Position numbers and translations under genes: made by a program. This document shows, piece after piece, positions 1-64,000 of a stretch of DNA of 64,000 nucleotides (position 1 is the first letter of the stretch; the number at the start of each line of letters is the position of its first letter). The stretch comes from Tubulanus polymorphus (lineage: Eukaryota > Animalia > Nemertea), in NCBI RefSeq assembly GCF_964204645.1, contig NC_134034.1:1054001-1118000 (forward strand). Reading direction: 5' to 3'. Below the pieces are notes generated by a model. It saw nothing but the letters and a program-made list of their open reading frames with translations, was not told the DNA's origin and did no database searches.

Positions 1-84
1 AAATACAAATATGAAACGGAGTGAAGAAAAAAGTAGAAAGTGTGCACGGCGCGAAATGAGCCAACTAATACCGCCTGCTTAGAG

Positions 85-700
85 CAGACGGAACCTGGTC
101 ATAGTCTGCCACTCGCTGTTGACAGACGGAACCTGGTCATAGTCTGCCACTCGCTGGTGACAGACGGAACCTGGTCATAGTCTGCCACTCGCTGGTGACA
201 GACGGAACCTGGTCATAGTCTGCCACTCGCTGGTGACAGACGGAACCTGGTCATAGTCTGCCACTCGCTGGTGACAGACGGAACCTGGTCATAGTCTGCC
301 ACTCGCTGGTGACAGACGGAACCTGGTCATAGTCTGCCACTCGCTGGTGACAGACGGAACCTGGTCATAGTCTGCCACTCGCTGGTGACAGACGGAACCT
401 GGTCATAGTCTGCCACTCGCTGGTGATAGACGGAACCTGGTCATAGTCTGCCACTCGCTGGTGACAGACGGAACCTGGACATAGTCTGCCACTCGCTGGT
501 GACAGACGGAACCTGGACATAGTCTGCCACTCGCTGGTGACAGACGGAACCTGGTCATAGTCTGCCACTCGCTGGTGACAGACGGAACCTGGTCATAGTC
601 TGCCACTCGCTGGTGACAGACGGAACCTGGTCATAGTCTGCCACTCGCTGGTGACAGACGGAACCTGGTCATAGTCTGCCACTCGCTGGTGACAGACGAC
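85..700. repeat. 38-bp minisatellite (~16 copies), unit GACAGACGGAACCTGGTCATAGTCTGCCACTCGCTGGT
   Basis: Near-perfect tandem copies read directly; the ORFs 365-568 and 403-606 are translations of this repeat. Confidence 0.95.
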
Positions 701-1320
701 CATCTACTCACTTGCCCCTCCTGCTTCTCGAACAGCAGCAGATGATGAAGTGCGTCTGTGAAGAGCGGGAAATAATGAAATTTGAAAACACAACAAAAAT
801 CCGAGTGAGAAGAATCAATGGACGCCATGCTCTTTCGGTGAAATGCTTAACAATTTCAATATTCAACAGCCTTCAGTGAACAGATACACAACTATCAATG
901 GAACTTGCTTGGAACTGAACGCAATAATAGAACTTGCCATAAGAATTGGGCCAGTTTTTTTTGGCTGAAGATTTGTCTAGGGTAGAGATACATTTACATA
1001 TATGTATAAAACAAGAATCGTCTTCAAAACTTCTAAAATTAACTTAATTCCGTCTACAGACGGACGGACTAAAAGTGAACGCAATAGCCAGCTGGGACTA
1101 AAGTCCCAAGAGGGTAAAAAAGATACCACAGTGTTTTTTATGTTTTTCGGAGGTCCCCACCACCGATATCTATGTATATAAGTGTTGACTTAGGTGGAGT
1201 GGAGTGGATCCAGCTTGCAGGAGGTTGACGTCTGCTATGCTGTAGGGGGGTAGAGGTATTCGCGCACGTGTATGCTGTGGTCGTGTGGTGGGTGTTTTTA
1301 TTTTCGCGAGTATGAAATTT

Positions 1321-4300
1321 TTACATGGCTTTCATTTTCATCATTTTCATGCGCGGTTGTTTACGTTTCATCTCTCTCCTGTTCTCGCGATCCTCCCACT
1401 TCCTCTGTTTGTCCGGATCTTCTTCGTTCATCATTTTCTCTTTCTCCGAACGTTTCTTCTCTTCACGTCGAGCCTGTGCTGCCTCCTGGCGGGTAGAATG
1501 CGTAGCTTTCAGGTAGGATTCCTCGATCTTCTGTCGGTTCCTCTCGGCTCTCTGTTTAGCCTGTAAAATATCAAAAATTTCATAGGGGGATTTATGGAGG
1601 CAGACATCTTTTCTAGAAGTGTCTATAGATCAAATCACTAGTAGACAATTTGATGATGTCATAGAGGGATTCATGGAGGCAGACATCTTTTCTAGAAGTG
1701 CCTATAGATCAAATCACTAGTAGACAATTTGATGATGTCATAGGGGGATTCATGGAGGCAGACATCTTTTCTAGAAGTGTCTTTAGATCAAATCACTAGT
1801 AGACAATTTGATGATGTCATAGAGGGATTCATGGAGGCAGACATCTTTTCTAGAAGTGTCTATAGATCAAATCACTAGTAGACAATTTGATGATGTCATA
1901 GGGGGATTCATGGAGGCAGACATCTTTTCTAGAAGTGTCTTTAGATCAAATCACTAGTAGACAATTTGATGATGTCATAGGGGGATTCATTGAGGTAGAC
2001 ATCTTTTCTAGATGTGTCCAAACCACTAAAATTATTAGTAGGCAATTTGATGATGTCATAGGGGGATATGTGGAGATGGAAATCTTTTCTGGAATCTTTA
2101 GATCAAAGGACAAGTTTGTAATTTGATGATGTCATAGGGGGATTTATAACGGCAGACATGTTCACGTACCTCTTTCGTCAGCTTAATACGACGCACTTTA
2201 TCCATACAGTGAAACACTAATTTCAGGAACGGCTTCATCTCCTCCATGTCCTTCACGTTAGTGTTACCCTTCTTCGGAATGTTGAAACAGAACTGGAGCA
2301 CTTTCTCGACTTCGGGCATTTTCGTCGGAGCGCCGGAGTCGTCCGTCTGCTTCGGGCCGGAGAACTGATCGGAGATGTGAATGTATTCGACGATTCCTTC
2401 GAATTTATTCAAAACGGCGCAAACCTGAAAAATACAAAAACAAAGTCATAGTGAATCTCAGCAATCCAGGCCCGTGTCCAGATCCGTAATCCCAATCGTC
2501 TCATTATCGGCATTATCTCGGCGAGTTCGGCCACTGGTGAAATATCGGTCATATGCACCAAATTATCGAGCGCCAAAATCAGCACGTGGATCGACGAGAA
2601 CGCGTACCACGCCAAAAAATAAAATCAGACGCCTCTAAAAATTGCTTCAAATAATATCATCCAAAATTTGAGGCCTAATTTTTGTTTGAATAAAAGATTT
2701 CATTCAATAGATTCAAATTGAGCGGTTTCTTTTTGTCCGTGTTTTAGTAAGGACTCGATTGTATGTGGAAGGACGTATGTTTTTTAGGAAGGACTCTCAG
2801 AACTCAGGCCTCGTGGGAAGGATCCTGTTTTTGGAAGGACTCGGCGTTTTTGAAAGGAATATTAGGAAGGATTCTTGTAAGAAGAAAGGACTCAACATTT
2901 CAAGAAGGACTCAGTGTAATAGGCCGGACTCTCTTACCGTGGTGTCAAGTATAGCGGGAGTCACCTCCGGAATTTCAGCCATAATGTGATAACTCGAGGA
3001 CGACAATCCGTACTTCTCCGAATTCTTCTTGATATCCGGACAGAACAGACTCTGAAAATATAAACCAGCGAATTTTACAGGTTGCAGCCACTTTTATTTG
3101 ACTCGGGCGTAAGTTAAGTTGTTATTTCCCCCTGACTTAATCTCCTAGAAACAATAGACAGAAACCATTTCGTTTTACGCAAGATCCCGCAATCTCAACG
3201 AATTTTCCCAACTTTTAACCCTTTCAGTGCGTCTACACCGCAGTTCGGTGTACGAATCGGTGATGGATTTTGCTAGTACACCGCAATGCGGTGTATGGAT
3301 TTAATTAGTAATTACTTATTATCTCTCTTGAAAGATGGCAGCACCTGTCAAACATAGTGAAATATTAGTAACTAACGATACACCGCACCCCGGTGTAGAC
3401 GCACTATAGTGGTATTCCTGTTATTCGACACACTAGGGTGGAATTTTTCAGAATTTTCAAATTATCTTCAGCACTATAGAGTATTAATTAGCCAGCCCTG
3501 AAAGGGTTAAGCACTTTTATAAAATTCCCTGACTTCGTTAAAATACAAAAGAAAATTTCTTAAGACTTTTCCTTGATTTCCAGGTATGTGGCGTCAACTC
3601 TGTTTTCTGAATTCAATATTCTATTTCCCCGACTTTCCCCTTGATTTTAAGCCTTTTTATTAAACTTCCTAAGCTTTCCCTCATTTCCGATATGTAGCCA
3701 CTCTGATTTACAAGCTGGTGGAACTGTCAATCGACTGGTCCGTTTTAATCATCGTCGTCTAAAGATACTTTACTTACAAGATCGTTCATCTCTTTCTGAA
3801 GTTTGGCGGCCATCTTTTTCTGAGCGAGACACATGACGAACGTGTCCATATCGGTGGCGTCCATTGTTACCTTTATCATCTATAAACAACAATATACACA
3901 TTATATCGTTTTCTCGCGAAGGGAGAGACGGGAAGAAGGGAAGAAGTTGAAGAGGGGAGGGATAGGGGGAACAGAGTCAGGCAAGGGGACAGAGAGGAGG
4001 GAGAAGGGGACTGAGGATACTGAGGAAGGAGAGAGGAGGTATAGGAAAAAGAGATGTAGGGAAAGAAACAAAAAGAAGGGAGATTGATAGAGAGACAAGG
4101 AGAAGAGGAAGACAGGGAGAGGAGAGTGTGGGGAGTGAGATAAGAGGACAATGAGGAGACAAGGGGAGTGAGAGGATGAGAGAAATGAGGGGAAAGAGAG
4201 GGAGAGATACAAGGAGAGAGAGGAAAGAGTAAGTGGGAAAGAAGAGGAGAATAATGGGAGAAGGTTCTACAGGGAGAGAAGAAAGAATAGGGAGGGAGAA

Positions 4301-6911
4301 AGGTGGCGAGGCAAGGAGAGGAGAGTGAGAGGAAGAGAGAGAGACAATGAGAGAAAAATGAGAGACAGAGACAAGGAGAGGGAAGTGAGAGGGACAGAGA
4401 GATAAGGAGAGAGGAGTAAGAGAGAGAGAGAGAGCAGAGAGAGACAAGGAGAGGAGAGTGAGAGACAGAGACAAGGAGAGGGAAGTCTGAGACAAGGAGA
4501 GGAGAGAGAGAGACAGAGACAAGGAGAGGAGAGAGAGATAAGGAGAGAGGAGTAAGAGAGAGAGAGAGAGAGGATGAGAGACTGAAGTGAGAAGTCGATG
4601 ATAAACTTACAATTTGATCAGAAACAGGTTTCATCATACGAGCGATTGTATTAACGAGATCTTGTCGTTTGAGCAGACGCAACTCGACTAACATTCCCTC
4701 GCAGCAGACGCGACCGCTGCACCATAGAGTGTAAACATTCTCTGATTCTTTCATTAAAACGCCGGACGTCACCTCTTTAGCCTGTCCGTCATCACCTACA
4801 CGTGTAGAAACCACAGATAGAGAAACAAACGTTAACTAAACACTACCCGGAGCCAACCACTGGAGTATGGGCTGATTTGATGTTCACGGAGCCACCCATC
4901 AAGGGTTGATTTAGACTTGTCTTGTTTTATATATTTAAAGAGCCACCCACTTCAGGAAAGGATGTTTCCCAATGCCACCGATTGTATATGGTATTCTTGG
5001 AGCCACCCACAAGAGAAAGGGCCATTTCAAAATTAATTTGATGTTCTGGGAGCCACCCACTAAAGAAATGAATTTTTGCAAATGTCGCCAATTGTATACA
5101 TTATTCTTGGAGCCACCCACAAGAGAGAGAAATATCTGAAAATGTAGTGAGTTGGACATTCTCGGAGCCGAGAAAACACTCGTAGTTTCGCAAAAATTTA
5201 ACATACCCACGATATGGAAATTAGCCTCTAACAGCTCTTTATGCGCCGACATCCAGGCCTGCGCGAGTTTCTGGTTTTTAGCTTTACCGGCGAGAAAATT
5301 GAGGAAATAAACGGCTAAACCTCCGAGCATCATCATCTCCAGATAAAAACTGTCCCAGTTTGTGCGTAAATGCAGCGGCACCTGAAACACATATACAAGA
5401 TAACACCATTTTCAAATCTTCCTCGATATAAGGAGAAAATTTCATATTTCGAGGAAGCGTCTGCATCAATTTCATATATATCGCAATTACTGTAGTCGCT
5501 TCTGAATCGCTACAGTTTATCTCGTTAAACCGTTAATTCGGTGGTTTTGTAAGTAAACTCTTATCATTGACACTACCTAGAGTAGACTGAACGCACCTAG
5601 ACTCTATTTCTAATCCAGTAACTGCAATGGGGTGAAAACATGCCGGCCCTGAATCTACTGATTTAGGCGTATTTTACTGTACAAAACAAGACAAAAATTT
5701 CTAATTGCATATTTCGCAAAATTGAAGGAGTTTTAAAGGAGTTTGAAGAAGATTCAAGCATCTTTGAAATCATTTAATTTTATGAGTAGTCAATGAGTCG
5801 TAGGAACCCTATTTTCGCTGAATGACAAATAAACTCTTCCCCTCGTTTCGATACTAACCTTCGTTATTTTGAGGTCCGGTATTTTTTCCTGTCCCCCTTT
5901 CCCGATTTTACTGGTTTTACTTTCTTTATCGAAGCCTTCGAATTCTTCTTCGTCGTTGAAATGGTCAAATTCATCTTCTTCATTCTAAAGTGACGAAATA
6001 GTGTCATTTTTACCTCATAGATGGCGAATTGGTCAACTAGTGTTGCTTTCTAGCGAGTACCGGTAAGCATAATCAGATCTTAAGCCCAGGGGCCAGTTGC
6101 AAAGTCATGTCTTAGACTTGAGACCAGTCTAAGACCAACTTAGTTCCATAGCCTATATAACAACTTAAGACCAGTCTTAAGACCAGATTTTAGAGCAATT
6201 TTGGACATAAGTCACGACTGTGCAACTGGCCCTTGCAGCCCAGTCAAAGGAAAGACGACTTAAGATAAGACCAGGTTAAGGTCATTTTGGTCCAGTTCCA
6301 CAGTTGAGACTGAACAATTTCAGCCAATCCAACAATTTTACACGAGTCTAAGTTATTTCTGGACCCAGATCAGGCTAAAACTCAATATTTCTTCCGTTAA
6401 TTTAAAATTCGAATCAAACTTACTTCAACTGTTGCCTCGTCCTCGTCTGTTGTCGCAGAATCAACTGTTTTTCCGGCAGACGGTTTTATTTTCGGCTGCG
6501 TCTGCTGCTCGTCGTCGCCGGCGGCGGCAGACGGACTTTCGCTTCCCGATTTCTTTTCCGTTTTCTGAGCAGACGGCGCAGGTTTCTTAACGACTTCATC
6601 TGAAATTGATCAAAAATACTAAATTTTCCGTCCGCACAAAATCTCATAGTTTTGATTAGATTTGAGTCTGGTTATTTGAGCCCGGACCGCGGCCTCCCAA
6701 ATTTCCTTGATCCACTCCTCTGAGCTAGTTTTTGAAAGCCCCCTAAATTTGATATATTCAAATTCTGGATCTCTCTCTCCCTTTTACCTTCATCGAAATC
6801 TTCAAATTCAGCGAACTCATTGTCTTCGACTTCTGCCTCGTGCGCGCTGGTTACCATAGTTACCTTGACCAGCAAGGCCAACGCGATGACTACGAGATAA
6901 AGATGTTTCAT
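1321..6911 (-). CDS. CCDC47: PAT complex subunit CCDC47 (coiled-coil domain-containing protein 47), ~498 aa, 9 coding exons
   Basis: Exons (minus): 6911-6788, 6599-6424, 5984-5859, 5381-5207, 4795-4611, 3879-3778, 3051-2938, 2424-2170, 1560-1321. All GT-AG, phases consistent, 1497 nt in total. Signal peptide [14 protein letters not shown], acidic [27 protein letters not shown] plus a TM helix, [32 protein letters not shown], and a basic coiled-coil C-terminus ending KMMKMKAM* all match CCDC47. Confidence 0.95.
1580..2160. repeat. 79-bp intronic satellite (~7 copies), unit TTTGATGATGTCATAGGGGGATT(T/C)ATGGAGGCAGACATCTTTTCTAGAAGTGTCTATAGATCAAATCACTAGTAGACAA
   Basis: Fills almost all of the last CCDC47 intron; the same family recurs in many other introns in the window. 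Confidence 0.9.
3219..3506 (+). mobile_element. piggyBac-type MITE (~288 bp) with TTAA target-site duplication
   Basis: TTAA|CCCTTTCAG ... CTGAAAGGG|TTAA ends; a highly similar second copy lies at 56289-56575. Confidence 0.85.
3915..4590. repeat. GA-rich (polypurine/polypyrimidine) low-complexity tract in a CCDC47 intron
   Basis: Almost purely A/G on the + strand, with degenerate GAGACAAGGAGAG units. Confidence 0.9.
6089..6232. mobile_element. Small MITE with GGGCCAGTTGCA terminal inverted repeats (PIF/Harbinger-like)
   Basis: GGGCCAGTTGCAAAGTC ... GACTGTGCAACTGGCCC inverted ends, with internal AGACCAGTCT subrepeats. The superfamily is inferred. Confidence 0.6.
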
Positions 6912-6919
6912 TTTCTGCT

Positions 6920-8027
6920 ACTGAAATGAGAATCGTTATTATGAAAAAGTAGAAATTTGCAGAATGAAACAGCCACCAGGCAGCTATGTTAGATATCAAT
7001 CATCCAAAATGGCCACCAGGCAGCCATGTTATATTTCAATTATCCAAAATGGCCACCAGGCAGCCATGTCCGTCCGATGGACGTTTGCTTGCGGGTACTG
7101 TGCTAGTAGTAGTGACAATGCAAGTCACTGGGGCTCGTCACAATAGCCGGGGGTCCAAAATCAAAGATTGAACCCAGTATCCTACGTACCACCTATAGAA
7201 AAAGATTAGGTGGTACATGACATAGGATGCTGGGTCTGGGTGTGGGCAGGTGGGTCCAATCCATGACGAGCCCCTGTGACTGTGTGTGATACAAGTGCTT
7301 ACTAAAAGAGTAACCTCGTTCAAATTCAAATACAGACTAAAATATTCCCAGGGGTCATCGAAAACCTTATGGACTCGAAAAGGGACATTTAACTGCGTGT
7401 GTAGAAGGCAACAAAGCTTGATTTTCATTCATGAATTGAATTGATCGATTTCCACACAGGCGAGGAAGCCTCCCTTCTTTCTCCGTCTATCCCTCTGCCA
7501 GGGAGGTTTCGATCTAAATGCGGCGGGTCAAGTATTTTCGTAAATGAAAAGATTAGTTTTGGGTGCGTTCTAAATTACTGATCAGAGGTAAAAATAGCGT
7601 AAAACAAACCTGTAACTGCTACAGTCCACGTACCGGTACTGGTGAATGGGTTAATTTACTACACGATCGATAGACGGCGATACCGTCGATTGTTGGATAA
7701 ACTTCGGACACTGGACTCGAATCGGAGAGAGATTCGAGTCCGGCGGCCAGAAATTAGGGAACACTGGGGTTTTTCCCAATTAAAATCATGCCATATTATA
7801 TTGAAGATTTGGTTCACGTTTAAGAACTTTCGAGCGAATCTGACGATTCAAAAGTACTGAAAGATGAAAAATCAAAGGATAAATAAAGAATATTTTTATT
7901 CGTATCAAAAATCAGAGTCGTATTGTGCTGCCCTCTGTCAAGGACTCCTCACCCATAATGACGTCATATCTAAACAAAAATCAGTAATACTGTGTTTTGA
8001 CTTTTCGAACGTAAATATCAACGTAAA
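6920..8027. promoter_or_regulatory. Putative bidirectional promoter / 5' UTR region between CCDC47 and RETREG
   Basis: Divergent start codons ~1.1 kb apart. Palindromic CRE TGACGTCA at 7959-7966; YY1-like CAAAATGGCC twice near 7005 and 7045; minus-strand acceptor just upstream of the CCDC47 ATG. Confidence 0.55.
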
Positions 8028-11000
8028 ATGCACGATAACGGCGACGATTATTTCGATAAACTGGTGCTGGAGAGACGGGCGAGACTGACGAGGATTCTCA
8101 ACCCAATGGAATCGTTAATTACACGCGTGCAGAGCGTGCTGGTTTGGGAAAAACCCTGGATCAGTACAACTGCGTTAATTGCAGCGAATATTCTGTTTTG
8201 GTAAGTAGTAAGTGACTGTTCCCTTTACTTGTAAGTCCTCTTGCTCGTAAATATCGATTAAAGTTTTGGAATCACCCCCTGAATTGTGTCGTGTTGGTTA
8301 TTGATTTCTTGCACACAGAAATTAGGTCAAATCAATAATCTAATTTAATTCCTGCACTGAAGTGAAGTAGGCCTAGTTGTTAATTACTAACCAAGACAGT
8401 TAATTGACCTAGTTGATTAATTGGCTCAATTTTCTTATTCAATTAAAGTTTGAGTTTGGAATTTCTTTTTGTTTTCATTGCAGGCAGGCGCCTAGCAAAT
8501 TGTGCTGTAGTTTTAGGTCCCTTTTGACATGAAAAATGTTAAGTTTATTACCCCAAAGTACCTAATTGATTTTTGTTCCCTTACCCTCCGTGCTATGCAG
8601 AAATTGAGCTGAAATTTATTTGAGGGTAGGGTTATGAAAGTGCAATAAATAGGGCCCATGTTTGGTATATCAGATTTTTCAGGGGCATATTTTCCTGATG
8701 ATGCATTTTGTAATTTCAAAAATTGTGTCTCGTTTTTTTCCTAGGATAATTACGCATACAAGCTACAGATTTGTGTATATAATGTGTATGACAGCTTTAA
8801 TATTGATCATCTCGGAAACTTGGAAAAAACGAATCTGGCCAGAAATTAAAGGTATAGTAACCTTTTTGATAGTCTTTTCTTTCTCTTTGTCTTTTCTCTT
8901 GTTTTTTCATTAATTGGTGTTTGCTGTAGCGGCCTTCTGGCTTTTACTTGACCCTCATCAAAAAGCCTTCTCAATTTGATTCTGGGCTCGTAATTCTTTC
9001 AGAGCTGCCGACTGTTCCTGATTTTCTATAATATCGTGTTTCTATTTTCCCCCGAAAAATAATGATTCGATTTTTTTTTATGCATCTAGAAATATGAAAA
9101 ATGTTATCGGGGCCATAACTGATTAATTTGAACAATTTCTTTCTTCACTCTGAAAATCAGCCACCCCTTAAGAAATGAGGAGAGAATCCCACAATGATAA
9201 TTAAAAAAAAAAAATGTCTGCTCTGCCCCTATCAGAGTGGATGTCAATATTCTATCAACGCTGATAATTGCTTTGTGAAAATGGAAGATTAGATGGAAGA
9301 GACAGTAGATTTAAACCAAATTTAGCTTCATTATCTGTTTTTTTTTGGGGAGGGGGGGAATCGAAAGCCTCGGCACTTCAACAGCCATGATGTCATTAAC
9401 AATGAATGCAGCCCTATAAATATGCAGAACACTATGTCTTTATATTTTACTGTTTTCCTCATCATTTAGGAGAATTAGGAAAGTGTTAATTATTGGTTTC
9501 TTTTGTGGTTGCGACCATAGAATGACGTGGTGTAAGGAAATCATTGAATAGAGTTCACTGAATACAAGCTATTATTCTATATAATATTGAAACAGCTGTG
9601 ATCAGCTGTGAATCAGGAGTACTACTAAATAATAGTGACGTTTGAAATATGCGCAGTTCTTATTCAACTCCGCAGTGCAGAATTTCATTTCATTCATACC
9701 AGGGACCTGTTATTCAGTCACAGCCTTCAGTTAGCCAATCAGTCTGTCCTTCAGCTAAATGTTAATTCAACGTTTTGACTATATCCTAATAGTCATCTTC
9801 AGGAATACTGTATTCCTTGAGCTAGTGTAGTTTATTCAACGTTTCGACTATATCCTAATAGTCATCTTCAGGAATACTGTATTCCTTGAGCTAGTGTAGT
9901 TTATTCAACGTTTCGACTATATCCTAATAGTCATCTTCAGGAATACTGTATTCCTTGAGCTAGTGTAGTTTATTCAACGTTTCGACTATATCCTAATAGT
10001 CATCTTCAGGAATACTGTATTCCTTGAGCTAGTGTAGTTTATTCAACGTTTCGACTATATCCTAATAGTCATCTTCAGGAATACTGTATTCCTTGAGCTA
10101 GTGTAGTTTATTCAACGTTTCGACTATATCCTAATAGTCATCTTCAGGAATACTGTATTCCTTGAGCTAGTGTAGTTTATTCAACGTTTCGACTATATCC
10201 TAATAGTCATCTTCAGGAATACTGTATTCCTTGAGCTAGTGTAGTTTATTCAACGTTTCGACTATATCCTAATAGTCATCTTCAGGAATACTGTATTCCT
10301 TGAGCTAGTGTAGTTTATTCAACGTTTCGACTATATCCTAATAGACATCTTCAGGAATACTGTATTCCTTGAGCTAGTGTAGTTTATTCGACGTTTCGAC
10401 TATATCCTAATAGTCATCTTCAGGAATACTGTATTCCTTGAGCTAGTGTAGTTTATTCAACGTTTCGACTATATCCTAATAGTCATCTTCAGGAATACTG
10501 TATTCCTTGAGCTAGTGTAGTTTATTCAACGTTTCGACTATATCCTAATAGTCATCTTCAGGAATACTGTATTCCTTGAGCTAGTGTAGTTTATTCAACG
10601 TTTCGACTATATCCTAATAGACATCTTCAGGAATACTGTATTCCTTGAGCTAGTGTAGTTTATTCGACGTTTCAACTATATCCTGATAATCATCTTCAGG
10701 AATACTATGAAATATGATAGGTCAAAAATCCCCTACCCTGAATTCATTCAACTTTACAATAACATTAAGTACATACAACTCGAAGAGAAGCTGAACTCGA
10801 TATTTTCAATGTTTGTATTCTATTTTTTACTACGGGCGCGAACAAGCAACAGCAGCAGGATCTCAGAAATATCTCGCCCTCCGCTGCGCGAGAAGCATTC
10901 CTATATCATCTTATATCCCACGAGCTCAACAGTCTATTTTACACAGTTACTGCGCGCGAGTTATCTATTATCATTTTGCTCACATTATCGTACGCTCTGG

Positions 11001-14000
11001 TTTAATTCCCCTTTTGCGAAATTGATTTCCACATTTTCCGAATCAAAGCTTGAAAGTTCGGCTATAGGGGTATAGATATATTTCTGTTTCAAATGTAATC
11101 AAATAATCTAAAACTTGAAATCAGGAGGAATTCTCACTTTCTTTTTTTTCGTTGACAGTTCCGACTCCGGAAGATGAAGATAAAGAAGGGTAAGTTATTT
11201 CTTATTTTGATTATTTTGAATTCTGGCCATTCGATTTAGGGTTGTAAAATCACTTAACGGTTTCAGTGAAAAGTACTTTAAGTAATTGAAGTCACACGTT
11301 GGCTATTAGCCAGTAGGTATGCAGGTGACAATTACATATACTCATATTAATCTAGTGCATCAGAACTTACATATTTCACTGGAATTAAGGAGTTTAACTT
11401 GTGTGAGGACAATTTAGAGCTGGGTTAATCTATAGTTGTGAAACCGGGTTGGCAGTTCTGGATCCAGTTCTACAGTTCTGGACCCTGATCTACTGTTCAG
11501 GACTCAGTTCCACAGTTCTGGATCCAGTTCCACAGTCTGGACTCAGTTCCACAGTTCTGGATCCAGTTCCACAGTTCTGGATCCAGTTCTACAGTTCTGG
11601 ACCCTGATCTACTGTTCAGGACTCAGTTCCACAGTTCTGGATCCAGTTCCACAGTCTGGACTCAGTTGCACAGTTCTGGGTCCAGTTCCACAGTTCTGGA
11701 TCCAGTTCCACAGTTCTGGACTCAGTTCCACAGTTCTGGATCCAGTTCCACAGTTCTGGACTCAGTTCCACAGTTCTGGATCCAGTTCCACAGTTCTGGA
11801 TCCAGTTCTACAGTTCTGGACTCAGTTCCACAGTTCTGGATCCAGTTGCACAGTTCTGGATCCAGTTGCACTTTTCTGGACTCAGTTCAACAGTTCTGGA
11901 CTCAGTTCCACAGTTCTGGATCCAGTTCCACAGTTCTGGATCCAGTTCCACAGTCTGGACTCAGTTGCACAGTTCTGGGTCCAGTTCTACAGTTCAGGAA
12001 TCAAGTTCCACAGTTCTAGATCCAGTTCTACAGGTCTGGACTGAAGTGACAGTTCTGGACTGAAGTTCCACATTCCTGGACCCACTTCCACAGTTTTCGA
12101 TACAGTTCCACAGTTCTGGATTCAAGTTCCACAGTCTAGGGCTGCAGATTTATTGTTTATTTCTAGTTGGACGGCTGTTCACCCGAGATTGATGTCAGTT
12201 CCCGAGTTATGTCACTATATCGCTGAGCTATGGACCACCGGAACGATGCTGTTTAACGATTTCTGGAAATACAGACGTGAACACCCGGCTAAGGTGCGTA
12301 CGGCGGGTGTCATCAGTTTTCACTCAGATATCCGCAGTTATTTTCCTATAGATATTCAATTCAGGCTCAGTGTGTTAGCACCAGCTTAAAACCCTCTCAG
12401 TGTTGACTAATTAATACTCGAAAGTGCTGCAGATGATTTGAAATCGTTAAAAACTCAACCACAGAGTATTGTTTAACGGGGATACTAGTGCATCTACACC
12501 ACAGCGCGGTGTACTATCAGTTACAGGGTGTCATTAATACATCATGGTGCGATGTAATAGCTAGTGTTGTTTAACGGGGATACTAGTGGGTCTACACCAC
12601 AGCGCGGTGTACTGTTAGTTACAGGCTGTCATCAATACATCATGGTGCGATGTAATAGCTAGTGTTGTTTAACAGGGATACTAGTGCGTCTACACCACAG
12701 CGCGGTGTACTGTTAGTTACAGGCTGTCATCAATACATCATGGTGCGATGTAATAGCTAGTATTGTTTAACGGGGATACTAGTGCGTCTACACCACAGCG
12801 CAGTGTACTGTTAGTTACAGGGTGTCATCAATACATCATGGTGCGATGTAATAGCTAGTGTTGTTTAACGGGGATATTAGTGCGTCTACACCACAGCGCG
12901 GTGTACTGTTAGTTACAGGGTGTCATCAATACATCATGGTGCGATGTAATAGCTAGTGTTGTTTAACGGGGATACTAGTGCGTCTACACCACAGCGCGGT
13001 GTACTGTTAGTCACAGGGTGTCATCAATACATCATGGTGCGATGTAATAGCCAGTGTTGTTCAACGGGGATATTAGTGCGTCTACACCACAGCGCGGTGT
13101 ACTGTTAGTTACAGGGTGTCATTAATACATCATGGTGCGATGTAATAGCTAGTGTTGTTTAACGGGGATAATAGTGCGTCTACACCACATCGCGGTGTAC
13201 TGTCAGTTACAGGGTGTCATTAATACATCATGGTGCGATGTAATAGCTAGTGTTGTTTAACGGGGATACTAGTGCGTCTACACCACAGCGCGGTGTACTA
13301 TCAGTTACAGGGTATCATCAATACACCGTGATGCTGTGTAATAGCTAAGTGTGTCACCGATTTATACACCGCACTGCGGTGTAGACGCACTGTAAAAGTT
13401 TGAATAAATGTAAAATGGTTTGAAAAAATGTTTGCGTCTAATTTCAGTTTTGCGTTTTGACTTCAATCGGTTTTACAATATTAGCAGTTATCGGACATTT
13501 CATATCAGGAATAATGATCGCTTATATAACCAGTAAGTCGACATTGTCGCGTCGGTTTCTACGGTAATGTATTGAGTTTGTAGCTACGGTAACGACGGTA
13601 TCGCGTTTGTATTGTTGCAGTAATGAGTTTGTTGCTATGGCCGTGCGTCGCCTACAACAGTTTACTACATAAAATATATATGAAATTTGAGCCGATGTTG
13701 ATGCAGTTGGAATACAGTATGAAAATAAACAGACGGCGACACAGATCTACAAAGAGTATGTATTAGAGATGATGTCATAGGGGGATTTATAGAGGCAGAC
13801 ATCATTTCTAGAAGTGTCTATAGATCAAATAACTAGTTGGTAATTTGATGATGTCATAGGGGTATTTTATGGAGGCAGACATCTTTTCTAGAAGTGTCTA
13901 TAAATCAAATCAATGGTAGACAATTTGATGATGTCATAGGGGGATTTATGTAGGCAGACATCTTTTCTAGAAGTGCCTATAGATCAAATCAATGGTAGAC

Positions 14001-15815
14001 AATTTGATGATGTCATCGAGGGATTTATAGAGGCAGACATCTTTTCTAGAAGTGTCTATTAATCAAATCACTGGTAGATAATTTGATGATGTCATAGGGG
14101 GATTAATAGGGGCATACATCTTTTGTGTTTATAGATCACTAGTAAACAATTTGATGATGTCATAGGGGGATTTGTAAAGGCAGACATCTTTTCTGTTAGG
14201 GTCTATAGATCAAATCACTGGTAGACAATTTGATGATGGCATAAGAGGTATTCATGGAAAATGTTTTATTTTGTTTGTAGAGCGTTGTGGTGATGAGGTA
14301 GAGAAGGAGGATAGTAAGGATCACGTTGAGACCGATACGGACAGCGAACTCGGCGAGTTCTGTCCGTCGTCGATCAGCGCCGAGGCGACGGCCGCGTTAG
14401 CTCGAGCGATCACCGACAGCGAGGACGAACGAGCGTCGTCTAGATCGCAGTCTCCGGAGTTAGAACCGCGCGATGATGTCGTCAATGGTACGAGTTATAA
14501 TAGTTCAATCGATATGTTTTTACCGTCGACCGATTCGGCTAGTTTTCCCGGTACGTGTGGCGCCCTCTATTAATATACTACTAGCTCCACCTATTGCTTC
14601 TATAACGAGTACAACTACAGCAGGGTTCTTACGGATCAAGGAAATTCGAGTCTGCTTTGTAAATCAGGGAATAAAGTCGGGGAATTTGAAAAAGAGCTTT
14701 GTGCCGAATTTGGATTTATTAATCTGTAAGAACTCTGTACGACAGCATGTTGGTTTATGTTTTCTAACAAGGACAGAGGCGGTCCGGACCCTCGCCATCC
14801 CATTGAGGTTGCCCTTTCCGTCAAGCTGCACTTTGACACTCATCCTTTCAGAATTAACATCTCTTTAAATACTCAAATACTGACGGAGGGACCTCACTAG
14901 TGGACCTCAATAGGAGGGACCTCACTAGGACGGACCTCACTAGTGGGCCTCACTAGTGGACCTCAACAGGAGGGATGCTAGTGGACCTCAATAGGAGGGA
15001 CCTCACTATGACGGACCTCACCTGCTTTATCCCAAAAATGCCTTTTCTTTTCACCTGGACTCCAAATGTCCTAAATCCGCCTCTGGTATCGAATTCTCGG
15101 GTCACAAATTTACGTTCGGTATTTTCCAGATATCGAAAACGACACGGATTTGGAACCGTTTATGAGCGAGTTGGCGTTACCGTCGTACGACAGTTCAATC
15201 CTCGACGTCACAGACTCAACGCCGCCGGTTCAACAACAATTACTCGTTCCGAGAACTGTAACGCCACCTGGTGATAAAAAAGATAAAGACGGCAGCAGCA
15301 GTAGCATGCATTTTAAAGAGACACATTTCAAAGAATCGTCGTCCTCGGAGGACGACGCCGATGAGACGCTTATCGCCGGTTTGAATTTCCCCGATCTGGC
15401 CGATGTGCCGAGCGAAACCGGCGCGGCGACCGAAAAAGCGATAATGGCTGCCTCGTACGCTGGATCGGTCGTCTCAAAGACAATCGGCACGGTGATGACG
15501 GGCACGATTAGCGGAATTAGTAAGATAGGTGGCGCCGTCGTTGCTCAGGTTTCGAAAAAGTCGGATTCGGAAGTTCCGTCTGCTCTTGAGGCAGATCCGT
15601 CTGCCGGAGTTGCGGATCCGTCTGCCAGTGTTGCAGACCCGTCTGCCGGAGTCGTGGATCCGTCTGCCGGAGTCGTGGATCCGTCTGCCGGAGTTGTGGA
15701 TCCATCTGCCAGCGCGACAATAGGACACTCAAATACGGCTGATTCGGATTTAGCGGATTTCGAAGTTTTAGATCGCGACGAACTCGACACCGACTCGAAT
15801 ATTAATCAAAATTGA
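8028..15815 (+). CDS. RETREG3: Reticulophagy regulator (FAM134/RETREG family, most like RETREG3), ~516 aa, 8 coding exons
   Basis: Exons 8028-8200, 8745-8851, 11159-11189, 12167-12293, 13448-13532, 13621-13755, 14281-14487, 15130-15815. GT-AG, 1551 nt. Motifs RVQSVLVWEKP, KKRIWPEIKV, WTAVHPRLMSVPELCHYIAE, EHPAKFCV (reticulon-homology domain), DTDSELGEFCP and the C-terminal LIR DSDLADFEVLDRDEL. The paralog name is approximate. Confidence 0.92.
9764..10706 (-). ncRNA. Tandem array of 14 x 69-bp units, each containing a minimal type I hammerhead ribozyme-like motif (retrozyme/Penelope-like remnant)
   Basis: Minus-strand unit: UAUUC-CUGAAGA-U-GACUAU(UAGGAU)AUAGUC-GAAAC-GUU/GUC-GAAUA-AAC. It has core boxes CUGANGA and GAAA, a 6-bp helix II, a 5-bp helix I, palindromic ACGU as helix III, an NUH triplet and an overlapping AAUAAA. 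The tandem repeat is certain; ribozyme activity is inferred. Confidence 0.75.
11450..12140. repeat. 20-bp satellite (CCAGTTCCACAGTTCTGGAT variants)
   Basis: About 30 or more degenerate tandem copies in RETREG intron 3. Same family, inverted, at 46800-46970, 59340-59550 and 63320-64000. Confidence 0.92.
12390..13397 (-). mobile_element. Inverted copy of the piggyBac-type MITE expanded by an internal 98-bp tandem array (~9 copies, 12465-13345)
   Basis: Flanks match the reverse complement of the 3219-3506 MITE (CCCTCTCAGTG..TAATTAATACTC.. and ..TACACCGCACTGCGGTGTAGACGCACTG). The unit contains AGTGCGTCTACACCACAGCGCGGTGTA; period 98 bp (12563, 12661, 12759). Confidence 0.8.
13770..14258. repeat. 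79-bp intronic satellite family (~6 copies)
   Basis: GATGATGTCATAGGGGGATTTA... units fill RETREG intron 6. Confidence 0.9.
14885..15022. repeat. Short degenerate tandem repeat (GGACCTCACTAGT / GGACCTCAATAGGAG)
   Basis: About 9 GGACCTCA cores in RETREG intron 7. Confidence 0.75.
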
Positions 15816-15877
15816 TAAAACGAAAGCAAATGGGATGAATTCGACTTTGATGATGAAAAGAATATTTAACGTAAGTT

Positions 15878-16019
15878 AAGGCAGGCGTAGGTCGTTGATG
15901 TCAGTGCGACCATCTGCTTTTGCGACTGATTGGAAAATGTCGTACACCATCGCTGACCATTATTTTGTGACCAGTTTTGACAGATCGCTAGCAGTCACAA
16001 TTCGACCTACGTCCGCCTT
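15878..16019. mobile_element. Small MITE-like element in the RETREG 3' UTR
   Basis: Inverted ends AAGGCAGGCGTAGGTCG / CGACCTACGTCCGCCTT. Confidence 0.55.
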
Positions 16020-18042
16020 CTAATACTTCACGAAAAACTCATATGTAACTCATTAGTTACAGCATCAAGAACTCACATCGGACTCATGAATCAGTGTGTG
16101 AATCACTCATATTGGACTTATGAGTTTGAGTGCAAAGAACTCACTCGGAACTCATGAGCTAGAGCATAAGAGCTCACATTGAATGCAAGATTTATCGTGT
16201 ATGGTACCAGTATATGACTCGCGTGGATCTCATGCTTTAGAGCATGAAGAACACTTATGGACTTCATGAGTTTGAGTATGAAGAACTCACGAGTTCAAGG
16301 GCGCATAAACAACTCAAATATGTTTTTAAACTCTGGGGCGGTTTTTGTGATAAAAGATATAACTAGTCTATGGATAGGTCTTACTATTACTCATTGATCT
16401 ATATAGAACGTTCCTGAAAAACGGTAGCCTTCATAAATCCCCCTATGACGGCATGAATTTTTTAAAGTTTTGAGTAATAGAAGCTTCCAGAGAGTTTGTC
16501 TGACTCCATAAATCCACCTAGAAATTGGGAGATTTTGAAAAAGCCATCATTTCGTGTAGGGTCTCTTTGATGATGTCACGGGGGAATTTATGGAGGCAGC
16601 CATCATTTCGCGAAGCGTCTATATCATTGGTGTTAGAGCTGCCGCAGTAATCAAATGATGGAAATAATCTGTAATCATTTTTCTCCGCTGGGCGACCGAG
16701 TCGTAACCTGCGGGCCCTTTAGTTGGATACATCCTTGGAAATATTCGCGCAAAAAAAACTAATAATCAGAGTAGGTTTTTTTTTTTCATCTTTAAACGTG
16801 AATTAAAAAAACGATTTTGTATTTCGTTTGGCTGTGATAGAAACGTGTTTTTTTTTTATTGTTCACCAACCTGTTAGGCGTGAAAATTTATTTTTAAAAA
16901 CTGCAAAATTTGTGATGTCAAAGGGGGAGGCTTCAATTTCTCTGGCCGAGGAATTTTTTATGCTACACTATTAAGAGTTATTTTATTACAAATATTATTC
17001 GAGATTTTATCATTATCATAAATTATAGTATAAAGGTTATTTAGCGGGTAATTAATGATTACCTAGTTAATTAACTGGCCATTGTTGATTGGTATAACTA
17101 ACGGTATTACATGTGCTAACATTCATGGGAACTATTTATATAGTGTATGAAAACCTAAGATGCTTTTTATAGGTTTTAGAACTGGGCTTAGACCGGTCTT
17201 ATACTCGAGTCCATTGTGAAACCGGTCGCAGTTCACGAACTAGCCTATTATAGTCTGAGGTTATAAGTCATGACCGCGTGCAATTAGGTCCCGATTTAAA
17301 CTTATCCCTCCCCTCGCTGTAGAGGTTATTGTAAAATTCCACTGTCTTAGTTTGTAGTATTTTTCACTGCACTTTTTCTGTATAACTTCATGAATCTAAT
17401 CGATATCAATGCTGTGAATAATTTTGGCTGAAATAAAAAATGAATTATTTATTTGAACACAGCTTTGTTCAGTTTTCTTGACGCTCAAACACTGTTTCAG
17501 TGGAACCTCGATGATACCGCTTACAACAAACTTCACGAAACTAAAAAACTTTATAACCGATAGTTCTATGAAGAACTTTTTATTTAGTTCTATCAAAAAT
17601 GATGAATGTTCGGTTCTATCTACAGTAGAACCTCGCTACATTATCAATGAACTTCAAGGACCAGAAAATCTGTTTGTTACATCCATCATCAAATTGTTAA
17701 ACTTTTCCTATTTGAGATGAAATTTTAGGTTTGTACAATGGATTGATCTGTTACTAGAGGTTCTTGTAGCAGAGGTATGACATGTCGGTTCCAATTTGTC
17801 AATACAGAGGGCGACGGTAGTAGATTAAAGAGGAATAGTTCGGATTTGCCACTGGAATCGAGACGAGTACGGTGGATCTTCCAGACGAGGTTCCACCGTG
17901 GATAGTTCTGAAGGCAATCCTAGGTCAAACTCAATCCTCATTATTCGTTGTGCAGACTTGAAAATCCACAGAAAGAATCAACTATTGAATAAAACTCCAC
18001 AAGATGACGAATAACTGCCAGCCTGGAGTCGTAGGCCCCAGC

Positions 18043-18432
18043 GAGTCCTCAATCCTCATAATTGTCCAGACTACAAGAAAATCCTCACATCATCGAATGG
18101 AATAAACCACAATATAAAATGCTACATGTTGTAATATGTAGGTCGTAGAGAGTCCTCAATCCTCGTTAAGCCGGTCAGACTACAAGAAAATCCTCACATC
18201 ATCGAATGGAATAAACCACAATATAAAATGCTACATGTTGTAACATGTAGGTCGTAGAGAGTCCTCAATCCTCGTTAAGCCGGTCAGACTACAAGAAAAT
18301 CCTCACATCATCGAATGGAATAAACCACAATATAAAATGCTACATGTTGTAACATGTAGGTCGTAGAGAGTCCTCAATCCTCGTTAAGCCGGTCAGACAA
18401 CAAGAAATTCCTCACATCATCAAAAAGAATAA
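18043..18432. repeat. 109-bp tandem repeat (~3.5 copies)
   Basis: AGTCCTCAATCCTC at 18151, 18260 and 18369; lies between the convergent 3' ends of RETREG and RPL37A. Confidence 0.9.
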
Positions 18433-18517
18433 ACGCTGAAAGTTTTCAATCAAGTTGTTGTTGTTTTTTCTTGTTTTTTATTTACAGAGCGGTCGTTATA
18501 TAAATATCGTTACTTAT

Positions 18518-21061
18518 TTATGTTTCTTTCATTTCTCGAAGTCGACGAACTGCACTTCTTACAGTCGCGGCGGCGTTGGTGCTACAAAATATAACAATCA
18601 AATACTGAGAGAGTGACGTTATAATAGGGCAGCGCCGGAATCTTCAAAGGGCTGCCAAAGTAGCAAGACTTTCGATCCCCCCAAAAATACAGAAAACTAA
18701 GTTTAAATTTTGAATAATCTCTTATCTGTCACATTAACTCAATGAGGTTATTACAGTGAACTGCATTTTTTAGACCTCAAAAATATGTCTGACTTGAGCG
18801 AAATATCAGACATTGCAAGTTATGTATTATGAATTTCTTAAAAATCAGTGACCCAAAAATTATTTCGAAGTTTCAGAGTTGAACAGTAATCTTGTGTTTG
18901 GAGTCTACTGTATCAGCAGTGATAGAATATCGACATCAACTCTGGTACAGGAGCAGCAGATATTTAACAAGGTAACACAGGGTTGGCCTGTCATAGAAAA
19001 CGCGTGTAGGGGTTAGTAGGGGGCGCTGCTTACCTCTGAACCCAAGCTCCACCAGCAATCGTCTTCTTACAACCTTTACAATGCCAGATACCGACGGCTT
19101 GACGCTTCATAGCATCCTACAACATAGATCGAACACGTGATGTCATAGGGGGATTCATGGAGGCTGACATCTTTTCTATTCACAGATCAAATCACTAGTA
19201 GACAATTTGATGATGAAATCGTACGGGGAATTTATGAAAGCAGACATGTATTCTAGATTAAGTACCAAAAGATTTAATTTGATGATGTCATAGGGGGATT
19301 TATAATAAACGCAAAGCTGTCATGTTCATCGCAAGGGTCTCGAGTGTAGATAGATCAGATTGATGATGTCATAGGGGGATTTGTAAACGCTGTTATATTC
19401 ACTTGAAGGGTATATATACACTATAGTTAGTTACCTAATCGTTGGTGGTAAGCTTTTTATAATCGGATGGGCTTATACCAACGTTAGGGATGACAAGGAC
19501 CAAAACACGGTTGAAAAAAGTAACACTTCAAAAATATACTTTCAATTCACTTCAGTCCACAATTAATGGCTTAATTCACAAACTAACACAGGTACCTTTC
19601 GAAATAATCCAATTTTATGTATGTTTCGAGTGATTAATCAACATTATTTTGAGAAATTAATTAATTTCTCCACAAATTTCGCCATTGGCCGCCATTTCTC
19701 TGTATTGTACATGTGGCATGATAAGACAAGGGGACCTACAAGGATTTATATAAAACTTCCAAGACGAAACGACAATTTTTATTTTTGATGGTTTTCCAAC
19801 TTTTATTTCAAGTCTTCGTGTTTTCCTTAATAAATAATGAAATTATAAATTTCTGGTAAAAGAAAAATGTGAATAAGTGTTGATTTTTTAATTTTTTTAA
19901 ATTTCGTCGTTTCGCTTTGTTAGTTTGTGCTGTTGTCCTGGCCTCAGTCTACAGGTGCCAGCACCTCCAGTAATTTTCAAAATGGCAGCTGTTGACTGGA
20001 CGGAAATTTACTCTCACTTTACGGCCGATTTGCACATGGATTAAGATCGTCAGGTGAGGTGTTATAGGTATCAGACAAACTACGAATCTGTTGTGCGTCG
20101 ATTACAACAAAAATGAGACAGATATCTTAAGAGACAATGAAATGCCAGGCAAATTACTCGTCAGTCAAATTGGCTGACGAAGATTTCATACAAAAATGAC
20201 CTTCCCATTCCTGACTGTGGTTTGTGAAAATATCCGATCGTGAAACTAAACCACAGTCAGGTTACTGACTATATACACTACAGAGATATATCAAATTCGA
20301 TGATGTCATAGGGGGATCGATAGTTTACCTTGCCGCAGAATGAACACGTATATTTGCCGTGTTGCGTTACTTCCATACGTTTAATCGTTTTTCTCAACGA
20401 CGCACCGTAACGCGTGCCGTACTTTCCTGTTATTCCGACCTTCTTCGTGCGCTTGGCCTGGAAGAGGAGAACAAGGAGGAAAATCAAGAAATCAGTAGAG
20501 AACGAGGGGATTGAACCTAGAAAAACCTGTTCCATCGCTGATTTTAGGCCCCAAAGTTAATTGCTTTTCTTCTTATCGGTCATGAAAACAGATCCCTGAA
20601 TAATTTCCGTCATTCTCTTGCCCGAAAACGTAACGAACATCGTTTTTAGTCGAAAAACAGTGTCCAATTTCAGCGTCAGTTTAAGACCAATTTAGGCCCC
20701 GGAATGAGTACCTTTCGATTCAAAAATGGTCAGATAGAATTCTGCACATTATCATAGCAGGATTTCAAGGCTTGATCCGACTGATTAACGCCGGATTAAA
20801 GCGGATTTTGAGGCGTATTTCCAAAAACTCACCATTCTGTAGATTTGTTATGGCTGAAAGGAAGTTAATTGTGCGCACGCGCGCCAGCATTGATAGACAT
20901 CCTAAATACCGAACACAACCGACTGTAGTCAGAATCCGATCAAAGCCTCTTTCAGAATAAAAATGCTATAAAGGCACAATACTTTTCTAACAGCTTCCGG
21001 ATCTTACTTTTTTAAATCGCTAACAGTTTACAAAATCATACACGGAAAGAGTTCGAACCAT
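18518..21061 (-). CDS. RPL37A: 60S ribosomal protein L37a (eL43), 92 aa, 4 exons
   Basis: Exons (minus): ATG alone at 21061-21059, then 20457-20329, 19116-19034, 18581-18518. Protein: [92 protein letters not shown], with a C4 zinc ribbon. Confidence 0.97.
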
Positions 21062-21218
21062 TTTAAAACGCCCAGCAGGGCGTCCTTAGCTCAATGGCCG
21101 TGACCGGGGCCGGCTTTTATACCCGACCCCGCACATTCAATTCAACTCCACTTTATTGACAGAAGCCGGAAGTTACACAAGTGGAAGAAACGTGAAAATT
21201 GTTCTCCTTTTAATCGAG
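21062..21218. promoter_or_regulatory. Compact bidirectional promoter RPL37A / ZNF622
   Basis: Minus-strand TATAAAA at 21121-21115 upstream of the RPL37A ATG. ETS-type CCGGAAGT at ~21166-21173. A + strand donor GAG|GTAAGA at 21219 likely ends a non-coding first exon of ZNF622. Confidence 0.6.
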
Positions 21219-21841
21219 GTAAGATTTCGGGTGTTGTCATAGTTTGTCAGTAAGTCGAGGTCTGTGAAAGAGGTCGTTCTATGTCATGATGTTTACTGAA
21301 ACTGGACGAATCGATCCCTTTTATCTGATTGGTTCTGTCGTAAATGAAACTGATGAAGATGAGAATGACGATGATGATGTCGATGAGCGCGATGATTACT
21401 GTGAGTTGAATGCTCTGTAGTAGTCTGTTTTCAAACTGTTCGATTGTGGTTTTTAAACTAGCAGTTAAACCAGACCGCAATATAGATAGTCCAGTAACTG
21501 GACTGAAAGTTAAAAGTCAAAAATATTCAGAGCATAGTAGTAGTAGGTAGCCGCAACTGAGGCCGAGGGCAAAAAGGCGGCGGGGCACGGTTGATGGTCG
21601 AGTCGGGTTTCTCCATCTTGGTGTGTCTCTGATAAGCTAATGTGCGGCTTTTTGGTCCAGAGCAAATGGAACTGCAGTTTTAGTCTGGCACCTGAACTGT
21701 GGTTTAGTCCAGTAATAGCAGCTGGACTGCTTTAGTCCGTTACAAGACTGTGCTTTAGTCGGTAACCAGACTACAGTTTATTTAGTCCTATAACCAGACT
21801 ATTCAACCCCTCCCCTCTGTTTTCTGATTTCAGATTGGGAT

Positions 21842-24800
21842 ATGGCGATGTTTACTTGTATTACTTGTCGCGTGGCGTTCCTCGATTCCGACGTTCAAAG
21901 GGAACACTATAAAACGGACTGGCATCGTTATAACTTGAAGCGAAAAGTCGCCGACCTCCCGCCGGTGACAGCCGAAAACTTCCAACAGAGAGTCCTAGCG
22001 CAGAAAAAACAGGTGAGTCTCAAAAACGAAGGATTTTATGGATGTAGGTTTTGAATTTTCATCCTTCATGTTGAATTTTGAAATTTCAACATTTTTGGCG
22101 AAATTTTTTTCTTCGAATTTAATTTTGGGAAAATTCATTTTTTTTTTCTTTTTTTAAATTGATTCAGGAAAAAGAAGATGAATGTGAAGTGAAGACCGGT
22201 TATTGCGCTTTGTGTCGGAAACATTTCGGTTCGCGGAACTCGTACGCGAATCACCTGACGTCGAAAAAACACCGCGAACTCGAGACGAAACTCGCCGAGA
22301 AAAACCGTCGACTTGAGGAGAAAAACGCGGAGAAAGGACTCGCGACGACGGACTCGGAACCGGCACCGATCGTCGCTAACGACGACGATAAAGTGGCTGA
22401 GAAAAATCGTAAAAACCTCGAAATTCAACGGCGTTTGAATCGTCGCGACGACGACGCCGCGTCTGCTCAAATGTCGTCTGCCGCTGCGAAGGCGGCGCCA
22501 TCTGCTGGGAAAAATCGAATGGAAGAATTATTCGGTGAAGGCGCTGTCGGCGAGGAGGACGCGGGTAGATATCTTCATCTCTAAAATCTTTCATCCTTCC
22601 CCCACCCCCCTTAAAGATTAAGGTCTTTAAGTGTTCGAGGTCTTTTATTAAGATTTAATAAATCTCTTGCCTGAAACTGTAGCCCCTAAATATCTTACCA
22701 ATCTCATCAGGTATTGGAAAATTTGTCAAAAGATATTGGTTTTTGAGGGGTACAGGATCCAGGCTGAGAACGGTACAGGCTGAGAGGGTCAGTGTCCAAG
22801 CTAAGTAGGGCGGGGGATCCAACTGAGACGAGTACAGGGTCCAGGCTGAGAAGGGTGTGCATGTTCCAGGCTGTAGATAAGAGTCAGTAACTGATTCTCA
22901 GTTTGTCTGTTTGTAGAGATGGATTCTGATGTAGAGTCAGTTGATAGCTGGGAAGCCGACGCGTTGGGTTTAGAGGAATGTTTATTCTGTTCGGAGGTTT
23001 CCGATTCGATCGACGACAATATTCAACATATGACTAAAACTCACAGTTTTTTCATACCGGATCTCGAGTATTTAACCGATTTAGAAGGATTCATTACGTA
23101 TTTAGGTAAGAAATAAAATCGTTTTAGTACGATTATCCCCCGTTAGATGGCGAACTAGTCGAGATTTTCCTAGCGCAATTTTGATTTCAAGATCTACATC
23201 TAAACTGTGGAAACTGGGAAAATCAGAAACTCTTTTCATGAAATAGAATTTTAGTAAAGAAATTTTCACATGTTGTAACGAGGCTATCACTATAGGAATA
23301 ACGATTTTAAGCATTTCCGGGCTGCAGTTGCCCCTTAGTTGGTTTATAATGGTTTTAACTGGTGGACAAATACTATTGTAACAAAGCAATTTCAACTCGT
23401 GGCTGATATCGCTGATTTGTGTTGAAGGTGAAAAGGTCGGCGTTGGTAGAATGTGTTTGTGGTGCAACGGTGTCGGTAAAACGTTCCACTCGACGAAATC
23501 CGTGCAGCAGCACATGACTGATAGAGGGCACTGTAAAATACTCCACGAAGGAGAAGCTTTACTCGAATACGCCGACTTCTATGACTATCGGTAAGTGCGC
23601 ATTTCACCAGGTGTCGCTGGTGTGCAGTAGGACATAAACTACTGTGACAATAGAGGGTGGATTCTACTTGTGGCAAGTGAGGATCCACCAGGTGTCGCTT
23701 GTGTGCAGTAGGACATCAACTACTGCGACAATAGAGGTGGATTCTACTTGTGGCAAGTGAGGATCCACCAGGTGTCATTAGTGTGCATTAGGACATCATT
23801 TACTGCGACAATAGGGGTGGATTCTACTTGTTGCAAGTGAGGATCCACCAGGTGTCATTAGTGTGCATTAGGACATCATTTACTGCGACAATAGAGGTGG
23901 ATTCTACTTGTGGCAAGTGAGGATCCACCAGGTGTCATTAGTGTGCATTAGGACATCATTTACTGCGACAATAGGGGTGGATTCTACTTGTGGCAAGTGA
24001 GGATCCACCAGGTGTCAAACCAAACTTATCATTTCAAGTTCTTATCATTTCTAGATCAAGTTACCCTGATTATCAAGAAGGGGAAGAGGAAGGTGATGAT
24101 GATGATGATGACGATGAGTCAGTAGCAGATGGAGAGGATGATTTGCTACAAGATGAAGGTTACCAGCTTGTGCTGCCATCTGGTGAGTATAAAAAAAATC
24201 TGGAAAGAAATACTATAATACTTTTTGGCCGAAAAAATTGTCATTTTCGTTATTTTTGAATTTTGAAATTTTTTGTTTCAAGGCGCTACGATAGGTCACC
24301 GGTCGCTGGTTCGTTATTATCGTCAGAATCTTCCCGAGTCGCGGGTCGCCGTCAAAACATCATCTGCCGTAAATAAGGCGTTAGCTCAATACAAGGCGCT
24401 CGGCTGGTTGGGAGCTACAGGTAAATTAAATCCCGCGCTGAGAAACAAAGAAAAAGAGTTAGAAATGTTTCCTTGAGATGATTTGACGTTTCAACTTAAT
24501 CCTAATAGTCAATTTTAAGAATACAAAATCCAGAGTAGATAGAATGAGGCTACTGAGGGAAGTGAGGAATTCAGTGATAATCTGCCAGAATCGCTAGTGG
24601 CACCGAGTTAAGATTTAACTCCGAGTTAACTCATCGAAAATGAACAAACTTTAACTCCGAGTTGACTCCAACTCACAACTGTGGAACCGGGTCCTGGTGT
24701 CTAGCGTGTAGCATATAAGGGGTTAATGTTTATAAAAATATTTATTTGATTATTTTCCAGGTCACGCGGCGGAAAAGAAGAGAAAAGACATGGCGTTCGT

Positions 24801-24888
24801 TCAACGCTGGAAATTGAGAAACCACATGAAAATCGGAATGAAAGCCAATAAATTCCAGCCGCATTTCCGCAACCAAGTCATGTTCTAG
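21842..24888 (+). CDS. ZNF622: Cytoplasmic 60S maturation factor ZNF622 (Rei1/ZPR9), ~437 aa, 7 coding exons
   Basis: Exons 21842-22012, 22168-22564, 22917-23105, 23428-23590, 24055-24182, 24283-24420, 24761-24888 (1314 nt, GT-AG). Motifs FTCITCRVAF..QREHYKTDWHRYNLKRKVA, HLTSKKH, CLFC..HMTKTHSFFIPD, LEYADFYDY, LVLPSGATIGHRSL and KANKFQPHFRNQVMF*. Confidence 0.96.
23605..24016. repeat. 80-bp tandem repeat (5 copies), each with a strong internal hairpin
   Basis: GGATCCACCA at 23681, 23761, 23841, 23921 and 24001; fills ZNF622 intron 4. Confidence 0.92.
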
Positions 24889-24908
24889 AAATATCCGTTC
24901 ATTGATTA

Positions 24909-25074
24909 GGGGTCATTCATTTATTACGTACGCATTAGGGGAGGGGGGAAGGATTGAGTGAAATTGCGTACTGTAATGCTTAATGTATATGAAAAAATGG
25001 CCGATTTTGCGCACAGAGGGGGAGGGGGGTTGAAAAATTCCAATTTTATTCGTACGTAATTAATGAATGATCCC
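24909..25074. mobile_element. Tourist/PIF-Harbinger-like MITE in the ZNF622 3' UTR
   Basis: TIRs GGGGTCATTCATTTATTACGTACG / CGTACGTAATTAATGAATGATCCC, preceded by TTA; internal GGGGAGGGGG tracts. Confidence 0.75.
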
Positions 25075-28000
25075 TTTATTTATTTGAATACAGTCAACAT
25101 TAGGCCTTTAACTTTTCATATATTTCTTTTAATGTTAAAGTATAAATCCCTGCACACTAAGCATGAAAAAGAGACTGATATGTTTCCGCGAGCTAGTGTA
25201 GTTTATTTAACTTTTCAGCTATAAGCTTATAGTCATCTTCAATAGCGTCTTAACACATTTTTCAGACAAATAAATTCTCTCAAATTCCATGAAAACAATA
25301 CATCTGGCGCACAATACATTAGAAATGAACTAATTCTAACTCGACAATTCTAACAACTGTTGAACTGGATCTTGTTTGAAATATCTTTAAATTGTGTAGA
25401 AATTGTTAAAAACTACTTGATTAGATAAATAAAATTCTGTTCTGTTGAATTTCTTTCTGTTATGTTTTTCTGTGGACTTTCAATCCGGAATGAACACATT
25501 TAATGGCAGAGACATTTTCGAGGAACTTTTCTTGAACACCGGACCAAGTGACGTGATGGCAGATTTTTAGGTACTTTCGCTTTAGCAGAAGAATATGTGC
25601 TTTCACGAATACTCAGCTGTGCTTCACATGCGCGCCACAAAATCGAACGAGACTCGCAGCAATGTGATCTGTGCTTGGACCGGGGTATATATAAAAGCGT
25701 GCCTCGTGTGTGGCCTTTAGTTTTCCAGGAAACTGCGACCGATTCAACTGCCAGGGTTCGTAAATGATTCACGGGCCGGTCGTGAAAAGCAGTGAATTTT
25801 ATAGAAGGGCAGTGAAACGGGGGCGTTACTAAAACTATGCACTTAAAACGAAAACCTTTGCACTTTGCGATACGAGGAATATGCATGACTAAGATGAAGA
25901 CCAAAGTCCTATGCACTCATTAGAAATCATCACTCGCGGCGCTATCTGTGTATTCAACCATCTCTGCTAATTAGTGTAGGCAATACCAGATATAAACAAC
26001 CGCATATGAAACATAAATTGGTCGGTTTTCTCAGGTGCATATAGTCTTCGTTTTTAGTAGTGCTTTGTTTTAGTAACACTTGTAACAACGAATGACAAAT
26101 TTCAAAATCAATCACGATTTATTCTCATACAACAATTATAGAAAATGCCAGGTTTGTGCTCGAGGAATTATAACGTAAGCTCCTCAAACAAGTTGACTTT
26201 CAAAAAACAACTAGTCCAACCACCATAGGTGTATAAACTATAAACGAGTTTATACGCTCATGGTCCAAACATAGACTCTAAAACAAAAAAGTCTACGGCC
26301 CAACCATGGACTCAATTGTCCATGGCCCCCGCACTAAAACCAGAGATAAACCTGGCCAAACTCTGGAAAGCGTAGGATTAAGTAATCAATCTGATTTACA
26401 TTCTTTACATCATTTTATTTTCACATATCATTAACATATCACATATCATCATTAAATCTTAAAGCTACAAATTTATTACAAGAAAACTAAAAACATTGCC
26501 AAATTCTCGTCTTTAAGGGATTTCTTCAAACATAAAGCTTATTTCACAAAATTATGTTACATTTGAAACAAATCAGGGGTCTGATCTAAGCACTAGTCCA
26601 ATTGCCCGGGACAAGTATGTTTTCATTAGGTCATGTAGGTTATCATTATCACTCGTCCACCGGGCTTGTGTAATTCTATGTCTCAAAGCTTTTATCCCAC
26701 TTGATGCAAGGGATGATTGTGTCACAATTGGACTGCTCGTAGGGCAAGTTGATTTTTGAGGGGGCAAGTGATATTACATATGCTTGCCCAATGTCAAGTG
26801 GCATTTATTCCTTAGATCAAACCCTGCAAATTATAAAGGTTTTTCTTTGTGACAATTTAAGATAAATCAAGTATTTTCACATAAATATGGTTTGATTGGC
26901 GAAGCTAGGTATTCGGTAACTTCTTAATTGTATTATTCAACTTGGATAGTAGATATAAATACAACTCAATATAAAGATCATAAATTCTTTGAGTCCAGAT
27001 ATGACAGGCCCCGCACAGACGTGGTTAAACCGATAATCAAAACAAAGCTAGGACAATTGACCAATTAGCACTGTATCCTTAAGTTAGCCTATCAAGCAAC
27101 TGCTCCTTATATTCTATGCTCCTGCTATTTTCGACAAGGCCTTAACTAAATCAGTATTGTATGAACCACTGAAAAGCACCACAGTGGAATTGTTGCTATA
27201 AAAGTTTCAACACAAATGATGAAAATGTACATCGTTTTATTCACACAACAATAATATCTTAATCGAGGAATCGTGATGCAAGTTCCTAATTTACAAACAT
27301 GCAAACTGTGTTACAATAACAGTCTCTAACATAAAAGCATTAAAACTAGAGATGGAACATACAGATTCACTCTGGAAATATCAACTAATCATTACTTTCA
27401 ATAGAATACTAGAATTTTGCCTACTTTGCCTTGTCTTAAAGATGTCCAAACACCTTGACATTAAACACTACTAAGTATTCTGATGTTTTTTCTGGCAGCT
27501 TCGAAAAGATCAACATAATTATACAATCGGTAACTAATCAATAACATCAATAACTTAAGTTTATAGCTGTTTTACATTCTTTCTAAAAAGTAAAATGTAT
27601 GTACCAGATTTTAGATAGTAAGTCTACCCCAGTATAACGATCAACAGTCACAGCAGTGATTGAGCGCGGCTAGTTGAAATGACGGGTCGATCTATCATCA
27701 CAGTTATTCAAAGCATTCTATCATATCAGTTATTTTTTTAAGTGTGTTCGATTTAGTTAAGGTTTATGGTTATTTGTTTTGTTCATTACAATAACTGAGT
27801 CCGATAGAATGCTTTGAATAACAACAGAAAAGATCTCGGGCTTTCGCTATACTTTGGGAAGGTTGTTCGATAAATGAAGAACCTTGTTGATAAATATTTG
27901 AAAAAATGCCTTTTCATGTAAATAGAATATTAATTTGTTGTTTGTTTGTATTGTTGTTTATTATTTTTAATCAATTTTTTTATATTATCTATTTATTCAT

Positions 28001-29774
28001 GTGCTTGTATTTTGTATTATTTACTATTCATTATTTATTGGTTTTTTCTTATTTATTTTGTTATTAATTTATGTACTTGTATTTTGTATAATGTATCATT
28101 TAAACTCCTCTATTTACAACTGCAGGCATTTTTTCACTGTAAAGTTCTGGGCCCATTCTAAAAAAAGCGCTACCGATTCACTGCCACTCCTTAATAATCA
28201 TTATACACCCGATTTGAAGCTAAGTGATTATTTACGAGAGCCATCTCGTGATATGGATTTACCCAATACAATAAAAGAAGTTCAAACAGCTATAAACGAT
28301 GTTAAAACGTTCAAAATTAGTCCTAGCTATAACTTTATGCCTTGTTAATCCTAGTTTAAAAATACGTTTTCAAATACGTAGCTATGATCATCAAACAGAT
28401 TGATGGAGGCTCAAAGGTCGATGTGAAAATCGACATCTACGATTCATTTGTCAAATTGGTTACATGGGCCTTTGAAAAAATATCATAAAATGCCATCAAA
28501 TTAATACATCTACAATTCAGCAAACACTTAATATTTGTACGTCAACACTGGTCTAACGCTATGTTCTATGTTTCCTAACTACGTGATATCTCTACGGACA
28601 AATAGCCACAGTTGACTATGTTTAACTATGGTAAGTTCAAAGATTAAACTCACAATATCAAGTTGAAACTATATCTCAGTTTAGGCATTAACTCGAACAG
28701 ACCTATGAGTCCAAACTAGGCGCTCGACGCCAACATTTACCCCTAGTGACTAACCTTACTAGACTTATCAATCAACTTAGGATCGAAGACCAATATCTTG
28801 AATTAATGGAGCTTAGCTTTTATTAGACTCTCACATTGCATTAAACATTATAAAATAGTTTCCTCGAAAACACTATATTATCCATCAGACTGGTTTGAAA
28901 AAGGGTAATAAGTAAATAAATCAATACTTTACTACAGAAATCCACTATTGTCTTCGCTGCTTTTAAAACATTGTTTATCCTGAATCAGTGTTTATGAATT
29001 AATCCATTAGTTTTGCTGCTCGAATCAGTGTTTATAAGATTCACTATTGTCTTTGCTGCTCCTGATAAAATGTTTTATAGAAATCAACCACCGATTGTCG
29101 AAGAATCCATCGTTGAGTGATTAATCCGTCGCTGGCTCCTAAACTTATCACCTGGGCTCCTGCAGTTTTCATCAGAAAATGGGTCAATCAGTAATCGGTG
29201 TGGGTGTCTTCTTCAGACGATTATTTCCGAGATGTAGTTTGGCTGAAACAAAGTGAAGAAAGCAAAACATTTCAGACAGATCTATCATAATTTACATGTC
29301 ATTTCAAATAACAAGCAACAATGTTTTTCACAAAGCAAAATTCATTGACGTCAATTGCTGATTTAAACCCCAATAATCAATTGCAGCAGTAGGACTAGTT
29401 CATCACTGTTTAAGACTAGTAAAGATAAAAGATCAGCCATGTGGACCGGTAAATAGATTTTGATGATAGTCACTTATTAAATGATATTTATATGAGGCCT
29501 GAAATCTACATATACCGGTAATAAAGATTGCTGGGTTCAGTTCTGGCCTTTTCTGTGCACCGTTCCAGTTAGTAGATTTTGGACGAGTAGTTGCTCTCAA
29601 GCTGGGCCTTTTCTGATAGTTGAAACTTAGCTGCAATCATAAAAAGATGATGTCCTGTTATCACAAAACATTACATTTAGAATAATTCGAAATAATTCAA
29701 CATATATCAAGTTACCTTTCATGATTGCTGGGTTCGTTATCGGAGATGATCATCTAAGTTGGTTGACCTTTAGT

Positions 29775-30145
29775 TATACATTTCTATAATACATTTCTTT
29801 GGTATTTTTTTTCATGTAGTCCGAAAGTTTACAATAAGATAATTTCGTCTAAGATATATATTTCTTTGGTATTTTTTTTCATGTAGTCCAAAAGATTACA
29901 ATAAGATAATTTTGTCTAAGTTATACATTTTTTTGGTATTTTTTTTCATGTAGTCCGAAAGTTTACAATAAGATAATTTCGTCTAAGTTATACATTTCTT
30001 TGGTATTTTTTTTTTCATGTAGTCCGAAAGTTTACAATAAGATAATTTCGTCTAAGTTATACATTTCTTTGGTATTTTTTTTCATGTAGTCCGAAAGTTT
30101 ACAAGGTTGAAGAATTTTGTCTATACATTTCTTTGGTCTTTTTTC
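29775..30145. repeat. ~67-bp AT-rich tandem repeat (~5.5 copies)
   Basis: TAGTCCGAAAGTTTACAATAAGATAATTTCGTCTAAG units. Confidence 0.88.
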
Positions 30146-30726
30146 GAAATCGAAGTACAGATATAGTCGTGTGATCGGGGGTCGAGTTTACATAATTTTT
30201 TGGGTCGTTTTTTCCGTATAAATAGTCCGAAAGTTTATTGTAGTTTTTCTCGGGTATATGTTGATGTCTTCATCCTCCAAGTTGTTTGTCCTGCGTGTTG
30301 ACTAGGTAACGATGTCGTAGGAACGTCCAAGGGTGTCATCGGACTCAGTCCCGGAGTCGGATTCTGGATGGTGCTATCACCAGACTTCTCACCGCCAGAG
30401 TTCTGGCTAGTGTAATGACAATGGGAAGAGAGCATATTAAGTCAAGATATTTGTCAGACAGAGCCTGACCACTGAGGTTTGAGAAAGCTTTAATTATCTC
30501 ATAACCATGCATAATAGATTGGTAGATTTAGTTTGATTGATTTGAATTGGTGTCCCTTACAAATCCACCACACATGCAGGGAGCGAAAGTACAGATATAG
30601 TTGCGTGATCGGCGGTCGAGTTAACATAATTTTTTTTTCTAAATTGAAGTATGTAATTGGGAAATTCGGTTCCGGTTCATTCATATAATCTTCTGGCAAG
30701 CGACTGATTGGGGTCAATTAAGTTGA

Positions 30727-30900
30727 CTGCCTATTTTAATACATCGAGATTTTGACCATCTATATTACAAGGTTAACTTTTCTGCCTATCTTAATACATC
30801 TGCGATTTTGGATACCTATATTACAAGGTTAACTTTTCTGCCTATTTTAATACATCTGTGATTTTGGATATCTATATTACAAGGTTAACTTTTTTCTGCC
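30727..30900. repeat. ~56-bp tandem repeat (3 copies)
   Basis: CTGCCTATTTTAATACATC...TATATTACAAGGTTAACTTTT x3. Confidence 0.8.
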
Positions 30901-33900
30901 TGTCTGTTGATTAGTAGTTTAGCTAAAAAAAAGAGCAGAATCTTGTGAGCAGAAAATCCTTAATCAAATATCACTGATCATAATTAACGTGTCAATTCAT
31001 ATATAAGATCAGCAATGTGGACCGATACATAGATTTTGATAATAGTCAATAATTAAATGATATTTATATGAAATTCAACTCATATTGTAATTCATCTATA
31101 TTCCAGATATCTAAGCAATGGAAATCCATCAGAAATTCTTGATGTGTCTCTTTCTTAGGTGTTAAACACCCAGTGGCGAGTAGGCTTTTATTGAAACCCA
31201 GGCCCATCATACGGTGTAAACCTGCTAGTAATATTGCCCTAAATACATTTCAGCTAATTGTCAGCTTGTCAGCTAAACCATGTTCGTATTATCAAATTAA
31301 CTTCATCGTCAGTTAATAAACTTAAGAGATGTTTTCTACCCACAGATGGCGACATCTGTACCCAGTGAATGGTATTCTAATCCATTCCAATAATTCTAAA
31401 TATTGCTCCTAATATATACAATGACCTGATAATGATGAAAATACAACTGAAGAGCACACTGATCCTACACGCAACCTTAAATCATTCCCACACCTTGACA
31501 AATCCAGAATTCTGCAAAGCCTTAAAAGATTCAATAAATCCCTCGCACAAGACACACACCTTATTCTTTAGATATCAACCAATATCAAATTATACAGTTG
31601 TCTATCAACCCCTATGGTTTAGATTTGAGCACTTTTACCTTATAGGAAAATGCTGAATTAAACTTCATACCTAATCAATCAATTAATGTCCAAGCTATAA
31701 TTAGAATTGTCTCTGACAATATTTTATACGGGGCTTCAAATTTCTACACTAGAAGAATTTCCGATCCGGTACAAATTTAGATTGATCGCTATTTCAAACT
31801 GCTAATTTTGCATCACAGCTTTTGATATCTAGTTTGACGAACCCAGAATTCCCCAAAACCTAACAGATTCAACTGATCCCACACACATATGGCCCAGTTA
31901 GACGCAGACGACATTGAGCGATACAGTCGTCTCATCCACTGCGCTATTTTTTTAATAATTTTCGCTTATATTCATTATATTGAATTGATTTTAATTAATC
32001 TTCTAGATATCTAAGTGATCCATTTATTAGTAATCATACTAGCTATATTTTAATTGTCAGTTTAATAACATTAACATGGAGCCTGAAAATCTACACGAGT
32101 AAAATTTCAGATGTGGTGAATTCATCACTATTTGAATTCATCAGAAATTAAGATAAAAGTACAATTCTAGTAGTAAATTAGAAACTGCCTTAAACGAATT
32201 GCTATATAATCTTTATTTCCCTTTGATAGTAGTACACTGTGTATAAGGACCGAAAGACCTTGTTATGACCGGACCTCCCTGGTGCGGTGCAAGACATGAT
32301 GCTAGAAAATAGTTTGAAGGAGAGGGGTTAGTAAAAGAGAGCTATTAGGAAGAGGAATAAGACCTAAGTTTAGGATATCCTGTCAGAATAAGGCTCTCCA
32401 TCTGACATACACAGTGAAATTGAAAAATTCCCCCTCCAAATTCAGGAATGTATTTGTGCACAGATTTGTTTTATCTCCCTTCGATCGGAAGTAAATCTGC
32501 GTGAAATGATTTTGGCAATATGTATCAAAACTAATACAGCTGTATGAAGACACAATAGGTTCACTTAGATACAGATAAATAAATGTGCTCAGATACACAT
32601 GTATCAGCTACATTTTAAATGTCCATGGACCTGAATTAGAAATAATTTCACATAAAATATTGAATTTACCTTAATTGTAGATATGTAAGTAATAGGTTAA
32701 TGAGTAATTCATGCTATATTCTAATTGTCAGTTAAACAATACCGGTATCTATCACTTGACACACAGTATGGTTTTGGTATATTATTTGAATCAGTTAGGT
32801 TTTGGTAAATTTTGGCAATATTGAAAACAAGACCAGTCGCCGTAAGTACGGCAGTTGGAGATGGAAATACTGATCAGTCAATGAGACTGATTCAGATGTG
32901 CTCATACATATATCAGCTATATTTAAATTTTCAGTTTAATGACATTTATATTATGGACCAGTATTACATATTAATAGTTTTTGATCTTACATGAAATATT
33001 GAATTCATCTTAATTGTGGATATCTAAGCCATTGGTTAATGAGCAATTTTTCCTAGCTATATATATGATAATTGTCAGTTAAACTATAATCATAGCGCAA
33101 AACAAGGCACAGAGTGTGGCTTTCAAGAAATGATTTGAATCAATTAAAGCTTTGTTTTATTCTAGATTTGTCAAAGTGCTGAGACCTATAAATTCACAGT
33201 TTCTAAAAGACTTGCAGTCCATAGATTTCCCCATATATATATTACACCAGATCTCGATAGAGCCCTAGACAATATTTTATACATCTTTCCCCCAGAAATT
33301 CATTAATGCAATGGGTAAAGCAGCACAATATACACTGTAAAGTGCCTGAATGTTTATAAATGACATATGTATCAATATATTATTTGTAAAAAAAATCTAT
33401 TAACTGACGATTAAGTTTTATTGATATATATCTTTACAAGTAAAGCCAGCCTTAAGTATATGGGGCCCTAAAATATCTACACCAGAAGAAGTTTTCATCA
33501 AACATATAAAATATATTGAATGATTGCTTATATCTAAGCGATTGGTTAATTAGTAAATTGTCTTATCTATATCTTGATTATCAGTTAAACAATAGTCATA
33601 TGAGGCCTGAAATATCTACGGTACATTCGAAAAATTTCAAATGTCACATAAGATATTGAAATTACCTTAATTGTACATACTTACAAAACTTTTTAATCAA
33701 TAACTGACCAATCTACATTTTGATTATCAGACCAAAGAATATTTAAGGGACCTCACTCAATCAATTCGTCTAATATTTTAAATATTCAAGCAATCATTGC
33801 CCTAGCTATATTTCAATTTACTACCGGCCACAGAGCTTGTATAAAGTAGTGCGGAGATGATGAGCTTGACCAGCGTCTCTATCCTCTCCAGTGCCTATGC

Positions 33901-34295
33901 ATTCTACCCAAGATATGAAAAATCAACTTAGCTTTATGTATGTATGCATTCCTGTTGCCATGCAAGATGAGGTCATGACTGCCAGGTTCGGTTGCGACAG
34001 GTCTTTCGGTGTTTGGTGGTACTTCAAGGTGGAGTCATTTGTGGGCACTTTTGGTGGGCAGATTTTAGATGAGCCTTTCCGGATTAACCTGAAATGAGTA
34101 AAAGAACGATATTCTGTAGTTACACAATCCTTTCTGTATCACGCATCATAATTTACACATGTATCAACTTAACTTTCAATATTGCTGAGTTCAGTGTTCT
34201 TTTTTCGCCATCTTCAATAGTCGCCTTCAGCATCTTCTTCTTCATCTTGGGAGTCCTGAAATGAAAAAAAAGAGAAGAGCGATGAAAACCTAGTA

Positions 34296-34988
34296 CGGAA
34301 CGAAACTAATGTCCGAAAGCTTTTCAGCTCTCCGTCGCCGGTCACATGCCCAGAACACCAGACAATGAGCCAGCCAGGAATATACTGCCCTCTACACGCC
34401 CTCACACAGAATGTGAAAACCAGGATGACGAGGCCTTACTTTCACCATTTACCGACAGTGTGCCGGGTGACGTCAGTAACTGACAAACCTGCACAACTGC
34501 TTGTGACAAAAATAGGGCAGCGCAACTGGATTGCCCGCACTAGCACCCAAAGGAAGACAAGACTTAGCCCTGCCCGAAGCGACCCACGCGGAATCAATGA
34601 ATACTAACGCTCAAGGGAAATCAGGGAAATTAATCCCTGCCCGAAGCAATCCCTTAAAAGGAATCAATGAATGCTAGAACGCAAAGGAAGACAAGACTAA
34701 AATCTTTGTCCGAAGCAATTCCTGAAAAGGAATCAATGAATACCAGTAGACAGTCCAGCTTTACCACTCCACTTTCATCCCAAGCAATCGGACGGATTTG
34801 CCCGTCATTGACGTCACCCGGCACACTCTGTTGATACATGGGGAGAGTGCGGCCTCGTCATCCTGGTTTTCGTGTTCCGTATGAGGGCGTGTAGAGGGCA
34901 GCAGTTCCTGACCGGCTCTTTGTCTGACATCCTCGACACATGACCGGCGAAGGAGAGCAAACGCTTTCGGACATTCGTTTTGTTCCAG
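34296..34988 (-). repeat. Long imperfect inverted repeat (arms ~34296-34550 and ~34735-34988)
   Basis: Blocks such as AATGTCCGAAAGC, CTGCCCTCTACACGCCCTCA, GAAAACCAGGATGACGAGGCC and GTGTGCCGGGTGACGTCA occur in both arms in opposite orientation. Confidence 0.9.
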
Positions 34989-37308
34989 CAAACGTTGAAA
35001 TTCGACAGAGAAATCGGCCCTGAAAAACATAACGGGTTAATGGCTGAAAAATAGAACGTGTTAATCGCTGAAAAATAGAACGGATTAATAAACACGGAAC
35101 AGTACAGGACAGTACGGAAACGAACAGTAACACATAAAACATAAAGACGTCGTTCCTCAGGAAGCAGGAACAGGAGCGCAGCGAAGATCGCCAGGATCAT
35201 GATCGCCAGGAGAATCCACGGACGCATGTTCACAGTGTGAGAGAGCGGAGGTGAATGGTTTTCTGTGCTTGTACATACCGTGGTCAGCTGGTGACGCATT
35301 CCAATAGTGATCAATAGCGCGTATATGAACGATATCAATAACTCTGAAAAACCGCAATTGTGTCTCTCTATCGTTGAATGGATTTACATGTGAGAGCATA
35401 GGTTCCTGGCTGCACTGGGTTGAACACGCGCCAGTAGTCAGCTGAACAATATCGCGGAAGCCTAAGGCCTTAAAATAAATTTCTTCGATTCCCAACAGCT
35501 CCCCTCCGAATATAGCCGCCGCCGCCTGTTTTATTTGTCTTAAATTTTAAAATAATTTATAAACTTTGCCGACCGATAGCTCTTCAGTTAAAAATTCACA
35601 CCAACACAGCTGTCTTCATATCATAGAGCTTTTGGAATATTTCGTTTCATATACTGTACCGGTATAAAATATTACCGTACCGAGTCCCTCTTCAATGAAA
35701 ATTTTTTTCCACAATTCTGATGAGAATCAAGTATTTTTCTGCCCTTTGAAAAATCTCTAAAATAAAATAAGTCACCAAGGTTATTTATGTAGGCCAAACG
35801 AAAATGATACCTTGTTTCTCCGCAGCGACCGGGTCATTTTTGTAAAATATGATAGAATTTGTAACTGTGTCAACTTTCAAGCTCAGCAGAGGGGAGAAAC
35901 ATAAGGAACAGAACTATGCGGCGAAATATGATTGGACATGAAATTCAGTAATTCGATATTTTTCACAAAATCATCGAACTTGTAGAATAAGAAATGTTGG
36001 CAAAATACAGGGTTCGAACAGAGTCGATTTCGACACGGACTCGCGGGATTCCCCGCAGGAAATTTCTCCCGGCAATGACGTCATTATTTGCCGCGAAGCG
36101 CGCTCGGTGTTTGATGAAGTTTATTGGAATTAATCGCAATTTATCGTTGATTTTTCCACTTTGGAATATCAATAACGTCGCTGAATGACCGATTACCTAC
36201 AGTTTATTGCGTATGTTCTGATTGTTGAAGTTGTTAAGTTTTGAATTTCAGATTTGACGCAGTTTTCGGTGCGGGGTGCGGTCAGTTTACAATAAATTCA
36301 AACAATTTTATTCCACACTTTTTGAGCTACACTCGTTTTCGCAGAGACCCCGGTATTTGTAATGGTGGTCAGAGCTATGAATCACAGTGAAAATGTTAAC
36401 AGACATTCACCTCTCATCTATTCCTCCGTCGACCCTCTAATCCAGCCCCAACTGACAAACTGGAATAAAAAAGAATACTCCATCCAGTCCATATATAATA
36501 AATAACCACAGCCTGCCCTAAAAGCCTTACAGTATACAGGTTGTTACTATAACTTAAAATATTGAAAAGATAAGATAGACTTTCTCTCTTCATGTTCGGA
36601 ATTTGTTTCTAGGCCCGGCCTAGCAGTTTAATTTCAGTGAATAATTCTCAGCTAGCCCTTAGTTTAAAGATTTTAAAAATTACCTTGATTGCCGGGGAGA
36701 GGCCCCTGGGAGGAGCTTGTTGAGCTTGCTGCTGTGATGAATTACTCTGATGACTAATCTTATTTGATCCGGGGCCATTATTGTGATTTGTTGATTTCTT
36801 TAAAACTCTTCCCAAAATGCTTTAAAAGATAAAATGTGCTCGAAATCCCTTAGAGCAAAATGCCTGAAACTTCTCAATAGGTTGAAATATTGAAAATAAT
36901 TTTAGTAGTATTCCTAAGTTGGAACAGTTAGGACCAGAATTAGATTTATCCAGGTAAACAGAACTGATATAAGAGGAGTTTTACTGTAATTGAGATATGA
37001 AAGTGATGCAGACATTTTCTGAAAATTTGAAATTGTTTTTAATCTCCTGAAACTCCTTATATTCAGGAATGACCAGAACCCTGGATCCAGTTCCACAGTT
37101 CTGAGTTAAATTTCACTCTAGAGTTAAAACATTGATAATGAACTAACTCTCTCAGATTTAACTCTAACTCACAACTTAAGAACCGGGTCCTGATTTAGTC
37201 GAGTACAAATGATTAAAGATATTCTATTTCGCGTTAATTTCTGAATTGTTTCTCATGTAGATGAAGTCACGAGATCGCTCATTAGTAACACCTTGACCTC
37301 GAGTTAAG

Positions 37309-40300
37309 ATGGCCGCCGTGGAGGCGTCTGTCCAAGCGGCAGCAGATGACGCGTCCAGCTACGTCGAACAGCTCGTTAACCTATCCAAGCAAACCGATAA
37401 ACTAAGTCTATATTCCAAATTGATAGAGTAAGTTGTTTTCCGGCGAAGAATGTTTGCGTTCGATAAAATTTCAGGCTCTAAATTATAAATATCGGGACGT
37501 TTCTTTTAAGGCGTTTGAAAGATAAAAGCGTATTGGAGGATTTTGTCGCGAAAGTTCGTAATTATTCGAGCGTCATTCCGTTAGCCGTCTGCACCGACGT
37601 CCTCGGCAGCAGTGACGTTCAACACCAACAGATGGCGCTCTGTCTACTCGGATATTTGATAAACGACAAAACTAACGTCCAGTGAGTAACGGGTTTAAGA
37701 TGAGACCGGTTTATGCTAATTTCGGCCCAGTTGTTCAATTGAGACTTTAAGTAAGCGCGGGCTAAGCTCATTTAAATCCAGTTCTACGGTTGTTGAGACT
37801 TAGGATAAAACCGGTCTCAGTTCTTTTTTGTGCAGTTCCACAGTCGAGACCTGAACGGGCTAAACTCATTTCGGGCCAGTTTTACAATTGTAACTTAAGA
37901 CAAGACCAGGCTATACTCATTTAGGTGCAGACCGGGGCTCAGCTGATTTCTCGATATCTTGTTTCAGGACATTCCCGAGTGGTGAATGTAGTTTGATGAT
38001 TAAACAAATTTGTTCAATTATCTGCGGTACAAAAGACAAGGCTACATGCACCAGAGCCCTCTGGTGTATGACAAAGCAAGCATTTCCATCTGACGCACTT
38101 ACCGACGAGGTTTGTATGGCTTCCTTCATAAATCCCCCTATGACGTCATCAAATTGCGTAGTTAATTCTGATATTTTGCGTGTGTTTTCAGTTGCAGACT
38201 ATTTTAAATGTTTTGGATCATGTGAAGAGTCAGTTCCAATCTTCAGTTACTGTCGACCTGGAAGCAATTAACACGATATACAGGTATTCTAAAACTGAGT
38301 TTATATCTGGGTCTGGTTTTATGGACCAGCTTTAACTGGCACCCTGCAGGGGCTGCTTTTATAGACCAGTTTTAACTTGAACCTTGCAGGGTCTGGTTCT
38401 ATAGACCAGTTTTAACTTGAACCTCGCATCGGCTGGTGTTATAGTTATAGACCAGTTTTAACTTGAACCCTGCAGGGACTGGTTTTATAGACCGGTTTTA
38501 ACTTGAACCAAGCAGGGGCTGGTTTTATAGACCAGTTTTAACTTGAACCCTGCAGGGGCTGGTTTTATAGACCAGTTTTAACTTGAACCCTGCAGGGTCT
38601 GGTTTTATAGACCAGTTTTAACTTGAACCCTGCAGGGGCTGGTTTTATAGACCAGTTTTAACTTGAACCCTGCAGGGGCTGGTTTTATAGACCAGTTTTA
38701 ACTTGAACCCAGCAGGGGCTGGTTTTATAGACCAGTTTTAACTTGAACCCTGCAGGGGCTGGTTTTATAGACCAGTTTTAACTTGAACCCTGCAGGGTCT
38801 GGTTTTATAGACCAGTTTTAACTTGAACCCTGCAGGGGCTGGTTCTATAGACCAGTTTTAACTTGAACCCTGCAGGTGCTGGTTTTAATAGACCAGTTTT
38901 AACTTGAACCCTGCAGGTGCTGGTTTTAATAGACCAGTTTTGACTCGAACCAAGCAGGGGCTGGTTTTATAGACCAGTTTTAACTTGAACCCTGCAGGGG
39001 CTGGTGTTTATTTAGTAAGCACTAAAGACGCATTTAAACGGTGATATTTCTAGGTTACGAATACAGATTCCGAATGCGATGAAATTGAACGTGTTGCGTT
39101 GGTCGAAACTCGTGTTTCCGTTGTTGACTCACAACGCGCTGAAAGTACGACAACGAGCCGTGTTCATTATCGAGAAATCCGTAGCAGACGATCTGTTCGA
39201 CGTAGCAGACGACTCAATGATGAAAATATCGAATTCGTTGAAAGCGGTGAGTGCTGAATTCTACAGGGCAGAGTGGCGGGGGTGGGGGGTAGAAATACCA
39301 GCGTCTATTTCAGCTTGTTTGAAAGGACCTACCTGAATCAGTTTTGGTAATACGTACCTAGGTATGGAATAGGACCAGCGCAGACGCGCAGCTAAACTAA
39401 AATATTGATTTTTAATCCATTTTACTCTGTATTGGAAGGGGTAGAAATTCTAGGCTCAAAATACATGTATGATAAGGTGGCTGCTTACCTGGAAATCTGA
39501 AAAAAGTCGGGGGACTTTCTTTACTTTGAATTTTTTGTCGAAGGGTCAGGGAAATATCAGGAAATTTTGGATTCCCTAATCTGTAAGAAACCTGATAAAT
39601 CTTTGGGGTCGAAATATGTCAAAATTTGCTTCAATTCTTGTGAAGTGAATTTCTTTGTATTTTGGGTTTTTTTTCTAAAATGAATTTTGATTTCGTTTCT
39701 GCAGGAAATGCTGCCAAATTTATTGCGATTGATGACGCTGAAACAAGAAACTCATGCGTTGAAAGTTTGGTGTTTACTGGTTAAAATACTCGGAAAGGTT
39801 CGTACAATGGCCGCCTTCATAAATCCCCTTATGACATCATCAAATTGTCTACTAGTGATTTGATCTATAGACACTTCTAGAAAAGATGTCTTCCTCCATA
39901 AATCCCCCTATGACATCATCAAATTGTCTACTAGTGATTTGATCTATAGACACTTCTAAAAAAGATGTCTTCCTCCATAAATCCCCCTATGACATCATCA
40001 AACTGTCGACTAGTAATTTGATCTATAGACACTTCTGGAGAATGATGGCTACCTCCATAAATCCCCCTATGACATCATCAGTTTGACTAGCAATTGGATC
40101 AATAGGCCCTTCAAGAAAATGGCTTCTTTCATAAATCCCTCTATGATGTCACCACTAGTGATTTGATCCAAATCCACATCTAGAATGCTTGAAAGATGGT
40201 TGCCTCTATAAATCCCCCTATGACATCATCGCTGTTTGATCTTTTATCAGGTATTGCATCATGGTAGTTTCATCAATCAGATGTTACCGATCGTCGAGAA

Positions 40301-43300
40301 TGGTTTCAAAAATCCGTCTGCTGAAATCAAAATAGCGTCGTTCAATTGTTGGCGATGTCTGATTGAAAATTTCGCAATCAACCAAAGTGAGTCTTGAAAA
40401 ATGGCTGCTCCCGTAAAATCGATGATGTCATAGGAGGATTTATGGTATTATTTTGAAATTTTTTTTAAAGAAATTTTGACTGACAATAAAAGGGTGAAGT
40501 TACTGATGCAAGTTTTCCGAATCAACAACGCGAAGGTCGAATCGGTCGCCCTTGTCAAGGTCAAGGTCTGGTGGTATTTCATTCGGCGGCTCGGCGACAA
40601 AGCATCGCATTTTTTCGACGCAGTAAGTGTTTATTTAGATCTCTAGCTTACGATAAGACCGGGTTGAGCGCTGGCTTTGGTCCAGTTCCGTTGATTCTGT
40701 GGTTAATGTTTTCAGGTGTTGCTGCCATTGCTGCATTTTCTGTTCGGCACCTCGGCTAAGTCGAACGTTCCCATCACACCGTCGAGGAAACAGTCCCTGG
40801 CAGGCGGGGGCATTCCGACCACGCCTACTACTAACCCAATTATCCAAAATCTAGGTCAGTATTGAAAATTTATTTTTGAATTTATTTTTGTTGATCGGTT
40901 TAACAGTGCTTGCTAACTAATATCTTTTAGTGCTGGAGATGATTTGAACATTTCAAAAAATTTCCACCCCAGCGTAATTAGTGCGTCTACCCCATGGTGC
41001 GGTGTATTCTTAATTACTAATAGTTTGCTATGTTCGACAGATGCTGCCATCTTTCAATAGAGATAAAAACTAAATACGAATTTACGTTAATACACAGCAG
41101 TGCGGTGCCCAAGCGAAGTCCATCACCGATTTATACACCGCACTGGGTTGTAAATGCGGTGTAGAAAGGCTTTTAATTATCACACAAGATTTTCTCCGCG
41201 TTGCAGGTCTTGGCACGCCGTCGACGCCGAAGTTGAATTTATCTTCGCTAGGTGGCGCTACGTCGTTCAAATCTATTCAGAAGCTCGGCTGTGAAGTGAT
41301 CGCTCATATTCTGTGCGCGCCAGACGCGGAGAACAACAAATCGTTTGAGTTTACGTTAGGTGAGCTGGAAATTGTGAAAAAAAGGGTCACGTCTGCTTGA
41401 GATATTGTGGAAAAATGGCCTCGGGGTCAGATACATTTGAGAAAAAAGATCTGCTAGATGGTTGCTTTAAATCTTTGAAAAAACATGGAACTGTATGATG
41501 TATATAAAAAAATTCTTGTGATTCTCTCTGAAAAATGGGTTATCTGCTTTAAATATTGATTATGAAAATTGATCTTAGAAAAATCGTGAAACCGTTGCGA
41601 TCCGGGATTAGGTTCCTGTTACTGATTCGATCGCGATCTCGTTTCAGAACCGTTAGAAGCGAGCGCGATCGCCGGGCCGACGTTTTTCAATAAATACGGC
41701 ATCGCGTTGATTCACGCCGTCTGCGAAAGTTTCCGTCAAGAAATATCAGGTCAGTGAAAACGGGGCGACTCCTGCGACTCCTCAACTCCTTAAAAACTCC
41801 TTCTAAACTGAAAATGCTTTTAAAGGTGCTTTAAACTCCTTTCATTTGAACACAATGCCCAAAACTCCTTTACGATGGCTGTTAGTCAACAGCCGAAAAG
41901 TTGTGGTTTCATTTTAATAAATTATTTCATATAAAATTCGAATTTTGGCACTTCTTCAATTAATCCTTCAAACTCCTTCAATATTGAGAAGTACATAATT
42001 AGAAATTAGAGAACAGTTGGAACCAGGATTTTTTTAACCCGTTTATGCGGTTTTATTTTTTGTTTCTAGACGAGTTGATGATGTATATTTGGAATTCGTT
42101 GGTTTATCACGTCCGTCGTGTGATCACAGACGTACCGAAACCGATCAATGTCGAGGTCGTTGTACAGTTCCTGGTCGCGTTCCGAAACGTTCTCATCAAC
42201 GATACGCTACCGACCGACATCGCCACGGTACCCAGTCAATTCAAAATTTAAAAAGCGTCTGCCATTTCATTCGCGTAGGGAATTTGAATTTCTGGAAAAA
42301 AATTTTTTTTGAATTTTTTTTTTTCAGAATATGTTTCTGGCCGTCAGCCGTCTGCCCAACAAAGCGCTCGCTTCTCCGTCTTATCACGTCGGTAACATGT
42401 TACAGGTAAGATGTCTGCTTACATAAATCACCCTATGACATCATCAGATTTTTTCGATTAATCATTTTATATCTAAAAACACTACTAGAAAAGATGTCTG
42501 CCTCCATGAATCCCCCTATGACATCATCAAATTGTCTACTAGTGATTTGATCTATAGACACTACTAGAAAAGATGTCTGCCTCCATGAATCCCCCTATAT
42601 TCCTACAATGGCCGCCTTCGTAAATCCCCCTATGACACCATCAAATTTTCTACTAGTGATTTGATCTATAGACACTTCTAGAAAAGATGTCTGCCTCCAT
42701 AAATCCCCCTATGACATCATCAGATTTCTATTTCAGACGGTTCCTGCTCAGTATTTGCTACATCTTTTATTTGAATCAAATCTGCTATTATTATGTATCG
42801 TACGAGATGAAAGGTTAGTACTAAACGTTGGCACGGAGTCGTGGACTGGCATTTGGCCTCGCGGTTTTTCTAAAAAAAAAAAAAGAAGAAATTAACTTAT
42901 AATTTGAAATATTTTGTTAACGATTTTTTTTTCGCCAGATTTTTCGTGATATTTGAAACGCTCGTGAAGTCGGGGTTCATATTCCAGCCGTTGAACTTCG
43001 TGGAGAACACGCTGGAGTTGGTGATACAAGCGTCTGATCGGATCGGTAATGCGGAGATGTTGTGGAGACTGTGGAGTTGTATCGTGAAACATCTACACCA
43101 TCACATCCAACAAGTACGTTCGATCCCCCTATGACATCATCGAATCCAACGAAACATGTCCGCCTCGAGTCCCCCTATGACATCATCTAATTGTCTAATG
43201 ATTTGATCTATTGACATTTACAAATAAGGGGTCCACCTTTATGAATCCCCCTATGACATCATCAAATTGGCAACTACCTAGGGATTCGGTGTATGGAAGA

Positions 43301-46300
43301 CTTCTAGAAATGAAGATGTCTGCCTCTATACATCCCCCTATGACATCATCAAATTGGCAACTACCTAGTGATCAGATCTAGACACAGTTTCTGTAGTCGG
43401 TAGAAACCAATTTGATGATGTCATAGGGTGATATAAGGTAGCAGATGCCATCTTTTCGTAGGTTCTGTATATAATTTCTGATCGAGTTTTTAAATTGTTG
43501 TGTTATATTTTCGTCGCGCAGGGCAACCAGGTGAATCAGGGCGACGCGTTGGAGCATGATTTCAGCTGTATTTACAAAGCGCTGTTGTTTCCGATTATGC
43601 ATTTACGCAATGACCTTCCCGCAGTGAGTATCTCAAATCTCATCCTTAAAAACAAAAACCCAGTCGGTTCAATGGTTTTCTTGAAATCAAGTATGAATTG
43701 GGTCACTTTGAGGATTAGATAACTTGTAAAAAATTTTCTTCAATTGTATCTCAAATCTCTTCCCGGGAAATTAAATCTGGTTCAGGAAATCAAGAATTTT
43801 TTTTTTTTGTTGAAATTTTCTCCCAAATTCTTCAATTGTATCTCAAATACTTTCCCGGGAAATGAAATCTGGTTCAGGAAATCAAGAATTTTTTTTTTTG
43901 TTGCTGAAATTTTCTCCCAAATTCTTCAATTGTATCTCAAATCTCTTCTCGGGAAATGAAATCTGGTTCAGGAAATCAAGAATTTTTTTTTTGTTGCTGA
44001 AATTTTCTCCCAAATTCTTCAATTTTATCTCAAATCTCTTCCCGAGAAATGAAATCTGGTTCAGGAAATCAGGAATTTTTTTTTTTTTTTAAATTTTTTT
44101 CCAAATTCTTCAATTTTATCCGATGAATTATCTCAATTTTTTCCTGCAAAATTGTTGTCGTATTTTCAGCCAACGTTGAAAACGATGGTGCATTCGTGGA
44201 CCGAATTGTACGCGACGTTCTCCCACCAGGCGGCGCTGGTAACGAACGTCGACGCGAACGGCTGGTGCGAGGGAACGTGCGAGTTGATTTTACGCGACGC
44301 CGTTTCGTCGTGGTCATCGCCGGTAACCGGGGAGGAAGAGCGTTCGAAGATTAATTTGCCGTTCGTCGAAACGTTGACGCAGATGTGTCACGTGATGGTC
44401 GAGAACGTGGACTTCTCGGCGTTTTCGATGGGGCAAGGGCAACGGTCAGGTAATCAGAAAATTTATGCCATTTACCATGCTGCTCAAAATCCATCCCCGA
44501 ATTTGAGAAATAACAAATTTGAAATTTTGAAAGATTCTTCATGGATGATTATTATTTTGTTTGTTTGTTTGATTTCGTAGCTCATAAAAGTCCTCGTAAA
44601 CTCGGAGCCGGCAGACGATCGCTGAAACGTTTGGGGAGTCTCCACTCGCTGGTCGCGCTCGTCGGTAAACTCATCACGTCGCTACACTCCGATCAACACG
44701 ATCCGTCTGCTCCGCTAGGTGGCACCACCGTCGCTGCAAACATCGACAAAGTAATGATTATATTGATTCAAATCCTTAAACAGGGTTCCTTAAAAACTCC
44801 TTCAAAACATAAAATGCTTTTAAGACTGCTAAACTGCTAGAATAACGGTTTTAATTGTCGCATTTATTCTCGAAAATAATTGAAATCGTTGTATAATTTC
44901 AGACAACATTGTCGCTTCTACAATCGGCTGCCGGGCACCTGGTCGCCACGCTGACGATTTTATTCTCGCGCGTTACGAATAACTACATCGCGGCTCAGCT
45001 GGTGAATCATTTGACTCCCCAGGTGGCGCTGATTTACGAACACAGCTTACGTAAAGGACCGATGAAGATTTACAGCAATCCACTCATGCAGAAGGTAACA
45101 TTATGTACACTTCTTGAAAAGATGTTTGACTCCATAGATCCCCCTATGACATCATCAGATTGGCTACCAGTGAAAGATATCTTCCTTCATATGACGTCAT
45201 CATCAAAGGACCTTAAGAGACTTCTAAAAAAGATGGCTACTTTGTTAATTTTCCCTATGATGTCATCCTTCTGTGATCTAATTTGCTGATGTCATAGGGG
45301 TTTTAAGGGGAAGCCATCTTTTTAGTAGACAGTTGATGATGTCATAGGGAGATTTATGGAGGCAGCCATATTTCCCTGAATGATTATTACGTTTAAGGTC
45401 TGATCGAGAAATTTATATTTTTTCAGCTGGAGAAACTCTGGTCGGATATCAGCGCGTGTTTGCAACACCGTTTCAACGGAGTCTACGATTCGGAATTGTT
45501 AAAAAAGGTGGCGCCGCTGTTGTCGATAACGATGCTGCATCCGCGACGTCCAATCAAGAATCAGTCGATCATTTTATGGGGCGCGACGTTCGGCAAATCT
45601 ACGATTCTCGAATATCCGGACGTGTTGAAGTGAGTTTATAATGGATGGCTCCGAATTGTGCGGTATGCGGAGGCATACCTTTCTCTTAAGGGGGGCTTAA
45701 TGTATAGTGTATATATAATCAATAGTAATTTTTCTAGTGGATGGCTCCGAGAATTTCCAAATCATAGATTGCATTTTGAGTGATGCTTTTCTCTAATAGG
45801 TGGCTGGGAGAATATCAAAAAAAGCTCATCCACTATCTTATCACGACGTTCTGCGTTATCCATCCCCTGATTGCAATCAAATATGGCATTCAAGCCATCC
45901 CTTTCTTCACTGGAGCCATCCTTTCTCCAGTGGAGCATGGCTTCTCTCTAGTAGAGCAATCTCTTAATCCTCTCAAAAAATTGCGACAAATTTCATGATT
46001 TAGGGTTTTCTTATTTCAAATTTTTCAAATCGATTACATGCGATTCTGTTACAGGCCGGTGCTGATGAAAGTCAAAGAGAAATCTGCTATAATTCTGCCG
46101 GGTTGGCACGCCGTCGAATTGACGGTCGTCGAGGAGACTCCCGTCAGTCAGTGTAGTCAGCAGACGGAGGCGTCGCAGGTTCCGATGCCGGACATCGTCG
46201 GCATTCCATCGCCGACGAAAATCAGCGGCAGTTTTCTGAACAAAATCACGTCGCCAGGGGGCGCCGCTAAATTGATGTCTCCGAAGCAACGTGCGCGACC

Positions 46301-49300
46301 GGAGTTCTTATCGCCAGGGGGCGCTGTGCCAGTGACATCAAAACGCAAGCTGAATCTGTCCGTTAACGAATTGAAAGATGATGTAAGTGTTGGGTCTAAA
46401 ATTTTGGTGATGTAAATTATTAAATTCATTTAGTCTGCCCAACGCTGACCTTGACCTCATCGTTGTGTTTCTAGGAGTTCGTCGTGATCGCTCCGTCCCC
46501 GAAACGCCGTCGAATTCTCACCGATCATCAGAAAGAGGTTCAACGCGAGCGAGCCGTCTGCCCGGCGTTATACAACAATCTAGACGCGTCGCTGTCGTCA
46601 CAGTTTATAGACAACAATACTCAGAGTCAGAGGTAAATAATATACGTATTCTATAAATATGAGTGAAAACTTCTATAATTAACCTTAAGTTCCACTTCCA
46701 CAGTTCCACATTTGTCTGGGTGTTTGAGTAGAGAGCAGGGGCTGCAGTTGCTCAAAATTTGGCAATTAAAAGTTCACTTTTACGATGGCTGTAGAACTGA
46801 GTTGAGAACTGAGAACTGGATCCACAACTGTGGAACTGGATCCACAACTGTGTTACTGGTTCCAAAAATGTGGAACTGGATCCACAACTATGGAACTGGA
46901 TCTACAACTGTGGAACTGTATCCACAACTGTGAAACTAAATCTACAACTGTGGAACTGGATTCACAACTGGGATTTCTCATGACTTGATTCTGAACATTA
47001 ACCCAGTCCTCGTAGTAAGGTTGAATTATTTCATTCTAATGATTGGTTTTATTTTGTCTCGTAGTTTCGCGGCGACGCCGTCGCCGGTCGACAATTTACA
47101 GATCGTTTTTCCGCCCGTCTCGAAACTGAAACAGTCGTCGCCGCCGGAGAACGACGAAAACGACGATAAACATCGAAATGCTGGGAATTCGGAACCGGTC
47201 GTCGTGGGGGCGAAACAAACGAAACCTGGCCGACGTAAGAGTGTCCAATTCGCCGATACAATCCCGGCGCCGACGCTGTTCACCGACGAGGAATCGAACA
47301 TCGCGAATTTCACGCCGTTCTCGCAATATCTGTCGCCGAAGACAGATAAAACCAGCCACGACGACGTCGAAGTGGTTTTCACGGAAACGACGAAAAACGC
47401 GGCGGACGAGATCGACGACGACGATCGCGACGAGTCGGGTTTAAATTCGAACTGCGAAGTCGAGAATTTTATCGACGAAACAAGTCCGGCAGTGAACGAG
47501 CAGATAGATATCGTTGAGCAGACGGATACTGCTGAGCAGACGGATACTGTGGAACAGGTGGATACTGCTGAGCAGGTGGATGCTGTGGAACAGATGGATG
47601 CTGTGAAGCAGACGGATACCGCTGAGCAGACAGACATTGTCGAGCAGGTGGATAATTCTCGGCAGACGGATATCGCTGAAGTTCCCGATGAAGTCATCAT
47701 CGAGTCGACGACGACTCCGCGTGACGAAACGACAGAAATTACAAATTCGAATTCCTCGACAGACGCGGCAGACGTAGAACACGATCGAGTTGAACGCGAA
47801 ACCGCGGCAGCGCCACCGAATAAAAAAAGAAGAGGGAGAAAACGTAGTAAAGGCAATGTGTTCGTCATAACCGTTACGAAAAATACATCGGAGAACGCAA
47901 GCGAGAAACCGTCGGCAACGGACGATACGCAAGATGACGGTAGAGTTAGCGAGACGCCGCATGGACTGATTCCGTCGTCGCATGAGGAAGTGACTCCGCA
48001 GCGGAGATCGAAGAGAATCTCCACTTCGCAAGTACAACCAGTAAGTAATTAATTATTACTAGTCAATTGATTTGTTAAAACTTATTCACAGGGTTTATTC
48101 TAAACCTGCAGGGAAAATCAAGGAATTCTGACTTTTTTTCATAGATCAGGGAATTCTGACTTTTCTTAACAATCGGGGAATTAGAATTGTTGTTGGTGTC
48201 TAGTTGTTCTTGCTGTTGATGAGTGGCACAAGGAACCTCTTCATAAGAAACAGCCCCAACTGAGAATATCTTATAATTTAATGCGGGAATTTGAATTTTT
48301 TGGGTCTTGTTGATCTTCTTCATGGCGAGTTGCACAAGGAACCTCTTGATTAGGAACAGCCCGTACTGTCAGGGACAGTTAGTTCAAGGGTCGGGAAAAC
48401 AAGGGGAAAGAGTACAGAATTTTGGATTGATCTATTAAGACCCCTGAATTTCTGTTCACAGGAGTTGTTAATTGGTAAGTTAATTAATTAAATCCTGATT
48501 CATATTTTAGGCCGACGCCGACGAAAGTCGGAAAAAACTCAGTCTTTTCGCTCGATCTCTAGAAAATGCTCCACTCGACGAGAAATCGGACTCGCGACGA
48601 ACGACTCCTCGAAAACATTTCATCCACGTCGAAGAGACGCTTTCTCCGTTTAAAAAACCACCCGCCGTTAGCGAAACCGTCGATAACAACGCGGTAATGG
48701 TCGTCGAGGAGACGCAATCGCCGGAGAAATTCTTACGTAAGAAAGCGAGTTCACTCGAAGCGATGGCGTCTCCGTCTGCTCGGAATTTATTCGAGAAGAT
48801 TCTCGAAGCCGTTAACAATGACGATTCGTCGCCCCCGACGACGCCACCAGTAGCAGACGGAGAATTGAATACATCGCTCGTCTGTATTCCGAACACGCAG
48901 GAAGATCTATTAAGCAGTTTCCACGACGACAACAGTGATAATAACGAAGGCGGCAATTGTTGCGTTCCCGAATCGCAGGAGAATTCGAATTTGGAATCGG
49001 GCAGACGATCGCCGATCGTCAAGCTGCAGAAATTGACCGCGAAAGTTTTGGATTATTATAACAAAAAGTCTTCGGCTTCAGCGGCTGCGCCCGGCGACGA
49101 TGAAGATATCGTGCCCCCTTCCCCGGAGAAACTGTCGGTACGGAAGAGGAAGCGCGGGCGACCGCCGAAAAATGTTAAAATGAGCGACATTTCAATCGCG
49201 TCTCAGGAATCGGGGGTCGGTTTATTGTCGCAGACAACTGATTCGTCGTGTTCGAAGTCGCAAGAGCGGAGTCCGTCTGTGACTCCGGAGCAAGAGGGGG

Positions 49301-52300
49301 GTTTAACTACAACTCAAGAACCAAGACAAGGCCCAAGTCCGTCTGCTGCTGAAGAACAATCAGTGACTCAAGGTCCGAGTCTTTCCACACAGGTTGCTAT
49401 CGTGACACATGAGAGGAATTCAACTGCGACTACTAACCAGCAGCAGAGTCCGTCAGTAAATGAAGAGCGAACTCAAGAGCGACATCCGTCTGCTCCGACC
49501 CCGACTCATGAGCTGTGTTCATCCATGAATCTTCAGTTGACCGCAACCGCGACGCAAGCCAACGAAAATTTGGATGGACGGCAGAATTCCGATCAAAGCG
49601 AAGAATTAACTCAAGAACCTTCGCCGATGGATCCCACGCGCGCTGACGAACAAAAAGACGAGCATCCCGACGCGACTGATAATCTAGACGAAGTCATCGA
49701 GCCGAACGAACAAGTCGTCAATCGGTCTCAAGGATTCGAAATTCCGCCGTTCAAGGAGCCGAGTTTGAGCGGGATTTCACCGGTGGAAACGAGCGCCGGG
49801 AAAGCGTCTACGACGACGTCGGAAGTTGGATTTTGTCTTTCGAATTTGTTGCCGACACCTTTGCAAAACGACGACGGTCATTCGGTAGCGGACGTCGACG
49901 ATTCGGTCGTTATTTTGGACGAAAAGGAGAAAGTTAGCGGCGACGATGTCGTCGTTAACGAGGTCGTCGAGGTCAGCGATACGACGCCGGAAGAAGCGTC
50001 GACGAACAAGAGGCCGCGTCGCCGCAGACGCTCGAGATTGACCTCGAGAAATATCGCGAGTAAACGATCGCCCGGTTTCGACGCGACCGATGATGAAAGA
50101 TTTGAAAATAGCGCCGGCGCAAGTCAAAGTGAACCCCGCGCAATCGAGGATCATCGGCTAGAAATCAATGCCGAGATACATAATGACGATGATTCTAAAA
50201 AGATCGCCGCCAGTAGTCGAAAAAGTAAAAATAGCTCGGATTCGAGTGGTCAAAATGAAGCCGACACTATAAAGGATGGTCCGGAAATGCCTTCCGAGGT
50301 CCCAACAAATGACGTTAGTCCTAAAAAGAATGCTGCTGGTAAAAGGAAAAGTAAAAATAGCCCGGAGTCTGGTGGTCAAAATGAACCCATCGCGAAGAAG
50401 AGCGATGCAGGAATGTCTGAGAATCCGGAAATTAGTCCTAGAAAGTATGCTGTAAGTAGAAGTAGAAGGAATAAGAATATTTCCAGTGGTGGTCAAAAGG
50501 AACCGAACGCAGAAGGAGATGAGTCAGAAATATCCGCGATGGAGTTACCTGAAATTAGTGATAGTCCTAACAAGATCGCTGCTGGGCGAAGGAAATATAG
50601 AAATAGCTCAGATTCGAGTTGTCAAGATGAACCAAACATCAAAGAGGATGGTTCAGAAATACGTTCTGAGGTTGCAACGAAAGGTCTTAAAAAGAATGTT
50701 GCTGGTAGAAGAAAAAGCAAAACTAGCTCAGGTAGTCAGAACGAACAAAAGACGAAAGAGGATGGCTCGAACATTCCTTCTGAAGCTCCGACAAATGATG
50801 GTAGTCCTAAAAAGATGGCTGCTCGCGGAAGAAAAAGAAAGAATAGCTCAGAGTCTGGTAGTCAAAATGAACCTAACACGCGAGAAGATGGCTCAGAAAT
50901 ATCTTCCGAGGTTCCAACAAATGTCGTTAGTCCTACGAGGAATGCTGCTGGCAGAAGAAAAAGTAAAAGCGGTTTTGGATGCACTTCTTGCAGCGCGAGT
51001 CAAAAAGAGAGCCACAAAATACGAGAAGGGTTAGAAATAACCGTGGAGTTACCTGAAATCGGTGATAGTCCTAAAAAAGTTTCCGGCAATAGACGAAAAA
51101 GTAAAAATAATGCTGACAATCGAAAGGAGGATTCGGGAGAAATTCCGGTTGAAGTTCGGGAAAATGTCGTAAGTCCGAAAAAGAATGCTGGTCGTAAAAG
51201 AAAAACTAAAAAAGCCAGTCAAAGCGAACACGACACAGTAGAGGATGGGGCAGAAATATCTGCGGAGATGGAGGAAAATGAGGCGAGGAAAAAGAGAAAT
51301 ATAAGAAATGTAGCTGGGAGTCAAAGCGAACCAGAGTCACACGAAGATGAGGCGAACGTTTCTGCCGACGTCCCAAAAGATGATGGTAGTCCGAAAAAGA
51401 AGGTCGGTAGTAGAAAGAATAATAGAAATTGTTCCGCGGGGAGCAATCGAGAAGAATCCGAGATTCCTCTCGAAATGAGTCGTCCCGGTTTGAAAAAAGG
51501 CGGTAGAAAACGTAAGAGTGAAATCGGTTCCGACGACGGACGAAAAGAACCCGAATCGAAAGAAGTCGCCATGAACGCATCGCGGCTAGAGATAGCGGAA
51601 AATGCGGGTAAAAGTCCCATCCACGCGACCGAGACGGGTAAGAAGAAAAAGAGGGCTGATTCCGCGGAAAGCAACGCTGATTCGGAAGGCGGACAGAAGA
51701 GTAGAAAATTGAAAGTCAATGATGATAATGGTGATGATGGTGATGAGGATTCTGTACGTGTTGAGGATGCAGTGTCCGATGAGAAGGATAAAGATCGTCC
51801 GGGTTCGAAGCGGATTCGAAAACTGATTCGCACGAAACGACAAAGGAAAACGTCGCTGACGTCTGCCGAGAATCATCAACGCCGAAAACGGACGAATAAA
51901 ACTAAAGAAGAAACCGACGGCGATCGCAGCGTCGAAAACGTGAAAGGAAAAACGTTCGCCGAAGATATATTCAATAAGAAATGTAATCTGGACTCGGACT
52001 CGGACGATGAGCCGTTGAGTTCGCTTAAGAATAATAATAACAACGCCAACGAGGAAATGATGTTGAGCGCGTTGAGAACAGGCGGTCATCAGAAGGAAAG
52101 CGGAGAAAAAAATAGCAACTTCAAAACATCGGATTGTACAGAGACGAAAGATGAGGAAATAGCGATGGAGATTGACGATAGTGCAGCGCAGGTTGGTGTG
52201 GACATTGTTGAAGATTCGGGAAGGAACGAAGTCGATAAAAAGGATGTGGAGAATAAGGATCTCATCGGTGAAAGTCTGTCTGCTGATGCTCCATCTGCTC

Positions 52301-55300
52301 GTGATCTGTCTGCTGATGATCCATCTGCTCATGATCCGTCTGCTGATGCTCCGTCTGCTGATGCTCCGTCTGCTGATAGTCCGTCTGCTCCTTCACCCGC
52401 CGTTCAGAGAAACTTACGAAGCAGACGCATAGCGACGAGCGAGCAGGTGTTGTCTTTAAAACAGCGCCACCTACGAGCGTCTAAACGGTCGAAATACGTG
52501 CGTCAGATAATCACAAAGACCGTCGAGTCGGCGTTGAGACGATCGCCGAGCAACCGACGAGCCATGCCGCTGAGAATCACGCGGTCATTGTCGTCGTCAG
52601 GGCAACGACGAGGAAGTAATGTGGCAGCTGTAGTAAAAGAAGATGGCGTCGTTACTGAAGCGAAGAAATGCGTAGACGCAGATGCAGCAGCTGCGGTTGA
52701 AACAGATGCGACCCCTGCTACTCCACCGATGACCGACGCGAGTGAAACGACCGAAGATCCCGAATCGGAAACTCCACGTTCTGTCAGTAAAGTTCCGCCC
52801 GGTTCACGAGTTCTCTTCACAACGACGACGACGCAACAATCATCGCCGGTCGCTAAGAGTTTAGCGACGCGTCTGCTCGAACAGGTGCGTCATCGCGCGA
52901 CGAAGCAGACGACCGACAAGCAGCAGACGACGAAACCGACGCCGCGCTCATTTACCGATCCACCGAAACCGAATCGCGGATTGACAAAGTTTCACTCGCG
53001 AAGCGGAGTCGTCCTGATTCGCGACGCGGGCGCCTCCTCGCCGTCGACAACCCTGCAGCGGATGACGCACATGCGCCCGCCGCGCAGACAGTTGATGATC
53101 AGTCCGGCGAGACCGGAACCGATCGTCGTTCACTCGCACGTTCATTCGCCGACAGCGTCACCTAGTGGCAGCATTTTGAAGAAACGGCCGCCGTGCGACT
53201 CAGACGAACAAGAGATTCCTTCACCGTCAGACCTGGTACGTAAAAAATGGCTGCCTTCATTAATCTCCTTATGACATCATCAAATTGCCTACTTGTGATT
53301 TAATCTAATTAGACTTCCAGAAAAGATATATATGCCTCTATAAATCCCCCTATGACATCATCAAATCGTCTGCTAGAGTTTTGATCTATAGAGCCTTCTA
53401 GAAAAGATGTCTGCCTCCATAAATCCCCCTATGACATCATCACATTGTCTACTAGTGATTTGATCTATCAACCCTTATAACTTCTATAAAAGATGTCTGC
53501 CTCCAAATTTCCCCTATGACATCATCAAAAACGATTAAGTGATATGTAGATGTTAAGAAGTAGTTTTGTTTTGTTTTTCAGTCGAGACGTGTTTCATTCA
53601 ATGAAAACGTCGACGTTCGTAAACTGCTGTCGTCCGGACGAATCTCGCCGAAACCGGTGAATCGTTGCCTCGAGATGCCGAAACAGCAGACGACACCCGC
53701 GACAACTCATCCACCGTCGCCGCTGGCTGCGACTAAATGTAAAACTACTACACCGGACATCGACACAGCTGCGTTACAGGTACGACTCGCGCGCGCAATA
53801 TAACCATCATTTTATCGAGAAATATCCGAATCTAATTTTTTGGAATTTTTATTTTTTGAAATTTGGAAATTTTTTTGAAATTTTGGATTTTTTTTTCCTT
53901 TCTTTGAATCAAATTTTTTGAAAAAGATACAAATCTTTTTAGAGAGAATTTTGATCCTTTTCGTTTTAGTTCTCACCGATTTTGAATAAAAATAAAACGG
54001 AAGCAAGCGCGGAAAGTGAGAGCGTTCCGGTACCATTCGTAAGTTCGTCCGATCTCCAGTCTACAGGTCGGCGTCGCTGACCTGGAAAACTGAGGCCATC
54101 GGGAAAAATAGAAAAAAATTCGGGGAAAGAATTTGACAAATTTTACCAAAACCTGGAAAACTTAAGGAATTCAGATAATGCTATTGATCACTTGATTCTT
54201 AATTAATATGTGATTCAATTAAAAATGAATGAATTGTCAAATTTTAAACCTAGAAATTTCTCTGATTCACTCAGGGGGAATTTTGTGTAATCAACACGGG
54301 AAAGCTCAGAGAATTTGTAAATGGAGCGTAAAGTGGCGCCACCCTGTATCAGGCAATAGCGTCAACGATGTATATACGTGTATCAACTGAAATGTGTTTA
54401 ATTTCTGATTGCAGTTGCCGGGTGACAATAGCTGCACGGCGGACAGCGGCAATCAGTTCAGTAACGACAGTTTAACGGCAGCAGCCTCGCAATTAAACAG
54501 TTCACAATCCGTCTGCCCGCAACTACGCGACTGCACTCAACCTATCGACATGATTCTCTCCGATCTTACGACATCAATGTGGTACGTATAACAATGACCT
54601 TCTCATTCTTAATGACTTCAATGATTCAGTGAAATTATGATTAGTTACTAATGACGACCTTCTCATTCTAAATGACTTCAACGATTCAGTGAAATTATGA
54701 TTAGTTACTAATGACGACCTTCTCATTCTCAATGACTTCAACGATTCAGTGAAATTATGATTAGTTACTAATGACGACCTTCTCATTCTCAATGACTTCA
54801 ACGATTCAGTGAAATTATAATTAGTTACTAATGACGACCTTCTCATTCTAAATGACTTCAATGATTCAGTGAAATTATGATTAGTTACTAATGACGACCT
54901 TCTCATTCTCAATGACTTCAACGATTCAGTGAAATTATAATTAGTTACTAATGACGACCTTCTCATTCTCAATGATTTCAACGATTCAGTAAAATCATGA
55001 ATAGTTAGTAATGACGACCTTCTCATTCTCGATGACTTCAATGATTCAATAAAATTATGATTACTTACTTATAGCGCGCTGGGATCCTCTGTCTAAAGCT
55101 ACTTACCTATTTTTAAATTGTTCGCAAAACATCTTGAAGAAGATGGATGCAAAAATTGGTCTTGGTTGAATCGGTGAATCAACCTCGTGACATGAAAAAA
55201 ATGAATCAAATCCAATGACTCATTGATATGACCCTTGTGTGCGGTGTATTTACCTTCCGATATCAAATAAACTGAATTTAGAAGTCGTCCGCCACATTTT

Positions 55301-56180
55301 TGACGCCGGTTGCCAGTACATTGCATGTTACAACGGCTATTGCTGTTTCGGCCATATTTGCCGTAATGGTTGCCACAGAAACAATGACTCCTGTATTGCA
55401 GACCCATGTACGGGAAGCCTTGAAAAAAAATTTTTTTTTTAAGTCCTAATTTTGACTTGATTAAGCATTTTACTCAATAGGCCTAATTATTCTTGAAGTG
55501 TTTCAAATTGATATTTTATCAGGTCATATTTATTTTATACCAATGTAAGGTGCACTGATTACAATTTGTACGAGTGCGCTTTATGGAAAAAAATTTTATT
55601 ATCATTAATTTCGAAATACCGAATGATATTTCTATACTTGCGATATGGGGGGGGGGGGCTGTTCTAGACGTTCATTCCAATCTTGACTTTTTGTTTACGA
55701 ACTATTTTTCGAAAAATTTCAAATTTTGGAATTGATTAATTGATTATTTTTGTGGAAATCGTAAAATGTCGCGAAGGGTTATTCACCTCGGTTGTAACAG
55801 ATTAAACCGCATCTTTCGATGGTTAGCCGTCTGTAGTCCTTTGTGTAATAACCAGTCAAATCCCTCGGCCTATTTCTGTCTGTATAACACCCGAGATACG
55901 TATCTAGTATAGATAGGAAACAAACTAATTACTAATATTTCTCCATGTTTGGTGTTCGTATCTTTCAATATAGAGATCATAACTAATTTCATATTGTGTA
56001 ATTGAAACTGAAATTGAAATTTATTTACACTCATCACCTCGACGAGAGGTATACAGAGGGACATCAAGAAGTATTTACAATTGTATAACATAACGTAAAA
56101 TATAGAATAATCAATAAAATTTGACAGAGAAAAAAGGAACACAACAGCTGTACAAAGAAAAATGAAGTTGTTATGTACAG

Positions 56181-56246
<66 letters not shown>

Positions 56247-59200
56247 GAATTCCTCGAGAACAGGATTTGTTTTTAGCCAACTACTTAACCCTTTCAGTGC
56301 GTCTACACCGCAGTGCGGTGTACAAATCAGTGATGGATTTGCTAGTACACCGCACTGCAGTGTATTGATTTAATTAGTAATTACTAATTATCTCTATTGA
56401 AAGATGGCAGCACCAGCCAAACATAGTGAAATATCAGTAACTAACGATACACCGCACCGCGGTGTAGACGCACTTCAGTGGTATTCCCGTTATTCAACAC
56501 ACTAGGGTGGAATTTTTCAAAATTTTCAAATTATCTTCAGCACATTAGGGTATTAATTAGTCAGCACTGAAATGGTTAAAGGTTACCGAATTCGAAACCG
56601 AAGTTGAGTCGGGTGAGGGTTATAAATTTGCTTACAAAACTATCGAATTAATGGTCACAACTGTAATTCGGATGTGAAAAGTGATACAGACACTTGAGAC
56701 TCCTTGAAAATGTTCATCTAGGATTGACTGCTCGCTAACAACGACCCTTTATTAGTGAAAATGCATCAGAGGTAATTCCTGAAAGTTGTCATACTTACAC
56801 GTAGGTGGCGCTTTAGTGCATCGAATAAGCGCGAGAACAATACGCAAACAAATTAGAAAACTGCCGTTCCTCGGCGTCATCGCGTTATCGTAACGTTTTC
56901 AGCCGAATTTGCGAATGTTTCGATATCGTGCGCTCCCTCCTAAATCTGCTCCCGCTAATCCAGTTCCTGCTCCTGCTGTTGTCCCGATTGTTTCGAGGAA
57001 AGCGTGAAAATCCTCCCTGTAATGCGGCGATGCTAACGAGGAACGCGCCCCGAAATAAGATATCAATTTTGATAATTGTAAAGATGAGTAATTGCGTCTA
57101 GAACCGCCTATTTGAAACTCGGTTCTGAAACAGATAATTTCACCTATTTTATAACGCGGCGTCGCGACAAATTATTGATATTCGTTTTTTGTTCCGAATG
57201 ACGTAATACTATTTTTATATTTGTTATTTATTCATGCTTATTTTAATGAAGAATTGTTTTTTCGTATGCTGTATTTCAGTTTGCCCTCCCCTCCCCTCTC
57301 TCCCCTCTCTCCCCTCTCTCTGCTCTCAGCTCCCCCCTCTCTCTAACAATTATGTATCAATGATTCATATTTACCAATATTGCGAAAACTGCTTTTATGA
57401 GTTTTTATGAACTCGTAACAGACCAATTTGTTAGCTTCTTCTTTGTAATTGAATTCAAAAACTTAAATGCAGTTATAAAATCTTGGTTCCTTTCATTTTT
57501 GGTTATAACGCGAGGCATAGAAATGGACATTTTGGGCACCTCTCAAAAGACCCGCGTCTATTACTATCGGTACTGCGCGTTCGCTTGTGTATGTATCAGT
57601 GATGGTAAACGAGCGCGCTTACGATCTGCCGGAGACTTCCACAGTCAGTCGATAAACATCCAGCGGTCAGCGGTCGGTTGTTCAAAAGTTGGTTACACTT
57701 AACCGGTGGATAGTTGATGAAGTGACGATTAAAAGTTCATTGTTACTATGGCATTTATCCACTGGTTATCTTTAACCAATTTTTCAGCAACTGGACCCCG
57801 GTTTTAATTTTTCTACTGCCCTGAATTTTGAAGAACTTCAGAGCATCTGATTGGTTTCATAATAGTGTCCTTACTAATGGTTAGTTAGTACTGTGTATTG
57901 GTCTGTGTGACGAATCCGTCAGCTTTTTCTGTTAGTTTTAGTTGCTTTATGTCGCCCTCTCTCAGGATATATCAAAATTATGAATGTTAAATTCTCATCA
58001 TCGATCTTTCGAAGATGTTATTATTCTAGCAGTTTCATCGAGAAGTTCCCACTGTCCAACATCGAGTTCATTTTAAGAATTTTTTTTCTTGTCCCGCTCA
58101 TTCAAACTCGTTTTAATTTATTCATGATTTTAGGACGAAAAATTGGTTTTTCTCTCTGTACCTCCCTCCCTCCCTCCCTCCCTCCCTCCCTCCCTCCCTC
58201 CCTCCCTCCCTCCCTCCCTCCCTCCCTCCCTCCCTCCCTCCCTCCCTCCCTCCCTCCCTCCCTCCCTCCCTCCCTCCCTCTCCTGTCAGTTATGTCATCA
58301 ATAATTCGTGCTTACCAATATTGGATAAACTGTTTCCATGAGCTGTTTGTTGTTGTGATCAATCTCCAATTTCCCCGAGGCCGGTCAAAAATGAATGCTG
58401 TATTAGGAACCTATGAATTTTGAAACCGATGCATTGTTTTCGATTCCCTATTTTCAGGGCCGTCGGACTCGGACACTTGTTTAAATCGCGGCAGATTCGA
58501 ACGATCGCGGATTTCGCCGCGTTGACCGAACTCGAAATCGACGCGTTGCCGTTGAAGACGCCGAAACTTGCGACCGTTCGGGCGGTACTGGCGACAATAC
58601 TCGCGGCGTGGCAACGACGCGACAACAATGCCACCGATAATGACGTCACTAGTCACCTAGAAAAGGGTAAGAAATGCAGTGAAATTTGCTAATCTCCAAA
58701 CCCCCAAACTCTTACTGTTTCCTTTCAGTTCAAGTCGCCCTCTCCCGAAATCCCAAATCCGCCCCTGTGTCTATTTAGGATTCATTACCACTTTTTGTCA
58801 ATCGAAAGTTGATTCTTAAATGATCATAACAAAAAGTTTAGTAAAACTTAGATTTTAGTAAAATTAGATTTTTCAATTTCTGGGAAAAGAGGAAGGTCTA
58901 GTAGTGAGGGTGGGAGAGTTCCTATGGAACAGTAAGATCGATAACCCACACCTCTCCGGACCTCCTACACTATGTCACTGAGGTATAGATGGTATTTATA
59001 CTTGACTAAAACGGCGGTATCGACCGAAATGGTGTTCAGGCTAAAATACCGATAAATTGATCCCTTATGAAAATGATTTTGAAATTGGGACGTTTCAAAG
59101 CTTGTATTTTTTATAACGTTTCAAAAGTGTTCATTTTTTTTGCGGACTTCAATTGAAGCAATAAAACCCACGGTTGTCTGCAGGCGTTGTTTCTAGTTCC

Positions 59201-61378
59201 GACTGATCTCGATAGATGGAGCCAGTCGTATTCATAGCATGCATATTTCACAGTTTCCCGAGGTGGCTGATGACTTTTTCGGTGTCATTGTTGCCTTGTT
59301 GTTGCAACGATACTGTCGGCATGGCAACAATGCGACCACAATGACACTCTGTCCAGAACTGTGGAACTGGGTCCTGAACTGGGGAACTGAATGTCCTGAA
59401 CACTGTGGAACTGGGACTGAGTCCAGAATTGTGGAACGCTGTCCAGAACTGTGGAACTGGGAAACTCTATCCAGAACTATGGAACTGGGGTCCTGAACTG
59501 AGGAACTCTGTCCAAAACTGGGGAACTGGGTCCAGAACTGTGGAACTGAGTCCATTTTATTTCAGTGAAACCAGGCGGGCCTGGTTCACCGACCCTTTGC
59601 CTCTGATTTGAGTGAAATTCTTTTGAAGAAATTCTCAAGGAATCTGATTTATTTCAGTTGAACCTGCCGTGCAAGATTCTGCGATTCCAGCGATCGCTGC
59701 TTCTCCGGAGAAAATGCTACCGAGCGCAGACGCTGTCATCGACACTGACTCACCGCTTTCAAAGGGTAAGCAGACTGCGGCAGGGGAGGGGCAGACGGAC
59801 AAACTTAGCTGATGGCAGACTGCGGCAGGGGAGCAGCAGATAGACCAACTGACGGTAGACTGCGGCAGGGGAGCAGCAGATAGACTAACTGATGGCAGAC
59901 TGCGGCAGGGGAGGGGGCAGACGGACAAACTTAGCTGATGGCAGACTGCGGCAGGGGAGGGGCAGATAGACCAACTGACGGTAGACTGCGGCAGGGGAGC
60001 AGTAGATAGACTAACTGATGGCAGACTGCGGCAGGGGAGGGGGCAGACGTTCTAACCGATGGTAGATTGTGGCAGGGATGAATTGATCCTTTCCCTTCTC
60101 GTATTCTTGGTTCTATGTTAAATGCATCTGGAAAATTTCAAAAGAATTGTTTGATATATTTATTTAGGACCTGTTACCACATTCTGTCAGTTAGAATTTT
60201 ATTCTTAATTGATTGTGACAAAAAATTCTAGTAAAATTCTCGGTAAAAGAGGGAGGTCAAGTAGTGAGGGTGGGAGTGTGTTCAATGTTTGGATAACCCA
60301 CACCTCTCCGGACCTCCTTCATGCTGTTGGTGGGTCACAGATGATATTTATACTTAACTAAATTGGCTATGTCTACGTTATTGGTGTTTGGGATAAAATG
60401 CTATTTAATCGATCTCTGGTCCAAACAATTTCTAAATGAGTTCCTCGTGAAGCTTGTATTTTTTTCAACATTTCACAAGTATTAGAGTTCTTCCTGGACT
60501 TCAATTGAAGCAGTAAATCCCTTGGTTGTTTGCAGCTGATGTTTTTAGTTCCAACTAATTTCGATAGATGGAGCCAGTCGTATTTATATTTCACAATTGA
60601 ATGAAACGTTATTCAACGTTTACACAATCATTAACTAATCATGATTTTGTCAATTTGATCGGTAGATTTCGTTTGATTCGGTGTCCCTTACAAACCCACC
60701 ACACCTGCAGGGAGTGAAACAGGGGATTTGATTTTGAAATCAGAAATGGAAGTACAGATATAGTTGTGTGATTGGTGGTGGAATTTACAGAATTTTTTTA
60801 TTGTAATCGAAGTACATAATTGGAAATTTGGGTCCCATTCAAACAATCTTCCAACCAGTCTGAACCGGCAAGTGATTGATTGGGGTTAATTTTGTCGACA
60901 TTTTGGAAATAACTATATTACAAGGTTGAAGATCATTTCATCCATTTCCCGAATTAACCAATGATTTTTACGTCCTCTTACAGGAAGTGAAGATAAAATC
61001 AACTCATCAATCGAAGGCGAGTTGCTATTGGATACGAGTAATACGTCTGTTGAACAATCCGACCAATCGGAATCCGCCGTCACCGTTCAAACAGAAGCAG
61101 ACGCCCCGAAAATTAACGAATCGCGAGCGTCCGATTCTGGTTTCAATAGCGACCTGTCGACGATGCAATCGGTCGACTCGGTTTGTCACCAGGGGGCAGA
61201 GGGTGTTTCGAGTCTCGTCGATTTAATAGCGAAATTCAGCGAGGAACATTCGGCCTACGATCTGTCTCGGTTGCCGAGTGACCAGATATTTAAATTGCAC
61301 GCCGATCTGTTGAAATTGACGTCGTCTGCCGTCGTCGCGTTACAGAAGAAATGTGCGTCTGCTGAGGAAACATCGTAA
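37309..61378 (+). CDS. RIF1: Telomere-associated / replication timing regulator RIF1, ~3,396 aa, 29 coding exons
   Basis: Exons 37309-37427, 37511-37681, 37968-38109, 38192-38283, 39054-39246, 39705-39797, 40251-40386, 40471-40622, 40716-40854, 41207-41359, 41648-41749, 42070-42227, 42328-42405, 42737-42813, 42939-43113, 43522-43623, 44170-44449, 44581-44750, 44903-45094, 45427-45629, 46055-46382, 46475-46632, 47065-48040, 48511-53235, 53582-53779, 54415-54581, 58458-58666, 59658-59765, 60984-61378 (10191 nt, phases consistent). N-terminal HEAT region ([39 protein letters not shown]); PP1 motifs SILK (53170-53181) and RVSF (53588-53599); C-terminal domain [34 protein letters not shown]. PolyA signal at ~62097. 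Confidence 0.93.
38315..39005. repeat. 40-bp minisatellite (~17 copies), GGTTTTATAGACCAGTTTTAACTTGAACCCTGCAGGGGCT
   Basis: Direct tandem copies in RIF1 intron 4. Confidence 0.93.
39805..40232. repeat. 79-bp intronic satellite family (~5 copies, CCCCTATGACATCATC orientation)
   Basis: Fills RIF1 intron 6. Further blocks at 42408-42725, 43120-43460, 45110-45370 and 53245-53530. Confidence 0.88.
43735..44115. repeat. ~93-bp AT-rich tandem repeat (~4 copies)
   Basis: AATTCTTCAATTGTATCTCAAATC..GAAATCTGGTTCAGGAAATCAAG units in a RIF1 intron. Confidence 0.85.
54590..55065. repeat. 60-bp minisatellite (8 copies)
   Basis: TCTCATTCT.AATGACTTCAACGATTCAGTGAAATTATGATTAGTTACTAATGACGACCT repeats in register with the 60-nt lines; begins just after the RIF1 donor at 54582. 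Confidence 0.95.
55179..56880 (-). CDS. Small putatively secreted single-WSC-domain protein (~122 aa), nested antisense in a RIF1 intron
   Basis: Exons 56880-56799 ([27 protein letters not shown], signal-peptide-like), 55903-55787 ([20 protein letters not shown]), 55418-55254 ([39 protein letters not shown]) and tentatively 55183-55179 (stop). Phase-1 introns, 8-Cys WSC pattern. The last exon is uncertain because of a weak GAG acceptor. Confidence 0.82.
56183..56244. repeat. (TA)n microsatellite
   Basis: About 30 TA units. Confidence 0.97.
56289..56575 (+). mobile_element. piggyBac-type MITE, second copy
   Basis: TTAA|CCCTTTCAGTGCG ... CACTGAAATGG|TTAA; colinear with 3219-3506; lies in intron 1 of the WSC gene. 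Confidence 0.85.
58161..58280. repeat. (CCCT)n microsatellite
   Basis: About 30 units; (AGGG)n on the minus strand, which could form a G-quadruplex. Confidence 0.97.
59767..60075. repeat. Compound G-rich minisatellite (GCAGACTGCGGCAGGGGAG units)
   Basis: About 7 units alternating between two variants, starting directly after the donor at 59766. Confidence 0.85.
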
Positions 61379-62139
61379 ACACAACGAAAACAATCTACGT
61401 CTGCTGAGGAAACAACAAAAACATTGTAAACATTGAGGAAACATTGTAAACAGAACATTAATTTAGAATTCTATGTAGACACTGGTTTAGTGCAGCCTGG
61501 ACCCAGCACCTCTCAGACTCGAGGGGCTGCAGGTTCCAGGCTGCTGACTGTCCGAGGGGCTGCAGGTTCCAGGCTGCACATTGATGATAACTGCATGAAA
61601 ACACCTCGAAACTGTTTAAAAATCTTTGATATTTAACGCTAATCGCGGGTTCGATATTTCTATATGTTTATTTCTCCTCCATTCGAAACATGTAATTCAA
61701 AACCGATGGATATTTTCTTTTTTTTTCTACTTGTGAGTTACAAGCATGAAAAATTATGTTAATTAGCTACAGTGAACCGAACAATTCTGCAAGGGGAGCA
61801 TACATTGTTTCACTGTAAAGGCAGCATACTTAGCTTCACTGAGTGTAAGGGGAGCATACTTTGTGTATTTACACCAGCTGGATCCGATCAGAGTCCAGTT
61901 TTGTGTAAAAACTCTCATTTCTAAATTTGGTATACTCCATTTGTGAACGTACTGAAAGCTCCCCGAAATAGTGTTTGTAGCTCAGTGAAAGTTTTGTGAA
62001 TCTTATTTTTTGTACGAAATCGACTGAAAACCGTCTGTAGAAACTTTCTGCATTTATTTGTATTTACTTTAAACAACGCATTTTTGTAAATATATTAATA
62101 AAACTTTGGTAAGTAACTGTTAACTCGAGATTATATTAG

Positions 62140-62465
62140 CTGAGCCTAGGATCTCCGAGCCTTGCTAGAATTGAGGATCTCTGAGCCCTGCTGGAACTGA
62201 GGATCTCTTAGCCTGCTAGAACTGAGGATCTCTGTGCCCTGCTAGAATTGAGGATCTCTGAGCCATGCTAGAACTGAGGATCTCTGTGCCCTGCTGGAAC
62301 TGAGGATCTCTGAGCCCTGCTGGAACTGAGGATCTCTTAGCCTGCTAGAACTGAGGATCTCTTAGCCTGCTAGAACTGAGGATCTCTTAGCCTGCTAGAA
62401 CTGAGGATCTCTGTGCCCTACTAGAACTCAAGATGTCTGAGCCCTGCTAGAACTGAGGATCTCTT
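62140..62465. repeat. ~25-bp minisatellite (GCTAGAACTGAGGATCTCTGAGCCCT)
   Basis: About 12 degenerate copies downstream of the RIF1 polyA signal. Confidence 0.88.
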
Positions 62466-63319
62466 AAAGTAATTGGGGCCAAGACGTTTAGTATCCTCTA
62501 TATTCAGCATCTTGTCCCTCAAGTACCGGGTTCGAACCTGGGACACCCTATCCAGACTACTTTGAATTACTTTGTCACAATGCAGTGATTGAACGCAGAG
62601 TGAAACCCTGTTTATTCTCTTCAGCATCCTCTATTCCCTGCCTGGGACGACTCTGAATCAAACATTCCTCACCATCGCATTACTCACTCGCCAGGACGAA
62701 TTACAGCCACATCCTTCAAACCATTAACAATTAATGATCACATTTTAGAGAATAAAATTGTTTATTTTTCATTCTAATTACTAAAAAAAGCGCTTCATCA
62801 TTTTACACACGTTTTAAAACTATCGGATATAAAAAATACACGAAAATGTGCGATATTTATGAATTAATAAAAGTGAATCTCTGTCCGGTAACACTGAGTT
62901 ACAACAGTTCATCCAATCAATCAGCGTCACGATGATATAACAAACTATTGTATAAATGATTCATAAGTATTCGAAAATAATGTTCTACAACGGCCTTAAT
63001 TTCTGTTCTATTTCGATAGACAGTAGACTGTGCTCAAGCAGTCCGATCCTTTAAGCTGTCGGTCTATCTTTGAGCTCGAGTCATAGCTCTGAACAAAGTT
63101 GAAAAAGAAAATCAGTATCGAATAATGAACTAAACTAATTAATACATGATTAACTAATAAATGGATGGTAATTAAAAAAGATAATGAATTCAGCAGTTTG
63201 TTTATATAGAATATCCCTAACCCCCTTCACACCCCCCTCCTCCCTCCCCCCATAACATAGCACCATTTACATTGTAATTATACACTGTAGCAGGAATGTA
63301 CATGCTTCTATATCTTATC

Positions 63320-64000
63320 GTAGTCAGAACTGTGGAACTGGGTCTAGATCTGTGGAACTTAGTCCAAAACTGTCCAACTGGGTCTAGAACTGTCAAACTG
63401 GGTCCAGAACTGTGGAACTGGGTCCAGAACTGTGGAACTGGATCCAGAACTGTGGAACTGGGTCCAGAACTGTGGAACTGAGTCTAGAACTGTCAAACTG
63501 GGTCCAGAACTGTGGAACTGGATCCAGAACTGTGGAACTGGATCCAGAACTGTGGAACTGGGTCCAGAACTGTCAAACTGGGTCCAGAACTGTGGAACTG
63601 GGTCCAGATCTGTGGAACTGGGTCTAGAACTCTAGAACTGGGTCTAGAACTGTGGAACTGGGTCTAGAACTGTGGAACTGGATCCAGAGTTCTAGAACTG
63701 GGTCTAGAACTGTGGAACTGGATCCAGAACTGTGGAACTGGGTCTAGAACTGTGGAACTGGGTCCAGAACTGTGGAACTGGGTCTAGAACTGTGGAACTG
63801 GGTCTAGAACTGTGGAACTGGGTCCAGAACTGTGGAACTGGATCCAGAACTGTGGAACTGGGTCCAGAACTGTGGAACTGGATCCAGAACTCTAGAACTG
63901 GGTCTAGAACTGTGGAACTGGGTTCAGAACTGTGGAACTGGGTCTAGAACTGTGGAACTAAGTCCAAAACTGTCCAACTGGGTCTAGAACTGTGGAACTG
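63320..64000. repeat. 20-bp satellite (GGTCCAGAACTGTGGAACTG), runs off the window end
   Basis: More than 30 tandem copies; reverse complement of the 11450-12140 family. Confidence 0.95.

Follow-up and report, generated by a model that had tools for sequence, protein, structure and literature searches.

The window analysed here, the whole stretch of 64,000 nucleotides from Tubulanus polymorphus, carries a tandem array of 69-bp units, each built around a minimal hammerhead motif. The array probably represents a single locus of a satellite that is spread through the genome, mostly in subtelomeric positions, and is derived from a Penelope-like element (PLE); this satellite would have descended from the PLE by way of a 167-bp repeat and would have low ribozyme activity.

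Tandem Repeats Finder (TRF) places a single array at 9761-10706, with a period of 69, 13.7 copies, 98% matches and zero indels. The 33-nt core of the motif is matched 14 times on the minus strand of the window, at 69-bp steps, compared with 0 matches in 100 shuffles. The array and its individually characterized parts are as follows:

9737-9769, minus strand: degenerate linker, then ~12 nt from the start of the long-unit tail (CAGACTGATT), from local alignment to the 170-bp long unit of locus L053
9761-10706, ribozyme sense on the minus strand: 69-bp hammerhead satellite array, 13.7 copies (TRF, direct sequence reading, core count against shuffles)
9761-9810 (core 9770-9802), minus strand: copy 1, 3'-most in the RNA sense, G12 changed to A; 50.9 bits
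9830-9879, minus strand: copy 2, intact minimal hammerhead unit, predicted cut 9838/9837; 57 bits, E 2.5e-15 (covariance model R1)
10313-10362, minus strand: copy 9, in which A10.2 has become U and helix II has a U-U mismatch; 51.1 bits
10382-10431, minus strand: copy 10, cleavage triplet GUC in place of GUU; 56.4 bits
10589-10638, minus strand: copy 13, A10.2 changed to U as in copy 9, with the helix II U-U mismatch
10658-10707, minus strand: copy 14, 5'-most in the RNA sense and most diverged, with 3 core mismatches; 42.7 bits

Read on the minus strand, a unit runs through UAUUC, CUGAAGA, an unpaired U, helix II, GAAA, ACGU, U17, GAAUA and a 25-nt linker. Helix II consists of 6 bp (GACUAU/AUAGUC) closed by the loop UAGGAU, the unpaired U stands between A9 and G10.1 in every unit of the window, and helix I has 5 bp (UAUUC/GAAUA), or 6 bp in the PLE copy. 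With the palindrome ACGU and no loop 3, helix III could be formed only between two units. CUGAAGA, GAAA and GUU or GUC stand in type I order in 13 of the 14 units, copy 1 having AAAA, and 10 units have the complete motif. The motif of copy 2 recurs identically in eight further units at 69-bp steps, so that nine units reach 57 bits (E 2.5e-15). Hammerheads depend on G12 for catalysis, and the ribozyme of copy 1, in which this residue is changed to A, is therefore probably dead. Copy 14 combines a GUC triplet with two G-U wobbles in helix II and one loop change. Each unit contains, in addition, a 17-nt palindrome and a second dyad of 18 nt. Similarity to the element stops at 9737-9769, just 3' of the last unit. 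The sole ORF of at least 90 aa touching the array flank was unconvincing, and the satellite is taken as ORF-less; no PLE ORF was found near the array in the window. The original prediction of a 14-copy array of 69-nt units thus agrees with TRF, and direct reading of the minus strand bears out the core boxes, helices and palindrome that it described, as well as its variants in copies 1, 9, 10, 13 and 14. Its predicted cuts, between 9838 and 9837 and then every 69 bp, are correctly placed, AAUAAA starts 1 nt past the predicted site, and the competing hairpin that it pointed out exists, with a full length of 7 bp (AGGAAUA-CAG-UAUUCCU).

The array lies upstream of the following exons of a host gene:

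11157-11188, plus strand: 32-nt internal exon (spliced contig joint 11188>12166 in the RNA-like run X2, and sequence)
12166-12291, 13446-13532, 13621-13755, 14281-14549 and 15129-15652 or beyond, plus strand: downstream exons (one 1,488-nt spliced contig, run X2)

The exon at 11157-11188 bears both a polypyrimidine/AG acceptor (..ttgacag|) and a donor (|gtaagt); it is therefore internal, which places the array in the preceding intron. The exons from 12166 to 15652 are separated by GT..AG introns. Of the earlier placement of the array antisense in a RETREG intron, the antisense intronic position is upheld by the spliced contig and the splice sites, while the name RETREG is unconfirmed, Pfam having returned no significant match for the two host-gene exon ORFs tested.

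As judged from its sequence and architecture, the satellite motif is a genuine minimal type I hammerhead of the known min-HHR type, which is the hammerhead of metazoan PLEs (PMC4209133). Published min-HHRs are characterized by one unpaired nucleotide between A9 and G10.1, G10.1-C11.1, a helix II of 6–8 bp and a helix I of 4–5 bp, together with a palindromic 15.2-16.2, the lack of loop 3 and an ill-defined loop 1 (PMC4209133). All of these sequence features are present in the satellite units, in accordance with the predicted type I hammerhead whose helix III forms only between two units. A satellite with two dyad symmetries could, on the other hand, happen to spell out the hammerhead boxes by chance. 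Such a reading may draw on a thermodynamic fold that is not a hammerhead, and on the search against Rfam that had been proposed as a check. With 2.5 kb and with 211 nt as query, the hammerhead models (types I, II and III, HH9 and HH10) stayed without a match up to E <= 10, and what permissive E-values did yield were chance fragments of snoRNA, miRNA and group I type. Although the motif still failed this standard test, the failure is expected since it has no helix III hairpin, and the result is consistent with the separate descriptor that min-HHRs have needed (PMC4209133).

Against chance stand not only the full set of defining min-HHR features and the identical core in PLE terminal repeats, but also sister families that keep the core and covary in both helices. 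Other min-HHR families of this genome give 1,652 matches compared with 6 in the control, and 319 compared with 11. A covariance model built solely from the PLE hammerhead families B and C recovers all 14 units at 42.7–57 bits (E 1e-11 to 1e-15), matches which partly reflect common descent because some flanking sequence (CAGUA upstream) is common to families A, B and C. Among 10 aligned sequences, helix II is 96.7% paired, with double-sided changes at five of its six pairs. The covariation score is 0.611, compared with 0.238 ± 0.037 in shuffled alignments (0/500) and at most 0.25 in slid registers. G10.1-C11.1 is invariant in all ten sequences, and the inner three pairs of helix I covary between families. 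The representatives for this formal pair count were chosen by eye from the match list, which is partly offset by an unselected genome sample, where helix II of 6–7 bp occurs in 16 of 30 matches, a single unpaired nucleotide follows A9 in all 16 structured matches, and 15.2-16.2 is CG or GC in 15 of these 16. Family D was omitted from the formal count, as MAFFT misaligned its helix II of 7 bp by shifting the register; its compensatory change (GCUUCUA/UAGAAGC vs GCUACUA/UAGUAGC) was seen by eye only. Covariation and PLE context together appear to leave the chance resemblance effectively refuted.

Genome-wide, the 33-nt core gives 1,471 + 1,430 (~2,900) matches in a pattern search, compared with 0 for the reversed control. 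The Penelope link of the original prediction is real, in that the identical core is found in the terminal repeat of a PLE of this genome with a reverse transcriptase (RT) and GIY-YIG ORF (L031, L032). This autonomous PLE has a 2,857-bp tandem unit and an ORF of 802 aa. Dispersed copies show variable target duplications of 8–14 bp and truncated inverted 5' copies, as in PLE insertions. A long unit of 167–170 bp, the junction of which occurs in 211 copies at spacings of 167, 236 or 334 bp, agrees with the terminal repeat of the PLE in 116 of 138 positions, and its tail alone scores 46.5 against that repeat, compared with 10.6 ± 6.0 in shuffles. The 69-mer corresponds to the first 65 and last 4 nt of this long unit, and is without the ~100 nt of PLE-like 3' tail which the 167-bp parent unit has kept. 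Loss of the domain enclosed by an AGGAAU/AUUCCU helix, through a reverse-transcriptase jump, was considered as the cause of the deletion and rejected, as the long unit shows no significant fold (z -0.40) and the helix is absent from its MFE and centroid structures. The satellite linker is found in 688 + 723 (~1,400) copies, compared with 0 for the control. The 69-mer satellite is mostly subtelomeric, all of the 100 listed of 1,411 satellite matches (contigs C1-C5) lying within ~1.2 Mb of contig ends. Arrays of varied lengths occur on several chromosomes, both length and position being freely variable, and a recognisable tail stands at the array end in only about half of 18 sampled arrays, so that mobilisation together with a tail is at most putative. 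Public metagenome contigs, scanned for exact occurrences of the core, gave no match, and no relevant paper came up in a literature search on hammerhead satellites of 69 bp.

From these relations we infer an order of descent and a mode of spread. An autonomous PLE would have carried the minimal hammerhead in its terminal repeat, from which a non-autonomous 167-bp tandem repeat, consisting of the hammerhead and a PLE-like 3' tail, would have arisen, and this unit would then have lost ~100 nt of its tail to become the 69-mer. Arrays were probably born within PLE-mobilised elements of hammerhead plus tail, whereas their later expansion and homogenisation probably took place at the DNA level, as in subtelomeric satellites. 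The hammerhead carried by every unit is thus genuine in its descent as well as in its architecture.

The host might instead make use of the repeat at the level of DNA or small RNA, as subtelomeric chromatin, as a source of piRNA or siRNA, or in antisense control of the host gene, with the hammerhead being irrelevant. The position of the listed matches near contig ends, the palindrome and dyad of each unit, the strong homogenisation of the units (98% identity), and the intronic placement of the array antisense to an expressed gene are all compatible with such use. However, none of the tests run speaks for a host function, array length and position vary freely, and a position at chromosome ends has been reported for retrozyme multimers generally. 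The source of that report is a preprint by Li, Clavereau & Pollet (2026; doi 10.64898/2026.07.22.740005), in which retrozymes are homologous to PLE terminal repeats and their multimers are enriched at chromosome termini or centres. We therefore regard host use as very unlikely, and the PLE-derived satellite as the preferred reading.

A minus-strand transcript, should one be made, could be cleaved only in a two-unit conformation, in which the ACGU sequences of two successive units would pair as a 4-bp helix III, helix I would form between the GAAUA that follows the site and the UAUUC of the next unit, and the cut would fall after GUU or GUC. The array had been proposed to be an active ultra-short retrozyme of this kind, whose minus-strand dimers would cleave themselves into 69-nt monomers, which might then be circularised by ligation and written back into the genome by the reverse transcriptase of the PLE. 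This is in keeping with the ten complete motifs in the window, with a tandem layout such as a dimer-only hammerhead needs (PMC4209133), and with an autonomous PLE bearing the same hammerhead. It is also in keeping with satellite-specific contigs in the RNA-like run, and with many arrays of varied length scattered over several chromosomes, a PLE-like tail standing behind about half of these arrays. Predicted folding argues otherwise, since the double hammerhead of the dimer reaches -12.3 kcal/mol compared with an MFE of -29.7 kcal/mol. The 7-bp palindromic hairpin, which exists because the deletion joined GGAAUA to UAUUCC, is favoured over the hammerhead fold by 6–17 kcal/mol and would sequester helix I and C3/U4. 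Nearest-neighbour energies omit tertiary contacts, co-transcriptional folding and protein help, and hairpin dominance may for that reason overstate inactivity.

A comparison across 134 genomic units gave the core no better conservation than the linker (0.0137 vs 0.0167 changes per site), in a test of low power on a homogenised satellite with ~1.5% variation. Core conservation was dropped as a sign of satellite function, as it does not differ from that of the linker. An uncompensated helix II mismatch is present in 46% of sampled units, and U27A in 62 of 134. Folding dominated by the hairpin and a core conserved no more than the linker had both been named beforehand as results that would count against self-processing, and both were found in silico.

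Published accounts point in the same direction, as min-HHRs cleave poorly in vitro (PMC4209133), with cleavage that is weak or assisted by PLE protein (PMC4209133, PMC11167929), and the 2026 preprint saw no cleavage in 8 of the 9 retrozyme dimers that it tested. The PLE reverse transcriptase that has been studied starts copying in the 3' tail region (PMC11167929), most of which the 69-mer is without. The RNA signal consists of contigs of 78–80 nt in run X2 that span the satellite linker; these carry neither strand nor ends, and may represent pre-mRNA or trace DNA. Per genomic copy, the signal is the weakest among neighbouring repeats, and the sequencing runs, none of which is recorded as RNA, were used as contigs only. 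Because of the hairpin, the lack of extra constraint on the core, and the poor or protein-dependent cleavage of published min-HHRs, efficient self-cleavage of the 69-mer is judged unlikely, and the active retrozyme as a whole improbable. There is a slim chance that the 69-nt unit is among the smallest reported natural self-processing, replicon-like hammerhead units, its dimers being cut, perhaps with the aid of PLE protein, and then circularising, with the hairpin as a switch against re-cleavage of the monomer. A PLE-derived satellite of low ribozyme activity is thus the reading that we prefer.

One genome holds the whole of the proposed series, namely the autonomous PLE, the 167-bp repeat of hammerhead plus tail, and the 69-bp satellite of nearly pure hammerhead, with an identical ribozyme core common to all three. 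The series provides a clean illustration, of invertebrate type, of the recent proposal that animal retrozymes come from PLE terminal repeats, and it shows a route from a ribozyme-bearing fragment of a mobile element to a subtelomeric satellite. Should the 69-mer process itself, the lower size bound of natural RNAs delimited by hammerheads would be moved down, and a very compact scaffold for small circular RNAs would be at hand. Should it not, as we judge more likely, then ribozyme function does not follow from a tandem array of perfect ribozyme motifs. For annotation, the ~5,000 PLE hammerheads of this genome are invisible to Rfam.

Among known systems, the double hammerhead described for newt RNAs and for avocado sunblotch viroid (Forster et al. 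1988, cited in PMC4209133) likewise pairs the helix III strands of two copies, to give one extended helix and two active sites. In that account, however, activity was demonstrated and the viroid is an RNA pathogen that replicates, whereas the conformation of the satellite is modelled and energetically disfavoured. Newt satellite 2, Schistosoma Sm-alpha and Dolichopoda pDo500, as they are cited in PMC4209133 and PMC7229834, also carry one type I hammerhead per satellite unit, with a weak helix III and activity that is better, or only found, as a dimer. According to the same citing papers, these classical satellites differ in having units of ~330–500 bp, a real short helix III hairpin and self-cleaving transcripts.

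Metazoan non-LTR retrozymes (PMC7229834; doi 10.64898/2026.07.22.740005) are likewise short tandem repeats of low GC and without ORFs, with one type I hammerhead per unit, in arrays from dimers to large multimers. The satellite unit of 69 nt, with a "loop 1" of 25 nt, falls outside their size of ~170–400 nt (PMC7229834), and the 167–170-bp parent stands at its low end. However, short unit length alone is not new, because the preprint reports consensus lengths of 51–972 bp for retrozyme families, which it derives from PLE terminal repeats, and this weakens the novelty claimed for an "ultra-short" element. Unlike retrozymes, which have a canonical hammerhead with tertiary contacts between loops 1 and 2 and are expressed as self-processed linear and circular monomers (PMC7229834), the present element has a minimal hammerhead of PLE type, and any processing or circles would be putative.

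With the min-HHRs of PLEs (PMC4209133; Anolis Poseidon, PMC11167929) the satellite shares the core, the unpaired nucleotide between A9 and G10.1, G10.1-C11.1 and the 6-bp helix II, as well as a short helix I (5–6 bp), a palindromic 15.2-16.2, the lack of loop 3 and a helix III formed between copies. For the hammerheads of this genome as a whole, the agreement extends to a location in PLE terminal repeats, to copies in the thousands, to a division into several families that covary, and to the frequent occurrence of two copies close together on opposite strands. Unlike those hammerheads, the motif of the window stands in a 69-bp satellite outside a PLE, which holds little beyond the hammerhead and has a competing hairpin at the deletion junction. 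The satellite is a clear new example of an already known kind of element.

A single tandem array occupies positions 9761-10706 of the window, with a period of 69, 13.7 copies, 98% matches and 0 indels (Tandem Repeats Finder). A 33-nt hammerhead core recurs in it 14 times at exact 69-bp steps, always on the minus strand, against 0 matches in 100 shuffles. Read on that strand, the unit comprises UAUUC (the 5' strand of helix I), CUGAAGA, an unpaired U, helix II, GAAA, ACGU, U17, GAAUA and a linker. Helix II is a perfect 6 bp (GACUAU/AUAGUC, loop UAGGAU), the palindrome ACGU has its A at 15.1 and its U at 16.1, and GAAUA, the 3' strand of helix I, is followed by 25 nt of linker. Three variants are found among the copies, numbered by rising coordinate:

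Copy 1, minus strand: G12 changed to A
Copies 9 and 13, minus strand: U-U mismatch in helix II
Copies 10 and 14, minus strand: GUC triplet

The original prediction had described this layout of core boxes, helices and palindrome, and direct reading bears it out in full; all the copy variants that it listed are present as stated, and its predicted cuts (between plus-strand 9837 and 9838 and every 69 bp after) and the AAUAAA following the site lie where it placed them. The observation of a tandem array of hammerhead motifs is confirmed in full.

The array had also been placed antisense within an intron, and this holds, since an adjacent exon carries splice signals and a spliced contig of X2, an RNA-like sequencing run, extends ~315 nt further 5' of that exon with no match to 9740-11156:

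11157-11188, plus strand: 32-nt internal exon with a polypyrimidine/AG acceptor and a GTAAGT donor

The gene name RETREG found no support from Pfam in the two exons tested. An ATG in the 32-nt exon is well placed to start translation of the host gene; should it do so, the hammerhead array would lie in a 5'-UTR intron. The same intron holds a repeat of 20-bp period (11453-12127), within a repetitive plus-strand ORF (11666-12019) encoding peptide repeats; its k-mer depth is very high in all three runs, and it is therefore another high-copy repeat family. Two more high-copy segments, 13322-13520 and 13720-14316, lie in host-gene introns, where contig depths in the DNA run add up to 4,000-33,000, single-copy sequence standing at ~30, and where loose ends and alternative joints are numerous.

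The minimal hammerhead (min-HHR) was defined for metazoan Penelope-like elements (PLEs) by Cervera & de la Pena (2014, PMC4209133), its traits including a conserved G10.1-C11.1 pair, a helix II longer than usual, and a 15.2-16.2 pair that is palindromic and lacks a loop 3, which makes the pairing of two copies necessary for helix III. Every type-defining feature is found in the satellite unit. The Rfam search proposed earlier, which is the standard test, gave no match to the hammerhead models on either strand at E <= 10, on 2.5 kb or on 211 nt; these models require a helix III hairpin, which the motif lacks. A generic descriptor designed to leave out the main family (N7 not A) has 835 + 817 genome matches versus 3 + 3 in the control; for a second one, which takes GC as the alternative palindrome, the figures are 154 + 165 versus 3 + 8. 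The helix II sequences of these other families (GGCUGU/ACAGCC, GGCUAA/UUAGCC, GAUCUC/GAGAUC, GCUUCUA/UAGAAGC) are mutually unrelated, their helix I sequences differ too (CCAC/GUGG, CACA/UGUG, UCAC/GUGA), and the architecture is common to all. In a gap-free alignment of ten sequences, with representatives picked by eye, 96.7% of helix II cells are paired, and two-sided changes occur in 5 of the 6 pairs; the covariation score is 0.611 versus 0.238 +/- 0.037 in shuffles (0/500 reach 0.611), and slid registers all stay at or below 0.25. As a check, the first 30 matches of a looser pattern were taken unselected: 16 have a helix II of 6-7 bp; in every one of these 16, A9 is followed by a single unpaired nucleotide, and in 15 of them the 15.2-16.2 pair is palindromic. 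A covariance model trained on families B and C only, leaving out the satellite and its family, finds 14/14 window units at 42.7-57 bits (E 7.5e-11 to 2.5e-15), part of this score reflecting common descent, since the families share some flanking sequence. The motif is a genuine PLE hammerhead.

Beyond the main family, the genome has at least four others of the min-HHR type (B, B2/B3, C, D; e.g. L058-L069), which together number ~2,000 copies; each has its own helix I and II sequences, close pairs on opposite strands are frequent, and none is seen by Rfam. The window itself contains a decayed solo family B copy (41860-41910, plus strand; helix II GGCUGU/ACAGCC), in which CUGAUGA has become UUUACGA and ACGU has become AAGU; the covariance model still gives it 34.3 bits (E 3e-8).

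With up to 3 mismatches, the 33-nt core has 1,471 + 1,430 copies in the 268-Mb genome, and its reversed control 0. Many are dispersed elements of ~170 nt (L001, L003, L009), with variable target duplications of 8-14 bp and a truncated inverted copy on the 5' side, at times forming ~100-nt perfect palindromes; min-HHR pairs on opposite strands were likewise described in 2014 (PMC4209133). Head-to-head pairs of PLE terminal repeats at L001 (1440-1640), L004, L015 and L024 make perfect palindromes of ~100 nt around a 5-nt centre, flanked by a target duplication of 14 bp; transcription of these loci would yield long hairpin RNAs. Other core copies are direct repeats spaced 2,857 bp apart, enclosing on the hammerhead strand an 802-aa ORF with RVT_1 (E 6e-10) and then a C-terminal GIY-YIG domain (E 1e-5). 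This is a canonical endonuclease-positive PLE, whose terminal repeats place the hammerhead ~100 nt ahead of the ORF and ~130 nt ahead of the element's 3' end. The suspected link to PLEs thus stands, the identical core lying inside the terminal repeat of such an element in the same genome.

The satellite-specific linker has 688 + 723 genome copies versus 0 in the control, so that about half of all cores of this family sit in 69-bp units. Among the 100 places listed, on contigs C1-C5, all lie within ~1.2 Mb of a contig end, and on C3 one array is 3.5 kb from the contig's end; the window is ~1.06 Mb into C10. Of 18 sampled arrays, about half run on into a common ~105-nt sequence, a tail leading to the next hammerhead. 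The junction of this tail with the hammerhead has 211 copies, spaced 167, 236 (167 + 69) or 334 bp apart, which indicates a 167-bp tandem repeat interspersed with 69-bp units. In pairwise alignment the 69-mer corresponds to 65 nt from the start of the long unit joined to 4 nt from its end, and so appears to be the product of a ~100-nt internal deletion of the long-unit tail; the window array runs out in the initial ~12 nt of this tail. The long unit in turn aligns to the PLE terminal repeat, from hammerhead to element 3' end, over 138 positions, of which 116 match, and its tail alone scores 46.5 versus 10.6 +/- 6.0 in shuffles. Because these alignments tie the 69-mer to the long unit and the long unit to the PLE, the series of three is well supported; descent would have run from PLE terminal repeat to 167-bp repeat to 69-bp satellite. 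The array is likely a PLE-derived hammerhead satellite.

Other satellites occur near some of the 69-bp arrays: at L052 (3134-3501; C2, ~31.47 Mb) a 31-bp satellite of 12 copies with 91% matches lies ~600 bp from a 23-copy 69-bp array, and at L055 (2118-2174; ~1.7 kb from the end of C3) five perfect copies of the 11-bp unit CCACAGTTCCA lie ~670 bp from a 7-copy array. Subtelomeric regions of this genome seem to be mosaics of several satellites.

Two adjacent units could fold a hammerhead, with ACGU/ACGU as helix III and the GAAUA after the site pairing with the next unit's UAUUC as helix I; as modelled, this structure is nested, with no pseudoknot. A single site in 73 nt is predicted at -5.3 kcal/mol (at best -8.6, with hammerhead helices enforced) versus a minimum free energy of -14.6, and the dimeric double hammerhead at -12.3 versus -29.7 kcal/mol. 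The winning fold includes a 7-bp hairpin, AGGAAUA-CAG-UAUUCCU, which would tie up C3 and U4 of the core as well as the 5' strand of helix I. Its arms are ~100 nt apart in the long unit, so the deletion junction created it, and it probably disables the ribozyme. Over 134 units (14 other loci and the window), changes per site are 0.0137 in the core, 0.0149 in helix I and 0.0167 in the linker, a comparison of low power in a homogenised satellite. In the most frequent variant (62/134 units), A replaces U at unit position 27, and a helix II pair is lost without compensation; taken with the similar core and linker rates, this leaves the satellite without sign of selection for the ribozyme. Published min-HHRs show no monomer cleavage and low-level cleavage as dimers or trimers (PMC4209133). 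For the Anolis PLE hammerhead the element's protein is needed, the hammerhead is dispensable for in vitro insertion, and in vivo its site is not marked by read ends (PMC11167929). Of 9 retrozyme dimers, 8 failed to cleave (2026 preprint, doi 10.64898/2026.07.22.740005). Efficient self-processing of the 69-mer in vivo appears unlikely. The full reading of the original prediction, an ultra-short mobile retrozyme, is right about a genuine PLE hammerhead motif, given the covariation and the PLE core, and falters on self-processing, given the predicted hairpin and the similar core and linker rates; we consider it decidedly improbable, and favour the PLE-derived satellite.

Among the runs that contain the stretch, none is recorded as RNA. 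X2 nevertheless behaves as RNA: one 1,488-nt contig links plus-strand exons across GT..AG introns, and several intron bins have zero depth. Contigs of 78-80 nt in X2, which carry neither strand nor ends, cross the satellite-specific linker (9777-9861), and the satellite's depth ratio to the DNA run, 0.06-0.09, is the lowest of the stretch's repeats (others 0.19-0.30). These contigs may represent intron-derived plus-strand RNA or trace DNA.

The min-HHR motif type was already published in 2014 (PMC4209133), and tandem hammerhead repeats with units of ~170-400 nt were described as non-LTR retrozymes in 2020 (PMC7229834). The derivation of retrozymes from PLE terminal repeats is reported in a 2026 preprint (doi 10.64898/2026.07.22.740005), which also finds an enrichment of multimers at chromosome termini or centres, gives 51-972 bp as the range of family consensus lengths, and uses a search pipeline that takes in minimal hammerhead models. 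The locus is a new, unusually complete example of a published kind of element; particular to it are the one identical core common to all three stages in a single genome, a hairpin that arose with the deletion and probably disables the ribozyme, and a satellite stripped of nearly everything but the ribozyme.
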